Assembly (NCBI GenBank): GCA_045535465.1
Contig: JAZSLS010000100.1
Coordinates: 559 to 64,558 of the forward strand
Origin: Eubacteriales bacterium
Lineage (GTDB): Bacteria > Bacillota > Clostridia > Oscillospirales > CAG-382
DNA: 64,000 bases
Direction: 5' to 3'
Translations under genes and position numbers: made by a program
The notes under the pieces: generated by a model
Told to the model about the DNA's origin: nothing
Databases searched by the model: none
What the model saw: only the letters and a program-made list of their open reading frames with translations
Part shown: positions 1 to 64,000 of the stretch, one piece after another
How positions within the stretch are numbered: the first letter of the stretch is position 1
Layout: the number at the start of each line of letters is the position of its first letter

Positions 1-669
1 AATACCGTCAAGCCAAAGCACCTGGGAGTAGCCCATTTCGGAAGCTTTTTGCTGTGCACGGAGAGAAGCAGCGTAGTTACCGCCGGTCTTTGCAAAGCCG
101 GTGCCGCCTTTAACGGCTCTAACGTACTCGTCTTCAACGTATATCTTAACAGGGTTAATGCCTTCTGCGTAGTATGCGCCAACGGGAGAAAGAATTATGC
201 AGAAAAGATAGGTTGCGGAGGGATGAACGCCAAGGAAGGGGTCGGTAGCGATGATGAAGGGACGAATGTAAAGGGATTTTCCTTCGCCATCGGGAATCCA
301 ATCCTCGTCAACCTTAACAAGGGTCTTTATAGCCTCAAGGGCAAAATCAGGGTCAACCTTGGGTATGCAAAGCCTTTCGTTGGTGTTGTTCATACGTTCA
401 ATGTTCTTCTGAGGGCGGAAAAGCATATGGCTGCCGTCGGCTGCCTTGTATGCCTTAAGGCCTTCAAACATTTCCTGCGCATAATGGAAAACAGCGCAAG
501 CGGGGGAAAGGGAGATGTCAGCAAAAGGAACTATGCGTGCATCGTGCCAGCCCTTTTCTGCGCTGTAGTCCATAAGGAACATATGGTCGGTAAAATACTT
601 ACCAAAGCCAAGCTTTTCCCAATCGGGCTTAGCCTTGGGGGCAGTAGTTTTTGTAATTGTTATGTTCAT
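1..669 (-). CDS. ilvE: branched-chain amino acid aminotransferase; N-terminal 223 aa, 3' part cut by the window edge
   Basis: Absent from the ORF track because it runs off the window. The reverse complement from the ATG (complement of 667-669) reads MNITITKTTAPKAKPDWEKLGFGKYFTDHMFLMDY...AVFHYAQEMFEGLKAY...LYIRPFIIATDP, typical of class IV aminotransferases. AGGAGG lies 9 nt upstream. The + ORF 49..729 is its antisense shadow. Confidence 0.9.
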   Translation of the reverse strand, partial: MNITITKTTAPKAKPDWEKLGFGKYFTDHMFLMDYSAEKGWHDARIVPFADISLSPACAVFHYAQEMFEGLKAYKAADGSHMLFRPQKNIERMNNTNERLCIPKVDPDFALEAIKTLVKVDEDWIPDGEGKSLYIRPFIIATDPFLGVHPSATYLFCIILSPVGAYYAEGINPVKIYVEDEYVRAVKGGTGFAKTGGNYAASLRAQQKASEMGYSQVLWLDGI

Positions 670-711
670 AAATCTATACCTCCTGCGGTTGTCAAAATTA
701 ACAATAAGGTT

Positions 712-740
712 ATTATAATACTTTTCTAAACGCCTTGCAA
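712..740 (-). promoter_or_regulatory. sigma-A type promoter for ilvE (TTGCAA-17-TATAAT on minus strand)
   Basis: The minus strand reads TTGCAA (735-740), a 17-nt spacer, then TATAAT (712-717), about 40 nt upstream of the ilvE ATG. Confidence 0.6.
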
Positions 741-904
741 CACTTTTTGCAAAAAAATAGGGCTTTTATGCCATTTTTTTGCTTTTTATTGCTTTGTTAT
801 GGGGACACCGTGTAAAAAAATACAAAAAGTTAGTACCATCATAACAAAATGTTCATTTTTTAGATGTAAACTGTTACCAAATTTTTTAATATGGAGATGT
901 TTTT

Positions 905-2026
905 TTGTTTGAAATAAAAAAGCCGTTACCGCAAAAGCGTTTTCTTGCTTTGTTGGCTGCGATTATTGTTGCGGTAACGGCGGTTACAGTTCCGTTTTTT
1001 ATGGCGGATGATAGTCAAAGTGCTGTGTTGTACGGCGCAGCGGCAGAAAATACTTTTATAAAAAACGGCTACGGCTTGTACGTGGACGGCGTTTTTATAG
1101 CCGCTGTGGAAGAGGAGAAAGCCGTAGACGGTGTGCTTTCAAAAGCGGCGGATGCGTTGGCGGCAGCTTACGGCACGCCAAAGGGCGCCAACAGCCTTTG
1201 TAACGACGTGCAGGTCGTTGAGGGCGCATATTTTAAAAACAGCTTTGCAAACGCAGAGGACGTGCTTTGCCTCCTCGGTTGCTTGGAAGGCGACGCAAGC
1301 TTTGCGGTATATACTGTCAGCGGCGAGCTTACAGACGTAGTGCTTAACGTAAGCACTACCGTAAACACAAAAAAAGAAGAAAGCCTTGAGGCGGGCTACG
1401 TTTTGGTGGGTACTGACCTTTTGGCAAACGGCGAGGAAATAGTTGCCAAGGAAAGCGTAGACGGCGTAAACCTTAACGAGTACAGCGTTACCTACGTTAA
1501 CGGTGTTAGAACGTCATCTTCGCTTATAGGCAGTACTGTTATAACAGCTCCCGTGCAAGGGGAGAAATGGTGTGGTACGGATAAGGGAGCTACCCTTATG
1601 TCGGCGGGTGACAGGTTTATGTTACCTTGCGCAGGCTGGGTTACCTCCTGGTACGGTTCAAGATATGTTTTCGGCGGTCTTGATAACCACAACGGTCTTG
1701 ACTTTTCGGGCGAAGGCGGCAGATACGGCGACCCTATTTTTGCGGCAGAGGACGGTATAGTCAGCTATGCGGATTGGCACGGTGCTTACGGTAAAAAAAT
1801 AACCGTTGACCATTCTAAGGAGATATCTACCATTTATGCCCATTGCAGTAATATAATAGTAAACGTAGGGGACGTTGTTCGTAAAGGTCAGATAATTGGC
1901 TACATAGGCGCTACCGGCAGAGTAACAGGCGCACATCTTCACTTTGAGGTGTGGAAAAACGGTGTAAGAACCAACCCCAAGCCCTATATAGACTGGTCTG
2001 CATATCAGTGGGACAAAGTAAAATAG
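905..2026 (+). CDS. membrane-anchored M23/LytM family peptidoglycan endopeptidase
   Basis: TTG start. N-terminal TM helix (FLALLAAIIVAVTAVTVPFF). C-terminal M23 motifs HNGLDF and TGAHLHFEV. Confidence 0.85.
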   Translation: MFEIKKPLPQKRFLALLAAIIVAVTAVTVPFFMADDSQSAVLYGAAAENTFIKNGYGLYVDGVFIAAVEEEKAVDGVLSKAADALAAAYGTPKGANSLCNDVQVVEGAYFKNSFANAEDVLCLLGCLEGDASFAVYTVSGELTDVVLNVSTTVNTKKEESLEAGYVLVGTDLLANGEEIVAKESVDGVNLNEYSVTYVNGVRTSSSLIGSTVITAPVQGEKWCGTDKGATLMSAGDRFMLPCAGWVTSWYGSRYVFGGLDNHNGLDFSGEGGRYGDPIFAAEDGIVSYADWHGAYGKKITVDHSKEISTIYAHCSNIIVNVGDVVRKGQIIGYIGATGRVTGAHLHFEVWKNGVRTNPKPYIDWSAYQWDKVK

Positions 2027-2062
2027 TCTACCAAATTAATTTTATATATGGAGGATACGTAA

Positions 2063-3409
<1,347 letters not shown>

Positions 3410-3469
3410 GATTGCGATTGGCAAAAAAGGCACAGACCGCAGAAAAATAATATAATAAGTTATAATGTA

Positions 3470-3503
3470 GGTAAGCGAAGCTTCGGCTTCGCTTACCTTA
3501 TTG
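3470..3503 (+). terminator. stem-loop terminator after gdhA
   Basis: GGTAAGCGAAGC-TTCG-GCTTCGCTTACC is a perfect 12-bp stem (3470-3497) followed by TTATTG. The T tract is weak. Confidence 0.6.
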
Positions 3504-3558
3504 ATATGATTTTAATTTTTACGCTTTGGACAAACCGAACAAAAGTTCGGTAGAGGGC

Positions 3559-3587
3559 TTGATTTTTGGAATATGCCGTGTTATAAT
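3559..3587 (+). promoter_or_regulatory. sigma-A type promoter of the cassette (TTGATT-17-TATAAT)
   Basis: TTGATT at 3559-3564, a 17-nt spacer, TATAAT at 3582-3587; about 80 nt upstream of the ATG at 3666. Confidence 0.65.
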
Positions 3588-3665
3588 AAAAGCGTAAGAG
3601 GGAATATGTTGCGTCACTGCACTTAAAATGCGGTGGCGCTTTTTCTATGCCAAAACGGAGGTAAA

Positions 3666-4934
3666 ATGAAGGAAATACTAATAAGCGTAAACAAAAAAAT
3701 AGCCACAGCGGCAGAAGGGCAGTTTATAGTAAACGGCAACAGCGACGTTGTGGCAAGGTTTGCTTTTGACAGCGAATGGGAAAACAGCGGAACCAAAACC
3801 GCTGTTTTTCTGCTTTCGGACGGCAGCGCCTACTACGAAATAATTAAGGACGGCGTTTGCCCCGTACCCGTTTTGTATAACACCGCCTACGTTAAAATCG
3901 GCGTAATAAGTGCATCCGTGTATACAAGCACTTCGGCAAAGGTTGTCTGCCGCCCTTGCATAACCGACGAAAACGCAGGTGATGCTCCCGTAACGGAGGA
4001 TAACTACGCCAAGCTTTGCACCTATATCGACGAAAAAGCTGCTTCCGTAGAAATAAGTAAAGCGGGCAATTGGCTTATAAACGGCAAGGATACGGGCGTA
4101 TCCGCCAAGGGAGAGAAAGGCGATCGTGGCATACAGGGTCAAAAGGGGGATAAAGGGGACAAGGGCGACAGCTACGTTTTAACGGCTTCCGATAAAGCCG
4201 AGATAGCAAAACAGGTGGAGCACGCAAATATAGTACAAGCGCCAAGGTTTGTAAACTCTATAAACGAAATGACGGACGTTAGCAAATCCTACGTCCTTGC
4301 CTCCACGGGCAGAATTTGGGCGCATTTGGACACAACTGCTATACAAACTGTAACGGAACAGATAGGCGACACGGCTAACCCATTCATAGATAACGCCCGT
4401 TTGGGCTCCGACGGCTCAACCGCCACCGGTTACGACGGATACGTTGCAACGCCGTACATCGACCTCCTTGCCTATCCCGTGCCGTTTACCTTGCATCTTG
4501 AAGGAGCGACCTTTATACCCACCGCAACCGACAGCTACACAAGAATATGCTCTTACACTGCCGGCAAAACAAAAATATCCCAAGGCAACCACACAAACAC
4601 CACCGTAGACAGTTCTCTTAACGTTGGCGACTCCGACGTTACAGTGAATGGCAATACCGCTACAATACTGTTTGACGAAACCCCGAAAACGAACAACGCA
4701 AACAACGACGGTGTGCTTCAGTTTATAAGGTTTTCGGGCAAGGGAAGTGCAGCTACTGCCAAAGCCTACGTTACTTATGAAGCCGAGGTAACGGGCGGCG
4801 GCTGGGTTGATACGGGCACAAGCTACGCACCTGCTTTGACCGAGAACGAGAAAACCGAAATAGCAGAAATGGCAGCAAACATTATAGATGCCGAGCTTCT
4901 TTCTCTTGTAGGCAACGGAGAGGTAACGGTATGA
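3666..4934 (+). CDS. phage tail-fibre-like protein with collagen-like Gly-X-Y repeat
   Basis: I place the start at ATG 3666 (GGAGG 5 nt upstream) rather than the GTG at 3633. GEKGDRGIQGQKGDKGDKGD lies at 4110-4169, preceded by WLINGKDTGVSAKG, a pattern I recognise from Firmicutes prophage fibre proteins. No signal peptide. Confidence 0.75.
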   Translation: MKEILISVNKKIATAAEGQFIVNGNSDVVARFAFDSEWENSGTKTAVFLLSDGSAYYEIIKDGVCPVPVLYNTAYVKIGVISASVYTSTSAKVVCRPCITDENAGDAPVTEDNYAKLCTYIDEKAASVEISKAGNWLINGKDTGVSAKGEKGDRGIQGQKGDKGDKGDSYVLTASDKAEIAKQVEHANIVQAPRFVNSINEMTDVSKSYVLASTGRIWAHLDTTAIQTVTEQIGDTANPFIDNARLGSDGSTATGYDGYVATPYIDLLAYPVPFTLHLEGATFIPTATDSYTRICSYTAGKTKISQGNHTNTTVDSSLNVGDSDVTVNGNTATILFDETPKTNNANNDGVLQFIRFSGKGSAATAKAYVTYEAEVTGGGWVDTGTSYAPALTENEKTEIAEMAANIIDAELLSLVGNGEVTV

Positions 4935-6100
4935 GGCTTGAAAGTGCAAACCTAATAAAAAAGCTTATCTCTGCAATAGATGCCAAAACGGGCTATAAGC
5001 ACTTAGACCTGACCTCTGCTGTGCAAAGCCTTTTTGACGGAGTGGCTATGCCTGTCGGTACGGTTGCGTTGCCCGCAGCAAGCTCATTTCAAAGCCCTCA
5101 AAGCATAAAAGCTCTGATAAACGCCGCAAATACCGTAACGGGCAAGGAGGACAAAACTCTTACCGATGCAGTGCAAAGCCTTTTTGATTTGTATGTGGGT
5201 GAAAAGCCAATCTACTCCTTCGGTGTACTGTCAGATCTGCACATACAGTACGCAACGGGTGTGGAGGATTTAAACAGAGCCTTTGCCTATCTTGAAAAAC
5301 GTGTTCCGTTTACTTGTATTTGCGGCGACCTTGTTGCGTGGGCAAGCGTGGAAAATATGGCGCAATACAAGAGCTTGGTGGTAGATACCCCTTGGGATAT
5401 GGAGATATACGAGGTAGCGGGCAACCACGAAAGCTACCCCGAAATGGGTGTAACAGGCAACGTTAACGAAGCCCTTTATACTCAAAGCACGGGCAACGGC
5501 TTGTATTATTCCTTTGAGAAAAACGGGGATGTATTTATAATGCTAAGTCTTAAGACGGACGTGCCAAGCGTTACTTTCCCAAGCGGAGCGCTGGCTTGGC
5601 TTGAAAACACTCTTAAAGCTAACAAAAACAAGCGTTGCTTTGTTTTTGAACACGTTCAAGATGCAAACGACCTTACGGCAGACCCTTCCCATAGGTACAG
5701 CAATATTCTCGCAGGCGTAGACGGTGACAAATTTTTAAGCCTTATGAGAGAGTATAAAAACGCCGTGTGGTTTCACGGTCATACTCATTTATCTGTCACT
5801 GCCGATAGAAAGGGCGCATATCCCGTAGGTCACGAGGCGGGCTACAAATCCGTTCACGTTCCATCCTTGGTAAGCCCAAGGTATTACAACGCCAATACAA
5901 ACGCCGTTGAGGATTATTACTGCAAAAACGGTGTAACGGTTTACGGCGGTGTACACGCCGAAGGCTACGTCTGCGACGTTTATAAACACAAAATAGTGCT
6001 TCGCTCCATAGATTTTGCAAAGCAATACTTCGACGCAAGCTGGAACGCCTACTACGAAGCGGAGCCGATGGACGAGCATATTTATGCTTTGATAACTTAG
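4931..6100 (+). CDS. calcineurin-like metallophosphoesterase with duplicated N-terminal module
   Basis: ATGA overlap with the upstream gene. Phosphoesterase motifs: DLH, GDLV, GNHE, GHTH. A 50-aa internal duplication (LTSAVQSLFDG / LTDAVQSLFDL). No signal peptide. Confidence 0.8.
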   Translation: MRLESANLIKKLISAIDAKTGYKHLDLTSAVQSLFDGVAMPVGTVALPAASSFQSPQSIKALINAANTVTGKEDKTLTDAVQSLFDLYVGEKPIYSFGVLSDLHIQYATGVEDLNRAFAYLEKRVPFTCICGDLVAWASVENMAQYKSLVVDTPWDMEIYEVAGNHESYPEMGVTGNVNEALYTQSTGNGLYYSFEKNGDVFIMLSLKTDVPSVTFPSGALAWLENTLKANKNKRCFVFEHVQDANDLTADPSHRYSNILAGVDGDKFLSLMREYKNAVWFHGHTHLSVTADRKGAYPVGHEAGYKSVHVPSLVSPRYYNANTNAVEDYYCKNGVTVYGGVHAEGYVCDVYKHKIVLRSIDFAKQYFDASWNAYYEAEPMDEHIYALIT

Positions 6101-6118
6101 AGAAAGGCAAGGAGGAAA

Positions 6119-6565
6119 ATGAAAATACAAACTGTAAAAATAGCAATTTCGGCAGTCTTTGCGGCAATAGCGGGCGTATACGGTAAGCTGGCTGTACCCT
6201 TTTTTGTGCTGTGTGGACTAATGCTTGCCGACTATGTAACCGGTATGACAAAAAGCTGGCAAAGGGGAACTCTTTGCTCTAAAACGGGGCTTATGGGGGT
6301 GGTTAAAAAGCTGTGCTACGGTCTTGGCGTGGTAGCTGCCGCAGGAGTAGACTATGCGGTATCCGCCATATCCCAAAGCCTTGGCTACGACGTGGGGCTT
6401 AAGCCCTTTTTTGCTATGCTTTGCGTTGTGTGGCTTATTATAAACGAGTGCATAAGCATAACGGAAAATCTTGTGCTGATAGGAGTACCAATGCCCGCTT
6501 TTCTTATAAAGGCGGCAAAAAGACTAAAAACAAGCGTGGAGGATATAGGCGATGACGAGGAATAA
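6119..6565 (+). CDS. phage holin (Phage_holin_4_1 / LL-H type)
   Basis: 148 aa with 3-4 TM segments. Motifs ADYVTG and INECISITEN, plus a charged C-terminal tail DIGDDEE. GGAGG RBS. Confidence 0.8.
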   Translation: MKIQTVKIAISAVFAAIAGVYGKLAVPFFVLCGLMLADYVTGMTKSWQRGTLCSKTGLMGVVKKLCYGLGVVAAAGVDYAVSAISQSLGYDVGLKPFFAMLCVVWLIINECISITENLVLIGVPMPAFLIKAAKRLKTSVEDIGDDEE

Positions 6566-7298
6566 GCCCATAAGGATATATATATCACCCGCCAACCATC
6601 CAAAGCCCTACGCAAACGGTAAAAACGAAAAAAGCGTTATGGAAAAGCTGGCGGCGTATCTTTTGGAATTTCTTTCGGAATACGAGGGAATAAAGCCCAT
6701 ATACACCACCGTTTTTAATAAGGACGGTCAATATACGGGCAGACCCGAGGAGGCAAGAAGCTTAGAGTGCGATTTGTACGTGGCGCTCCACAGTAATGCG
6801 GGCGGAGGTAAAGGAGCCTGCCTTTTTTATCACCCTTCTTTTCCATTGTCAAAGGCGTTGGCGTTGGGGATAGTGGGCGAGCTTAACCGTGTAAGTCCCA
6901 TAAAAAGCAACCGTGCCGTTCAGCCTGCCATATATTCGTGGGACAAGGGCGCTTTCAATTTCGGCGAGCTTAGAGTACCCGCATCCTATGGTATAGCTCC
7001 CGTACTTATCGAGCACGAGTTCCACGATACGCCTAAGGGGGCAGCGTGGCTTGCGGAAAATACGCAGGCAATAGCAAAAGCCGATGCCCGTGCCATAGCG
7101 TCAGTACTTGGCGTTTACAAAAAAGGCGACGTTACAGGCGACGGCAAAACCGATAATCTTGATGCTGCTCGTATACTTATGTACGATGCAGGCATTATAG
7201 AGCTTACCGAGGAGCAAAAACGCATAGCCGATATAAATTGCGACGGTGAAGCCGATAACCTTGACGTAAAACAGATATTAAAAATCGACTCAGAATAA
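6552..7298 (+). CDS. N-acetylmuramoyl-L-alanine amidase (Amidase_3) endolysin with C-terminal type-I dockerin
   Basis: Overlaps the holin by 14 nt. Amidase_3 motifs YVALHSNAGGG and LIEHEFHD. The C-terminus has two Ca-binding dockerin loops, GDVTGDGKTDNLDAARIL and ADINCDGEADNLDVKQIL. No signal peptide. Confidence 0.85.
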   Translation: MTRNKPIRIYISPANHPKPYANGKNEKSVMEKLAAYLLEFLSEYEGIKPIYTTVFNKDGQYTGRPEEARSLECDLYVALHSNAGGGKGACLFYHPSFPLSKALALGIVGELNRVSPIKSNRAVQPAIYSWDKGAFNFGELRVPASYGIAPVLIEHEFHDTPKGAAWLAENTQAIAKADARAIASVLGVYKKGDVTGDGKTDNLDAARILMYDAGIIELTEEQKRIADINCDGEADNLDVKQILKIDSE

Positions 7299-7300
7299 CA

Positions 7301-7335
7301 AAACGCCCCGTGGATTTTTCCACGGGGCGTTTTTG
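7301..7335 (+). terminator. rho-independent terminator after the endolysin
   Basis: CGCCCCGTGG-ATTTTT-CCACGGGGCG followed by TTTTTG. Confidence 0.85.
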
Positions 7336-7339
7336 CGCT

Positions 7340-7414
7340 TGGAGCTGGTGAGGGGATTTGAACCCCTGGCCTATTGATTACGAATCAATTGCGCTACCAC
7401 TGCGCCACACCAGC
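7340..7414 (-). tRNA. tRNA-Thr (anticodon CGU)
   Basis: The reverse complement GCTGGTGTGGCGCAGTGGTAGCGCAATTGATTCGTAATCAATAGGCCAGGGGTTCAAATCCCCTCACCAGCTCCA folds as a cloverleaf. Anticodon loop TTCGTAA; CCA is encoded. Confidence 0.95.
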
Positions 7415-7502
7415 AAGTGCCAAAGCTGCGCAAGACGAATTATACCACATAAAACTCCGTTTTGTCAAGCATTTAATTGCCTTTTACCTTTGGTTTTTCG
7501 AC

Positions 7503-7530
7503 ACCCAAAAACAAAAGCTTACATATTATA
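7503..7530 (+). promoter_or_regulatory. possible sigma-K type (mother-cell) promoter upstream of dpaA
   Basis: AC (7503-7504), a 17-nt spacer, CATATTATA (7522-7530), matching AC-N16-17-CATAnnnTA. No good sigma-A -35 element is present. Confidence 0.4.
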
Positions 7531-7557
7531 ATAGCATAAACAACAGGGAGGAACTTT

Positions 7558-8415
7558 ATGAGTGATATAAAAATTGCATTGATAGGCGGTGACCGCAGAC
7601 AGGCAATAGTTGCCTCGTCCCTTGCCTTGAGGGGAGTAGAATGCGCAGTGTTTGGTATTGACGGTGCGGATATAGGCAAAGCCACAAGATGTACAGACCT
7701 TGAGGGTGCACTAAGCTATGCTTCCGCAGTGGTATTGCCGCTACCGGTAACCAGAGACGGAAAACATCTTAACACGCCACTGTATGATGGAAAAATAAGC
7801 CTTAAGCAGTTGGATGACCTGTCACCGCCAAGAGCTTTGCTTTTGGGCGGTATGATAAAGCAGGAGGATTTTGAGGGCAGATGGGTAAGCGACTACTATG
7901 AAAAAGAGGAGCTTATGCTTTTAAATACAATTCCCACGGCGGAGGGAGCCATAGCCATAGCAATGGAAGAGCTACCTACCACCCTTCACGGAACAAAATG
8001 TCTTATAATGGGTTTGGGCAGAGTAGGAAAGACCCTAGCGCTTACGCTTCTTTCTTTAGGAGCAAAGCTAAGCGTTGCCACTCGTAACCCTTCCGAAAAG
8101 GCAGTATGTAAAATACTGGGAATAGAGGTAGTGGAATACAAGAATTTATCCGATGAAATTGGCGGCTTTGGACTTATATTCAACACAGTTCCCGCCACGC
8201 TTTTGACGGGCAGCCTTTTGCAAAGGGTAAAGGATACCACCCCCATAATAGACCTTGCCACTCACCCGGGTGGGGTAGATGCCGCAGCAAGTGCCACTAT
8301 GGGCAAGCGTATTATATGGGCGCTGGGGCTTCCCGGCAAGGTTGCGCCCCAAACGGCGGGTGAATATATAAGCCAAACGGTTATAGGTATACTTGAGGAG
8401 GAAAATATTATATGA
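7558..8415 (+). CDS. dpaA: dipicolinate synthase subunit A
   Basis: SpoVFA-like. Two Rossmann-type regions (IALIGGDRRQ, IMGLGRVGKTLA). 4-nt overlap with dpaB. Confidence 0.9.
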   Translation: MSDIKIALIGGDRRQAIVASSLALRGVECAVFGIDGADIGKATRCTDLEGALSYASAVVLPLPVTRDGKHLNTPLYDGKISLKQLDDLSPPRALLLGGMIKQEDFEGRWVSDYYEKEELMLLNTIPTAEGAIAIAMEELPTTLHGTKCLIMGLGRVGKTLALTLLSLGAKLSVATRNPSEKAVCKILGIEVVEYKNLSDEIGGFGLIFNTVPATLLTGSLLQRVKDTTPIIDLATHPGGVDAAASATMGKRIIWALGLPGKVAPQTAGEYISQTVIGILEEENII

Positions 8416-8975
8416 CGGCATTTGCATTTTGCGGTTCTTTTTGTAATCACAAAGAAGCTCTTACACAGCTTAAGAGGCTTGTAAACACGGGCGAAACAGT
8501 GCTTCCCATCTTTTCGGAAAAGGTGCAAAGCACCAACACTCGCTTTGGCACGGCCACGGACTTTGTTGCGGAAGCGGAGCTTATCTGCGGCAGAGAGGGC
8601 GTAAAAAACATAGTGGAAGCGGAAAAGGCGATGACCAATTCAGAGGTGGACTGCCTTGTTATAGCTCCCTGTACGGGTAATACCTTGGCAAGGCTTGCTC
8701 TAGGTATAAGCGACGGCGCAGTGACTATGGCGGCAAAAGCCCACCTTAGAAACAAAAAGCCTGTTCTTATTGCCTTCGCCTCCAACGACGCTCTAAGCGG
8801 AAGCCTTAAAAATATGGCAACGCTTCTTGAAAAGAAAAACATCTACTTTGTGCCGATGCGTCAGGACGCACCGGAGAAAAAGCCCACGTCGTTGGTTTGT
8901 GACTGGCAGTATCTGCTTCCTGCAATAGAGGCTGCAAAGGCAGGAAAACAGCTTCATCCCCTTATAGTGGTTTAA
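8412..8975 (+). CDS. dpaB: dipicolinate synthase subunit B (flavoprotein)
   Basis: SpoVFB-like flavoprotein fold: AFCGSFCN, APCTGNTLARLALGISD. Confidence 0.9.
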   Translation: MTAFAFCGSFCNHKEALTQLKRLVNTGETVLPIFSEKVQSTNTRFGTATDFVAEAELICGREGVKNIVEAEKAMTNSEVDCLVIAPCTGNTLARLALGISDGAVTMAAKAHLRNKKPVLIAFASNDALSGSLKNMATLLEKKNIYFVPMRQDAPEKKPTSLVCDWQYLLPAIEAAKAGKQLHPLIVV

Positions 8976-9017
8976 GCAGACAAAAGCCTGTGCATAATAA
9001 TATAAAGGAGGCATAAT

Positions 9018-9716
9018 ATGGCAGATATGGAGAAAAATCTTTGCTCGCCTACCTCGGAAGCCGAGGCAGCGGCTGCAAAGGCGGAGGACCTTGGCGGAAT
9101 AACTATGCACACGGGCAGGGGCGTGATACACGCTTTGATTATAGCGGGTCAGATAGAAGGACATCTGGAAGCACCCGTAACGGCAAAATCCACTAAGTAC
9201 GAGCAATGTATACCTACACTTGTGGCGGTAGAGGAAAGCAGCGAGGTGGAGGGGCTTTTGATTTTAATAAATACCATAGGCGGTGACGTGGAAGCCGGGC
9301 TTGCTATAGCAGAGCTTATATCCGGTATGAAAAAGCCAACGGTATCCTTGGTTTTAGGCGGCGGTCACTCCATAGGCGTTCCGTTGGCGGTGTCTGCGAA
9401 AAAGTCCTTTATAGTGCCCTCGGCAACTATGACCATACACCCCGTAAGGACAACCGGCTTGGTGATAGGCGTACCTCAAAGCTTTAGCTACTTTGAAAAG
9501 ATGCAGGACAGAATAACGGATTTTATAGTAAAAAACAGTCACATAGGCGCAAAGCGTATAAAAGAGCTTATGCTTAACACCAACGAAATGACCACGGATA
9601 TAGGTACCGTTCTTGACGGGGTGGAGGCGGTAAGGGAAGGGCTTATAGATGCGGTGGGAGGGCTTGGAGATGCCTTGGACGCTCTACACACTATGGCAAA
9701 GGAAGGAAAAGGTTAA
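9018..9716 (+). CDS. ClpP-fold protein, TepA (translocation-enhancing protein)-like
   Basis: ClpP/crotonase-like core LILINTIGGDVEAGLAIAELI...TMTIHPV. AGGAGG RBS. In B. subtilis tepA lies in the same region as spoVF. Confidence 0.75.
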   Translation: MADMEKNLCSPTSEAEAAAAKAEDLGGITMHTGRGVIHALIIAGQIEGHLEAPVTAKSTKYEQCIPTLVAVEESSEVEGLLILINTIGGDVEAGLAIAELISGMKKPTVSLVLGGGHSIGVPLAVSAKKSFIVPSATMTIHPVRTTGLVIGVPQSFSYFEKMQDRITDFIVKNSHIGAKRIKELMLNTNEMTTDIGTVLDGVEAVREGLIDAVGGLGDALDALHTMAKEGKG

Positions 9717-9753
9717 ACAAAAGGAAAAAAGGGATAAAAAAGCAAAAAAACTA

Positions 9754-9782
9754 TTGACACAGCGTCCTTTTTGTGGTAAACT
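9754..9782 (+). promoter_or_regulatory. sigma-A promoter of the rplU-prp-rpmA operon (TTGACA-17-TAAACT, TG-extended)
   Basis: TTGACA at 9754-9759, TGgTAAACT at 9774-9782. This leaves a ~85-nt leader before rplU, the position where an L21-leader regulatory RNA is known in Firmicutes. I could not verify the fold. Confidence 0.6.
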
Positions 9783-9871
9783 TCTTAGGCCGCATGTAAT
9801 GGGCTTTTTAAGTATGCCTTTTTGGCTACGCCCTCATACAGCGAGACATATAAGAAAGGTGGGTACTTTTC

Positions 9872-10177
9872 GTGTTTGCAATAGTTGAAACCGGCGGTAA
9901 GCAGTATAAGGTTAGCGAGGGTGATATCATCTTCGTTGAAAAGCTTGACGTTGCTGAGGGTGAAACCTATACTTTTGAAAAGGTATTGGCTGTTTCCGGC
10001 GCAGAAGGTTTTGTTGTAGGTACTCCTACAGTTAACTGCACAGTAACTGCTAACGTTGTAAAGAACGGCAAGGGCAAGAAGTTGCATATTATGCGCTACA
10101 AGTCCAAGAAGAACGAAAAGAAGCATATAGGCCACAGACAGCCTTATACAAAGCTTCAGATAGTTTCCATAGCTTAG
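9872..10177 (+). CDS. rplU: 50S ribosomal protein L21
   Basis: GTG start. [25 protein letters not shown]. Confidence 0.95.
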
Positions 10178-10181
10178 TTCT

Positions 10182-10493
10182 ATGGTTAAAGTGTCTTTTT
10201 CGGGGCACGGTGAAGCTTTAAACGGCTTCCTTGTGTGCGGTCATTCCGGTTACGCTGAGGCAGGGCAGGATATTGTTTGTGCCGCTGTCAGCTCGTTAAC
10301 TATGTACACCGCAAACCTTCTTACTGACGGGTTTGGTATCCCCTGTGATTTACAGGTGGATGAGGATAGTGTTACAATAGCGTTATCACTTAAGGCCAAA
10401 TCGGAAACGGGCAGTAGGATAATAGCTTCCTTTAAAAAGGAGCTTGTGGCTTTGTCGGAGGAATATCCGCAAAATATTCTTGTAAAGGAGTAG
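10182..10493 (+). CDS. prp: ribosomal-processing cysteine protease Prp
   Basis: Lies between rplU and rpmA. Contains [18 protein letters not shown] with the conserved His/Cys. Confidence 0.9.
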
Positions 10494-10498
10494 TAAAA

Positions 10499-10786
10499 AT
10501 GCTTAGAATATCCATCCAATTTTTTGCACATAAAAAAGGCGTTGGTTCTACCAAGAACGGTAGAGATTCCGAGTCTAAGCGTCTTGGTGCCAAGAGAGCA
10601 GACGGTCAGTTTGCAAAGGCTGGTAACATCATCGTTCGTCAGCGTGGCACAAAGATTCATCCCGGTAACAACGTAGGCAGAGGTAAGGATGATACTTTGT
10701 TTGCACTTGCTGACGGTATCGTTAAGTTTGAGCCTATGGTTGGCGGCAGAAAAAAGGTAAGCGTTTATACCGAAGCTGCAAAATAG
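10499..10786 (+). CDS. rpmA: 50S ribosomal protein L27 (with Prp-cleaved N-terminal extension)
   Basis: [30 protein letters not shown]. The Firmicutes-type propeptide ends in FFA. Confidence 0.95.
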
Positions 10787-10880
10787 CTTAATTTGTATTT
10801 AAAAGGGGTTTATCGGGCGTTTCATAGCGCCTGACTAAGCTCCTTTTGTTTTTTTATCCACGGGTCAAGGAGGTTACAGT

Positions 10881-12143
10881 ATGATAGATAAAGTGGCGAT
10901 AACCATAAAAGCAGGCAAGGGCGGCGACGGCGCCGTATCCTTCAGGCGTGAAAAATACGTTGCAAAGGGCGGTCCCGACGGCGGCGACGGCGGAAGAGGA
11001 GGCAACGTTATATTTGTGGTGGACGACGGCACAAACACCCTTCTTGACTTTAAAAACCGTCGTAAGTTTAAGGCGCAGGACGGTGACAACGGTGCGGGCA
11101 GAAAGTTTGCAGGCAAAAGCGGTGCAGACCTTCGCATACCCGTCCCTCGAGGAACCGTTATAAAGGATATGGAGGGTAGAGTTATCCACGATATGTCCGA
11201 CGGTGAGCCTTACGTTGCCGCAAAGGGCGGCAGAGGCGGCTGGGGCAACACCCATTTTGCCACCGCTACAAGGCAAGTGCCCCGTTTTGCAAAGAACGGC
11301 TACGAGGGCGAGTATAAGGAGATAGTGCTGGAGCTTAAGATGCTTGCAGACGTAGGTCTTGCAGGCTTCCCCAACGTGGGCAAGTCCACCCTTCTTTCTA
11401 AAATCTCCGCCGCTAACCCTAAGGTTGCCGACTATCATTTTACCACCCTTTCACCAAATCTTGGCGTGGTAAAGGTTTATGAAAAAGCCTTTGTTGTGGC
11501 GGATATCCCCGGCCTTATAGAGGGGGCCTCCGAGGGCTTAGGCTTGGGGCACGACTTTTTGCGTCACATAGACCGTTGCAGACTTATACTTCATATATTT
11601 GATATATCCGCATCGGAGAGGGAAGACCCACTGGACGATATAAAAAAGATAAATAAAGAGCTAAAAAAATACAGCCCCAATCTTGCAAGCAGGCCGCAGA
11701 TACTGGTTGCAAACAAGATAGATACGGGCTACGATAAGGAAACCTTGGCACGTATCAAGCGTTATGCGGCTCGCAAGGGGCAAAAGCTGTTCCTTATGTC
11801 GGGCCTTACGGGCGAGGGCGTTTCCGAGCTTATAAAATACACGGCAGAGCTGCTTGATACACTTCCTCCTCTGACCACCTACGACAGCGAGATAATAGAG
11901 GTAGCAGAGGTTGACTACACCGACCGCAGTGTTGAAATCAAGCAAGATGGCGACGTTTTCCACGTAGAAGGCGAATGGATTAAGCGTGTTTGCGGCGGTG
12001 TTAACTTTGACGATAGAGAATCACTTATGTTCTTCCAGCGTGTGCTTAAAAACAGCGGCGTTATTGCGGCGCTTGAAAAAGCAGGCGTTAAGGATGGGGA
12101 CACAGTTGAGATATACGGCATAGAATTTGACTTTGTTTTATAA
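10881..12143 (+). CDS. obg: GTPase Obg/CgtA
   Basis: Glycine-rich Obg fold ([14 protein letters not shown]), G1 motif [10 protein letters not shown]-terminal OCT domain. Confidence 0.95.
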
Positions 12144-12160
12144 TACAGGACGGTAAAGAT

Positions 12161-14419
12161 ATGAAACTTATTAACAATGCGTATTACTTTGGCGGCGCAG
12201 TTTACGAAAGCGCCGAGACGCTTAAGGCGGCAACGGGCGTTACTGTAACCGACGGTAGAAAAAACACTCTTTCCTACCGCATACTTCAAAACCATAACAC
12301 AGGCACAGAGGAAAAGCTAAGGCTTCGTTTTGACGCTATGGCTTCTCACGATATAACCTACGTTGGCATTATCCAAACCGCAAGAGCAGGCGGTCTTGAA
12401 AAGTTCCCCGTACCCTACGTGCTTACCAATTGTCACAACAGCCTTTGTGCCGTTGGCGGCACTATTAATGAGGATGACCACGTTTTCGGTCTTTCTGCTG
12501 CTAAAAAGTACGGCGGCATCTTTGTGCCTCCTCATATTGCGGTTATACATCAGTATATGAGGGAGTGTTTTGCCGCTCCCGGTAAGATGATATTAGGCTC
12601 TGACAGTCATACCCGTTACGGCGCTCTCGGTTGTATGGCAATAGGCGAAGGCGGCCCTGAGCTGGTTAAGCAGCTTCTTTGCCGCACTTATGATATAGAC
12701 AGCCCTGCTACCGTTTGCGTACACCTTACAGGCAAACCCTCCCACGGCGTAGGACCTCAGGACGTTGCCCTTGCTATTATAAAAGAGGTGTTTGACTGCG
12801 GCTTTGTAAAGAACAAGGTCATTGAGTTTGTTGGCGACGGTATAAAGAGCCTAAGCGTTGACTACCGTAACGGTATTGACGTAATGACTACCGAAACCAC
12901 CTGCCTTTCCACTGTTTGGGAAACGGACGATAAGGTAAAGGCTTACCTTGCCGCTCACGGCAGAGCAGATGAATACGCAGAAATGAAGATAGAAGCTCCC
13001 GCTTATTACGACGGCGTTATAGAGCTTGACCTTTCCGAAATAGAGCCTATGATAGCTCTTCCTTTCCATCCCGCCAACGTTTACAGCATTAAGGAATTAA
13101 ACGCAACCCCCACAGATATACTCAGAGAAGTGGAAAAGAGCGCTATAGACCTTTTCGGAGGCAGAGTAAACTACAGCCTTACCGACAAGCTTGTCTGCGG
13201 TAAGATACAGGTACAGCAGGGCGTTATAGCAGGCTGTGCAGGTGGTATCTATGAAAACCTTGCGGCAGCGGCGGCTATCCTTAAGGGCGGCAATACGGGC
13301 AGCGGTGCCTTCTCCCTTTCCGTATATCCCGCAAGCCAACCCGTATATCTTTCTACTATTTCAAACGGCATCCTCCGCACCCTTGCGGAAAGCGGCGCCG
13401 TTATCAAAACCGCCTTCTGCGGTCCTTGCTTCGGCGCAGGTGACGTACCTGCCAACGGCGCTCTCAGCATAAGACACAGCACTCGCAACTTCCCCAACCG
13501 TGAAGGCTCCAAGCCCGGCGAGGGACAGATATCCTCCGTTGCGCTTATGGACGCACGCTCCATAGCTGCAAGTGCCAAAAACGGCGGGGTGCTTACCTCC
13601 GCCGCTGACGTGGACTATGACGAAACCGTTCCCGCTTACGAGTACGACGCTACTGTTTACGAGAGTAGAGTGTACAGCGGCTACGGTAAGGCAGAAACCG
13701 AAAAAAGCCTTGTTTACGGCCCCAATATTGCAGACTGGCCTGAGATACAGCCTCTTTCCGAGGATATACTTTACAAGGTAGTTGCGTATATAACCGACCC
13801 TGTTACCACTACTGATGAGCTTATTCCCTCGGGTGAAACCTCTTCCTACCGTTCTAACCCCGAAAGGCTTTCTCAGTTTGCTCTTTCCCGCAAGGTGCCT
13901 GAATACGTAGGCAGAGCAAAAGAGGTAAGAGAAGCTGAAAGAGCCCGTGTAAGCGGTAAGTCCACTATAGAAGCACTGCCCGAGCTTGAAGCTGTTTATA
14001 AGGCTATTGAAGCAAACGGTATGACAATAGACAAGGCAAACACAGGCGTTTACAGCCTTGTTTACGCAAACAAGCCCGGTGACGGTTCTGCAAGAGAGCA
14101 GGCTGCCTCCTGTCAACGTGTTCTTGGCGGCGGTGCAAACATTGCAGAGGAATACGCAACCAAGCGTTACAGAAGCAATCTTATCAACTGGGGTATGGTA
14201 CCCTTTACCACCGGTGCAAAGGGTGACTTTAACTGTGGTGATTATATCTTTGTTAAGGGCATACGTACAGCCGTAGCAAATGCCGCTACCGAGATAGAGG
14301 CACTTGTTATAAGCGGCGACAAGGTAAAGACCACCGTTCTTACTATGCCCACCCTTACCGATGACGAAAAGCGTATTATAACCGAAGGCTGCCTTATAAA
14401 CTACTACCGTAAATATTAA
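12161..14419 (+). CDS. aconitase-family Fe-S hydratase (fused catalytic and swivel domains)
   Basis: 752 aa. Motifs GSDSHT and CGPCFG (cluster Cys ligands) and a C-terminal swivel-like domain. The substrate cannot be assigned by eye. Confidence 0.8.
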
Positions 14420-15348
14420 GCAAATATGCTTTCAACAAGCTTGGGGCATTCAGTGGGCGAATAACGCCAATAGTCAATATGCCCCTGCTTGATAAAATAA
14501 TTAAGGGGCAAGGGCTGTTCTTCAGCGGGATAGGTGTCAATAATTACAAGCTTTATCTTCATTTTGTCACGGATAATGCTTTTAATGTAAACGGCGGCGC
14601 TTTTTCCTACTTCAACGCCCTCCTTATATTCGGCAAGCCCCGCAAGGTTTGGCGTCAGCTCTACAAACACACCGTAGCTTTCTATACTGCGTATAATGCC
14701 TGCGGCGGTCTGACCGGGGCTGTAAAGAGCGGCGTTTTCCAGCCAAGTGCCCAAAAGCTCCCTGTGAGAAAGGCTAATGCGCCCGCTGCCCATAGAAGGC
14801 GTTTTAACCACTACGCTTATGTCCTGACCGGGATACAGTCTGTCCTTGGGGTGCGCAATGCGTGAAACGGAGAGGGTGTCGATGGGCAGTAGGGAAACAA
14901 CGCCGCAGCCTACGTCTACAAACACACCAAAGGCCTCCATATGGGTAACTCTTGCACTTATAACGTCCCCTGAACAAAGGTTATCTATGTAGGAGTTCAT
15001 ACATTCCCTTTGGGCGGCTTTTCGTGACAGCACAAGCTGTACTTCACCACCCACAGGCCGTAGCTGCTTTATCTTAAAGCAGACGGGCTTACCCACACGG
15101 CTTATTATGGCAATATCCTTGGGGCGTTCACCGTCACGAAGGTAAACGCACTCCTCGTGGGGTATAATACCCGTATACTGCCCAACACGTACGTGCAGGT
15201 TATGCTCGTTATCGCAAAGACTGCAAAGGCCCTCCAACACGGTACCATCGGCAAATGCCTTTTCCAAGGCTTCTATGGATGCGGTGGCGGATTTGTTGGC
15301 GGCAGTGTATATAAGCCGACCTTCGGGCAGGAATAAATTTTGTTTCAT
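14416..15348 (-). CDS. S1 RNA-binding domain protein (multi-S1)
   Basis: I place the start at ATG 15348 (GGAAAGGAAG upstream) rather than the TTG at 15354. Repeated S1 motifs: [10 protein letters not shown] and [14 protein letters not shown]. Confidence 0.8.
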
Positions 15349-15432
15349 TATCAAAGCTTCCTTTCCTTTTTTGTTCCATATTTATGTGAGAACGGGGGAG
15401 GGTAGAACAATAAATTATGCAAGGAGAGAATT

Positions 15433-16503
15433 ATGCTTACAAAGCTTGCGGAAATAGAGAAAAAATATGAAAAATTAGAGGAAAGCCTTTCCGACCCCGC
15501 AATAATCAGCAATATGGAAATCTATACTGCTACTATGAAGGAGTACAAGGCGCTGGAGGATGTAGTTGCCAAGTACAGAGAGTACAAAACGGCGGAACAG
15601 ACCTTTAAGGACGCCGAGGAGCTTATGCGTGAATCGGATGACCCCGAAATGAAGGAGCTTGCGGAAGAGGAATACGTAACGGCAAAAGAGGATATGGAAC
15701 GCTTTACCGAGGAGCTTCGTTTCCTTCTCCTTCCCAAGGACCCTAACGATGAAAAGAACGTTATTATAGAGATACGTCAGGGCGCAGGCGGCGAAGAAGC
15801 CGCATTGTTTGCCTCCGTGCTTTATCGTATGTACACTATGTATGCAGAAGCATCGGGCTTTAAGTGTGAGCTGGTTAACGTAAACGAAACCGAGCTTGGC
15901 GGATTTAAGGAAGTGTCCTTTATGATAGAAGGCAAGGGCGCATACAGCCGTTTTAAATTCGAAAGCGGCGTTCACCGTGTTCAGCGTGTACCCGAAACGG
16001 AAAGTCAGGGCAGAATTCATACCTCTACCGCAACCGTTGCAGTGCTTCCCGAAGCAGAGGACGTGGAATTTGAGCTTAATATGGATGAGCTTGAGATAAC
16101 CCGCCACCGCAGTACGGGTGCAGGCGGTCAGCACGTTAATAAAACGGAGTCTGCTATCCGTATCATCCATATCCCCACGGGTATAGTTGTTGACTGCCAG
16201 GACGAGCGCAGCCAGATAAAGAACAAGGACAAGGCGCTTAAGATAATGAAATCCCGTCTTTATGATATGGAACAGCGCAAAAAGGCGGAAAGCCTTTCCA
16301 GCGAAAGACAGTCGCAGATAGGTACCGGCGACAGAAGCGTACGTATTCGTACCTACAACTATCCTCAGGGCAGAGTAACCGACCATAGAATAGGTATGAC
16401 CCTTTACTCTCTTGAAAACTTCCTCAACGGCAAGATAGACGAGATGGTTGATGCACTCATCACCGCAGACCGTGCCGAAAGACTTAAGGCAGGCGAAGAA
16501 TAA
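15433..16503 (+). CDS. prfA: peptide chain release factor 1
   Basis: GGQ motif ([12 protein letters not shown]). RF1-type PxT motif ([14 protein letters not shown]). Confidence 0.95.
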
Positions 16504-16515
16504 GGAGGAAAACTT

Positions 16516-17643
16516 ATGTTAAAAAGAGCATTTAACAGCGACGTAATTGACAGCGCAGTACTCGGCGCAATAGAGGAAAGAGCCTTTCCCGGTGCGCAGA
16601 TAGCTATCGGCGACAAGGACGGCATAATTTACAGCGCAAGCTATGGCTACAAGCGTGTTTTTGATGATGACGCTCCTTGCTTTGACAAAGAGTCTGCCGT
16701 TCTCACGGGTGAAAAGCCTCCCGTTGATATGGATACCCTTTACGATATGGCATCCTGCACCAAAATAATGTCCACCACTATGGTTGCCCTTCGTATGATA
16801 GACGAAGGTAAGATAGCTCTTTACGACAGCATAAGCCGTTTTATAGACGTTCCCGAGGATAAAAAGGGCATAGAGCTTCGCCATCTTCTCACGCATACCA
16901 GCGGTATCAAGGCGCATTTCCTTCTTGAAAACGATGGCAGAGACGCAAGCGAAGCCGCAAAGATAGTCCTTGACCATCCGCTTTCCACGCCTACGGGTAC
17001 TAAGGTAGAGTATACCTGTATGGGCTATATCCTTTTGGGTAAGATACTTGAAAAGCTTGGCGATATGCCCCTTGATGAGCTGGCAACCAAAAAGGTATGG
17101 CAGCCCCTTGGTATGGATAACACCTGTTACCGTCCTCTTGATAAGGGCTATACCAATATTGCCGCTACCGAATACACCGAAGACTTGGGTGCATATAAGG
17201 TAGGCATCGTTCACGACGAAAACGCACGCTTTTTAGGCGGCGTAAGCGCAAACGCAGGCGTGTTCTCTAATGCTAGCGACGTTGCGGCGCTTGCAACAAT
17301 GCTTTCTGCAGGCGGCATCCATAAGGGCAAAATGTTCCTTTCTCCTTCTCTCATTAAGCTTGCACGTACCGATATGACGGCAGGTCTTGGAGAGGGCAGA
17401 GGTCTTGGCTTTGTTGTAAAGCAGGCAGGCACATTAAGCGCTATGGGCGACCTTTATCCGGGCGGCTCCTTCGGTCACAACGGCTATACGGGCACATCTC
17501 TTTATACTCACGGCGATAATGGCTTGTACGTTATCCTTTTGGCAAACAGAGTTCATTTTACCCGTAACAGTGACAGGATTTTCCGTTTCCGCCGTACCTT
17601 CCACAACCTTTGTACCGCAGAATACGAAAGAGCAACCATTTAG
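16516..17643 (+). CDS. serine hydrolase, class C beta-lactamase / DD-peptidase family
   Basis: SxxK motif in MASCTKIM; HLLTHTSG; 375 aa. AGGAGG RBS. Confidence 0.8.
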   Translation: MLKRAFNSDVIDSAVLGAIEERAFPGAQIAIGDKDGIIYSASYGYKRVFDDDAPCFDKESAVLTGEKPPVDMDTLYDMASCTKIMSTTMVALRMIDEGKIALYDSISRFIDVPEDKKGIELRHLLTHTSGIKAHFLLENDGRDASEAAKIVLDHPLSTPTGTKVEYTCMGYILLGKILEKLGDMPLDELATKKVWQPLGMDNTCYRPLDKGYTNIAATEYTEDLGAYKVGIVHDENARFLGGVSANAGVFSNASDVAALATMLSAGGIHKGKMFLSPSLIKLARTDMTAGLGEGRGLGFVVKQAGTLSAMGDLYPGGSFGHNGYTGTSLYTHGDNGLYVILLANRVHFTRNSDRIFRFRRTFHNLCTAEYERATI

Positions 17644-18533
17644 CTTGCGCTTCGGCTTTTGGGTATCCTCAGCCTTATCTCAATAAAATCACCTCCGTCG
17701 CTGTCCTCTCGTTCTACGTTAAAGCCTGCGGCAGAGGCAAGGCCTACTACCTTGTCAACGGAGTTTATAAAAAACTTAATATCACTAACGGTGCCCACAA
17801 GTCTTTGTGTGGCACCCTTCTTTTTGTTTTGCTTAGTCGGTTTTTGTATACCGGTAAGATAGCTTTCCACCAGCATCTCGCTTTCTTCGGCGTTATATCC
17901 GTTTTTAACGGAGGCATCCAGCAGCTTAAGCCTTGTGTCAATATTGGTTATACGCAAAAAGGCACGTGCTTGTCTTTCGGGCATACGGCTTTCTCTTATA
18001 ATGTGTCTTTCGTCTTCCGTGTATTTTAAAAGCCTAAGCTTGTTTGCAACGGTAGGCTGGCTAAGCCCCAGGCTTGCGGCAAGCTCTGCTTGAGTAAGAC
18101 CGCAAACAATCATAATGTTTTGCATAGCGGCGGCTTGCTCAAAAAAATCCAGGTCGTTGCGGAAAGCGTTTTCCGCCAGCGCCATCTGGGCGCTTTCTCC
18201 CGAGGTGGCGGTAATCAGCATACAGGGCACGGTTTCAAGCCCTGCCATCCTCGATGCACGCCAGCGCCGTTCTCCCGCAATTATTTCGTATACGGCTTTT
18301 GCTCTTACCGTTTGCCCGTTAAGGCTTATTTCAGGCGTGTTTTCTCGTCTTCGTACGCAAATAGGCTGAATAATTCCGTTTTGCTTTATACTTTCGGAAA
18401 GCTTTACAAGCTCTTCGTTGTCAAAAATGCGTCTTGGCTGAAGCGGATTTGGTACAAGACAGTCAAGAGGAATATGTATAAGGCACGGAACGTTGGATTT
18501 TTTTGTAAAGCTTAAAATATTTGAAAGCTTCAA
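17640..18533 (-). CDS. ParB/Spo0J/Noc-family DNA-binding protein (orphan, no parA nearby)
   Basis: ParB box GERRWRASRMAG and an HTH region QAELAASLGLSQPTVANKLRLL. I move the start to TTG 18533 (AAGGAGGTG 9 nt upstream). The track's ATG at 18578 lies inside the predicted -10 element. Confidence 0.8.
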   Translation of the reverse strand: MKLSNILSFTKKSNVPCLIHIPLDCLVPNPLQPRRIFDNEELVKLSESIKQNGIIQPICVRRRENTPEISLNGQTVRAKAVYEIIAGERRWRASRMAGLETVPCMLITATSGESAQMALAENAFRNDLDFFEQAAAMQNIMIVCGLTQAELAASLGLSQPTVANKLRLLKYTEDERHIIRESRMPERQARAFLRITNIDTRLKLLDASVKNGYNAEESEMLVESYLTGIQKPTKQNKKKGATQRLVGTVSDIKFFINSVDKVVGLASAAGFNVEREDSDGGDFIEIRLRIPKSRSAS

Positions 18534-18568
18534 TTTATAGCACCTCCTTGGTTTTGTCCCCGGCGGTA

Positions 18569-18577
18569 ATTGTAGCA
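18569..18577 (-). promoter_or_regulatory. extended -10 promoter element (TGcTACAAT) for the ParB-like gene
   Basis: The minus strand reads TGCTACAAT about 36 nt upstream of the TTG start. No good -35 element. Confidence 0.45.
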
Positions 18578-18649
18578 TACGCCCTTTGTCGAAAACGCAA
18601 AAAAACTGTCACCGTCAAGGTAACAGCTACTCTTTTTGTTGGTTTTGTC

Positions 18650-19138
18650 TATATGATAAAAAGCGGCAAAGCGCCGCTTTTCCTACTTAACAAAATAAAA
18701 TGTTGTTTTTTGCGTTGTGAATAGGTGCGTTTTATAAGAGCAAAACAAAAAGCGGAGGGTATGGAGAAGGGAAAATAGGCTCGAATGAACGAACTAAGGC
18801 GCAAACTGTACTAAGTACAGTAAGCCGAAAGTTCGTGCATAGCAAAAAACATATAAATCAGTCAAAAGGAAAAGCGGCAAAGCGCCGCTTTTCCTACTTA
18901 ACAAAATAAAATGTTGTTTTTTGCGTTGTGAATAGGTGCGTTTTATAAGAGCAAAACAAAAAGCGGAGGGTATGGAGAAGGAAAAATAGCATTGAATGTA
19001 CGAACCAAGGCGAAAGCTGTACTAAGTACTGCGAGCCGCAGGTTCGTGCATAGCAAAAAACATATAAATCAGTCAAAAGGAAAAGCGGCAAAGCGCCGCT
19101 TTTCCTACTTAACAAAATAAAATGTTGTTTTTTGCGTT
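18650..19138. repeat. 211-bp tandem direct repeat, 2.3 copies, each carrying a GC hairpin/T-tract and a variable hairpin
   Basis: Equivalent G residues lie at 18663, 18874 and 19085, giving an exact 211-bp period. Copies 1 and 2 are identical over ~140 nt but differ at 13 of 60 positions in 18771-18830 versus 18982-19041. Copy 3 is the first 59 nt only. Confidence 0.95.
19080..19105 (-). terminator. hpt terminator hairpin (also repeated at 18658-18683 and 18869-18894)
   Basis: AAGCGGC-AAAGC-GCCGCTT is flanked by an A run and a T run. On the minus strand it is followed by TTTTCCTTTT. Confidence 0.75.
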
Positions 19139-19149
19139 CGATGTTATTT

Positions 19150-19689
19150 TTACTCTCCATACTCGGCTATGTAGGGGAGGTTGCGGTAATACTCCCCGCA
19201 ATCCAACCCATACCCAATAACAAAATGGTCGGGAATGGTAAACAAAGCCTTATCTGCTTCAAAATCCACAACTCTGCGGCTGGGCTTATCAAGCAGGGTA
19301 ATAACCTTAAGGGACAAAGGACGTCTTGCCTTAAGAAGCTTAACAACCTCGCTTAAAGTTCTGCCTGTGTCAATAATATCCTCCACGATGATAACGTGGT
19401 AATTGCTTATATCCTGAGAAAGGTCCATAGTAATGGCAACGGTCCCCGTGGAAACAGTACCGTCAAAATAGCTTTTTGCACACATAAAGCCTATTTCGCA
19501 AGGAACTGTAATGGCACGGCAAAGGTCAGCCATAAAAACAAAAGCGCCCTTAAGTATGCTAACCAAAAGAATAGGTCTGCCGTCGTAGCTTTCACTTATC
19601 TCCTTGCCTGCTTTGGCAATAGCATCGTCAATCTCTTCCTTGGTTATAAGCACTCTTTTTATTTTTTTATCAAAAGCTTCTTTTGTCAT
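19150..19689 (-). CDS. hpt: hypoxanthine phosphoribosyltransferase
   Basis: PRPP-binding motif VIIVEDIIDTGRTL; 179 aa. Confidence 0.95.
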   Translation of the reverse strand: MTKEAFDKKIKRVLITKEEIDDAIAKAGKEISESYDGRPILLVSILKGAFVFMADLCRAITVPCEIGFMCAKSYFDGTVSTGTVAITMDLSQDISNYHVIIVEDIIDTGRTLSEVVKLLKARRPLSLKVITLLDKPSRRVVDFEADKALFTIPDHFVIGYGLDCGEYYRNLPYIAEYGE

Positions 19690-19779
19690 TTTTACTACCT
19701 CTCTGTTTTATGTTATAACCACTATACCATTTTTTTGCAGAATGTGCAATACTATTAGCGCAGCTTTGACAGAAAAATG

Positions 19780-19808
19780 TTGATTTTATGCGTTTAATGG
19801 TGTATAAT
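19780..19808 (+). promoter_or_regulatory. sigma-A promoter of the fnl operon (TTGATT-17-TATAAT)
   Basis: TTGATT at 19780-19785, TATAAT at 19803-19808. Confidence 0.55.
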
Positions 19809-19841
19809 TCAAGATAGATAAATTAAAGTGGGGTTTTATGG

Positions 19842-20879
19842 ATGTTTAAGAACAAAACGTTGTTACTTACCGGTGGCACAGGAAGCTTTGGTAATGCCGT
19901 GCTTAACCGTTTTTTGGATACCGATATAGGTGAGATACGCATTTTCTCTCGTGATGAAAAAAAACAGGACGATATGAGGCACGATTTTCAGGCGAGAATG
20001 CCTGAGGCTGCTTCTAAGATAAAGTTTTATATTGGTGACGTTCGTGATATAGCTTCCGTTCGTAACGCTATGCACGGCGTTGACTATATTTTCCACGCTG
20101 CAGCCCTTAAGCAGGTTCCTTCTTGCGAGTTTTTTCCTGTTGAAGCAGTAAAAACCAATGTTTTGGGTACAGATAACGTGCTTACAGCGGCAATAGATGC
20201 AGGCGTAAAAAGGGTTATATGCCTTTCCACCGACAAGGCGGCTTATCCCGTAAACGCTATGGGCACCTCCAAGGCTATGATGGAAAAGGTAGTGGTTGCA
20301 AAATCCCGCACCGTGCATCCTGATAAAACTACTATCTGTTGTACCCGTTACGGCAACGTTATGTGCAGCCGCGGCTCTGTTATCCCATTGTGGATAGAGC
20401 AGATAAAGGCAGGCAACCCCATCACTATAACCGAGCCCTCTATGACTCGTTTTATAATGTCCTTGGATGAGGCTGTTGACTTGGTGCTTTTTGCATTCAA
20501 AAACGGCATTTCGGGCGATATACTTGTTCAAAAGGCTCCTGCCTGCACCATAGAGACCTTAGCAAAGGCGGTTTGCTCCTTGTTTAACCCCAATACGGAG
20601 ATAAAGGTTATAGGCATACGCCACGGTGAAAAGATGTATGAAACCTTGCTTACCAACGAGGAATGTACCTCTGCTATGGATATGGGCAACTTTTACCGTG
20701 TACCCTGCGATAAGCGTGACCTTAACTATGATAAATTTTTCTCAAACGGTGACGTGGAACGTAACGTACTTACGGAGTTTAATTCCAACAACACCACAAT
20801 TTTGGGCGTTGAGGCAGTAAAGGAAAAGCTTCTCAGCCTAAAATATATAAGGGACGAGCTTGAGGCGATTAACCAATGA
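19842..20879 (+). CDS. fnlA: UDP-N-acetylglucosamine 4,6-dehydratase/5-epimerase (FnlA/CapE/WbjB type)
   Basis: LLLTGGTGSFGNAV, SRDEKKQ and STDKA motifs. 345 aa, typical of CapE/FnlA. Confidence 0.88.
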   Translation: MFKNKTLLLTGGTGSFGNAVLNRFLDTDIGEIRIFSRDEKKQDDMRHDFQARMPEAASKIKFYIGDVRDIASVRNAMHGVDYIFHAAALKQVPSCEFFPVEAVKTNVLGTDNVLTAAIDAGVKRVICLSTDKAAYPVNAMGTSKAMMEKVVVAKSRTVHPDKTTICCTRYGNVMCSRGSVIPLWIEQIKAGNPITITEPSMTRFIMSLDEAVDLVLFAFKNGISGDILVQKAPACTIETLAKAVCSLFNPNTEIKVIGIRHGEKMYETLLTNEECTSAMDMGNFYRVPCDKRDLNYDKFFSNGDVERNVLTEFNSNNTTILGVEAVKEKLLSLKYIRDELEAINQ

Positions 20880-22075
20880 GGATACTTGTAACAGGCGCCA
20901 ATGGCTTTGTAGGTAAAAACCTTACTGCCGCACTTAATAATATAAAAGACGGCAAGGACAAAACAAGGCAAGGCATAAAAATATCAAAAGTTTTTGAGTA
21001 CGATATAGATACTTCGGCTGAACTTCTCGACAAATACTGCGCAGAGGCGGATTTTGTTTTCAACCTTGCGGGTGTAAACCGTCCCGATGACCCTGCCCAG
21101 TTTATGCAAGGCAATTTCGGCTTTATTGATACGCTGCTTAAGTGCCTTAAAAAACACGGCAATACTTGTCCCCTTATGGTGTCATCTTCTATACAGGCAA
21201 CCTGTATAGGCCGGTATGATAACGACTACGGCAGAAGCAAAAAGGCAGGGGAAAAGCTTGTTTTTGCTTACGGTAAGGAAGCGGGAGCTAAAGTGTTGGT
21301 CTACCGTTTTCCCAATCTTTTCGGCAAGTGGTGTAAACCAAACTATAACAGCGCCGTGGCTACCTTCTGCCATAATAAGGCGCACGACCTGCCCATAACC
21401 GTAAGTGATCCCAACGTAACGCTGGAGCTTTTGTATATAGATGACCTTATAAACGAAATGCTTGATGCGCTTGAGGGCAAAGGGCATAGGTGCAAGTTTG
21501 AGGGCATAAATACCGTATTTACGGAAGAGGGCGCCTACTACGGCGCACCCGTTACCCATAAGGTAAGCTTGGGTGAGATTGTGCAGCTTCTTGATAGCTT
21601 CAAAGCGCAACCATCTACCTTGCTTATGCCTGAGATACCCAAGGACAGCTTTGCAAAAAAGCTGTATTCCACCTATCTTTCGTATCTGCCAAAGGAAAAG
21701 GTTTCGTTTCCCTTAAAGATGAATTCGGACCACAGAGGCAGCTTTACCGAGCTTTTAAAGACTGCGTCAAACGGTCAGTTCAGCGTTAATATTTCAAAAG
21801 CAGGCATAACTAAGGGCGAACACTGGCACCACAGCAAGTGGGAGCTTTTTATAGTAGTAAGCGGTAAAGCATTGATACAGCAGAGAAAAATAGGCACGAA
21901 CGAGGTTTTAAGCTTTTACGTAAGCGGTGACAGGATAGAGGCAGTTCATATGCTGCCGGGTTATACCCATAACATAATCAATCTTAGCGAAAGCGAGGAT
22001 TTGGTTACCCTTATGTGGGCAAACGAGCAGTTTGACCCCACACACCCCGATACGTTTTACGAGGTAGTAGAATGA
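20876..22075 (+). CDS. fnlB: UDP-2-acetamido-2,6-dideoxy-L-talose reductase (FnlB/CapF/WbjC type; SDR plus cupin)
   Basis: N-terminal VTGANGFVGKNL Rossmann fold and a C-terminal cupin-like domain (GEHWHHSKWELFIVVSG). 4-nt overlaps on both sides. Confidence 0.85.
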   Translation: MRILVTGANGFVGKNLTAALNNIKDGKDKTRQGIKISKVFEYDIDTSAELLDKYCAEADFVFNLAGVNRPDDPAQFMQGNFGFIDTLLKCLKKHGNTCPLMVSSSIQATCIGRYDNDYGRSKKAGEKLVFAYGKEAGAKVLVYRFPNLFGKWCKPNYNSAVATFCHNKAHDLPITVSDPNVTLELLYIDDLINEMLDALEGKGHRCKFEGINTVFTEEGAYYGAPVTHKVSLGEIVQLLDSFKAQPSTLLMPEIPKDSFAKKLYSTYLSYLPKEKVSFPLKMNSDHRGSFTELLKTASNGQFSVNISKAGITKGEHWHHSKWELFIVVSGKALIQQRKIGTNEVLSFYVSGDRIEAVHMLPGYTHNIINLSESEDLVTLMWANEQFDPTHPDTFYEVVE

Positions 22076-23259
22076 TGGAAAAAAATGATTACGCAAGCGT
22101 TAACTTTAAAAACAACGGCAAGCTTAAGCTGCTTATTATCGTGGGTACACGCCCCGAGATAATCCGCCTTGCCGCTGTAATAAATAAATGCCGCAAGTAT
22201 TTTGATTGTATTCTTGCCCATACGGGTCAAAACTACGACTATAACTTAAACGGCATATTTTTTAGGGATTTGCGTCTTGAGGCCCCCGAGGTTTATATGA
22301 ACGCCGTAGGGGCAGACCTTGGTGAAACCATAGGCAACATTGTTGCACAAAGCTATAAGCTGATGGCGGAGCTTAAGCCCGATGCACTTCTTATCCTTGG
22401 TGATACCAACTCCTGCCTTTCCGCCATAAGCGCAAAGCGTTTGCATATTCCTATCTTTCATATGGAAGCAGGCAACCGTTGTAAGGACGAGTGCTTACCT
22501 GAGGAAACTAACCGCAGGATAGTTGACATAATATCCGACGTTAACCTTGCATATTCCGAACACGCAAGGAAATACCTGCACGAATGCGGGCTTCCCAAGG
22601 AGCGTGTATACGTTACGGGCTCTCCTATGGCAGAGGTGCTTAGGGCAAACCTTGCCGATATCGAAAAAAGCAACGTTCTGGAGAGACTTGGGCTTACTGC
22701 TAAAAAATATATTCTTCTTTCTGCTCATAGGGAAGAAAATATTGATACCGAAAAGAATTTTGTAAGCCTTTTCAGCGCAATAAACGCCTTGGCGGAAAAG
22801 TATGATATGCCCATACTTTATTCCTGCCATCCCCGCAGCCGTAAAAAACTTGAGGAAAGCGGCTTTGTGCTGGATAACAGAGTTATCCGTAACGAGCCTT
22901 TAGGCTTTCACGATTACAACTGTTTGCAAATGAACGCTTTTGCGGTAGTGTCCGACAGCGGCACTTTGCCTGAGGAAAGCAGCTTTTTTACAAGCATAGG
23001 CAAACCCTTTCCTGCGGTGTGCATTCGCACCTCTACCGAGCGTCCGGAGGCGCTTGATAAGGCGTGCTTTGTTTTAGCGGGCATCGACCAAAAAAGCTTG
23101 CTTCAGGCAATAGCCACGGCGGTGGAGCTTAACAAAAACGGCGAATACGGAATTCCTGTTCCCGACTACACCGATGAAAACGTTTCCACAAAGGTGGTAA
23201 AGCTAATACAAAGCTACACAGGCGTAGTGGACAAGATGGTGTGGCGCAAGGAAAAGTAA
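22072..23259 (+). CDS. fnlC: UDP-N-acetylglucosamine 2-epimerase, non-hydrolysing (FnlC/CapG/WbjD type)
   Basis: VGTRPEIIRLA, HTGQNYD and GDTNS motifs of the WecB/epimerase_2 family. Confidence 0.88.
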   Translation: MMEKNDYASVNFKNNGKLKLLIIVGTRPEIIRLAAVINKCRKYFDCILAHTGQNYDYNLNGIFFRDLRLEAPEVYMNAVGADLGETIGNIVAQSYKLMAELKPDALLILGDTNSCLSAISAKRLHIPIFHMEAGNRCKDECLPEETNRRIVDIISDVNLAYSEHARKYLHECGLPKERVYVTGSPMAEVLRANLADIEKSNVLERLGLTAKKYILLSAHREENIDTEKNFVSLFSAINALAEKYDMPILYSCHPRSRKKLEESGFVLDNRVIRNEPLGFHDYNCLQMNAFAVVSDSGTLPEESSFFTSIGKPFPAVCIRTSTERPEALDKACFVLAGIDQKSLLQAIATAVELNKNGEYGIPVPDYTDENVSTKVVKLIQSYTGVVDKMVWRKEK

Positions 23260-23304
23260 AAATAGCCCCAAACACAAAAAACAGAATTTTAATTTTTTAA
23301 AGAC

Positions 23305-23337
23305 AAAAAAGTGACTTCGTAAAGAAGCCACTTTTTT
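23305..23337. terminator. bidirectional terminator hairpin between fnlC and the convergent small genes
   Basis: AAAAAAGTGACTTC-GTAAA-GAAGCCACTTTTTT has one mismatch and is flanked by an A run and a T run. Confidence 0.75.
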
Positions 23338-23451
23338 CGTTTATTAAATTTTATGCTTTTTGTTTGTCCATTCGGAACAATTTCCCCTATTTCCTTAAGG
23401 CTTTATCTAATCGGGGTATAAAACATAAAAGTCCATCGGCAGTAAAAGCAT

Positions 23452-23796
23452 TTATTTCCACATCATCATTTGGCAAAGCTCTGCGGCCACAAACAAAGAA
23501 ATTACAAAAACTGCTATCATATACACAATACGCCACAGTGTTTTAAGCACACCTTTAGAGGTGAAAAATGAGATAACCACGGTACACAAAGCGATAACCG
23601 ACCAAAAAATACGGGTAAAATCATTGGCGTTAAAATCGTTTGGTATTGCGTTTCCAAGCTCGTCGACCTTGGGGCATCCGCAGCCAAACCAATCTAAAAC
23701 AAAATGGCGGTTAAAATACGAGTAGGGAATAAGAAGCAGGATAAAAAGTAAAAACGGAGCCAATAACATAAATATTTTGCGTTTCACAAATACCAC
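23452..23796 (-). CDS. hypothetical small membrane protein (3 predicted TM helices)
   Basis: 114 aa with hydrophobic segments LLAPFLLFILLLIPY, IFWSVIALCTVVISFF and VYMIAVFVISLFVAA. GGAGG upstream. No family recognised. Confidence 0.6.
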   Translation of the reverse strand: MVFVKRKIFMLLAPFLLFILLLIPYSYFNRHFVLDWFGCGCPKVDELGNAIPNDFNANDFTRIFWSVIALCTVVISFFTSKGVLKTLWRIVYMIAVFVISLFVAAELCQMMMWK

Positions 23797-23864
23797 CTCC
23801 TACCTATATAGACGAATAAAAACCAAAAAACTCTCACCGGAGGGCAAATCCATTCAAAAAACAA

Positions 23865-24248
23865 TTATTTCTTAAAAATAAAAGCAATCAGTCTTTCCAA
23901 ACCGTAAAAAACTATACAGCCCACAGCGTAGCAAAGCAAGTCGGCAAAAGAAAAGGTTGTGCCCACAACGGTTGAAACCAACGTGTTGTTTTCAAAGCCT
24001 AAAAGCCTTACAATATTAATATATTGCAAAAGCTCCACAAAAGCGGCAAAAGCAAAAACGTACATAGGCAAAGCCGATACGCCTTTAGGGATAACCGTTC
24101 TGCACAAACAGCAAAGCAATATCGTTACAAGAACGTCACCGATATAGGGGCGAACAAACCCGTCGTGAACGAAAAGGGCTATAAACAGCTCTGCCAAAAA
24201 AAGAACTCCAAAAAGAACCCCGTAGGTTATGCGTAAGCGTTTTGTCAA
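23865..24248 (-). CDS. DUF2809-like membrane protein
   Basis: 127 aa with 4 TM segments. FVRPYIGDVLV resembles DUF2809 proteins as I recall them. 4-nt overlap with the upstream gene. Confidence 0.6.
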   Translation of the reverse strand: MTKRLRITYGVLFGVLFLAELFIALFVHDGFVRPYIGDVLVTILLCCLCRTVIPKGVSALPMYVFAFAAFVELLQYINIVRLLGFENNTLVSTVVGTTFSFADLLCYAVGCIVFYGLERLIAFIFKK

Positions 24249-24664
24249 AACCTTTCCGCCTTTCTGTCTACCTCTGCCCGTTCAAATTTGATCTTTACAG
24301 TATAGTCCTTGTAATTCTCCCAAAGATCTATTTCCAAAGTATAAAAATCGCCGTGGTCGACAAGCCTATCCGACATCCACCATACTGCTTCTCTGCCTTC
24401 TAAGGAGATGTTATTGCTCAAAATTTTATAATTAAAAAAGCGAATTTCCGTAACGGCACTATCGAACAATGCGCCTTCTGCATCGATTTTTAAGGTCAAA
24501 AGGTTGCGGTCGTATTTGCCCTTTTTGCCTGAAAACGTGGTGTAATCAAAAGGAAACTCTTTCGTTTCCGTCTGCAGAATACAAGCGTCGTGCAAACCGC
24601 TAACCCAATACCATTCGGGTAGATTATCGGGATGGTTGGAAAAGTATACTTTCCCTTTGCTCAT
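24245..24664 (-). CDS. hypothetical cytoplasmic protein, no recognised domain
   Basis: 139 aa. AAAGGAG RBS. No TM segment or signal peptide. The sequence looks beta-rich. Confidence 0.6.
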   Translation of the reverse strand: MSKGKVYFSNHPDNLPEWYWVSGLHDACILQTETKEFPFDYTTFSGKKGKYDRNLLTLKIDAEGALFDSAVTEIRFFNYKILSNNISLEGREAVWWMSDRLVDHGDFYTLEIDLWENYKDYTVKIKFERAEVDRKAERF

Positions 24665-24744
24665 AGCCGTTCTCCTTTCTCAGTAGGTATCTTCTGTGTA
24701 AAGTATAAAAAGATATTTTTTAGTTTTTTGTATGAATTTGAACT

Positions 24745-24926
24745 GTCGTGCATATCACGGCGAAGCCGTGTATATCATCAATACGAAGCATTGTATTTCA
24801 CCAACACGAAGTGTTGTATATCATCAAGCCGCAGGAAAATACACGCCGGTGCGTGATGATATACAGCCCCATAGGGGCTGATGATATGCACGACTGTGTC
24901 GTGATGATATGCCAAACTTGCGGCTT
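24745..24926. repeat. array of seven 12-bp motifs TGTATATCATCA (4 direct, 3 inverted) plus nested dyad symmetries
   Basis: Direct copies at 24749, 24769, 24792 and 24815. Inverted copies (TGATGATATRCA) at 24854, 24879 and 24902. Spacing is 20-25 bp. See findings. Confidence 0.85.
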
Positions 24927-24934
24927 GGATAAAC

Positions 24935-24970
24935 AAAAAGAACATTTGTCACCGACAAATGTTCTTTTTT
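24935..24970. terminator. bidirectional rho-independent terminator downstream of the tRNA pair
   Basis: AAAAAGAACATTTGTC-ACC-GACAAATGTTCTTTTTT has an 11-bp perfect stem with an A run on one side and a T run on the other. Confidence 0.85.
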
Positions 24971-24972
24971 AT

Positions 24973-25057
24973 TGGTGGGAGCGGGTGGATTCGAACCACC
25001 GAAGTCGTTGACAACAGATTTACAGTCTGCCCCCTTTGGCCACTCGGGAACACTCCC
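24973..25057 (-). tRNA. tRNA-Tyr (anticodon GUA), long variable arm
   Basis: The reverse complement is GGGAGTGTTCCCGAGTGGCCAAAGGGGGCAGACTGTAAATCTGTTGTCAACGACTTCGGTGGTTCGAATCCACCCGCTCCCACCA. Anticodon loop CTGTAAA; CCA is encoded. Confidence 0.95.
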
Positions 25058-25064
25058 CCATTAT

Positions 25065-25139
25065 TGGAGCTGGTGAAGGGAGTCGAACCCCCAACCTGCT
25101 GATTACAAATCAGCTGCTCTGCCATTGAGCTACACCAGC
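25065..25139 (-). tRNA. tRNA-Thr (anticodon UGU)
   Basis: The reverse complement is GCTGGTGTAGCTCAATGGCAGAGCAGCTGATTTGTAATCAGCAGGTTGGGGGTTCGACTCCCTTCACCAGCTCCA. Anticodon loop TTTGTAA; CCA is encoded. Confidence 0.92.
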
Positions 25140-25181
25140 ATCTATTTGTACCAGCAACCGTTATCACGGCCAGCGAAGGTA

Positions 25182-25210
25182 ATTATAGCATAGTGATGCC
25201 CCTTTGTCAA
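25182..25210 (-). promoter_or_regulatory. perfect consensus sigma-A promoter for the tRNA-Thr/tRNA-Tyr operon
   Basis: The minus strand reads TTGACA (25205-25210), a 17-nt spacer, TATAAT (25182-25187), about 40 nt upstream of the tRNA-Thr 5' end. Confidence 0.75.
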
Positions 25211-25247
25211 GACATTTTTTTGCATTTTACAAAAAAATTTTTACGCC

Positions 25248-25766
25248 CTATCTTCTCCTTGAAATTGCCTTTAAAATCGGAGTGGACAGGCTGTGAGCTG
25301 CCAGTAAAAGTAAAGCGTCCTTTAGTATATAAGGAAGGGAAGCGGTAATAAATGCGGTAAGCGCATTGCACCCCGTAACCAAACCAAACTGCACCGTTCC
25401 AAGCAAATGGCAAAGTATAAGCCCTAAAGCTCCCAAAATAAGAGAAAGTGCTTTCCCTTTGTCCTTGGCCAAGCCGCAAAGAACAGCCAAAAAGCAAAAA
25501 CCCCACACAAAACCGCCCGTAGGGCCAATAAGCGTTTCAATGCCGCCCTTGAAGGAGGAAAACACAGGCAAGCCTACAGCACCTATTCCTATATATAATA
25601 CGGTCGAAAATAAACCTATACGCCACCCTAAAACGTATCCGCCCAATGCCACGGCAAAGCACTGCAAGGTCAAAGGCACACCGGGAAAGGGAATAGCCAT
25701 CTGCGCAATAAGAGCATAAAGAGCGGAAAGCACAGCGGTAAGCGCAAGCTTTTTCATTTTGCTCAT
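25248..25766 (-). CDS. bioY: biotin transporter S-component BioY
   Basis: 172 aa, 5-6 TM segments. BioY-type sequence PFPGVPLTLQCFAVALGGYVLG...GPTGGFVWGF. 4-nt overlap with birA. Confidence 0.9.
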   Translation of the reverse strand: MSKMKKLALTAVLSALYALIAQMAIPFPGVPLTLQCFAVALGGYVLGWRIGLFSTVLYIGIGAVGLPVFSSFKGGIETLIGPTGGFVWGFCFLAVLCGLAKDKGKALSLILGALGLILCHLLGTVQFGLVTGCNALTAFITASLPYILKDALLLLAAHSLSTPILKAISRRR

Positions 25767-26572
25767 AGCTTTACACCCTTGGGACGTACCCGTACCTCTC
25801 CTGAGTTTAAGCTGTGCTTCACGCCGTCTGCGGCTTCCACTATCAAAGCGTATCTGTCATCAATGCCCAAAGCTAAGGCGCCGTAGCTTTCGTTGCCTCG
25901 ATAAACGTCTATCTCCTTACCTATAACAAAGCAACGCCTTTGGTATTCTCTAAGCCACTCTTTATTAAAAGGACTTTCGGTAAAAGCTGTTATTCCCTTA
26001 ACGATATCCGCAACAAGGGCATCCATAAGCCCGTCACGGGCATCCTCGGCTTTAAGCAAGAAAGTGGCTATATCCTTCAAATCCTCGGGGAATCCGCCTG
26101 CAGGCTCATAAACGTTAAGCCCTATACCAACTATTACAAACTCCGTTTTTAAAATTGCAGGGTTTATGTTGGCTTCGGTAAGTATACCGCAAACCTTTTT
26201 GCCGTCACAGTAAACGTCGTTTACCCATTTAATCAGTGCGTCCTTGCCTACGTTCTTTTGGATAGCCAAAGCCACAGCCAAAGCGGCAAGAGGAGTGATA
26301 AGCGCAGTATCTTCGGGACTAAGCGCAGGACGCAAAAGCAAGCTCATATACAAGCCGCCTTCTTTAGAGCAAAAGCTTCTGCCCATTCTGCCTTTTCCCA
26401 TAGTTTGGCTTTTTGCTATAAGCACCGTGCCGTTTTCTGCGCCGCTTACGGCTTTTTTCCAAAGCTCCGTATTGGTGGAGGACACACTGTCAAGCACCGT
26501 AACGGAATACCCGTCACCAAGCAAAAGAGCTATTCTGTTTTCACAAAGTCTGTCATCAATAGCCCTTTTCAT
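25763..26572 (-). CDS. birA: biotin-[acetyl-CoA-carboxylase] ligase, group I (no N-terminal HTH)
   Basis: I place the start at ATG 26572 (MKRAIDD...). Motifs LDSVSSTN and the biotin loop GKGRMGRSF. Only ~30 aa precede the catalytic core, so there is no wHTH domain. Confidence 0.85.
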   Translation of the reverse strand: MKRAIDDRLCENRIALLLGDGYSVTVLDSVSSTNTELWKKAVSGAENGTVLIAKSQTMGKGRMGRSFCSKEGGLYMSLLLRPALSPEDTALITPLAALAVALAIQKNVGKDALIKWVNDVYCDGKKVCGILTEANINPAILKTEFVIVGIGLNVYEPAGGFPEDLKDIATFLLKAEDARDGLMDALVADIVKGITAFTESPFNKEWLREYQRRCFVIGKEIDVYRGNESYGALALGIDDRYALIVEAADGVKHSLNSGEVRVRPKGVKL

Positions 26573-26594
26573 ACAAAAACCTCGCAAAATTTCA

Positions 26595-26623
26595 TTGACA
26601 TATAGTGATAATAAAAGTATAAT
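26595..26623 (+). promoter_or_regulatory. perfect consensus sigma-A promoter for the divergent PpiC-like gene
   Basis: TTGACA at 26595-26600, a 17-nt spacer, TATAAT at 26618-26623. It is interleaved with the birA promoter. Confidence 0.65.
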
Positions 26624-26625
26624 AA

Positions 26626-26654
26626 ATTGTAGCATAGCAAAGGGTGTTTGTCAA
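26626..26654 (-). promoter_or_regulatory. sigma-A promoter for birA-bioY (TTGACA-17-TACAAT, TG-extended)
   Basis: The minus strand reads TTGACA (26649-26654), a 17-nt spacer, TGcTACAAT (26626-26634). Confidence 0.65.
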
Positions 26655-26685
26655 CAAGGACACCGAATTGGGAAAGAGGATAAAA

Positions 26686-28395
26686 ATGGCAAATAAAAAA
26701 CAGCAGATAAAGCAGGAAAAGGATACTTACCGTAAAAGATATCGCAATATGAAGGAGCTGAGATGGTGGATAGCAGGCCTGCTTTTGGTATGCATCGTTA
26801 TAACGTCTTCTCTTTGGGTTGTACGCATAGGTAAGGTTGTAAATAGAATAGTTGAGCTGGAGAAAGCCGTTGAACAGGGCGACGTTGGTGCGACCGATGA
26901 GTTTAGGGGTTCTGTAATAAGCGGCGGCAAAACTAATGTAAGTCTTATGGCGCTTAGCTATTATTATTACGACGCTTTTTATACTATAAGGGAAGATGAT
27001 AATTTTAAATCCGATTACGAGGCATATGGACTTGACCCCGAAAAGCCTTTAAAGGAGTCGGAGTATACAGCCCTTCGTACTTGGTTTGACGAGCTTCTTA
27101 CCAAAACCTACGAGAGCGTGGATGACGTTGTCCGTTATGCGGAGCTTGCTCGCAAAGCGGGAACGACCTTGTCTGCCGAGGAAGAAAGAGCTGCAGAGGA
27201 TAAAATAAAGGCTTTAACCGAAAGAGCAGAAAAGGAAGGCACTACTCTTGTAGACTACATTGACAAAAGATATGCTCCCGGTATGACGGTGGAAGAGCTT
27301 CGCAGCGCTATTCGTCTTTATATGCTAGGCGAAAAGCAGTACGGCATAGAGGTAGACCGTATGCTTCAATGCACCGACGGGGAAATAGAAGCTTACTACG
27401 AAGCTAATGAATCCTCTCTTATTACTGCCGACTATGCCTTTTTTAAGTTTTACGGTCAGAAAAAGGAACAGCTTGCTTCTATGGAAAAAAGCTTTACCGA
27501 TTGTAAAACCAAGGAGGAGTTTTTAGGGAATATAGAAAAAAACCTTAAAAACCAAGGCTTAACCGACAAGCAGGTTTCGGATTATATTGAGCAAAGCGTA
27601 CGCCGTATAGATTACACCGAAAAGGACGCTATGAGCAAATGGGCGTTTGAAACCAACAAGGGCGTGGGCGACAGCTTTGTGGAATACGGCGAGGAGGACG
27701 GTAACGTTTACTGCGTGGTTTATCACCTTATCCGTCCCGGTGAAAAGGTGCTTAGGCCTTCCGCTAACGCACGCAGCATTATGATAAGCGGCGACGGCTT
27801 TACCACTCCTGAAGGTGCTAAAGCGCAGGCAGAGCAGATTTACAAGCTTGCGGTAGAGGACGGAACAGAGGAAAACTTTGCCACGCTTGCCAAACAACAC
27901 AGCTTTGACCTTGATGTTGCCCGTTACGGCGGCGAATATGCTGATATTGTGCCCGGTGACGTAGTGGCAGAGTACGAGGAATGGGTTTTTGAAGACGAAA
28001 GAAAATACGGTGATATAGGTATGGTAAAAAGCGGCGATGACTATCACATTATTTTCTTTATCAAAAGCGGCGACCCTTGTTGGAAGGTAACGGCAAAGAA
28101 CGCAATGGTAGATGAAAGGATGGAAAGGTTTTCCGAAACTTTAAAAACGGAAATTCCTCTTATAAAGGAGGAAAATATAGTTAACACAAAGCTTCCGGAT
28201 AATCTTGCAACCGACTATGAGCGTGATTACGTTGTAAAAGAGGAAGACGGCAAGCTGGTTTACAAAATCCGTTTTGAATTTAAGACCGTTGTTGCAGAGT
28301 TTATAATGTCCGTAGTAAGTGTTGTTGCTTTGGGCTTTACTGTATGGGCGTTTGTGTATACTGCAAGGCTTAAGAAAAAGTACGGCTACGAATAA
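26686..28395 (+). CDS. membrane-anchored parvulin (PpiC/PrsA/SurA-like) peptidyl-prolyl isomerase
   Basis: I place the start at ATG 26686 (GAAAGAGG RBS). N-terminal TM helix (WWIAGLLLVCIVITSSLWVV). Parvulin-like segment SIMISGDG...FATLAKQHSFD...GGEYADIVPGDVVAEYEEWVF...GDIGMVKSGDDYHIIFF. C-terminal TM helix. Confidence 0.7.
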   Translation: MANKKQQIKQEKDTYRKRYRNMKELRWWIAGLLLVCIVITSSLWVVRIGKVVNRIVELEKAVEQGDVGATDEFRGSVISGGKTNVSLMALSYYYYDAFYTIREDDNFKSDYEAYGLDPEKPLKESEYTALRTWFDELLTKTYESVDDVVRYAELARKAGTTLSAEEERAAEDKIKALTERAEKEGTTLVDYIDKRYAPGMTVEELRSAIRLYMLGEKQYGIEVDRMLQCTDGEIEAYYEANESSLITADYAFFKFYGQKKEQLASMEKSFTDCKTKEEFLGNIEKNLKNQGLTDKQVSDYIEQSVRRIDYTEKDAMSKWAFETNKGVGDSFVEYGEEDGNVYCVVYHLIRPGEKVLRPSANARSIMISGDGFTTPEGAKAQAEQIYKLAVEDGTEENFATLAKQHSFDLDVARYGGEYADIVPGDVVAEYEEWVFEDERKYGDIGMVKSGDDYHIIFFIKSGDPCWKVTAKNAMVDERMERFSETLKTEIPLIKEENIVNTKLPDNLATDYERDYVVKEEDGKLVYKIRFEFKTVVAEFIMSVVSVVALGFTVWAFVYTARLKKKYGYE

Positions 28396-28410
28396 ATAAA
28401 TTGCACGTTC

Positions 28411-28443
28411 AAAAGAGCTTTCTTTAAGAAGGCTCTTTTTTTT
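28411..28443 (+). terminator. rho-independent terminator
   Basis: AGAGCTTTC-TTTAA-GAAGGCTCT followed by TTTTTTTT. Confidence 0.8.
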
Positions 28444-28514
28444 CGTCGTCAAAAAGATGTAAAAAATTTAAGTTACATAATGCAAAAAAACTTGTGTAAA
28501 ATGCAAAAAAACTA

Positions 28515-28543
28515 TTGCATTTTTTAAAACTGTAATATATAAT
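28515..28543 (+). promoter_or_regulatory. dcw cluster promoter (TTGCAT-17-TATAAT)
   Basis: TTGCAT at 28515-28520, TATAAT at 28538-28543. Confidence 0.65.
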
Positions 28544-28552
28544 GGGTTTATA

Positions 28553-28580
28553 AAGTGGAACTAAATGGAATAATGTGGTG
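28553..28580 (+). promoter_or_regulatory. MraZ operator: three direct repeats at exact 10-bp spacing
   Basis: AAGTGGA (28553), AAATGGA (28563) and AATGTGGT (28572). The (G/A)TGG cores start at 28555, 28565 and 28575, just downstream of the -10 element. Confidence 0.6.
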
Positions 28581-28673
28581 CAAAAGACCTAAATTTTTCC
28601 TATTTTTCCCTAAAACGTCCTGTTTTTTCCAAAAAGCAGAAAAAACCAAAATTTTTGAAAGGAGGGGAACTGC

Positions 28674-29096
28674 TTGTTTATTGGTGAATATCGACACACT
28701 TTGGATTCCAAGGGCAGGCTGTCCTTTCCTGTAAAGCTTAGGGAAAAATTAGGGGCGGAGTTTGTAATGTGTCGCAGCTATGAGCGTTGCGTTATGATAT
28801 ACCCTAAGGATGCGTGGGAGGACTTTGCCGCTAAGTTTGAAAACCTTCACGTGGTTGAGGATAGGCAAATTCCCCGTTATTTCTTCTCCAGCGGCGAGTG
28901 GGCAAGCTTGGACTCTCAGGGCAGGGTGGTTATACCTCAGCGTTTTCGTACCTTTGCGGGTATCGAAAAAAACGTGGTTATCATAGGTAACAACAAGCAT
29001 TTGGAGCTTTGGGATGAGGCCGCTTGGGATGCAGAGCTGGAAAACGGTATGCAAAGCGAGGACATAATGTCTCGTATGATAAAGCTTGGGTTCTGA
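28674..29096 (+). CDS. mraZ: transcriptional regulator MraZ
   Basis: TTG start with an AGGAGGGG RBS. Duplicated SpoVT-AbrB halves carry LDSKGRLSFP and LDSQGRVVIP. Confidence 0.95.
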   Translation: MFIGEYRHTLDSKGRLSFPVKLREKLGAEFVMCRSYERCVMIYPKDAWEDFAAKFENLHVVEDRQIPRYFFSSGEWASLDSQGRVVIPQRFRTFAGIEKNVVIIGNNKHLELWDEAAWDAELENGMQSEDIMSRMIKLGF

Positions 29097-29097
29097 T

Positions 29098-30021
29098 ATG
29101 GAATTTAAACACTATACCGTTCTCAGGGAAGAGGCTGTTGAGCTTCTCGACCTGAAAAAGGACGGCGTTTACGTAGACTGCACTCTTGGCGGTGCAGGCC
29201 ATACAAAGTTAATACTTGAAAAGCTGGAGGGCGGCAGAGTAATAGGCATAGACCGTGATGCGGATGCAATAGAAAACGCTCGCCTTACCGTAAGGGATAG
29301 CCGCTTTACCGCAGTTAAAAGCAACTTCACCGAGATAGATACGGTGCTTATGGAGCTTGGAATAGACAAGGTGGACGGCGTGCTTATGGACCTTGGCGTT
29401 TCATCCTATCAGCTTGATACGGTGGAGAGGGGCTTTTCCTACAGTGTGGATGCACCCCTTGATATGCGTATGGACGTAAGCGGCGGAGAGGATGCGGCTT
29501 TTATACTTAACAACTATTCCGAGGAGGAGCTTGCCCGTATTATATGGGAATACGGTGAGGAACGCTACAGCCGTCGTATAGCTTCTGCCATAGCAAGGGA
29601 TAGAGAAAATGCACCCTATTTTACCACAAAACAGCTTTATGATACGGTGTTTGCTACTGTACACGGCAGTAAAACGGACAAGCTTTCTTCCGTAAAGCGT
29701 GTTTTTCAAGCTATAAGAATTCAAGTAAACGGTGAGCTTTCTGCCGTAAGCGAAACCTTGGAAAAATCAGCACGCCTTTTGAAAAAAGGCGGCAGACTTG
29801 CAGTAATAAGCTTTCATTCCTTGGAGGACAGGATAGTGAAAAAGGCGTTTACCGCCTTATCAAGCGGTTGTATCTGCCCCAAGGACCTTCCCGTTTGCGT
29901 GTGCGGCAAAACACCTGAGTTTAAGATAATAACACGCAAGCCTCTTCTTCCTACCGATAGGGAGCTGGAGGAAAACACTCGTTCTCACAGCGCAAAGCTT
30001 CGTGCTGCCGAAAAGCTTTAA
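29098..30021 (+). CDS. rsmH: 16S rRNA (cytosine1402-N4)-methyltransferase RsmH
   Basis: I place the start at ATG 29098, directly after the mraZ stop. SAM-binding motif DCTLGGAGH; SFHSLEDRIVK. Confidence 0.93.
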   Translation: MEFKHYTVLREEAVELLDLKKDGVYVDCTLGGAGHTKLILEKLEGGRVIGIDRDADAIENARLTVRDSRFTAVKSNFTEIDTVLMELGIDKVDGVLMDLGVSSYQLDTVERGFSYSVDAPLDMRMDVSGGEDAAFILNNYSEEELARIIWEYGEERYSRRIASAIARDRENAPYFTTKQLYDTVFATVHGSKTDKLSSVKRVFQAIRIQVNGELSAVSETLEKSARLLKKGGRLAVISFHSLEDRIVKKAFTALSSGCICPKDLPVCVCGKTPEFKIITRKPLLPTDRELEENTRSHSAKLRAAEKL

Positions 30022-30072
30022 AAATCAAGAAAGGAAAACAGCCGTTGGGTAAAAGCCTGCGGTGGTGACGAA

Positions 30073-30657
30073 ATGGAAGATAATAAGGTAAAAGCTACCT
30101 CCCAAAATAAAGCACCTGTAAAAAAATCCGCAAGGCCTGCGCAAAAGCCTGTGGTAAAGAAGAGCGTAAGCGATGCTAAAAAGGCAGCCTTGGCAAAAAG
30201 AGGTTCTGCCCACCCTACGGCACGCCGTTCCGCTTCAGAGGTAACAAGCTTTAAGATAGTTACCGAAAAAGGAAAGGAAAAAAAGCCGTTTCCTTGGACT
30301 ACTGTTCTTGCGTCCGTATGCTTTACCGTTATGTTTTTGTTCCTTATGCTTAACTATACTTCTCTTGATAAGCTTAAGGACGAGGTAATAAGACAGGATA
30401 AGGTTATAACCGAGCTTTCCGATAAAAAAGAAAAGCTTGAGGAGCAGGTTGCCAAAAAGGATACCCTTGACGAAATAACCCAGTATGCCGAAGAGCTTGG
30501 TATGGTTAGAAAAGAAGAAATAGAGGGTCAGTATTACATAGACCTTAACACCGACGACGAAGTTAATATCACCGAGTATAAGGACGAGAACGAAAACGGC
30601 ATAGGCGTTTTGCTTACTGGTGTCGGAAACGTTATAAAAGACTTTTTTGGCGGTTGA
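30073..30657 (+). CDS. ftsL: cell division protein FtsL-like (bitopic, coiled coil)
   Basis: Basic N-terminal region, a single TM helix (VLASVCFTVMFLFLMLNY), then a coiled coil (LKDEVIRQDKVITELSDKKEKLEEQ). The position in the dcw cluster supports the call. Confidence 0.7.
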   Translation: MEDNKVKATSQNKAPVKKSARPAQKPVVKKSVSDAKKAALAKRGSAHPTARRSASEVTSFKIVTEKGKEKKPFPWTTVLASVCFTVMFLFLMLNYTSLDKLKDEVIRQDKVITELSDKKEKLEEQVAKKDTLDEITQYAEELGMVRKEEIEGQYYIDLNTDDEVNITEYKDENENGIGVLLTGVGNVIKDFFGG

Positions 30658-30787
30658 TTTTTCTTCGGTAATCATATAAATTGTTATATAGTAATATAAA
30701 TTTAGGGTAAAAGCGCACAAAATGCGCTTTACCCTTCTTTGACTATATAAAGGAATGTGTTTTTTCTGTAACGAGGCGTGATTTTCT

Positions 30788-33115
30788 ATGAACAACAATT
30801 CAAAAACTATCCAAAAAGGGGTAATAAGCCGAACAATGGTGGCTCTTATAGCTCTTGTGGTGATTTTTGCCATAATAGCCGGCAGGCTTGCATACCTTCA
30901 GCTTTTTAATTACAGCGAGCTTCGCAATCAGGTTTTACAGCAGTACTCTTCTACGATAGTTCTTCCTGCCAGCCGAGGTACTATCTATGACCGCAATATG
31001 GAAGTGTTGGCTATGAGCGAAACCGTGGAAACAGTTTTTATCTCTCCAAAGGGCATAAAGGATGCTATTGCAAAGCAGGATAAGTCTGAAAGCTTAAAGC
31101 CCTCCGAAAAAATAGACTACAAAAATCTTATAGCGGATAATCTTTCCACCCTGCTTGAAGTGGATAAAACTATGATACTTCAGCGTATGGAAAAAACAAA
31201 CAGCCAATACGAGATAATCAAAAAAGAGGTAGACGAGGAAACCGCTAACAAGGTAAGGGAATTTATTATAGACAACAATTTGTCTACAATGGTAAATTTG
31301 GAGGAAGCCAGCAAAAGGCATTATCAGTACGGCAGCCTTGCTTCCCACGTTTTAGGCTTTAACGGCACAGACGGCGGTCTTATGGGGCTTGAAAAATATT
31401 ACGACGAACAGCTTTCGGGTACGGACGGAAGAATAGTAAAAGCCAAGAATGCCGGTGGCTACGATATGCCCTACAAGTATGAAACCTACGTCGAAGCCCA
31501 AAACGGCGCCAACCTTGTAACTACCATAGACGTAAAGGTTCAAAGCATAGTAGAAAAATATCTTGAAAAGGTTTATAACGACCAGCAGGCAAAAAATCGT
31601 GTTGCAGCAGTGGTAATGGACGTTAATACAGGGGAAATATTGGGCTCTGCCGTTTATCCCGATTTTGACCTTAACGACCCCTACACTCTCACGGGTGAAA
31701 CACTTTTGGAATACGAGGCGTTTTTAGAGGCGGGCGTTGTGGAAAAGAAAGATTCCGCAACGGGCGAGGTTTCCACGGTTCCCATTACCGAGGAAGATAA
31801 AACGGCCAAGAAAAGCGAGCTTTTGTACAAGCTTTGGAACAACAAGGTCGTAAGCGATATATACGAACCGGGCTCTACCTTTAAGATAGTTACCACCGCT
31901 ATGGCTATGGAAGAGGGAATATCGGGTATCGGTGACAGATACACCTGCACAGGCACAGTCTCGGTAGGCGGCGTAGACATTAATTGCCATAAGGCAGGCG
32001 GCCACGGTGACCAAAGCTTTGCAGAAACCCTTCAAAACTCCTGCAACCCCGCTTTCGTTTCTTTGGGGCTTCGTGTAGGCAAGGAATCGTTTATGCGTTA
32101 CTTTGAGGAGTTTGGCTACCTTGACCTTACGGGCAGCGATATGGTTGGTGAAAGCAAAACCTACTATTACGGAACCAGCAACACTCAGTTTGGTAAAGTA
32201 GAGCTTGCAACCTACTCCTTTGGTCAGGCATTTAAAACCAGCATTCTCCAGCAGCTTCGTGCAACCAGCGTTGTTGCCAACGGCGGCTATTTGGTAACTC
32301 CTCATTTGGCAAAATATCTTACCGACGATAACGGAAATATAACCTACACCTTTGACTACGATAACAATCGTCAGGTTATAAGCACCGAGGTATCCGACAC
32401 CATAGTTGACATACTCTACGGCGGCATAAACACGGGTTCTACAAAAAACGCTGCCGTTGAGGGCTATTCAATAGCAGCAAAAACTGGCACCTCTCAGAAG
32501 CTTGATATACTTGACAGAGAAGTTTACGTTAGCTCCTGTGTTGCCTTTGCACCTGCGGAAGACCCTCAGGTTGCCGTTATCGTAGTGGTTGACGAACCTT
32601 CCGTGCACGATTTTTACGGCGGCCTTGTAGCGGCTCCCGTTGTATCCAGCATCCTTTCCGAGGTTCTTCCTCACCTTGATATTCCCAGAAACGGCGAAGT
32701 GGAGCATAAGTCCATCACCGTTACCAAGATGATAGATAAAACCGTAGAAGATGCAAAAAAGGCTGTGGAAGATTTGGGCCTTGAATATCGCATAATAGGC
32801 AACGGCGACAAAATAGTTGACCAAATGCCTCGCTCCGGCACTGTTCTTACCGAAGGCGGCACGGTTATCCTTTATACCGAGCATACCAACGAATACGAGA
32901 TGATAAAGGTGCCCGACCTTAAGGGGTATCGTGCTCAGGACGCACTGACTATTCTTAAAAATAAGGGGCTTAACGTCCGTGTAACGGGTGCATACAGCTC
33001 CAGCATAACGGGTACTCCCTTAGTTGCGTTGCAGGATATAACAGCAGGCACCGAGGTAAGGGAAGGTACGGTTGTGACCCTTGAATTCCGTTACAACGAA
33101 AACGTATACGGTTAA
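30788..33115 (+). CDS. class B penicillin-binding protein (FtsI/PBP2B/SpoVD type) with C-terminal PASTA domains
   Basis: N-terminal TM helix; transpeptidase SxxK motif (GSTFKIV); KTGT motif (AAKTGTSQ); two PASTA-like repeats at the C-terminus. Confidence 0.9.
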
Positions 33116-33134
33116 TACCAAAAGAGAGATAAAT

Positions 33135-34493
33135 ATGAACTATACTCTAAAAGAAATAGCCCTAAAATGCGGCGGCATCCTTTGTGAAGGCAGCGACGAA
33201 AACAGAGCTTTTACTACCGTAAATTCCGACAGCCGTGCCATAAAAAGCAAAAGCACGCTTTTTGCCGCATTTTGCGGTGACAATTTTGACGGCCATCGTT
33301 TTGCGGCAGAGCTTTGTAAAGAGGGCGGTGCGATAATAGATAACCCGGCATACGCTTGCCCCAATGCTATATTGGTAAAGGACGTAAAAAGCGCCCTTTA
33401 CACCATAGCAAAACAGCATAGAGAGGAAAAGCTGCCCCATCTTAAGGTGCTTGCCATAACGGGCAGTGTCGGCAAAACCACCACCAAAAATATGGCGGCG
33501 CTGGTTATGGCATCCCATTACAAGGTATATAAAAGCGCAGGCAACCGTAACAGCCTTACGGGGCTTCCTATGGAGATACTTAACGTGCCCGAGGATACAG
33601 AGTGGGCGGTGCTTGAGGCGGGTATGAGCGACCCCGGCGAGATAAGTAAAATATCAAAGCTTATAAAGCCCAAGGCGGCAATCATCACCAATATAGGTCA
33701 CTCACACATCCTTGCCTTTGGTAGCAGAGAGGGTATATGCAAGGAAAAGCTGTCTATAACTGCGGCTATGGAAAAGCCTATACTTGTTATGCCGGATGAG
33801 CCTCTTCTTCTTTCTGCTTGCAAGGGTGCGGAGGGTTCGCTGTTCTGCTCCGTTACCGAAAACGGCTACGATGCATACGTTGAAAACGTTACCCAAACAG
33901 AGCATTCAACAAGCTTTACCGTGTGCTGCGAGGGAGTTGAAACAAAGGTAACCATACCTGTTTTGGGTATACATAACGTACACAACGCTCTTCTTTGCTT
34001 CGTTTGCGGCATTAGGTTGGGCGTACCTGCAGATAAAGCGGCAAAAGCACTTGAAGGCTTTGCCGTAGAGGGCTTCCGTCAGAACATACGCAAAAGCGGA
34101 GGCGTTACCGTAATAGCCGACTGCTACAACGCCTCTCCCGAGTCAATGAAAGCAGCGCTTTCCGTCTTGGGTAAGGGAACGGGCACAAGAATAGCTGTCC
34201 TTGGTGATATGCTGGAGCTGGGAGAGCATTCCGCTTCGCTTCACCGTTTTGTGGGCGAGGCTGCTGCAGATAATACCGATACCCTTATTTGCGTAGGCGA
34301 CTTTGCTTGCCATATAGCAGAAGGCGCCTGTGCCAAGTGCTTTCCTGCAGAAAACATACGTCTTTACAAAAACGACGAATATATGGAGGCGGCAGAGCTT
34401 TTAAAGTCCATTGTCAAAGAGGGCGACACGGTGCTGTTTAAAGCCAGTAACCGTACAAATATACGAAAAGTATTGGAGTTGAGCGGTATATGA
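33135..34493 (+). CDS. murF: UDP-N-acetylmuramoyl-tripeptide--D-alanyl-D-alanine ligase
   Basis: I place the start at ATG 33135 (MNYTLKEIA...). Mur ligase P-loop [11 protein letters not shown]. 4-nt overlap with mraY. Confidence 0.9.
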
Positions 34494-35506
34494 AACCGGT
34501 TTTGTTTGCGCTGATTATATCCTTTGCCGTAAGCTTTGCTTTATATAAAATATTCATCCCGGTTTTACGTAAGGTAAAGCTGGGGCAAAAGATACTTGAA
34601 ATAGGCCCAAGCTGGCATAAATGCAAGGAAGGCACTCCCACTATGGGCGGCTTGTTCTTCATAATAGGTATGCTTGCCGCAGTATTTATCTGCGGTTGGA
34701 AATATATATCCGCCCCGCCTACGGTCGCTAACGTGCTGGGCGAAAGGGTAAAGGACTACCGTCTTATTATACATCTTGCCTTTGCTACGCTTACAGGGGC
34801 AATAGGCTTTATCGACGATTACGTAAAGCTTTTCAAAAAGCAAAACAAGGGGCTTAGTGCTTTTCAAAAGATGGTGCTTCTTTCTGCGGCATCCGTAGCC
34901 TATCTTTTGGTAATGAGGCATTTTGGCTATATTGATACCAGCGTAAATCTTCCGTTTATAAAAGGCCAAGTGGAGTTTGGTATCTTCTACTACGTTTTTG
35001 CCGTACTTCTTATTGTCTATATGATAAACTGTGCTAACCTTACAGATGGTATAGACGGTCTTGCGGGAAGTATAGCAAGCATAATAATGACTATGTTCTT
35101 TATCTTCTCTTCTTTCTTGGGCAAGGATGATATGAGCATATTTACAGCGGCAGTAATAGGCGGCCTTATTGCTTTTCTTATATTCAATTTTAACCCCGCA
35201 AGTATATTTATGGGAGATACGGGCTCACTTTTTTTAGGCTGCACCACGGTGCTTATGGCTTTTTGGACCAATGCGTCGGTGCTTATAGTATTAATCGGGC
35301 TTGTATATTTTATCGAGGGCATATCCGTTATGCTTCAGGTATTCTACTATAAACGAACAAAAAAACGTCTATTCAAAATGGCGCCTATCCACCACCACTT
35401 TGAAATGAGCGGTTGGTCGGAGTGGAAGATAGTTTCCGTGTTCAGTGCGGTAACGGTTGTGTGCTGCGCTGCCGCATATCTGTTGTTAGCTTTGTATATT
35501 AACTAA
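34490..35506 (+). CDS. mraY: phospho-N-acetylmuramoyl-pentapeptide transferase
   Basis: Polytopic membrane protein. Motifs [10 protein letters not shown] and APIHHHFE. Confidence 0.95.
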
Positions 35507-35534
35507 TCCGATAACGCCAAGGAGGGAGCAATTT

Positions 35535-36779
35535 ATGACAACTAAAATAAAAACAAAACGCCCTTCTAAGGCGCCTGAACAAAAGGAAGAAAAATCACTT
35601 CAAGCCGTAAAGCAAGCCGGCGCAGTACAACGTAAGGCCCCGCCAAAGCCGCGTGAAAGAAAGCTTACCCGTCTTAGAGGTCAGGTTGACCGCCCCTTTA
35701 TGATACTTGTAATCATACTGGTTTGTATAGGCTCTGTAATGGTTTTCAGCACCAGCTACACCTACGCCGAGCTTAAGGGGCAGGATAGCTTTTATTATGC
35801 CAGAAGACAGGGCGCATACGTGCTTATGGGCATAGTGGCAATGGCAATCGTTTCAAGACTGGCAGACTACCGTTGGCTTAAGCGCTTTACTTTTGCTATA
35901 TTTATATTCGCTCTTGCCATAAACGTAGCAACGGCAATTCCCGGCATAGGCCTTGAAAAAAACGGTGCTCGCCGTTGGCTTAATATAGGTATAGACTTTC
36001 AGCCCTCAGAGGTTTTGAAGTTTGCCCTTATTCTTATGTGTGCCAAGCAGGCAAGCGACACGGCGGGAGAAATGAAAAAATTCCGTAAGGGCATTATTCC
36101 CTTTGTAGTAATTCTTGGTATGTGCGCCGTCCCCGTTATCCTGCAAAAGCATTTGTCCTGTACCATAATAATAACGACCATCACCTTTGCAATGATGTGG
36201 ATGGGCGGTTCTCACGCAGGCTGGCTTATAGGCTCAGCCGTAGCAGGCGCAGGCGCATTGTGGGGCGTGCTTTCCAGCGAAAAAATGTCACACTCCATCG
36301 CAAGAATAAAGGTATGGCGTGACCCCTTTGCGGCTCTTTCCACGGGCGGTTGGCAGCCTGCACAGTCCTTGTATGCCATATCAGCGGGAGGCTTTTGGGG
36401 GCTGGGGCTTGGTCAAAGCAACCAAAAGCACGGCTATCTGCCGGAGCCACATAACGACTACATTTTTGCAATTCTTTGTGAGGAGCTTGGTTATTTCGGA
36501 GCGCTGGTGGTAATTATCCTTTTCATAGCTCTTATATGGCGCGGTATGGTAATTGCAAAAAGAGCGCTTAACGTATATTCCGCACTGGTTGTTTCGGGCA
36601 TTATGTGCTCCTTGGCTATTCACGTTTTGCTAAACATAGCGGTTGTAACCAATACCATCCCCAGTACAGGTATAGGCTTGCCCTTCTTCAGCTACGGCGG
36701 CACGTCCCTTTGTATATGGCTTGCAGAAATGGGCGTGGTGCTTTCCGTTTCCCGTTACTCATATCTTAAAGAGGAGTAA
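35535..36779 (+). CDS. ftsW: SEDS-family peptidoglycan glycosyltransferase FtsW/SpoVE
   Basis: 10-TM SEDS protein. Contains QPSEVLKFALIL and PEPHNDYIFA. Basic N-terminal extension. Confidence 0.9.
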   Translation: MTTKIKTKRPSKAPEQKEEKSLQAVKQAGAVQRKAPPKPRERKLTRLRGQVDRPFMILVIILVCIGSVMVFSTSYTYAELKGQDSFYYARRQGAYVLMGIVAMAIVSRLADYRWLKRFTFAIFIFALAINVATAIPGIGLEKNGARRWLNIGIDFQPSEVLKFALILMCAKQASDTAGEMKKFRKGIIPFVVILGMCAVPVILQKHLSCTIIITTITFAMMWMGGSHAGWLIGSAVAGAGALWGVLSSEKMSHSIARIKVWRDPFAALSTGGWQPAQSLYAISAGGFWGLGLGQSNQKHGYLPEPHNDYIFAILCEELGYFGALVVIILFIALIWRGMVIAKRALNVYSALVVSGIMCSLAIHVLLNIAVVTNTIPSTGIGLPFFSYGGTSLCIWLAEMGVVLSVSRYSYLKEE

Positions 36780-36785
36780 TATAAT

Positions 36786-37898
36786 ATGAAAGTTTTGTTT
36801 TCCTGCGGCGGCACGGGTGGACACATAAACCCCGCCATAGCCATAGCAGATACCTTAAAACAAAGAGATAATTCCACAGGCGTTTTGTTCGTAGGCACAG
36901 AAAGGGGTATGGAGGGTACTCTTGTTCCCAAAAGCGGCTACGATATAAAGTTTGTTAAGGTGCGCGGCTTTAAGCGCAAGCTTTCTCTTTCCAATATAGA
37001 TGCGGCTATAAAGGCAATAACCTCGGTACATACCGCAAAAAAGATAATAAAGCAGTTTTCACCCGACGTTGTGGTTGGTACGGGCGGCTATGCAAGCTGG
37101 GCGGCAGTAAAGGCGGCGGCAAAGCTTGGTATACCCACCGTCATCCACGAGCAAAACGCTTTTCCGGGCGTTACCACCAGGCGTCTTTCAAAGTTTGCAT
37201 CTAAGGTTTGCATAAGCTTTGAGGAAAGCAAAAAGTATTTTGACAGCGCCTATAACGATAAGATGATACTTACGGGCAATCCCGTAAAGCCCGAGATAAA
37301 CCTAACGGATAGGGAAACCGCTCGCAAGGAGTTGGGGCTTGGCAACGAGGTATACGTAGTGTCCTTTGGCGGTAGTCTTGGTGCGGAAAAGGTAAACCGG
37401 TACGTTTTTGAAATGCTTCAGGGCTACGTTAAGGGTAATACTTCCATTCGTGCTTTACACGCAACGGGCAAGGGCGGTAACGAAAAATACGGTGCGCTTG
37501 CGGCGTCAACGGGTCTAAACAAAGCACCCAATATAAAAATAAGAGAATACATATACGATATGCACCGTCAGCTTGCGGCGGCGGATATAGTTATATGCCG
37601 TGCAGGTGCAATAACCATAGCGGAAAACTGCTGTATGGGCAAGGCGTGTATACTTATCCCTTCCCCCAACGTAACCGACGACCACCAATACAAAAACGCA
37701 AAGGTGTTGGCAGATGCAGGAGCTGCGCTTTTGCTTAAGGAGTCCGAAACCGACGGCAACGTGCTTATAAATGCGGTAAAAGCTTTGGTAGAGGATGAAA
37801 GCAAGCGTGCTAAGATGGGCAAAGCGGCAAGGACAATGGCAAAGCCCAACGCAACGGATACCATAGCGGATATAGTTATCAAGCAGGCAGGCAAATAA
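36786..37898 (+). CDS. murG: undecaprenyldiphospho-muramoylpentapeptide beta-N-acetylglucosaminyltransferase
   Basis: N-terminal GGTGGHINPA motif; GT28 family length and context. Confidence 0.95.
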   Translation: MKVLFSCGGTGGHINPAIAIADTLKQRDNSTGVLFVGTERGMEGTLVPKSGYDIKFVKVRGFKRKLSLSNIDAAIKAITSVHTAKKIIKQFSPDVVVGTGGYASWAAVKAAAKLGIPTVIHEQNAFPGVTTRRLSKFASKVCISFEESKKYFDSAYNDKMILTGNPVKPEINLTDRETARKELGLGNEVYVVSFGGSLGAEKVNRYVFEMLQGYVKGNTSIRALHATGKGGNEKYGALAASTGLNKAPNIKIREYIYDMHRQLAAADIVICRAGAITIAENCCMGKACILIPSPNVTDDHQYKNAKVLADAGAALLLKESETDGNVLINAVKALVEDESKRAKMGKAARTMAKPNATDTIADIVIKQAGK

Positions 37899-37914
37899 AA
37901 CAAAGGAGAAGGAA

Positions 37915-38727
37915 ATGCAGGAGCAGAAAAGTCGTTTTAAACGAAGAGCCATAAACATAGACCAGCTCAAGCAAAGGCAGCAATCAAAAATAATGCGTCG
38001 CCGTGCTTTTTACGTAGGTCTGTTTTTGGCGTTAAGCCTTATATTTACTGCTGTCTGCTTTCTTGTTTTTTTGAAAATAGAAACCGTTAAGATAGACGGC
38101 AAAACCTCCTACACCGAGGAGCAAATACTTGCGGCATTTGGAGTAGAGAAGGGCAAAAACCTTTATTCCTTTGCAGCGTCGGATTTGGAAAAGAAAATGG
38201 TGGAGGAGCTTCCGTATCTTAACGAGGTGGTAATAGAGCGCGATTTGCCCTCTACGGTGGTTATACGTATAAAGGAAAAAGAACCCAATATGTACGTTGA
38301 GATAAAGGGCGACCGTTATCTTCTTACGGACAATATGCAAATTCTTGAATACACAAACGACAGCTCTAAGCTGTACGGACTTTTAAGGGTAGATATGAAC
38401 CCGGAAACCGTTTCACGCTGCATAGTAGGGGAAAAGCTTTCTTTTTCCGACGGCAGAACCGGTGATATCATAGCCAAAGCCTTTGCTGATATACGTGAAT
38501 CGGGACTTGACGGCAGAGTGGATTATCTGGACGCCAATAACCGTTTTGGTATTTATTTAGGCGTGGACGGTAAATACAATATTTATATGGGGGATATAGA
38601 GGAATTTGACACAAAGCTTGCCTTCGCCATAGGTATAATGGAAAAGCTAAGCACTATTCCCGGTGACACTGCAGACGGAACAATAGACGTTTCCGAGATA
38701 AACAAGGGTGTTTTCAGCCCCTCGTAA
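37915..38727 (+). CDS. ftsQ: cell division protein FtsQ/DivIB (POTRA domain)
   Basis: Single TM helix (FYVGLFLALSLIFTAVCFLVFL) followed by a POTRA-like segment (IETVKIDGKTSYTEEQIL). Lies immediately upstream of ftsZ. Confidence 0.8.
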   Translation: MQEQKSRFKRRAINIDQLKQRQQSKIMRRRAFYVGLFLALSLIFTAVCFLVFLKIETVKIDGKTSYTEEQILAAFGVEKGKNLYSFAASDLEKKMVEELPYLNEVVIERDLPSTVVIRIKEKEPNMYVEIKGDRYLLTDNMQILEYTNDSSKLYGLLRVDMNPETVSRCIVGEKLSFSDGRTGDIIAKAFADIRESGLDGRVDYLDANNRFGIYLGVDGKYNIYMGDIEEFDTKLAFAIGIMEKLSTIPGDTADGTIDVSEINKGVFSPS

Positions 38728-38770
38728 GGCAAAAAAATTGAAAAAAGCTCTAAAAAAATAAAAAAAACAC

Positions 38771-38799
38771 TTGAAATTTATAAAAATTAATATTATAAT
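38771..38799 (+). promoter_or_regulatory. ftsZ-proximal sigma-A promoter (TTGAAA-17-TATAAT)
   Basis: TTGAAA at 38771-38776, TATAAT at 38794-38799. The track's ORF start at 38771 is this -35 box. Confidence 0.65.
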
Positions 38800-38851
38800 A
38801 TATAAGAATTATAATCGTCAAAATATACACGTACGCTTGGGAGGTACAAAA

Positions 38852-39946
38852 ATGGCTAAAGATTTAGGCGCACCCGTTGTTAAAATAAAGGTTGTCGGCG
38901 TTGGCGGCGGCGGCGGTAACGCTGTTAACCGTATGATCACCGTTGGCTGTAAGGATATTGAGTTTATAAATGTTAATACAGATATTTCCGCTTTGGAACG
39001 TTCCGCTACCCCTAATATCATCGCTATCGGTGATAGAATTACCAAGGGCCGCGGCGCAGGCGCAAATCCTGACGTAGGTGAAAAGGCTGCTGAGGAAACT
39101 CTTGAACAAATTACCGATTCTATAAAGGATGCTGATATGGTATTTGTAACCGCAGGTATGGGCGGCGGTACAGGTACAGGCGCAGCTCCTATCGTTGCTA
39201 AGGCTGCAAAGCAGCTTGGCATTCTTACCGTTGCAGTTGTTACCAAGCCTTTCGCATTTGAAGGCGCTAAGAGAATGGCACAGGCTGAAGCGGGCATCGA
39301 AAAGCTTAAGGACAATGTTGACTCTCTTATTGTTATCCCCAATGAAAGACTTAAGCTCCTTACCGATAAGAAAATTACCTTCCTTAATGCATTCCAGGAA
39401 GCAGACGAGGTTCTTAGAAAAGGCGTACAGAGCATATCTGACCTTATCACTATGGACGGTCTTATTAACCTTGACTTTGCTGACGTTAGCACCGTAATGA
39501 GCAATGCAGGTCTTGCGCATATGGGCGTTGGTCACGCAAAGGGTAAGGAAAAGGCAGAGCAGGCAGCTAAGATGGCTATGTCCAGTCCTCTTCTTGAAAC
39601 CAACATCAGCGGCGCTAAGGGTATTGTTGTTAACATCACAGCTTCCCTTGATATCGCTCTTGATGAGGTTAACGATGCTGTTGCATTGATTACCAACGAA
39701 GCACATCCCGACGCTAACATCATCTTCGGTGCTGCTTTCGACCAGAGCCTTGAAGACGAAATGATAGTTACTCTTGTTGCTACCGGCTTTGACAGCGAAA
39801 AACGTGGTGACTATCGCAGTAAGCCTATGCCTGCGGCTGAACCTGCAGCAAAGGCAGAAGCTCCTGCAGCTGAAAACGATGATATTGATGATATCATCAG
39901 TATGCTTAACAACAGCCGTAAGAGCAACAGCGGAGACAGATATTAA
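38852..39946 (+). CDS. ftsZ: cell division protein FtsZ
   Basis: I place the start at ATG 38852 (GGGAGG RBS). [13 protein letters not shown] and the tubulin signature [12 protein letters not shown]. Acidic C-terminal tail [11 protein letters not shown]. Confidence 0.97.
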
Positions 39947-39957
39947 TAAGTAAATTT

Positions 39958-40021
39958 AAAGGGTGTTGCACGCAACACCCTTTAATAGCGCTCTGTGATC
40001 TACACAGGGCGTTTTGTTTTT
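39958..40021 (+). terminator. tandem terminator hairpins after ftsZ
   Basis: GGGTGTTG-CACG-CAACACCC at 39961-39980. Then CGCTCTGTG-ATCTA-CACAGGGCG followed by TTTTGTTTTTT. Confidence 0.8.
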
Positions 40022-40040
40022 TCTTGTAAACTTATTTTTG

Positions 40041-40069
40041 TTGACAAATAGAAGGAATTGTGAGATAAT
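40041..40069 (+). promoter_or_regulatory. sigma-A promoter (TTGACA-17-GATAAT, TG-extended) for the LRR lipoprotein genes
   Basis: TTGACA at 40041-40046, TGaGATAAT at 40061-40069. Confidence 0.6.
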
Positions 40070-40124
40070 ATAACTTGAGTAAGAATTTAAAGCCCTATTT
40101 GTGTTTATTGAAAGGACAGTAAGG

Positions 40125-41810
40125 ATGCTTATAAATCAACGTTTAAGCCATATATTTAAACTCACCGTCGCAGCTTTTTTGCTTGGCAGTATATTACTTT
40201 TTGCTACTGCCTGCGGTGACGTAAAAGAGATGATTGATATTTTGGAGGGCGGAGAAGACTCCCACACGGTGCCCGAATCATCAGATGAGGCTTCTAAGGA
40301 AACAGAGGATGTTCCCACCGAACGGCCTTATACCGACGCAAGCTTTTTTGAAACCGCTCCTTACGGTGACGGTCTTGGCATAAAGAATTATACGGGCACA
40401 GATTCCTTTGTTAAAATCCCACCTATCATTGACGAAAAACCTGTTTTGCTGATAAACGCAGGCGCAATAAAGGACGTAAAGGGTGAGGACGGAAACCAAA
40501 CGGTTACAATTACCGATGTAGTAGTTCCCAATACTGTGGAACAGATAAGCTTTTCCGCTTTTTCCGAGTGTAAAAGCCTGCAAGCGCTCTCTTTGCCCTT
40601 TGCCGGCGGCAAGGCGGATAACTATAAATACATTGGTTATATCTTTGGTGCGTATTCTACCGCCGCAAACGCTAAGGTGGTTCCCGAAACCTTGACAAGC
40701 GTACAGATAAACGGGGGCGAAATAGGGGACGAAGCCTTTTTGGGTTGTGAAACTCTTACAGAGGTTAAAATGTCGGGCGTTACTGCAGTAGGTAAAAAGG
40801 CGTTTAGCGGTTGCACTGTGCTTGATACCTTGATTATCCCCGATACCGTTACCTCTATCGGAGACGGCGCTTTCGACGGTTGTGACTCTTTAAGGGTTAT
40901 AAGTCTGCCTTTTCTCGGCAACGGCAGTGATAAGCTGTTCTTAGGTGCAACCTTTGGTGCGGAAAATTACGAGGGCAATTTGGAGTATGTTCCTTCCTCT
41001 CTTCGTTCCGTTACCGTCACTTGCCCCGAAAATATTCCCGAAGGTGCTTTTTACGAGTGCAATAAAATAACTGCTCTTACTATCAAAGCCAATTTAAAAA
41101 CTGTTGGCGAAAAGGCCTTTTATCGTTGTAAAAAGCTTAAAACCCTTACCGTCAATGCTGATGATTACAGCGGCATAAATACCCTTTCCCCTTATGCCTT
41201 TGCCTATTGCTCGGCTCTTGGGGAAATAAAGCTGGACGGCAGCATTACTCTCCTTCCCGAAGGCGTATTTTACGGTTGCACTGCTTTGCGTACCGTGCGC
41301 TTTGGCGAAACCGAAAACATTATGCCCTCCACCGTAACAAGCGTTGAAAAAAGCGCTTTTGCGTATTGCGAAAACCTTTTAAATATGGAGCTTTCCACCT
41401 CGCTCGTTGTTGTTGAGGAGCAGGTTTTTTACGGTTGCTCGTACCTTCGCACCGTAAGCATTCCCGCAGGCGTTACCGAGATTAAAAAGGACGCCTTTAA
41501 GGGCTGCGGCACTCTTAAGACCCTTACCGTGGGGGACGGTCTTACTACAATAGGCAGCGGCGCTTTTTCCTACTGTTCGTCGCTTAACGGCGTGGTTTTG
41601 CCTGCCGGTGTTTCCGTTTTGGGCGACTATGCCTTTGCTTACTGCAGCTCTCTTGCGGATTTAAGCATTAAATGTAACGATGCTACCATAGGCACAGGCG
41701 TGTTTAACGGCTGTACCTCCATCGTTGTTAGTGTAAAGCAGGATAGTGGCACCTATTCCGCACTTATAGAAGCAGGGCTTGGCAACAGCAATCTTAAAGC
41801 TCCCGAATAA
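40125..41810 (+). CDS. BspA-type leucine-rich-repeat (LRR_5) surface lipoprotein
   Basis: I place the start at ATG 40125. Lipobox LLFATAC|G. Many ~23-aa repeats of the form I/VxxIGxxAFxxCxxLxxVxIP. Confidence 0.8.
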   Translation: MLINQRLSHIFKLTVAAFLLGSILLFATACGDVKEMIDILEGGEDSHTVPESSDEASKETEDVPTERPYTDASFFETAPYGDGLGIKNYTGTDSFVKIPPIIDEKPVLLINAGAIKDVKGEDGNQTVTITDVVVPNTVEQISFSAFSECKSLQALSLPFAGGKADNYKYIGYIFGAYSTAANAKVVPETLTSVQINGGEIGDEAFLGCETLTEVKMSGVTAVGKKAFSGCTVLDTLIIPDTVTSIGDGAFDGCDSLRVISLPFLGNGSDKLFLGATFGAENYEGNLEYVPSSLRSVTVTCPENIPEGAFYECNKITALTIKANLKTVGEKAFYRCKKLKTLTVNADDYSGINTLSPYAFAYCSALGEIKLDGSITLLPEGVFYGCTALRTVRFGETENIMPSTVTSVEKSAFAYCENLLNMELSTSLVVVEEQVFYGCSYLRTVSIPAGVTEIKKDAFKGCGTLKTLTVGDGLTTIGSGAFSYCSSLNGVVLPAGVSVLGDYAFAYCSSLADLSIKCNDATIGTGVFNGCTSIVVSVKQDSGTYSALIEAGLGNSNLKAPE

Positions 41811-41821
41811 AGGAAAACCAT

Positions 41822-42865
41822 ATGAAAAAAACCTTATGCTTTATAATAGTTTTAGCGCTTATCGTTTTGTCGGCCTGCGGCGGCTCTAATCAAAAGCCTA
41901 CAGAAGACGAAAGCAAGGCGGAAAGTAACGTTCAAAGCGGCCGGGTGGACGAAAGCCTTGATGCTTCTGTGAACGATTACAGCGATTTTGATGAGGAAAG
42001 CGCCTTCCTGAGCGTTGATGAAAGCTCAGAAGAAAAGCTTGAAGTAATAACCAGCGGTGACTACGGCTATGTTTTGGTTAACACCGTTGCAATGATTTGC
42101 GCCTACAGCGGCACCGAAGCAGAGCTTGAATTGCCTTCCGAGCTGGACGGCTACACCGTTACGGCGATTATGGACGATGCTTTTTCGGGCAACGGCTCTC
42201 TTAAAAGGCTTAGTCTTTCCGACACGGTGGTAAACGTTAGCGAAGGTGCTTTTGCAGAGTGTACCGCTCTTGAGTACGTTTACGTAGGCAGCAGTGTTGC
42301 GGTTATGGACTCTGCGGCATTTGCAGGGTGCGTTTCTCTGAAGGAGATAGAGGTCTCTGCTTCCAATAAAAGCTTTTCTTCGGCAGAGGGCGTGCTGTAT
42401 AATGGGGACAAGAGCGAGCTTATTCGTTGCCCTCAAGCTACCGAAGTGGAGGAGCTTGAAATAGCCGACACTGTACTTCTTATAAAAGCAAACGCCTTTG
42501 CCTCCTGCAAGGGGCTTAAGAAGGTGGTGCTTCCCGTCGGTTGTCAGCTTGAGGAAAAAGCCTTTTTTCACTGTATGGACCTTAGCGAGATAGAATTTGG
42601 CGAAGGCCTTGAGGCGATACCCGCAAAAAGCTTTTTCGGTTGTGTTATGTTGGAGGAAATAAACGTTCCTATGGGCGTAAAAATTATAGGCGACTACGCA
42701 TTTTTCGGCTGCATCAGCGTTAAAAGTGCGGCTTTGCCCGAAACTGTTGAGGAGATAGGAGAGCACGTTTTTAAATCCTGCTCGGCGCTTAAGGAGATAA
42801 AAGCCGAAGGCGAATACTGTAAAAGCTGGTACGCTGACCACGGCAAGAACTATATTAACACTTGA
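41822..42865 (+). CDS. BspA-type leucine-rich-repeat (LRR_5) surface lipoprotein, paralog
   Basis: Lipobox LIVLSAC|G. Acidic linker, then the same AFxxCxxL repeat pattern. Confidence 0.8.
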   Translation: MKKTLCFIIVLALIVLSACGGSNQKPTEDESKAESNVQSGRVDESLDASVNDYSDFDEESAFLSVDESSEEKLEVITSGDYGYVLVNTVAMICAYSGTEAELELPSELDGYTVTAIMDDAFSGNGSLKRLSLSDTVVNVSEGAFAECTALEYVYVGSSVAVMDSAAFAGCVSLKEIEVSASNKSFSSAEGVLYNGDKSELIRCPQATEVEELEIADTVLLIKANAFASCKGLKKVVLPVGCQLEEKAFFHCMDLSEIEFGEGLEAIPAKSFFGCVMLEEINVPMGVKIIGDYAFFGCISVKSAALPETVEEIGEHVFKSCSALKEIKAEGEYCKSWYADHGKNYINT

Positions 42866-42890
42866 TTTTAAGACCTTTTTGTGTTACAAT
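42862..42890 (+). promoter_or_regulatory. sigma-A promoter for thyX (TTGATT-17-TACAAT)
   Basis: TTGATT at 42862-42867 overlaps the upstream stop codon. TACAAT at 42885-42890. Confidence 0.55.
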
Positions 42891-42927
42891 AAACTATTAA
42901 GAACAGCAAAGAAAAGAGGGAATACTT

Positions 42928-43686
42928 ATGAAGGTTGAGATAATTGCACATACTCCCGACTGTGAAAAAATAATTGCATCTGCGGCAAAGCTATGCTATT
43001 CCCAAACGGGCATAGACGGAATAATGGAGGGCTTGACCGAAGAAAAGACCGAAAGCTTTATTAATATGCTGGTTTCCTTGGGTCACGAAAGCCCCTTTGA
43101 GCACGTTAGCTTTACCTTCGGTATAGAGGGCGTTTCCCGTGCTGTTCTTGCCCAGATAACCAGGCATCGTATCGCTTCCTTCAGCGTTCAAAGCCAGCGC
43201 TACGTTAATAAGGAAAGCTTTACTTACATAATGCCTCCCGAGATAGAGGCTCTTCCCGAAGCCAAGGAGGTTTTCCTTCAGGCTATGGAAGAGGATAGGG
43301 CGCATTATATTCGCCTTGCGGCGCTTCTTAAGGAAAAACATACAAAGGCTCTTGTTGAAGGCGGTATGGAGCCGATGGCGGCAGCAAAGGCGGCGGAAAA
43401 AATGGCTTTTGAGGACGCCAGAAGCGTTCTTCCCAACGCTTGCGATACAAAGATAGTTATGACTATGAACGTGCGCTCTCTTTACAATTTCTTTAATCTG
43501 CGCTGCTGCACCCGTGCTCAGTGGGAGATAAGAGCGTTGGCGGAGGAAATGCTTCGCAAGGTTAAGCAGGTTGCTCCTACCTTGTTCAAAAAGGCAGGCC
43601 CTCCTTGCGTTTCCGGCCCTTGTCCCGAAGGCAAGATGAGCTGCGGCAAGGCGCTTGAAATGCGTGAAAAGTATCAAAATATGTAA
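42928..43686 (+). CDS. thyX: FAD-dependent thymidylate synthase ThyX
   Basis: ThyX signature RHRIASFSVQSQRY. Confidence 0.95.
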   Translation: MKVEIIAHTPDCEKIIASAAKLCYSQTGIDGIMEGLTEEKTESFINMLVSLGHESPFEHVSFTFGIEGVSRAVLAQITRHRIASFSVQSQRYVNKESFTYIMPPEIEALPEAKEVFLQAMEEDRAHYIRLAALLKEKHTKALVEGGMEPMAAAKAAEKMAFEDARSVLPNACDTKIVMTMNVRSLYNFFNLRCCTRAQWEIRALAEEMLRKVKQVAPTLFKKAGPPCVSGPCPEGKMSCGKALEMREKYQNM

Positions 43687-43704
43687 TTTTGAGGTGTGTA
43701 AACT

Positions 43705-44382
43705 ATGGCAAAGGGCATACTTATAGCCGTAGACGGTCTTGACGGCTCGGGTAAGGAAACTCAAAGCAAGCTTCTTTGTGCTTTTTTGGATAGCAAGGGC
43801 ATAAAAAACAGGCTTATTTCCTTTCCCACTTATAAAGAGGACAGCAGTGCGCTTATAAATATGTATCTTAAGGGTCAGTTTGGTAAAGACCCCAAGGCGG
43901 TAAACGCCTTTGCCGCTTCCTCCTTCTACGCTATGGACAGATATTGCTCCTATATGCTGGATTGGAAAAAGGACTATGCTGAAGACACGGTTATAATAGC
44001 TAACCGTTATACTACGGCAAACCTTGTGCATCAAATGTCAAAGCTGCCCGAGGAGGAATGGGATAGCTTTGGCAAGTGGCTTTACGAGTACGAATTTTCT
44101 CTTTTAGGCCTGCCTGCACCTACCGAGGTTATTTACCTTTGTTTGCCTCCTTCGGTTTCCGCTTCCCTTGTGCAAAAGCGTTGCGACAGTACAGGTGCGG
44201 TTAAGGATATTCACGAAAACGACAAAAAGCATTTAGAGGACAGCTACAAGGCGGCTCTTTATGCATCCGATAAATACGCTTGGCATAGGATAGACTGTGT
44301 CAAGGATGGCGTTTTACGCAGTATAGAAGACATACACATCGAAGTGTGTGCCGCTATCGGTTCTCTTATAAAGCAGAGCTGA
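43705..44382 (+). CDS. tmk: thymidylate kinase family protein
   Basis: P-loop VDGLDGSGKETQS; 225 aa; adjacent to thyX. Confidence 0.8.
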   Translation: MAKGILIAVDGLDGSGKETQSKLLCAFLDSKGIKNRLISFPTYKEDSSALINMYLKGQFGKDPKAVNAFAASSFYAMDRYCSYMLDWKKDYAEDTVIIANRYTTANLVHQMSKLPEEEWDSFGKWLYEYEFSLLGLPAPTEVIYLCLPPSVSASLVQKRCDSTGAVKDIHENDKKHLEDSYKAALYASDKYAWHRIDCVKDGVLRSIEDIHIEVCAAIGSLIKQS

Positions 44383-44401
44383 GCGGGAAAGGAGATTTTA
44401 G

Positions 44402-44947
44402 ATGAAAGCTGTAATTTTACTTGCAAACGGCTTTGAGGAGTGCGAGGCGCTTACTCCTGCCGATGTACTTAGACGTGCAGGTGCAAACGTTGTGCTTGCT
44501 TCTATTGAGGACGACCTGATTGTTACGGGTGCTCACGGCATAAAGGTAGTGGCAGACGTTCACGTTAGTGATATCTCGGAGGAAATTCCTTTGGTGCTTA
44601 TCCTTCCCGGTGGACTTAAGGGCACCGAGGCCTTGGGCAGCTCCTATCATACCACCGAGCTTATTAATGCCACCGTTTCTGCAGGCAACTACGTTGCGGC
44701 AATTTGTGCGGCGCCTTCTGTTTTAGGCAAGCTTGGCTATTTGGAAGACAGAAATATTGCGTGCTATCCGGGGTTTGAAACCGCAATGCCCGATGCCAAC
44801 CGTACAGGGGAAAAGGTAGAGGTGGATGATATTTTCATTACCGCCGAGGGTATGGGCGTTTCCCTTGAGTTTGCGCTTAAGATAACCGAGCTTCTTTACG
44901 GTGCAGACGTAGCCGACAGAATAGCTGAACAAATAAGGATGGCGTAG
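44402..44947 (+). CDS. DJ-1/PfpI/ThiJ family protein
   Basis: 181 aa. Nucleophile elbow AAICAAPSVL. Confidence 0.85.
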   Translation: MKAVILLANGFEECEALTPADVLRRAGANVVLASIEDDLIVTGAHGIKVVADVHVSDISEEIPLVLILPGGLKGTEALGSSYHTTELINATVSAGNYVAAICAAPSVLGKLGYLEDRNIACYPGFETAMPDANRTGEKVEVDDIFITAEGMGVSLEFALKITELLYGADVADRIAEQIRMA

Positions 44948-44962
44948 CCTAAAGGCGGCATT

Positions 44963-45859
44963 ATGCTTAAGTTTTTAAAATCTGCACCCTTCAGCGTACC
45001 TATGCTGACAGCGGTGATATACGTGTTGCTTTCGCTGTGCGGCAGATACGTTACCGTGTCTACCGTAGGTGATGACAGCATATTTTTGGTAATAATAATA
45101 GTACAGGTTATAGTTTTTGCCGTACCTGCGTTTTTGTACTACGGGCTTAAGGGCGGCAAGCTTAACTATCCAATGCTTTCGGAAAAGGTAAGCGGCAACG
45201 CTGTTTTGTATACCGTGGGCGCTTTTGGCGTAATGGTTTGCGGCAGTCTGCTTATACAGCTTTTGTTTTACAGCGGCGGCAACAATATGACCTTTGACAA
45301 GGGGTATATGGACTCGTTGTTTACGGGTGAAAAGAACGGCATAGGGCTGTTTTTGGCATATTGCCTTATTCCTGCCGTTAGCGAGGAGCTGTTTTTTCGA
45401 GGAATAGTTATAGGCGAGTATAAGAAATACGGCAGCTTTAATGCTGTACTTATAAGCACCTTGTATTTTACCTTGGTTCATTTTTCCGCAGAAGGCTTTA
45501 TAATGTATCTGTTTGCGGGCTTGGTTCTAAGCGTAAGTACGGTGGTGTGCAGGTCTGTGTATCCGTCTATGGCTTTGCACCTTGCCTTTAACGTGTACGG
45601 CTTGTACGGCAATGCGGCGTTTATAAGCAAAACCGCTTATAACACCAGCACGCTTTTTGTGGGCTTTGTGCTTTTTGTGGCTTTGCTTTTGTGTCTTGCC
45701 TTTGCGTTTTCAAGGGTGGAGAATATGTACGCCGCTTATTCCGATGCATCCGAGGGTGAAACCGTACCCGAAAAAAGCATAAACAATCTTTTTATTTATA
45801 TAACACCGGCACTTATAGTGCCTATTGCAGTATTTATTATTATCAACGCCTTGCTGTAA
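44963..45859 (+). CDS. CPBP-family intramembrane glutamic endopeptidase (CAAX protease-like)
   Basis: Polytopic membrane protein. Motifs SEELFFRG and FTLVHF. Confidence 0.8.
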   Translation: MLKFLKSAPFSVPMLTAVIYVLLSLCGRYVTVSTVGDDSIFLVIIIVQVIVFAVPAFLYYGLKGGKLNYPMLSEKVSGNAVLYTVGAFGVMVCGSLLIQLLFYSGGNNMTFDKGYMDSLFTGEKNGIGLFLAYCLIPAVSEELFFRGIVIGEYKKYGSFNAVLISTLYFTLVHFSAEGFIMYLFAGLVLSVSTVVCRSVYPSMALHLAFNVYGLYGNAAFISKTAYNTSTLFVGFVLFVALLLCLAFAFSRVENMYAAYSDASEGETVPEKSINNLFIYITPALIVPIAVFIIINALL

Positions 45860-45885
45860 AACGGCAAACGGAGGTATTTTAGATA

Positions 45886-47625
45886 GTGGATAACAGAAAA
45901 AGCGTTAAAGAAAATTCCGACGAACTGCTTGAAATGCTTGACCGCCTGACTGGTAAGGAAGGCCAAGAGGAAAGCACATCTTCGGAAAATAGCGAAACGG
46001 CTTCGGCAGAACCTGCTTCCGAACAGGAAAACGTAGGCTCTACCGTGGTGTTCCCTCCCGTGGGGACTGAGCCTATCGAAGAAGAAACACCCGTTGTGAC
46101 GGAGGAAGAGGACACTTCCGCTCATTACAGCGACGATTTGGGCGACGATATGGTACGCCCGGCTCCCGAGGAAGGCCATCTTACCGATGATAAGGGCAAC
46201 AGCGTGGAGGTAAAAGAGGACGCCAATACCGACGCTGTGGCAGACGTGCATTTTTCAGGCAACGAAGCGGCAAAAGCAAAAGCCCGCAGGGCTTATGCTA
46301 AGGCAAAACGCCGCAATGCCAAAAAACGTGCCAGAGGCAGCGTTGCCATTGGTATAGCCAAGGCGCTGATATACACCTTTGCGGTATGCGCCCTGTCCTT
46401 TTTCGTGGTTTTTGGCTTCTTTGATTTTTGGCCCGGAATTATTCCTATGGCAAACGACGTATTTGCCTTTACCAAAAGCGGAACAGAGGTTACGGTTGCC
46501 ATAGAAGACGGAATGACCACCGAGCAGGTAGCTGAAAAGCTTCACGAAGAAGGTATAATAGAAGAAGAAAAGGTATTTAAGTTTTACGTAAAATATAAGT
46601 ACGACGAGGGCGTAGAGCTTGATAAGGAGGATCTTGCAGGTTCGCTTTTTCACCTAGGTAAGGAATTTGTAAAGACTATGTTCTTTGGCGGCGATATAGA
46701 CCCTAAGTACGAGCTTAAGTATCTTTCGGGCAACCATACTCTCTCTGCGGATATGAACTACGACCAGATAATTTCCACCCTAACCACCACAGCGTATCTA
46801 AGGGAGGAGGTTACCGTGACTATACCCGAAGGCTATACCGTAGACCAGATAATTAATCTTTTGGTAGACAGCGGCGTAGGCACAAAGGAAGAGTACGTGT
46901 ATGCCATAAACGAGTATCCATATAAGCACGAGTTTGTTCAGCTTCTTAACGAAAGCGGCTTTGCGGAAGGCCGCAATTACAGGCTTGAAGGGTATTTGTA
47001 CCCCGACACCTATATATTTTATAAGGACACAAGCGAGGTAGAGGTAATCAATAAGATGCTTAACGGCTTCTACTCCCGTGTGTGGGTTGAGTATTATACT
47101 ACGTATAAACCCGCTTGTGATAAGATGGGCTTTACCTTTGACGAGATGGTGACCTTTGCTTCCATAGTACAGGCAGAGGGTAAAAGCTTTACGGATTTTG
47201 AAAACGTTTCTCAGGTGTTCCATAACCGTTTTACGTCCACCACCTTTGATAAGCTTGAATCCTGTGCTACCATTCAGTACGCTATGGACTGTGACAACGT
47301 AAGGAACGGTCTTCCCGTGGTTCGTAAGCCTATTCTCAGCGACGAGGATACCAAGTACGAAACACCCTACAACACCTATTTGTATCAGGGGCTTCCTCCC
47401 GGAGCTATATGCAACCCCGGTCTGGACGCTATTGAAGCGGCACTTTATCCCGATATGTCTGACGATATAAAGCAAAGCTTTGGTATTACCACCGCCTACT
47501 ATTTCAATTCCGATATGGCAGGTAATATGTATTACGCTCAAACTCCTTACCAGCACAGCATTAATAAGCAAACGGCGGCAAAGGTTAACGAGCAAATAGA
47601 AAACGGTACCTATACAGGTAATTAA
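45886..47625 (+). CDS. mltG: endolytic murein transglycosylase MltG (YceG-like) with long acidic N-terminal extension
   Basis: GTG start. A ~150-aa acidic low-complexity N-terminus, a TM helix, then the YceG domain (FASIVQAEG, YNTYLYQGLPPGAICNPG). Confidence 0.85.
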   Translation: MDNRKSVKENSDELLEMLDRLTGKEGQEESTSSENSETASAEPASEQENVGSTVVFPPVGTEPIEEETPVVTEEEDTSAHYSDDLGDDMVRPAPEEGHLTDDKGNSVEVKEDANTDAVADVHFSGNEAAKAKARRAYAKAKRRNAKKRARGSVAIGIAKALIYTFAVCALSFFVVFGFFDFWPGIIPMANDVFAFTKSGTEVTVAIEDGMTTEQVAEKLHEEGIIEEEKVFKFYVKYKYDEGVELDKEDLAGSLFHLGKEFVKTMFFGGDIDPKYELKYLSGNHTLSADMNYDQIISTLTTTAYLREEVTVTIPEGYTVDQIINLLVDSGVGTKEEYVYAINEYPYKHEFVQLLNESGFAEGRNYRLEGYLYPDTYIFYKDTSEVEVINKMLNGFYSRVWVEYYTTYKPACDKMGFTFDEMVTFASIVQAEGKSFTDFENVSQVFHNRFTSTTFDKLESCATIQYAMDCDNVRNGLPVVRKPILSDEDTKYETPYNTYLYQGLPPGAICNPGLDAIEAALYPDMSDDIKQSFGITTAYYFNSDMAGNMYYAQTPYQHSINKQTAAKVNEQIENGTYTGN

Positions 47626-47628
47626 ACG

Positions 47629-48861
47629 ATGAAAAAATGTGAAATTCTTTCCCCTGCGGGGGATTTGGAAAAGCTTCAGTTTGCGGTGGCATACGGTGCC
47701 GATGCGGTCTATATGGCTATGAATCGTTTCGGTATGCGTGCCTCTGCGGGCAACTTTGATATGGAAAGCCTTGAGATGGGTCTGGATTTTGCTCACTCTC
47801 ACGGCGCAAAGGTTTACTGCACCCTTAACACTATGCCCCGAGACGTGGAGTTTGAAGGGTTGGAGAAGCTGCTTGACGACTTTGGCTCGGTAGTTCCCGA
47901 CGCTTTTATAGTAAGTGACCCGGGTGTAATAAGCACCGTAAGGGAAAAGCTTCCTTATGCGGAGCTTCATCTTTCCACTCAATGCTCTACGGTCAACAGC
48001 AGGTCCTGCCGCTTTTGGTATGACGCTTTTGGTATAAAGCGTATAGTGCTGGCAAGAGAGCTGACTCTGGAGGAGATAAAAAGAATAAGACAAAGCATTC
48101 CTGCGGATATGGAGATAGAATGCTTTGTACACGGCGCTATGTGTGTTTCCTATTCCGGCAGATGCTTGCTTTCCAACTATGCAACGGGGCGTGATGCAAA
48201 CCGAGGTATGTGCGCTCAGCCCTGCCGTTGGCAGTACAATATGGCAGACGTGAGGGACGGTCTTCCTCTATACAGCGCAGAGCAGACAGAGGAAGGTACC
48301 TATGCCTTTTCATCCAAGGACCTTTGTATGGTGGAGCACGTACCTGCTTTAGTTGAAGCGGGTATAAACAGCTTCAAAATAGAAGGCAGAATGAAAAGCG
48401 CCTACTACACGGCGGCGGTTACCAACGCCTACCGTATGGCGTATGACAGCTATATAAAAGACCCTGCCGGCTTTGTTACCGACCCAATGTGGAAAAAGGA
48501 AACGGAAAGCGTAAGCCACAGGGAATACGATACGGGTTTTTATTTTACACCGCCTCATTTGGCGGCGCAGGTGTGCAGTGCAAACGTGTACATTAACGAT
48601 AGGGCGTATCTTGCTACCGTCAGCGACTATGACGAGGAAACGGGTCTTGCCAAGTGTATCCAGCGGAATAAGTTTTACGTTGGGGACAAGGTGCAGGTGT
48701 TAAGCCCCGGTACTTACGGCAGAGATGCGGTCATTGAAAAGATGTACGACGAAAATATGCAAGAGATAGAAAGCGTTCCACACCCTAAGCAGGTATTTTA
48801 CGTACCGCTTAAGGGCGCTAAGAAGTGGGACATAATAAGATGCGGTGATACAGATGTTTAA
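47629..48861 (+). CDS. peptidase U32 family protein
   Basis: U32 signature region ECFVHGAMCVSYSGRCLLS; 410 aa. Confidence 0.85.
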   Translation: MKKCEILSPAGDLEKLQFAVAYGADAVYMAMNRFGMRASAGNFDMESLEMGLDFAHSHGAKVYCTLNTMPRDVEFEGLEKLLDDFGSVVPDAFIVSDPGVISTVREKLPYAELHLSTQCSTVNSRSCRFWYDAFGIKRIVLARELTLEEIKRIRQSIPADMEIECFVHGAMCVSYSGRCLLSNYATGRDANRGMCAQPCRWQYNMADVRDGLPLYSAEQTEEGTYAFSSKDLCMVEHVPALVEAGINSFKIEGRMKSAYYTAAVTNAYRMAYDSYIKDPAGFVTDPMWKKETESVSHREYDTGFYFTPPHLAAQVCSANVYINDRAYLATVSDYDEETGLAKCIQRNKFYVGDKVQVLSPGTYGRDAVIEKMYDENMQEIESVPHPKQVFYVPLKGAKKWDIIRCGDTDV

Positions 48862-49510
48862 TAAGCTGACAAACAGAATATGCGTTATCTGCGGTCACTA
48901 CGGCTCGGGTAAGACCAACGTGGCGGTTAACTTAGCTAAAGCGGCGGCAAAGGCAGGCAAAAAGGTCTGCATAGCGGATTTTGATGTGGTAAACCCCTAT
49001 TTTCGCACTGCTGATAATAAGGCGGAGCTGTCTGCTTTGGGTATCCGCACCATTATCCCTCAGTACGCTAACACCAACGTGGATATACCGTCCATACCGG
49101 CGGAATTTCAATCGGTTTTTGTAAGCGATGAATTTTGTATTATAGACGTAGGCGGCGACGATGGGGCAATTGCCTTGTCTACCTACCGTGAAAGGTTTGA
49201 AGGCTGTGGCTACGATATGATATACGTTTACAACAAAAGCCGTCCTTTAATAGCTGAAACCGAGGATGCGGTGGAGTCTGTCGAGTATATAAAGGCCGTT
49301 TCGGGTATGCGTATAAACGCTATTATCAACAACACCAATTTAGGTGACGAAACTACGGCGGCAACGGTAGAGGAAGGATACCTTGCCTGTGCCGAGCTGG
49401 CAAAACGCACGTCCTTGCCTATTTTGGCAACCACCGTCTTTAAGGGCGTGGAGGGGGTAAACGTTCCCGACGTGTTTTATATTGAAAACGCTACAAAGCA
49501 GTTGTTTTAA
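48854..49510 (+). CDS. MinD/ParA/CooC-like P-loop NTPase of unknown role
   Basis: Walker A CGHYGSGKTNVAVNLA and Walker B-like CIIDVGGDD. The start is ambiguous (GTG 48845 or ATG 48854); both overlap the end of the U32 gene. Confidence 0.7.
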   Translation: MFNKLTNRICVICGHYGSGKTNVAVNLAKAAAKAGKKVCIADFDVVNPYFRTADNKAELSALGIRTIIPQYANTNVDIPSIPAEFQSVFVSDEFCIIDVGGDDGAIALSTYRERFEGCGYDMIYVYNKSRPLIAETEDAVESVEYIKAVSGMRINAIINNTNLGDETTAATVEEGYLACAELAKRTSLPILATTVFKGVEGVNVPDVFYIENATKQLF

Positions 49511-49546
49511 ATAAAAAATTTTTTAAATAAAGAAAGGAAGCTTAAG

Positions 49547-49765
49547 ATGAACAGGGTAAGCTTTAACACAGACCTTTGTAAGGGCTGCGGCCTTTGCGTA
49601 GGCGCCTGCCCCAGGCATATAGTTGCGCTTAATACCGCAGTTCTTAATGCTAAGGGCTATCATCCTGCACACGTAACCGATATGGCACAGTGTATTGCTT
49701 GTGCTATGTGCGCTACTATGTGTCCGGACGTTGTAATTACAGTAGAGAAAGGAAGTGAGAAATAA
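49547..49765 (+). CDS. 2-oxoacid:ferredoxin oxidoreductase delta subunit (2x[4Fe-4S] ferredoxin)
   Basis: Two cluster motifs, CKGCGLCVGACP and CIACAMCATMCP. Confidence 0.85.
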   Translation: MNRVSFNTDLCKGCGLCVGACPRHIVALNTAVLNAKGYHPAHVTDMAQCIACAMCATMCPDVVITVEKGSEK

Positions 49766-50829
49766 TGGCAGAAAAAATGCTTATGAAGGGCAACGAGGTT
49801 ATCGGTGAAGCCGCTATTCGTGCAGGTTGCCGTTATTTCTTCGGTTATCCCATAACTCCCCAGACCGAGCTTTCCGAATACCTTGCAAAAAAAATGCCCA
49901 AGGTTGGCGGTCTTTGCCTTCAGGCAGAAAGTGAAGTTTCTGCAATCAATATGGTGCTTGGCTGTACCGCTTCCGGCGAACGTGCCTTCACCTCCTCCTC
50001 CTCTCCCGGGGTTAGCCTTAAGAGCGAGGGCGTTTCCTACATAATCGGCTCCGACCTTCCTTGCGTTATCGTTAACGTACAGCGTGGCGGTCCCGGTCTT
50101 GGCGGTATTCAGCCTGCTCAGTCCGACTACCTTCAGGCAACCAAGGCTTTAGGTCACGGCGATATGCACTTTGTTGTTCTTGCACCTGCATACGTTCAGG
50201 AAATTGCAACCCTTATGGGCGAAGCCTTTGATATAGCCGATATCTACCGTACTCCCGTTATGCTTCTTGCAGACGGCGCTCTCGGTCAGATGATGGAGCC
50301 CGTTGACTTTGAGGCAAAGAGAGAAAGAGCTCTTCCCGAAAAGACTTGGGCGGCTTGCGGTCACGGCAATCAGCGCAAGCACAACATAGTAAACTCCCTT
50401 TATATCGACCCCGAAACTCTTGAGAACACCGTTCTCGCCCGTTACGAGAGATATAAGGCAATAGAAGAAAACGAGGTTCAGTACGACGAGTATATGACCG
50501 AGGATGCAGAGATTTGCGTAGTGGCCTACGGCATCACTGCAAGAATAGTTAAAACAGCAGTTAAGGCAGCAAGAGAAATGGGTATAAAGGTTGGTCTTTT
50601 CCGCCCCATTACTTTGTGGCCTTATCCTAAGAAGCAGCTTGCAGAGCTTGCCGATAAGACCGACAAGTTCCTTGTTGTAGAAATGAATATGGGTCAGATG
50701 GTAGATGACGTTAAGGTTGCTACCGGCTGCAAACGCCCCGTAGAGTTCTTTGGCAGAACCGGCGGCGTTATCCCCACACCCGACGAAATCCTTGCTAAGA
50801 TAGTAGAAATGAACGGAGGTGCTAAATAA
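49765..50829 (+). CDS. 2-oxoacid:ferredoxin oxidoreductase alpha subunit (Kor/Vor type)
   Basis: KorA-like N-terminus MKGNEVIGEAAIRAGCRYFFGYPITPQTE. Start overlaps the delta stop codon. Confidence 0.9.
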   Translation: MAEKMLMKGNEVIGEAAIRAGCRYFFGYPITPQTELSEYLAKKMPKVGGLCLQAESEVSAINMVLGCTASGERAFTSSSSPGVSLKSEGVSYIIGSDLPCVIVNVQRGGPGLGGIQPAQSDYLQATKALGHGDMHFVVLAPAYVQEIATLMGEAFDIADIYRTPVMLLADGALGQMMEPVDFEAKRERALPEKTWAACGHGNQRKHNIVNSLYIDPETLENTVLARYERYKAIEENEVQYDEYMTEDAEICVVAYGITARIVKTAVKAAREMGIKVGLFRPITLWPYPKKQLAELADKTDKFLVVEMNMGQMVDDVKVATGCKRPVEFFGRTGGVIPTPDEILAKIVEMNGGAK

Positions 50830-51584
50830 TGGTAGTTTTCGAAAAGCCTAAGGCACTTACAGACGTACCCTTCCACTATTGTCCGGGCTGTACCCACGGT
50901 ATAGTTCACAGACTTGTGGCAGAGGTTCTTGACGAAATGGGCATAGAGGGCGAAACCGTAGGTATCGCTTCCGTTGGCTGTTCCGTTTTCTCCTACAACT
51001 ACTTTGGTTGTGATATGATACAGGCACCTCACGGCAGAGCTCCTGCTGTTGCAACAGGTGTTAAGAGAAGCCATCCCGACAACTTTGTGTTTACCTATCA
51101 GGGCGATGGCGACCTTGCGGCAATCGGTACGGCAGAGACCGTTCACGTTGGTGCAAGAGGTGAAAACATCACCATCATCTTCATCAATAACGCAATTTAC
51201 GGTATGACCGGCGGTCAGATGGCACCTACCACCCTTCTTGGTCAGGTAACCACCACCTCTCCCTACGGCAGAAAGAAGGAAATTCAGGGTAATCCCATCC
51301 GTGTTGCAGAGATGATATCCACTCTTGACGGCGCCGCTTACGTTGAGCGTGTAGCAGTTGACTGTGTTAAGAACGTACGCAATGCAAAGAAGGCTATAAG
51401 AAAGGCGTTTGAAACTCAAAAGAGCAAGAAGGGCCTTAGCCTTATCGAAGTGCTTTCCACCTGTCCCACCAACTGGGGTATGTCTCCCGAAAAGTCTCTT
51501 GAATGGCTTCGTGAGAATATGATGGAGCATTATCCTCTCGGCGTTTATAAGGATATAACAGAGGAGGGCAATAATAATGAGTAA
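50829..51584 (+). CDS. 2-oxoacid:ferredoxin oxidoreductase beta subunit (TPP-binding)
   Basis: CPGCTHG and the TPP motif YQGDGDLAAIG...NNAIYGMTGGQ. Confidence 0.9.
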   Translation: MVVFEKPKALTDVPFHYCPGCTHGIVHRLVAEVLDEMGIEGETVGIASVGCSVFSYNYFGCDMIQAPHGRAPAVATGVKRSHPDNFVFTYQGDGDLAAIGTAETVHVGARGENITIIFINNAIYGMTGGQMAPTTLLGQVTTTSPYGRKKEIQGNPIRVAEMISTLDGAAYVERVAVDCVKNVRNAKKAIRKAFETQKSKKGLSLIEVLSTCPTNWGMSPEKSLEWLRENMMEHYPLGVYKDITEEGNNNE

Positions 51585-52110
51585 CATTTTACTTGCAGGC
51601 TTTGGCGGTCAGGGTATACTTTTTGCAGGTAAGCAGATAGTTCTTGCGGGTATGCGTAACGGTAAATACGTTAGCTGGTTGCCTTCCTACGGTCCCGTAA
51701 TGCGCGGCGGCACCTGTAACTGCAGCGTTATCGTAGAAGATGAGCCCATAGGCAGTCCTCTCGTAACCAAGCCCGACATTCTTTTAGCTTTCAATACTCC
51801 TTCCTTTGACAAGTTTGAAAGTAAGGTAGTAAAGGGCGGTATGATTTTTGTTGACAGCTCTCTTGTAAGCAAAAAGTCTGAAAGAGACGATATTCAGGCC
51901 TTTTACATTCCTGCAACGGAGCTTGCTAACGAAAATGGCCTTACAGGTATGGCTAACGTAATTATGCTTGGTTATATTATTAAAAAGTCAGGGCTTTTCA
52001 CCGAGGATTTCTTTAAGGATTCTCTTACCTCGGGTATCCCTGCATCCAAGGCTCACCTTGCAGAGGTTAACAGCAAGGCACTTGCAATAGGCTTTGGATA
52101 TGAAGGCTGA
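51577..52110 (+). CDS. 2-oxoacid:ferredoxin oxidoreductase gamma subunit
   Basis: LAGFGGQGILFAGK motif; 177 aa. Confidence 0.9.
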   Translation: MSNILLAGFGGQGILFAGKQIVLAGMRNGKYVSWLPSYGPVMRGGTCNCSVIVEDEPIGSPLVTKPDILLAFNTPSFDKFESKVVKGGMIFVDSSLVSKKSERDDIQAFYIPATELANENGLTGMANVIMLGYIIKKSGLFTEDFFKDSLTSGIPASKAHLAEVNSKALAIGFGYEG

Positions 52111-52798
52111 TAAACCGTTTATAACCGCAGTAATAGTGGGTGCCGGAAACGGCACCCGTATGGGCGGTGTTAATAAAGCTCTTATTAAAATAGGCGATAA
52201 AACTGCTTTTCGTATGGTATTGGATGCCTTTGGCGAGGCAGAAAGCATAAGCGAGATAGTGGTTGTTTGCCGTGATGCGGCAGAAATGGAAAAGGCAAGC
52301 GAAGGCTTTAGCGCAAAGCCTTTGCGTTTTACCCTTGGTGGTAAAACCCGTACACAGTCCGTGTTCAACGGTGTTGGGGCTGCAAGCAGAAAATGCGCCT
52401 TTTACTGTATTCACGACTGTGCCCGTCCTTTGGTAACGGCTGAGATAATTGATACCGTGACGGCAGCAGCTATCAAAACGGGCGCTGCCACCGCTTGTAC
52501 ACCCGTAACCGACACTATCAAGTACGTGGACACCGAAAAGGGTACGGTTTATACGCCTACTCGTGCCAATCTTCTTGCCTTGCAAACTCCGCAGGTGTTT
52601 GAAGCAAAGCTTTACACCCTTGCGGCGGCACTTGCCAAGAAGGACGGTTTTATGGCTACCGACGATACCGCAATAGTGGAGCACGCAGGCTTTAAGGTGG
52701 AGTACGTGCAAACGGATAAAAGCAACCTTAAGCTTACCTGCACCGAGGACGTGCTTATAGCACGTTACATCGAACAAAAGCGGAGAAAGGAAAGCTGA
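52100..52798 (+). CDS. ispD: 2-C-methyl-D-erythritol 4-phosphate cytidylyltransferase
   Basis: [10 protein letters not shown] motif. I prefer ATG 52100 over TTG 52094; either overlaps the end of the gamma subunit gene. Confidence 0.9.
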
Positions 52799-53271
52799 TG
52801 AGAATAGGTCACGGTTATGACGTTCACGCTCTTACGGAGGGCAGGCTTTTAATAATAGGCGGCGTAGAGATACCCTATGAAAAGGGGCTTTTGGGTCATT
52901 CCGATGCGGATGTGCTTACCCACGCTGTGTGTGACTCTCTTCTCGGTGCAGCCGCTTTGGGGGATATAGGCAAGCATTTTCCCGACAGTGACCCTGCTTA
53001 CAAGGGTATTTCCAGCATAAAGCTCCTTGCTCACGTCGGCTGCCTTCTTAAAGACCACGGCTATACCGTTGTTAACGTTGACAGTACGGTTATAGCTCAG
53101 GCGCCAAAGCTTGCGCCTTATATAAATACTATGCGCCTTAATATGGCAAAAGCTTTATCTGTGGATGTCTCAGCGATAAGCGTAAAGGCAACCACGGAGG
53201 AGCACCTTGGCTTTACCGGCAGGGGAGAGGGAATATCTGCCCACGCCGTATGCCTTATAGAAAAGTTGTAA
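52798..53271 (+). CDS. ispF: 2-C-methyl-D-erythritol 2,4-cyclodiphosphate synthase
   Basis: [10 protein letters not shown] and [11 protein letters not shown] motifs. Confidence 0.95.
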
Positions 53272-53281
53272 AGGAAATAAA

Positions 53282-54559
53282 ATGCTACTACAAAACCGCA
53301 TAATATGTGAAGGTGTAAACCTTACGGTAATACCTACCGACAAATTTAAATCCAACCTTATGATAGTGGAGCTGCGCTGTCCCCTAAGGGCAGAAACCGC
53401 TACCCACTACTCTCTGCTTACCAACGTGCTTAGCCGTTGCTGCAGGGAATATCCAAGCCTTCGCAGCTTTAATATTGCACTTGAGGAAATGTATGCGGCA
53501 GATGTGGATGCTTATGTTTCCAAATCCGGGGAGGTACAGCGCATACGCTTTAAGCTCTCCTGTATAGAAAACGCATATACCTACGATAAGTCGGACGTGC
53601 TTGCAGGCGCTATGCATTTGCTTGGCGCTATGATTTTTGACCCTTTACTTGACGAAAACGGTGCGTTCCCCGACTACGTGGTAGAGTCCGAGAAAAAGAA
53701 TTTAAAAGAAGAAATACAGTCCATAATCGATGACAAGGCTCGATTTGCCATAAGCCGCTTAGTGCGTAATATGTGTAGTGACGAGCCCTATTCCGTTGCC
53801 GTAGCAGGGGATGAGCAGGTGCTGGAGAGTATAGACGGAGCTTCTCTTAAGAAAAGCTACGACTACGTTTTGGCAAACGCTCCCGTGGATATCTATTTTG
53901 TTGGTAATACTCCTGCGGATACGGTTAAAGAATATATAAAAAAGCATCTTCCTTTCACGCCCAGACCTTCTGCCGTGTATCTTACGGACGTAAGAGAGCA
54001 AACAGGTGAGCTTAAGCACGTTAGCGAGAAGGCCGATGCGGTTCAAAGCAGGCTTTGTATGGGCTACCGCACAGGAATAAGCATTCGTGATGAGGATTAT
54101 CCTGCTCTTTTACTTGCCTGTGACGTTTTAGGCTCTCCTTCCGGTAAGCTTTTTATTAACGTAAGAGAAAAGCTTGGGCTTTGCTACTATTGCAGTCCCT
54201 TGCTTGACGGTGTTAAGGGGCTTCTCATAATTTCTGCAGGTATAGATGCCGCAGACCGCAGCAAGGCGGAGGAGGCAATAGCAAAGCAGGTGGAGGAGCT
54301 TAAAAAGGGCAACATAAGCGAAAGCGAGCTTACAGCCGCAAAGGTTTCAGCCGCTACCGCTTATAAGGAGATATACGATAGCCCCGGGGCTATGATTAAT
54401 TGGTTTGCCACCCGTATAGGTATGGGTATTTCCATAACTCCCGAAGAAATGGCGGAAAAGGTTGCCGCCACCACTGCGGAGGATATTGCCGCCGCTGCAA
54501 GCCGTTTAACGGCAGATACTTTCTTTATGCTTGAGGGAGAGGGCGGTGACGAGCTGTGA
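53282..54559 (+). CDS. M16-family peptidase-like protein lacking the HxxEH zinc motif (probable non-catalytic partner)
   Basis: Insulinase-like size and layout, paired with the next gene. No HxxEH in the N-terminal region. Confidence 0.75.
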   Translation: MLLQNRIICEGVNLTVIPTDKFKSNLMIVELRCPLRAETATHYSLLTNVLSRCCREYPSLRSFNIALEEMYAADVDAYVSKSGEVQRIRFKLSCIENAYTYDKSDVLAGAMHLLGAMIFDPLLDENGAFPDYVVESEKKNLKEEIQSIIDDKARFAISRLVRNMCSDEPYSVAVAGDEQVLESIDGASLKKSYDYVLANAPVDIYFVGNTPADTVKEYIKKHLPFTPRPSAVYLTDVREQTGELKHVSEKADAVQSRLCMGYRTGISIRDEDYPALLLACDVLGSPSGKLFINVREKLGLCYYCSPLLDGVKGLLIISAGIDAADRSKAEEAIAKQVEELKKGNISESELTAAKVSAATAYKEIYDSPGAMINWFATRIGMGISITPEEMAEKVAATTAEDIAAAASRLTADTFFMLEGEGGDEL

Positions 54560-55839
54560 GTTATACGGTAAAGATAAATAATGAGATAGGGGAGCAGTAT
54601 ACAAAGTTTAACGTTTGCGGTTTGGATATTTACGTTATCCCCAAAAAGCTGTCTACCACCTATGCGGTTTTGGGCGTAGATTTCGGCTCTGCGGATACCG
54701 AGTTTGAGGTGGACGGAGCTAAGCTGGACGTTCCTGCGGGCATTGCACACTTTCTGGAGCATAAAATGTTTGAAAACGAGGACGGTACCGATGCTTTTGA
54801 GCAGTTTTCCGTTCTTGGTGCCAATGCAAACGCTTTTACAGCCGCCTCCAAAACCTGCTATATGTTTTCCTGTACGGAAAATTTTAAGCAGTCGCTTGCG
54901 CTCCTTCTAAAGGTAGTGACCTGTCCTCATTTTACGGATAGCTCCGTAGAAAAGGAAAGGGCGATAATAAACAAAGAAATAAGAATGTATATGGACGACC
55001 CGTACTGGAAGATGTATTTCGGTCTGTTGGACGCTATGTATCATAACGCCACCATCCGCACCGACCCTGCAGGTACGGAGGAGTCTATTGCAGATATAAC
55101 TCCCGAGCTGCTTTATAAGTGCCATCGTGCCTTTTATAAAGGGGATAATATGGCGCTTTGCGTTTGCGGCGACGTAGATGCGGATACGGTAAGGGAAGTG
55201 GCGGAGTCTGCTTTATCGGAGCTTCCCATAGGTGTACCCGAGCGTGTTCAGGAAAACGAACCCGCAGAGATACGAGCAGACAGGGCAGAGGCGCAAATGG
55301 ATATAGCAGTGCCGTTGTTTTCCATAGGCATAAAGTGCCCTAACCTTGAAACGGGTACAGAGCGTATCCTTGCAGGGGCTGAGCACGAGATAATACTGCA
55401 AATGATATTTGGCAAAAGCGGCAGGTTTTATAACGAGTGCTATGAAAACGGCACTCTCGGCGACCGTTTTTCCGCAGGCTTCAGCTCGGAAAGAGGTACC
55501 TCCTTCGTTATGCTGTGCGGTTCCTCCCTAAGCCCTAACGAGGTTTACGACCGTGCAGTCAAGGAGATAGAGCTATGCCGTAAGGAGTTTTGCTCCAAGG
55601 CGGAGTTTGAACGTGCCAAAAGAGTGTGCTACTCCACTGCTCTTGACGTTTACAACAGCACCGAGGAGATAGCAAACGCCTTTCTTGGCTTTGTGTTTGA
55701 CGGCTGCGACCTGCTTGATTATACGGATATGCTCAGAAACGCTGATTACGAAAGCGTGAAGAGACGTTTTATGAGTGAATATTTAACGGAGCGCACTGCG
55801 TTTTCCGTAGTTTGCCCAAAGGAGGATAAAAATGTCTGA
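54556..55839 (+). CDS. M16-family zinc peptidase (insulinase-like)
   Basis: GTG start overlapping the upstream stop codon. Inverted zinc motif HFLEH in GIAHFLEHKMF. Confidence 0.85.
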   Translation: MSYTVKINNEIGEQYTKFNVCGLDIYVIPKKLSTTYAVLGVDFGSADTEFEVDGAKLDVPAGIAHFLEHKMFENEDGTDAFEQFSVLGANANAFTAASKTCYMFSCTENFKQSLALLLKVVTCPHFTDSSVEKERAIINKEIRMYMDDPYWKMYFGLLDAMYHNATIRTDPAGTEESIADITPELLYKCHRAFYKGDNMALCVCGDVDADTVREVAESALSELPIGVPERVQENEPAEIRADRAEAQMDIAVPLFSIGIKCPNLETGTERILAGAEHEIILQMIFGKSGRFYNECYENGTLGDRFSAGFSSERGTSFVMLCGSSLSPNEVYDRAVKEIELCRKEFCSKAEFERAKRVCYSTALDVYNSTEEIANAFLGFVFDGCDLLDYTDMLRNADYESVKRRFMSEYLTERTAFSVVCPKEDKNV

Positions 55840-56806
55840 CGGTATTTTTGTTTCCTTCCCCGGCTTGGGGATAGATGAATTTAAAATTAAATCGGTTGCC
55901 GTAGAAAACCTTTTTGGCGTGGATGCTTTGGATATCCGTTGGTACGCCATTATTATCTGCACAGGCATCATCCTTGCTTTTTTGTACTTTTTTAACCGTG
56001 CAAAGCGTACGGAATTGCTTGTAGAAGATGACGTGCTTAACGCCACCCTTATTGCCGTTCCCTTGGGGATAGTAGGCGCAAGGTTTTTGTACGTAATTAC
56101 CAATCTTGATGACTACGACACTTTTCTTGAGATGATAAACATTCGTGAGGGCGGAATAGCCATTTACGGCGGTATTATCTTTGGAGCCTTGGCTCTTTGG
56201 GGCTACACTAAGTTTAAAAAGCTAAAAACCCTTAAGTTTTTTGATGCCATTTGCCCCGGTGTAATGATAGGTCAGCTTATAGGCAGATGGGGCAACTTTA
56301 CCAACGGCGAAGCCTACGGTATAGGCTACGGCGTGGAAAAGCTTCCTTGGCGTATGACTGTTCAGCATTGGAATATGGTTGGAGATGAAATTGTACCAAA
56401 GGCGCAAAAGTATATCACTCACCCTACCTTCTTGTACGAATCTCTTTGGAATCTTTTGGGCTTTGTAATAGCAAACGTTCTTTACAAAAAGAAAAAGTTT
56501 GACGGTCAGATATTCCTTTTCTACGTAGCGTGGTACGGCTTGGGCAGAGGCTTTATTGAATTTCTCAGAGAAGACAGCCTTCTTGTTTTCGGTCAAAAGC
56601 TTATGGTTTACCTGGGCTTTATCACCTGTGCGGCGGCAATAATCGTTTACGTTTTGCTTCTTCGCCGCAGTAAGACGGAAAAAGAAAGTGTCGAAGAGTT
56701 TTTAAAGGCAAAGGGCGTGGTGACCGAAACAGGTGATGCATCCACCGGTGATGACGCTATCGAAAAAACAGAAAGCTCTGCGGAGGTTGAAAATGACAAT
56801 ACTTGA
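55832..56806 (+). CDS. lgt: prolipoprotein diacylglyceryl transferase
   Basis: Polytopic membrane protein. Lgt signature GRWGNFTNGEAYG. Acidic C-terminal tail. Confidence 0.9.
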   Translation: MSDGIFVSFPGLGIDEFKIKSVAVENLFGVDALDIRWYAIIICTGIILAFLYFFNRAKRTELLVEDDVLNATLIAVPLGIVGARFLYVITNLDDYDTFLEMINIREGGIAIYGGIIFGALALWGYTKFKKLKTLKFFDAICPGVMIGQLIGRWGNFTNGEAYGIGYGVEKLPWRMTVQHWNMVGDEIVPKAQKYITHPTFLYESLWNLLGFVIANVLYKKKKFDGQIFLFYVAWYGLGRGFIEFLREDSLLVFGQKLMVYLGFITCAAAIIVYVLLLRRSKTEKESVEEFLKAKGVVTETGDASTGDDAIEKTESSAEVENDNT

Positions 56807-57638
56807 CGGGAAAGCTTTAGCAGCAAAAATAAGAAGTGAAGTAGCGGTAAAAACCGCTTCCTTTGCGGCGGAGGGCAAAAGGCAGCCCTGCCTTGCGGTT
56901 ATACTTGTAGGCGCAGACCCTGCATCCCAAATATACGTACGCAACAAGCATAACGACTGTATTACCACCGGCATAAAAAGCCTTATGCATACCCTGCCTG
57001 CGGAAACTACCGAGGAGGAGCTTCTTTCCTTGATAGACGGTCTTAACGAGGACGACAGCGTAGACGGAATATTGGTACAGCTTCCGCTTCCTCGTCATCT
57101 TAACGAAACCAAGGTTACCGAGCGTATTCGTGCCGATAAGGACGTGGATGCCTTCAGTGCATACAACGTGGGCAAGATAACGCTTGGCAGAGATGCGTTT
57201 AAACCCTGTACACCTTCGGGCGTTATGCGTATCCTTGAGGAATACGGCATAGAGATAAGCGGCAAGGAGTGTGTTGTGGTTGGCAGAAGCAATATTGTAG
57301 GCAAGCCTATGGCGCTGCTTTTGCTTGCGGCAGGCGGCACTGTTACCGTTTGCCATACCAAAACCGCCGACCTTGCTTTTCACACCCGCCGTGCCGATAT
57401 AATAGTTGCCGCCGCAGGTAAAGCAAAGCTTATAACGGGCGATATGATAAAAGAGGGTGCAGTTGTAATTGATGTGGGTATGAACCGTTGTGACGGTGTT
57501 TTGTGCGGCGACGTGGATTACGAGCCCTGTGCTGCAAAGGCGTCCTACATAACTCCCGTACCCGGCGGTGTAGGCCCTATGACAAGAGCAATGCTTTTGG
57601 AAAACACTCTTACCGCATACGAAAATCACACTAAATAA
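56793..57638 (+). CDS. folD: bifunctional methylenetetrahydrofolate dehydrogenase/methenyltetrahydrofolate cyclohydrolase
   Basis: I place the start at ATG 56793 (GGAGG RBS): MTILDGKALAAKIR. Motifs VVGRSNIVGKP and PVPGGVGPMT. Overlaps the lgt 3' end by 14 nt. Confidence 0.93.
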   Translation: MTILDGKALAAKIRSEVAVKTASFAAEGKRQPCLAVILVGADPASQIYVRNKHNDCITTGIKSLMHTLPAETTEEELLSLIDGLNEDDSVDGILVQLPLPRHLNETKVTERIRADKDVDAFSAYNVGKITLGRDAFKPCTPSGVMRILEEYGIEISGKECVVVGRSNIVGKPMALLLLAAGGTVTVCHTKTADLAFHTRRADIIVAAAGKAKLITGDMIKEGAVVIDVGMNRCDGVLCGDVDYEPCAAKASYITPVPGGVGPMTRAMLLENTLTAYENHTK

Positions 57639-57642
57639 GGCA

Positions 57643-57679
57643 GATTCCGCAAAGTGATAAGACTTTGCGGAATTTTTTT
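57643..57679 (+). terminator. rho-independent terminator after folD
   Basis: ATTCCGCAAAG-TGATAAGA-CTTTGCGGAAT followed by TTTTTTT. Confidence 0.85.
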
Positions 57680-57814
57680 GTCCTTTGTTTACCAAAAAAA
57701 GCAAAAAATCTATTGCAATATTATGATAATTGTGATAACTTATATAGTAGGAAAAAATAGCGGGCACACGCCGCTAAAAAACGAGTATTTAATTACACGA
57801 AAGGACTGATATTT

Positions 57815-58942
57815 ATGGGATACGTAACCTATTCAGCAGAACATCTTGACAAATTTTGTATGGAGGCTTTTTGTAAGTTCGGCTTCACCGAGGAACAAAG
57901 CCGCATTATAAGCGACGTGCTTATGCTTTCCGACCTTTACGGTATCGAAAGCCACGGTATGCAGCGTCTTGTAAGATACCACAAGGGTATCGAAAAGGGC
58001 ACTATTAAGATTGATGCTGAACCTGAGGTTGTTTTCGAAACCCCCATTTCAGCAGTTATTGACGCACACGACGGTATGGGTCAGCTCGTTGGTCACGACG
58101 CTATGGCTCTTGCTATCAAAAAGGCAGAAACAGCAGGCGTTGGTATCGTTTCCGTTAGAAACTCCAATCACTTTGGTATTGCAGGCTACTATGCAAAAAT
58201 GGCTTGCGACAAGGGTCTTGTAGGCTTTGCTTGCACCAACTCCGAGGCTATAATGGTTCCTACCTTCGGTCGTCTTGCTATGATTGGCTCTAACCCTATT
58301 GCTATGGCAGCTCCTGCTGAGCCTTATCCTTTCTTCTTTGATGCTTCCACTACCGTTGTTACCCGCGGTAAGCTTGAAATGTATAACAAAATGGGCAAGC
58401 CCCTTCCCGAAGGCTGGGCACTTGATAAGGACGGTCATCCTTCCTCTGACGCAGCAGACGTTCTTAAGAACATCGTTGCAAAGAACGGCGGCGGCATAAT
58501 GCCTCTCGGCGGCTCTGCAGAAAAGCTTGGCAGCCACAAGGGCTACGGCTGGGGTATGGTATGTGAATTCTTTGCTTCCATCCTTTCTCAGGGCGTTACC
58601 TCCAACGGCTGTATGAAGAACGGCAAGAGCGGTATCTGCCACGGCTTTATGGCAATCAACCCCTCCTTTTTCGGCAATGCAGAGGATATCAAGGCTCACT
58701 TCAGCACTTATCTTGAAGAACTTCGTCAAAGCCCCAAGGCTGAAGGCGCAGAACGCATCTACACCCACGGCGAAAAGGAAATTGCTGCTCTTGCCGACAG
58801 AAAGGCAAACGGCATAGCTGTTAACGAAAACACCGTAAGAGAAATGATAGATATGGCTAACTACCTTGGTATGGACGTTAAGGCATACTTTGGTGACTTT
58901 GCCGCAGGTGATAACAGCGGTATGTTCTCCGGCAACTATTAA
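57815..58942 (+). CDS. Ldh_2 family (malate/L-lactate/sulfolactate-type) NAD(P)H oxidoreductase
   Basis: 375 aa. Contains SHGMQRL and NSNHFGIAGYY, typical of type-2 malate/lactate dehydrogenases (AllD/ComC family). Confidence 0.85.
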   Translation: MGYVTYSAEHLDKFCMEAFCKFGFTEEQSRIISDVLMLSDLYGIESHGMQRLVRYHKGIEKGTIKIDAEPEVVFETPISAVIDAHDGMGQLVGHDAMALAIKKAETAGVGIVSVRNSNHFGIAGYYAKMACDKGLVGFACTNSEAIMVPTFGRLAMIGSNPIAMAAPAEPYPFFFDASTTVVTRGKLEMYNKMGKPLPEGWALDKDGHPSSDAADVLKNIVAKNGGGIMPLGGSAEKLGSHKGYGWGMVCEFFASILSQGVTSNGCMKNGKSGICHGFMAINPSFFGNAEDIKAHFSTYLEELRQSPKAEGAERIYTHGEKEIAALADRKANGIAVNENTVREMIDMANYLGMDVKAYFGDFAAGDNSGMFSGNY

Positions 58943-58968
58943 TTAATTAAATATAAGGAGCTATTAAA

Positions 58969-60144
58969 ATGACTAACGCAGAAAAGAGTTTGGCACTTCA
59001 CTATGAAAAAAGAGGTAAGATAGAGGTTATCACTACCGTTCCCTGCAAGACCAAGGAAGACCTTGCCCTTGCTTATACTCCCGGTGTTGCTACTCCCTGT
59101 CTTGAAATACAGAAGGACGTTAATAAGTCCTACGAGCTTACAAGAAGATGGAATATGTGTCTTGTTGTTACCGACGGTACTGCAGTTCTCGGTCTTGGCG
59201 ATATAGGCCCAGAGGCAGGTATGCCCGTTATGGAAGGCAAGTGCGCCCTCTTTAAGGCATTTGGCGACGTTGATGCGTTCCCTATGTGCATTAAGTCCAA
59301 GGACGTTGACGATATAGTTAAGACCGTTCAGCTCATCAGCGGCAGCTTTGGCGGCGTTAACCTTGAAGATATATCTGCACCCCGTTGCTTTGAAATAGAA
59401 AAGAGACTTAAGGAAGTTTGCGATATTCCGATTTTCCACGATGACCAGCACGGTACCGCTATCGTTACACTCGCAGGTCTTACCAATGCTTTAAAGGTTG
59501 TTGGTAAGGACAAGGCAGACGTTAAGATAGTTATCAACGGCGCAGGCGCTGCTGCTATCTCCATTTGCCGTCTCCTTCTTTCCGCAGGCTGCAAGAACGT
59601 AACCCTCTGTGACAGAAACGGCGCTATCTACGCAGGCAGAGAAAAGGGTATGAACCCTATCAAGGACGAAATGGCTCTTGTTACCAACCTTGAAAAGAAG
59701 GCAGGTAGCCTTGCTGATATGCTCGTTGGCGCTGACGTATTTATAGGCGTTTCCGCTCCTAATATGGTTACCACCGATATGGTTAAGACTATGGCTAAGG
59801 ATGCTATCGTATTCGCTTGCGCTAACCCCACTCCCGAAATTCTTCCTGATGACGCTAAGGCAGGCGGCGCAGCAGTTATCGCTACCGGCAGAAGCGACTT
59901 CCCCAACCAGATAAACAACGTTCTTGCATTCCCCGGCATTTTCCGTGGTGCATTCGACGTAAGAGCTTCCGATATAAACGAAGAAATGAAGCTTGCTGCT
60001 GCAAACGCTATTGCAGGCCTTATTACCGACGAGGAGCTTAGCCCCGAATACATTATGCCCGCTGCTTTCGATGAAAGAGTAGGTAAGTCTGTTGCAGAAG
60101 CAGTTGCTAAGGCAGCTCGTGAAACAGGCGTAGCAAGAATATAA
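58969..60144 (+). CDS. NAD(P)-dependent malic enzyme (short form, oxaloacetate-decarboxylating)
   Basis: VVTDGTAVLGLGDIGPEAGMPVMEGK, FHDDQHGTAIV and the Rossmann motif INGAGAAAISI. Confidence 0.9.
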   Translation: MTNAEKSLALHYEKRGKIEVITTVPCKTKEDLALAYTPGVATPCLEIQKDVNKSYELTRRWNMCLVVTDGTAVLGLGDIGPEAGMPVMEGKCALFKAFGDVDAFPMCIKSKDVDDIVKTVQLISGSFGGVNLEDISAPRCFEIEKRLKEVCDIPIFHDDQHGTAIVTLAGLTNALKVVGKDKADVKIVINGAGAAAISICRLLLSAGCKNVTLCDRNGAIYAGREKGMNPIKDEMALVTNLEKKAGSLADMLVGADVFIGVSAPNMVTTDMVKTMAKDAIVFACANPTPEILPDDAKAGGAAVIATGRSDFPNQINNVLAFPGIFRGAFDVRASDINEEMKLAAANAIAGLITDEELSPEYIMPAAFDERVGKSVAEAVAKAARETGVARI

Positions 60145-60147
60145 GCT

Positions 60148-61425
60148 ATGGCAAGCTTTAGTTTACCTTATTATAAAGAGAAGCTTTCCTTAACCGTTGA
60201 GGACAGCCGTCTTGCAGGGGTGCTTACAAGCCGTTCGGAGGATTTTGTTCCTGCAAAGTCCCAAACCGAGCTTGTGCGTGATGCCCTTGCAAATCCCATA
60301 AATGCTACTCCTCTTTCGGAGCTTGCTAAGGATAAAAAGCATATTGTTATTATTTCCAGTGACCACACCCGTCCCGTACCCAGCAAGGTTACTATGCCCG
60401 TGCTCCTTGAGGAGATACGCAGCACTAACAGCTCTTGCCGTATTACCATACTCGTTGCAACGGGTATGCACCGTCCTACCACCAAGGAGGAGCTGGTTGA
60501 CAAATACGGTGCAGAGATAGCGGAGAGGGAAGAGATAGTTGTTCACAACGCCTATGCCGATGAGGAAATGACCTTTAAGGGCATCCTTCCTTCCGGTGGT
60601 GAGCTTTGGATTAATAAGCTGGTTGACGAATGTGACCTTCTTATTTCCGAAGGCTTTATCGAGCCTCACTTTTTTGCAGGCTTCTCCGGCGGCCGTAAAT
60701 CCGTTCTTCCGGGCATAGCTTCCAAAAAAACAGTGCTTTGGAACCATAACGCACTTTTCCTTGCAGACGGTCGTGCCCGTACAGGTAACTTGGCAGGTAA
60801 CCCCGTTCACGAGGATATGCTTTACGCTGCAAAGCAGGCAGGCCTTTGCTTTATTCTCAATGTTGTTATCAATAGCGAGAAAGAGGTTATTGCCGCTTTC
60901 GCAGGGGACTTGACCGAGGCGCACGCCAAGGGCTGTGAGTTTGTAGCATCTCTTGCCCGTGTTAAGCCTATTCCTACTGATATCGTGGTTACAACTAACG
61001 GTGGTTATCCTTTGGACCAAAACATTTATCAGACCGTTAAGGGTATGACAGCAGGCGAAGCTTGCGTTCGTGAAGGCGGCGTTATAATAATAGCCTCCTC
61101 TTGTATGGACGGCCACGGTGGCGAGTTTTTCTATAAGCTGCTTGCTGATAAGCCTTCTGCAAAGGCAGCGTTTGACGCTATCAACGGTGTTAAGCCTCAG
61201 GATACTCAGTTTGACCAGTGGGAGGCGCAGATACTTGCCCGTGTTCTTTGTCGTGCAACGGTTATATTGGTAAGCAAGCATTGTGACCCCGATATGATAA
61301 AGGCTATGCATATGGAGCACGCCTTTACCTTGGATGAAGCTATGGAAAAGGCTGAAGCTATAGTAGGCAAGGCTTCAAAAATTACAGTTATTCCGGATGG
61401 TATAGCAGTAATAGTAAAAGAATAG
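60148..61425 (+). CDS. LarA-family nickel-pincer-dependent 2-hydroxyacid racemase/epimerase
   Basis: The DUF2088/LarA motifs SSDHTRP and EPHFFAGFSGGRKS (cofactor-tethering Lys region) are present. 425 aa. Confidence 0.85.
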   Translation: MASFSLPYYKEKLSLTVEDSRLAGVLTSRSEDFVPAKSQTELVRDALANPINATPLSELAKDKKHIVIISSDHTRPVPSKVTMPVLLEEIRSTNSSCRITILVATGMHRPTTKEELVDKYGAEIAEREEIVVHNAYADEEMTFKGILPSGGELWINKLVDECDLLISEGFIEPHFFAGFSGGRKSVLPGIASKKTVLWNHNALFLADGRARTGNLAGNPVHEDMLYAAKQAGLCFILNVVINSEKEVIAAFAGDLTEAHAKGCEFVASLARVKPIPTDIVVTTNGGYPLDQNIYQTVKGMTAGEACVREGGVIIIASSCMDGHGGEFFYKLLADKPSAKAAFDAINGVKPQDTQFDQWEAQILARVLCRATVILVSKHCDPDMIKAMHMEHAFTLDEAMEKAEAIVGKASKITVIPDGIAVIVKE

Positions 61426-61433
61426 TTTTTTAG

Positions 61434-61464
61434 CAGGTTGCCCAAAAAGGCAACCTGTTTTTTT
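61434..61464 (+). terminator. rho-independent terminator after the LarA-family gene
   Basis: CAGGTTGCC-CAAAAA-GGCAACCTG followed by TTTTTTT. Confidence 0.85.
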
Positions 61465-61487
61465 ACTTCCAAAACGCATATAATAGG

Positions 61488-61516
61488 TTGACAAACAAGA
61501 ACGCTTGATGTATAAT
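61488..61516 (+). promoter_or_regulatory. perfect consensus sigma-A promoter (TTGACA-17-TATAAT)
   Basis: TTGACA at 61488-61493, TATAAT at 61511-61516. Confidence 0.7.
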
Positions 61517-61519
61517 GTA

Positions 61520-61536
61520 CACTGTATAATACAGTG
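61520..61536 (+). promoter_or_regulatory. perfect 7-bp inverted repeat at the predicted transcription start (candidate operator)
   Basis: CACTGTA-TAA-TACAGTG lies immediately downstream of the -10 box. Confidence 0.5.
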
Positions 61537-61646
61537 AATAATTGTCTACGTGTCTGCCTTTTTAGGCAAAATGATGGCAAAACATACAAAAACGATAGTT
61601 AAACATAGTATTTATGTAAGTTTTTTAAAGAGGGAAGTGTGTTCTT

Positions 61647-63077
61647 TTGGTAGCGGAAATAAAGCAAAAACTCCAAAATAATGAATCGGTGGACAGACTA
61701 ACCGTTTTTTCTGCCATACCCGAGGAAGTACGTGCTTACTCTTTGCGTGTTGGTTATAATGCGTGGCTTCTTTATAAAAAGGCTTTGGAGAAAAAGCTTT
61801 ATCACGCAGATAACGGCTTGAAAGCCAAAAACGCTTACTTGGTATATGATGCCGTTCGTTTTTTTGATATAGGTTATATAACCGAGGATATGGAAATTGA
61901 CAAGGCAGGCAAGCACGCTCTTGTGGGTGCTGATATCATTTCCGGTGGCGACGGCGCAAAGACAAAGGAGCTTTCCGCTTCCGAAAAGGTGCTTAGAGCA
62001 ATGGCAAGGGATGCAGCGCTTTGTCACCACGAAAAGTGGAACGGCAGCGGTATGCCTGGCAGACTTTCCGGTGAGGATATTCCGATAATTGCAAGAATAT
62101 GCCGTATCTGTAACGTTTTTGACGTACATACTTCAAGTCGTAATAATGTTCCCGCTCTTTCCAAGGACGATGCGTTTGTAAGGATGAAGGAAAAGGTTGG
62201 CACCAACTTTGACCCTCTTTTGTATGAGGCTTTTCTTGAATGTGTAGATAACTTGGTGGTTGAAGGCGATACCTTCCCGACGATAGAGGAGATAAGCGCA
62301 GAAAACAGCAAGCACGAAAAGGTTGTAGCCAACACTACCGATGCATATAAAAAGCTTAACGAGAGTGTAAGACCTATTGAGGTTTGGTATTATCCCGTTT
62401 CGGATATTGACGCAAAAAACGCTTCTTACTACGAAACGCAGTTTTGTATTAACGACCGCTACTACGGCGTTATTAATACCGAGCTTTTGCTTACCGTTGC
62501 GGAAAGCACCGGCAAGATATGCGATATTACCGATATTGTTCTTGAACAGGTTTTTGAGATGATGGTTATCGGCAAACAGCGCTATTTTGATACTAAGCGT
62601 GTGGCTGTTAGGATAAGCGAAAAGTATTTTAAAAAGCGCAACGTTATAACCAAGCTTAAAAAGCTTTCCGAGACCTACGGTATTTCCCTTAAATCTCTTA
62701 TAGTTGAGGTTAAGGAATCGGCAATAGCATCAGCAGATGCGGCTCTTATAAATACTTTAAACGAGCTTCGCAGTCTTGGCATAAAAATATCGGTTTATAA
62801 CTTTGGCATGGAATATTCCGCCCTTTCAAGGATAGATAAGCTAAGCTTTGATATCCTTAAGATAGACAAGAGCTTTGTCAGCCAGATAGATGACAGTCAG
62901 CGTGTTAAAGGTCTTGTAAAGGGCATTATAGAAATGGCAAAGACTCTTCACGTAGAGGTTGTTGCCGAAAACGTTGAAACGGACGCGCAAAGGGCAGCGC
63001 TTCGCACGCTTGAGTGTGATAAGATAAGCGGTTCGCTTATCGGTCAGCCTATAACCCTTAGCGAGATTATCGGTTAA
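61647..63077 (+). CDS. HD-GYP-like plus EAL-like two-domain protein; both domains degenerate
   Basis: TTG start. The HD-GYP core HHEKWNGSGMPGRLSGEDIPIIARI is present, but the HD dyad reads FD (RFFDIGY). The EAL domain reads YYPV...ETQFC, YNFG and ENVET in place of YQPI...EALxR, DDFG and EGVE. Confidence 0.8.
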   Translation: MVAEIKQKLQNNESVDRLTVFSAIPEEVRAYSLRVGYNAWLLYKKALEKKLYHADNGLKAKNAYLVYDAVRFFDIGYITEDMEIDKAGKHALVGADIISGGDGAKTKELSASEKVLRAMARDAALCHHEKWNGSGMPGRLSGEDIPIIARICRICNVFDVHTSSRNNVPALSKDDAFVRMKEKVGTNFDPLLYEAFLECVDNLVVEGDTFPTIEEISAENSKHEKVVANTTDAYKKLNESVRPIEVWYYPVSDIDAKNASYYETQFCINDRYYGVINTELLLTVAESTGKICDITDIVLEQVFEMMVIGKQRYFDTKRVAVRISEKYFKKRNVITKLKKLSETYGISLKSLIVEVKESAIASADAALINTLNELRSLGIKISVYNFGMEYSALSRIDKLSFDILKIDKSFVSQIDDSQRVKGLVKGIIEMAKTLHVEVVAENVETDAQRAALRTLECDKISGSLIGQPITLSEIIG

Positions 63078-63106
63078 CCCCGAAGCTTTAAGGAGGTGAT
63101 GGGGAA

Positions 63107-63847
63107 TTGGGTAATTCGGTAAATCCTAACAACGCAAACCAAATGAAAATGTTTAATACCCGTGTAACGGCTAAAGGTGTTCACCGCAGAAAAGTGATGC
63201 TTAGGGTAGTAGGCATAGTGGTGCTTATATGTATCCTTCTCTTGCTTTTATCCTTCTGTATGGCAAACTTTATGGATAAAGCCGGCAACTTTACCGTAAA
63301 CGTTCCCGAAGGACTCAGCGCACGCAGCATCTCCGTCAGCGAAACGGCCGATTTTGAAAACCCTACCACGTTTCTTGCGGCAGACCCCGTTGACAAGATG
63401 GACAACATAACGGAAGCGTGGCTGCCGGCGGATATAGCTGAGGTAGACGGTTCCCATAACGGTGACAACTACATAGCATATACCTTTTATCTTAGAAATA
63501 ATGACGACGAACCTATAGATTACGTGGCGGATATCGATATTAATTCCGTGTATTTAGATACCGACCACGCAGTTCGTGTAAAAGTGTACCGCAACGGTGA
63601 GCCTACTGTTTACGCAAAGGCGCAAAAGGCAGACGGCAAGCCCGAACCTAACACAACGCCATTCTTCTCAAATACCAAGGTTATGAGCCAAACCTATGAG
63701 GGGATAGAGGCAGGCGGTATAGATAAGTATACCATTGTAATATGGCTCGAAGGTAACGATCCTGAATGTGTTGATGATATTTTAGGCGGGGAGATGAAAA
63801 TGGCAATGCAATTTCACGTTTTAGAAACTGAAGAGGTTAAAGCGTAA
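63107..63847 (+). CDS. hypothetical membrane-anchored protein with extracytoplasmic beta-rich domain
   Basis: TTG start 10 nt after AAGGAGGTG. TM helix VVGIVVLICILLLLLSFCMA. No family recognised with confidence. Confidence 0.6.
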   Translation: MGNSVNPNNANQMKMFNTRVTAKGVHRRKVMLRVVGIVVLICILLLLLSFCMANFMDKAGNFTVNVPEGLSARSISVSETADFENPTTFLAADPVDKMDNITEAWLPADIAEVDGSHNGDNYIAYTFYLRNNDDEPIDYVADIDINSVYLDTDHAVRVKVYRNGEPTVYAKAQKADGKPEPNTTPFFSNTKVMSQTYEGIEAGGIDKYTIVIWLEGNDPECVDDILGGEMKMAMQFHVLETEEVKA

Positions 63848-63956
63848 CTTTTTCAGTTTCATAAAAATTGTATTGGCTATATTCTCACCACCTGAAAATC
63901 CCATCAACACATACAAGATAAATAAACAAAAATATTAAAAAATGGAGGCAAAAAAA

Positions 63957-64000
63957 TGACATTCAAAAAGAAAGCATTACTCCCCGCAATCGCAATGGTA
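63957..64000 (+). CDS. 5' end of a secreted-protein gene (signal-peptide-like N-terminus), cut by the window edge
   Basis: GGAGG RBS 7 nt upstream. MTFKKKALLPAIAMV... Only 14 codons are visible. Confidence 0.45.

Follow-up and report, generated by a model that had tools for sequence, protein, structure and literature searches.

A two-armed hairpin array next to a tRNA operon terminator is probably a polarity-reversed member of the Gut-1 superfamily

Beside a tRNA operon in the stretch of 64,000 nucleotides analysed here (the window), a 12-mer of the type TGTATATCATCA occurs in four copies and three inverted copies, spanning 24749-24913. What kind of element repeats one word in both orientations at this place? 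An initial annotation had read it as a multi-site protein-binding region, be it a relic origin, an attachment site or a control region, and had named a highly structured RNA as the alternative. All seven copies, four direct and three inverted, lie at the coordinates which that annotation gave. Our repeat search found a 23-nt direct repeat family at 24761-24834 and a 12-nt family at 24854, 24879 and 24902, together with two dyads (24742-24757/24882-24897, 16 nt, 94%; 24815-24829/24851-24865), and TRF described a period-23 array at 24761-24827. When up to two mismatches are allowed, the 64-kb window contains 13 occurrences of the 12-mer, of which six fall within the array. In 100 shuffled windows the mean was 3.0, the highest count was 9 and 13 was never reached.

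The annotation had overlooked that each spacer between neighbouring copies is itself a small hairpin (24756-24770, 24779-24793, 24802-24816, 24842-24855, 24864-24880 and 24889-24903), with stems that vary between units. Since every spacer is a hairpin, the repeat unit is an 8-nt AT-rich linker plus a GC-rich hairpin, and the 12-mer is this linker flanked by two stem bases on either side, the last two of one hairpin and the first two of the following one. In this sense, the dyad CAGCCCC-ATA-GGGGCTG (24864-24880) that had already been noticed is real and constitutes one of the spacer hairpins, while the complementarity of AAGCCGCA (24826-24833) with 24919-24926 is also genuine and forms part of a helix that covaries across a whole family of arrays. 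The position of the array beside the bidirectional terminator of the tRNA operon was likewise confirmed, this terminator being a perfect 16-bp inverted repeat at 24935-24969. Two hairpins of the window and its outer hairpin are imperfect. The parts of the element and its neighbours are as follows, with the strand where a feature has one; types A and B are defined below.

24245-24664, minus strand: conserved hypothetical gene of 139 aa, downstream of the array and overlapping the start of a DUF2809 gene (23865-24248).
24730-24743, minus strand: far-end flank motif GTTCAAATTCATAC, a 14-mer that recurs at the far end of eight arrays.
24749-24826, minus strand: far (distal) arm, with four linkers of the UGAUGAUAUACA type on the minus strand (24749, 24769, 24792, 24815) alternating with three hairpins; from the sequence, the repeat search and the Gut-1 match.
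24756-24770: spacer hairpin CACGGC-GAA-GCCGTG, with the loop C-GAA-G on the plus strand.
24779-24793: spacer hairpin CAATAC-GAA-GCATTG, with one A.C mismatch on the plus strand (G.U on the minus strand).
24802-24816: spacer hairpin CAACAC-GAA-GTGTTG, an identical module being found in loci L287 and L346.
24825-24835: central segment CAAGCCGCAGG, 5' strand of the long-range closing helix, pairing with 24917-24927.
24842-24855: central hairpin CACGC-CGGT-GCGTG, which covaries in the family; its equivalent in locus L157 is CACAC-TTC-GTGTG.
24854-24913, plus strand: terminator-proximal arm, with three linkers TGATGATATRCN (24854, 24879, 24902) and two hairpins, aligned with 15 relatives.
24864-24880: spacer hairpin CAGCCCC-ATA-GGGGCTG, whose helix is included in the covariation count.
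24889-24903: spacer hairpin CACGAC-TGT-GTCGTG, included in the covariation count; its equivalent in L157 is CACGAC-TGC-GTCGTG.
24912-24928: outer hairpin CCAAAC-TTGC-GGCTTGG, imperfect in the window, of which 24917-24927 is the 3' strand of the closing helix.
24927-24934, plus strand: conserved junction GGATAAAC, which reads GGATAAAA in relatives and was found in the type-B arrays that we extracted.
24935-24969: perfect bidirectional intrinsic terminator (A-tract, 16-bp inverted repeat, T-tract), 100% complementary.
24973-25139, minus strand: tRNA-Tyr (24973-25057) and tRNA-Thr (25065-25139), found with Rfam, with a consensus promoter at 25210-25182.

Species-representative genomes were scanned with the pattern GTGAWATY..GTGAWATY..RATWTCAC, which gave at least 120 matches; those listed come almost all from MAGs of gut or rumen Clostridia (Acutalibacteraceae, Ruminococcus, Oscillospiraceae, 'Eubacteriales'). 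At least about 100 arrays are built alike: 3-4 linkers spaced by 20-26 nt are followed, across a central gap of some 36 nt, by 2-4 inverted linkers spaced by 20-25 nt. We call type A these classical arrays, whose linkers point to the centre, and type B those of the window's kind, whose linkers point away from it; the type-A counts given here (78 and 107 arrays, 296 spacers, 174 hairpins) were taken among the matches listed. A metagenome scan with the window's own central words recovered about 30 arrays with its linker and layout, and by blastn 24754-24937 matches about 30 type-B relatives at 70-81% identity (E 1e-18 to 1e-33). The type-B layout begins with the bidirectional terminator, followed by GGATAAA and the outer hairpin. 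Three TGATGATAT linkers with their hairpins come next, then a centre that holds the complement of the loop and 3' arm of the outer hairpin, and lastly 3-4 ATATCATCA linkers with hairpins. The stretch 24749-24969 follows this layout, since it aligns column for column with 15 other arrays and has the closing helix. Relatives have CCATTGC-TTTC-GCAATGG or CCAAGCC-TGTC-GGCTTGG as outer hairpin, and the central segment matches it in each case. The two types also share the 14-nt far-end motif GTTCRAAYTCATAC (24730-24743 in the window), which with up to two mismatches stands at the far end of eight arrays and always on the outward strand, and both types were found inside 2 kb of L157, an Acutalibacteraceae contig.

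Throughout the family, the unit is a 7-8-nt AT-rich linker (RTGAWAT) abutting a perfect GC-rich hairpin of 4-8 bp with a 3-4-nt loop. Hairpin sequences vary, with 96 distinct stems in 174 type-A hairpins among the matches listed, and hairpin modules recur in arrays at unrelated loci. On viral contigs, a loose three-word pattern hit mostly coding sequence or AT-rich tandem repeats and one true array (L013). Matches of a stricter pattern on viral contigs were mostly of another kind, namely palindromic GTGATATCAC operator-like arrays of ~55-kb gut phages that are devoid of hairpin spacers.

The regularity of these spacers is seen in both types. Among the type-A matches listed, a stem of at least 4 bp is present in 91% of 296 spacers as against 8% after shuffling, and 160 of 174 stems start immediately at the border of the linker. 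In both types a long-range helix encloses the terminator-side arm. In the window CAAGCCGCAGG (24825-24835) pairs with CTTGCGGCTTG (24917-24927) over 11 bp and closes the arm of three linkers, and relatives carry other versions of this helix (CATTGCGAAAG/CTTTCGCAATG, CAAGCCGACAG/CTGTCGGCTTG, CAAGTCGCAGA/TCTGCGACTTG). For a covariation count, 16 type-B arrays were aligned on a structure of six local hairpins plus the long-range helix: 95.2% of the paired cells were complementary, compared with 69.3% in shuffled alignments, and the covariation score was 0.604, compared with 0.155 in shuffled alignments and 0.06-0.09 in controls with slid partners. In these 16 arrays pairing in the long-range helix reaches 98.3%, and both sides have changed in 7 of the 11 pairs. 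The type-A closing helix (TTATATTCGCC/GGCGAATATAA) exists in 21 different covarying forms, with the distance constant at about 92 nt, among the matches listed. Covariation gives strong support to the hairpins and the closing helix; as both are kept by compensatory change, the element is selected to fold as a single strand. The perfect stems could instead come from frequent replacement of modules or from template-switch correction, and not from function.

At gathering thresholds, an Rfam scan of the window returned the tRNAs only. In an E-value scan, the minus strand from 24826 to 24747 matches positions 1-77 of the Gut-1 model (RF01706) with 27.0 bits (E 0.002-0.006), which is below the Gut-1 gathering threshold of 50 bits; other type-B arrays reach 26-33 bits. 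When thirteen loci of the family were re-scanned with Rfam, their arrays scored 52-88 bits as Gut-1, sometimes in both arms, each in its own sense. The window aligns to the model with the linkers UGAUGAUAU, GGUGAAAU, UGAUGAUAU and GUGAUAU and with three hairpins, all with CUUCG loops, so this arm has the three hairpins, the UGAWAU linkers and the CUUCG-like loops in linker sense that mark Gut-1. The first Gut-1 hairpin (UCGCC-loop-GGCGA after UUAUAUU, by the upstream terminator and in the sense of the upstream gene) is lacking in the window, where the terminator-side hairpin is CCAAAC-TTGC-GGCTTGG and the adjoining linkers read in the opposite sense.

The Gut-1 RNA motif was described by Weinberg et al. 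(2010; PMC2864571) and is curated as an RNA in Rfam; it has since been an orphan motif known only from uncultured human-gut sequences. Our search of the literature on Gut-1 or RF01706 found nothing later than that original paper. In the authors' Stockholm file, the flanks of the seed sequences contain inverted AUAUCAC linkers and hairpins directly after the motif, and one seed sequence has a tRNA and a terminator directly before it (PMC2864571, supplementary file 95). Given this inverted set of linkers and hairpins in the seed flanks, the curated Gut-1 motif is one arm of a larger two-armed element. The window shares with Gut-1 the three small hairpins, the UGAAAU/UGAUAU linkers, the CUUCG-type loops in linker sense, the gut Clostridia hosts, the frequent location just past a tRNA gene and terminator, and a second inverted arm alongside. 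It differs in its linker (AUGAUAUA, whereas that of Gut-1 is GUGAUAUU), in its outer hairpin (CCAAGCC/CCATTGC type instead of UCGCC) and in a linker polarity that is reversed relative to the terminator and the closing helix, while the Rfam model spans one arm only and does not include the closing helix. By these features, the window element is best described as a sub-threshold, polarity-reversed variant of the known Gut-1 family. By the initial annotation's own account, a known Rfam family or repeat class explaining all the copies would refute its reading. This is essentially what was found, with the nuance that the Rfam family accounts for one arm, below threshold, and a large repeat class for the whole element.

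The arrays occupy a characteristic position in their genomes. Both types are anchored to a perfect bidirectional terminator. Among the matches listed, 78 type-A arrays have enough flank, and in 63 of them a terminator facing inward lies no more than 110 nt away on one or both sides; a terminator of this kind also abuts the short arm in type-B arrays. Exact linkers average 2.2 per array on the terminator side and 3.7 on the far side in type A; the window has 3 and 4. Arrays often lie on the 3' side of a tRNA gene, at up to 300 nt in 26 of 107 type-A cases and at up to 200 nt in 14 of 33 type-B cases. Most of these tRNA-linked arrays are 54-96 nt away from tRNAs of many identities, the array is always downstream, and a terminator separates the two in every case. 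Also, one array was found 3' of a tmRNA gene and one 3' of a 5S rRNA-tRNA cluster. Other genes that end at the terminator are ordinary protein-coding ones with diverse housekeeping or carbohydrate functions, for example those for RhaA, PPDK, glycosidases and transporters, and some arrays sit between convergent terminators. No transposase or integrase occurs among 38 genes ending at terminators of related arrays, and no RAYT-like or other transposase-like family was found among their flank genes. A search for one gene family on the far side was negative too, as the far-side ORFs form no family and none of them belongs to that of the 139-aa gene of the window. An Rfam E-value scan of the far-end flanks gave Gut-1 and a tmRNA gene only. 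In the window, HMM tests covered the three ORFs at 23452-24664, and the ORFs lying up to 5 kb from the array were looked through by eye; from their translations, we take the neighbours to be BioY-, BirA-, MraZ- and RsmH-like genes and polysaccharide-synthesis genes. Some loci carry more than one array. L338 has two that are 83% identical and 750 nt apart, placed before an XRE-type gene and a 23S-rRNA-IVP-like gene, and L157 has three, behind a tRNA cluster and before three unrelated small membrane-protein genes. Tandem modules of terminator, array, promoter and small unrelated gene are seen in L157, L338 and L284.

The 139-aa ORF downstream of the window array has about 290 homologues that carry no annotation and whose contexts differ. 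In L001, the promoter of the homologue is preceded by a type-A-like array whose linkers read ATGAAAT; others have just a TATATCAT...ATGATA pair at the promoter (two of them) or nothing. The protein gave no Pfam or NCBIfam match, its AF2 model is all-beta (pLDDT 78.6), and a PDB fold match to this model was not found. It was considered as the binding partner of the array and set aside, in view of the lack of a domain match and of a recognisable DNA-binding fold in the model. The closest relative of the gene (79% aa identity) is at the same locus in L373, where the array is identical to that of the window at 67 of 68 aligned positions and lacks exactly one 23-nt unit; as the 139-aa gene is a recombination mosaic, this array identity above the coding identity is not readable as selection. 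The deletion in L373 fuses the loops of two neighbouring hairpins (the unit of window 24779-24793 and the next) into a chimeric, imperfect hairpin.

Whether such an element works as RNA or as DNA may be approached through its base pairs and loops. Among the type-A matches listed, Watson-Crick pairs make up about 95% of the stem pairs, whereas G-T accounts for about 1% and A-C for about 1.5%, neither strand being favoured, and the type-A closing helix has 7 G-T and 6 A-C pairs. In the 16 aligned type-B arrays, base changes are nearly always two-sided and hardly any one-sided intermediates occur. A C-G pair closes 184 of 227 distinct hairpins, and triloops (76) are as common as tetraloops (75). 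Loops of the form C-GN(N)A-G are present in 103 of the 227 hairpins (45%) on the ATWTCAY (anti-linker) strand and in none on the linker strand. The two arms being inverted, these loops fall on opposite strands and no single transcript has them in both arms. Promoter-like sites that face inward at the far end are not enriched (21 of 88 arrays versus 18 of 88 shuffled), those facing outward are modestly so (31 of 88 versus 18 of 88), and no convincing plus-strand promoter was found upstream of the window array. The two types are anchored identically at the terminator and are opposite in the polarity of linkers and loops. Taken together, the scarcity of wobble pairs, the one-strand loops, the arms on opposite strands and the lack of promoter enrichment at the far end argue against a simple sRNA gene.

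The core GCGNAGC/GCGNNAGC is known as a 'mini-hairpin DNA' motif, whose stability is far greater in DNA than in RNA; it occurs in single-strand initiation sites and in N4 hairpin promoters (PMC13037366). We propose that the folded element may act strand-symmetrically: either strand, once single, would show one arm of C-GN(N)A-G mini-hairpins with ATWTCAY linkers exposed, while its other arm would bear the complementary linkers. The role could be exerted at the DNA level, in single-stranded DNA at replication or through hairpin extrusion, or it could be a two-strand role at gene boundaries similar to that of REP/BIME or BOX elements. We lean slightly towards such a DNA-level or two-strand boundary role over a classical one-strand sRNA gene. 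Overall, and as a cautious estimate, it seems on balance probable that the array represents a single instance of a modular element located between genes, which belongs to the Gut-1 superfamily and to its polarity-reversed subtype (type B), with a strand-symmetric folded role for which this slight leaning holds. A more specific version is speculative and on the whole unlikely to be right as it stands: Gut-1-type arrays would be strand-symmetric DNA mini-hairpin arrays that act in single-stranded DNA as SSB-excluding, priming, restart or recombination signals, and would mark the boundaries of small and self-contained modules of accessory genes that gather just downstream of tRNA, tmRNA and rRNA genes. 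To our knowledge, classical integrons have not been reported in this phylum. The points listed for the boundary-signal reading are the lack of wobble pairs, the opposite-strand loops, the lack of a promoter and the tandem modules in L157, L338 and L284.

Other readings have to be weighed against this strand-symmetric role. A Gut-1-like sRNA gene would produce a plus-strand transcript from near 24745 to the terminator at 24935-24969, with tandem hairpins, then a closed three-hairpin domain and then the terminator, and its AU-rich linkers would bind protein or RNA. The annotation's own alternative, a highly structured nucleic acid that abuts the terminator at 24935-24970, does fit the data much better than double-stranded DNA sites. 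That this nucleic acid is an RNA agrees with the judgement of the Rfam curators (PMC2864571), with the covariation of the helices and with a terminator whose end of the element never varies and which stands where one expects an sRNA to finish. The plus strand of the window array folds far better than shuffles (z = -5.8), two G.U-compatible positions of the closing helix favour this strand, and GNRA-type loops are typical of RNA too. In addition, a closing helix that spans ~90 nt can form only in a long single-stranded stretch, which RNA offers readily and DNA more rarely. However, the minus strand also folds far better than shuffles and nearly as well as the plus strand (z = -4.5), wobble pairs are nearly absent and have no strand bias, the loop polarity flips between arms, no promoter was found upstream on the plus strand and the far end is not enriched in them across 88 arrays, and classical arrays combine the same anchoring with the opposite linker polarity. 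An sRNA gene is thus a possible, if rather doubtful, explanation. It is improbable, in turn, that the arrays are a dispersed selfish or neutral repeat (MITE- or BOX-like) that spreads or turns over by recombination and slippage and settles in the 'safe' gap after terminators. Such a repeat would account for homologous arrays at unrelated loci before unrelated genes, for hairpin modules common to several arrays, for a whole 23-nt unit gained or lost between close relatives and for the two neighbouring arrays of L338 (83% identical, 750 nt apart), but neither a transposase nor an integrase occurs in the flank genes of related arrays and no target duplications were seen. Moreover, arrays from different families of Clostridia keep the strict architecture, the covarying long-range helix and the rule of loop polarity, a sign of selection on structure.

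The readings that rely on double-stranded DNA fare worse, since a multi-site protein-binding region of that kind predicts neither covarying hairpin spacers nor an 11-bp covarying long-range helix. If the array were an operator, a protein recognising the 12-mers would control the operon of the 139-aa and DUF2809 genes. The array does end 81 bp before the ATG, two other 139-aa homologues have the TATATCAT...ATGATA pair at their promoters and L001 has another array, gut phages use GTGATATCAC palindromes as operator-like arrays, and outward promoters are modestly enriched at far ends (31/88 versus 18/88). Nevertheless, this control region, which the annotation had also considered, leaves the compensatory changes in the hairpin spacers and the closing helix unexplained; related arrays stand between convergent terminators or before many ordinary and mutually unrelated genes, and the 139-aa protein has no recognisable DNA-binding fold. 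We find it very improbable. Least credible of all, to the point that we give it almost no weight, is a relic plasmid origin with iterons or an integrase attachment site at tRNA-Tyr. Direct and inverted copies of one word at ~22-23-bp phasing, about two helical turns, next to a tRNA gene do resemble iterons and arm-type att sites. Yet blastn of the element gave no match in 72,556 plasmids (PLSDB) or 50,697 phages, and a search of the 64-kb window for a second copy of the tRNA-Tyr/tRNA-Thr 3' end gave chance 8-9-mers only, so the att duplication is missing downstream. Neither a rep nor an integrase gene was seen among the genes by ~100 related arrays of the matches listed, a terminator stands between array and tRNA in every case, and the covarying hairpin spacers and the many chromosomal copies are further differences from such sites.

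The strand-symmetric role that we favour has partial parallels in known systems. REP/BIME elements of enterobacteria and pseudomonads are extragenic, lie after terminators or between convergent genes, consist of inverted palindromic units in many copies and form DNA and RNA structures. Gut-1-type arrays resemble them in extragenic placement, inverted palindromic units and presence in many copies, but REP/BIME have a conserved hairpin sequence and a link to the RAYT transposase, whereas here the hairpins vary and the linkers are conserved. The conserved palindromic unit with a 5' GTAG-type tetranucleotide that marks REP/BIME is not seen in the arrays, with 96 distinct stems in 174 hairpins, nor is an associated RAYT seen among the flank genes. 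The pneumococcal BOX element (boxA-boxB(n)-boxC) is modular and intergenic, has a variable number of tandem sub-units and folds through complementary ends. Its variable tandem units recall the 23-nt unit gained or lost between the window and L373, but its conserved modules are of 45-59 nt and it is not known to have linker/hairpin alternation, terminator anchoring or tRNA association, all three of which occur in Gut-1-type arrays. Mini-hairpins are also found at single-strand initiation sites, such as the origins of phages G4, St-1 and alpha3 and ssiA of RSF1010, and in N4 hairpin promoters (PMC13037366). The likeness to these lies in the short perfect stems and in the one-strand C-GN(N)A-G core of 45% of the array hairpins. 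In contrast, those mini-hairpins occur singly or in small sets on phage or plasmid single-stranded DNA and have known primase or polymerase partners, while the arrays are chromosomal, with 6-8 hairpins on opposite strands in the two arms.

With these results, the Gut-1 family may be redefined as a two-armed hairpin/linker array anchored to a terminator, of which the curated motif is one arm. It is a common element in named gut and rumen families of Clostridia (Acutalibacteraceae, Ruminococcus, Oscillospiraceae), with a preference for sites 3' of genes for stable RNAs. Its two polarity types are mirror images of each other, and its base-pair and loop statistics are unusual for an RNA. Annotators gain with this a reason to extend the Rfam Gut-1 model. 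Whether the element acts as RNA or DNA and what reads its linkers can now be tested directly in strains that carry it. Should the DNA-level reading be true, the chromosomes of abundant gut bacteria would bear structural signals of a new class. Furthermore, the boundary-signal reading, if true, would imply a cassette-like organisation of accessory modules in gut Clostridia.

The 139-aa gene downstream of the window array (24245-24664, minus strand) is a mosaic between close relatives when aligned with its nearest homologue at L373 (148-564). The 5' and 3' ends of both copies are near-identical while the middle shares only ~70% identity, and because of this pattern the comparison suggests a recent recombination inside the gene. 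Elsewhere in the window, at 18659-19138, a tandem repeat with a unit of 211 bp (2.3 copies, 95% identity) lies upstream of polysaccharide-synthesis genes, and its unit carries a terminator-like GC hairpin.

Among the database loci with homologues of the 139-aa gene, a layout with repeated tRNA segments was found at the following places:
L127, 2740-2945
L130, ~330-560
L128, L129 and L132, the same layout

In L127 and L130, a conserved GGTATTCAGA and the reverse complement of the T-arm of the same tRNA lie after the tRNA and its terminator, then 70-170 nt of hairpins and finally, immediately before the promoter of the 139-aa homologue, the tRNA 3' end again as a direct copy. This order looks like an att-type duplication left by a small tRNA-targeting element. 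In L123 (2520-2860), behind a tRNA gene cluster and also upstream of a 139-aa homologue, a unit of ~85 nt is repeated ~2.5 times in tandem. The repeats continue into a sequence that resembles a tRNA whose variable arm is long, assigned by eye to tRNA-Leu, and the unit itself resembles a tRNA that has been duplicated in part or interrupted.

Genes of the 23S_rRNA_IVP family (PF05635, four-helix bundle) are recurrent neighbours of the 139-aa gene family or of arrays near tRNA genes:
L126, L127-129 and L374, upstream of 139-aa homologues
L338, 5459-5809, adjoining arrays near tRNA genes

A true Gut-1 array (61.9 bits) is present in a predicted viral contig (L013, 4998-5180), where TerL-like, scaffold and capsid genes lie directly downstream of it, and four tandem TAACTTGCCGG repeats follow the array at 5185-5235. 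Palindromic 10-mer arrays occur in gut viral contigs of ~55 kb:
L077, 1771-1900
L050, 1709-1800
L384, 6268-6400
L402, 1677-1800

Each has 6 or 7 palindromic 10-mers (GTGATATCAC / ATGATATCAT) with a period of ~14 nt. On one side of them is a promoter-like TTGACA...TATAAT, and on the other the RBS of a gene that begins MAETFNQMIRFPKDL. The array is operator-like. It has in common with Gut-1 the 7-mer of the linkers but, unlike Gut-1, it lacks hairpin spacers.

Tandem arrays were also found behind tRNA genes:
L338, 5868-6840
L157, 1650-3660
L284, 149-980

These loci contain 2 or 3 tandem arrays, each followed by a different small gene, encoding XRE-HTH, 23S-rRNA-IVP-like, Zn-ribbon or membrane proteins. 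Every small gene comes with a promoter and a terminator of its own, and therefore the layout is cassette-like.
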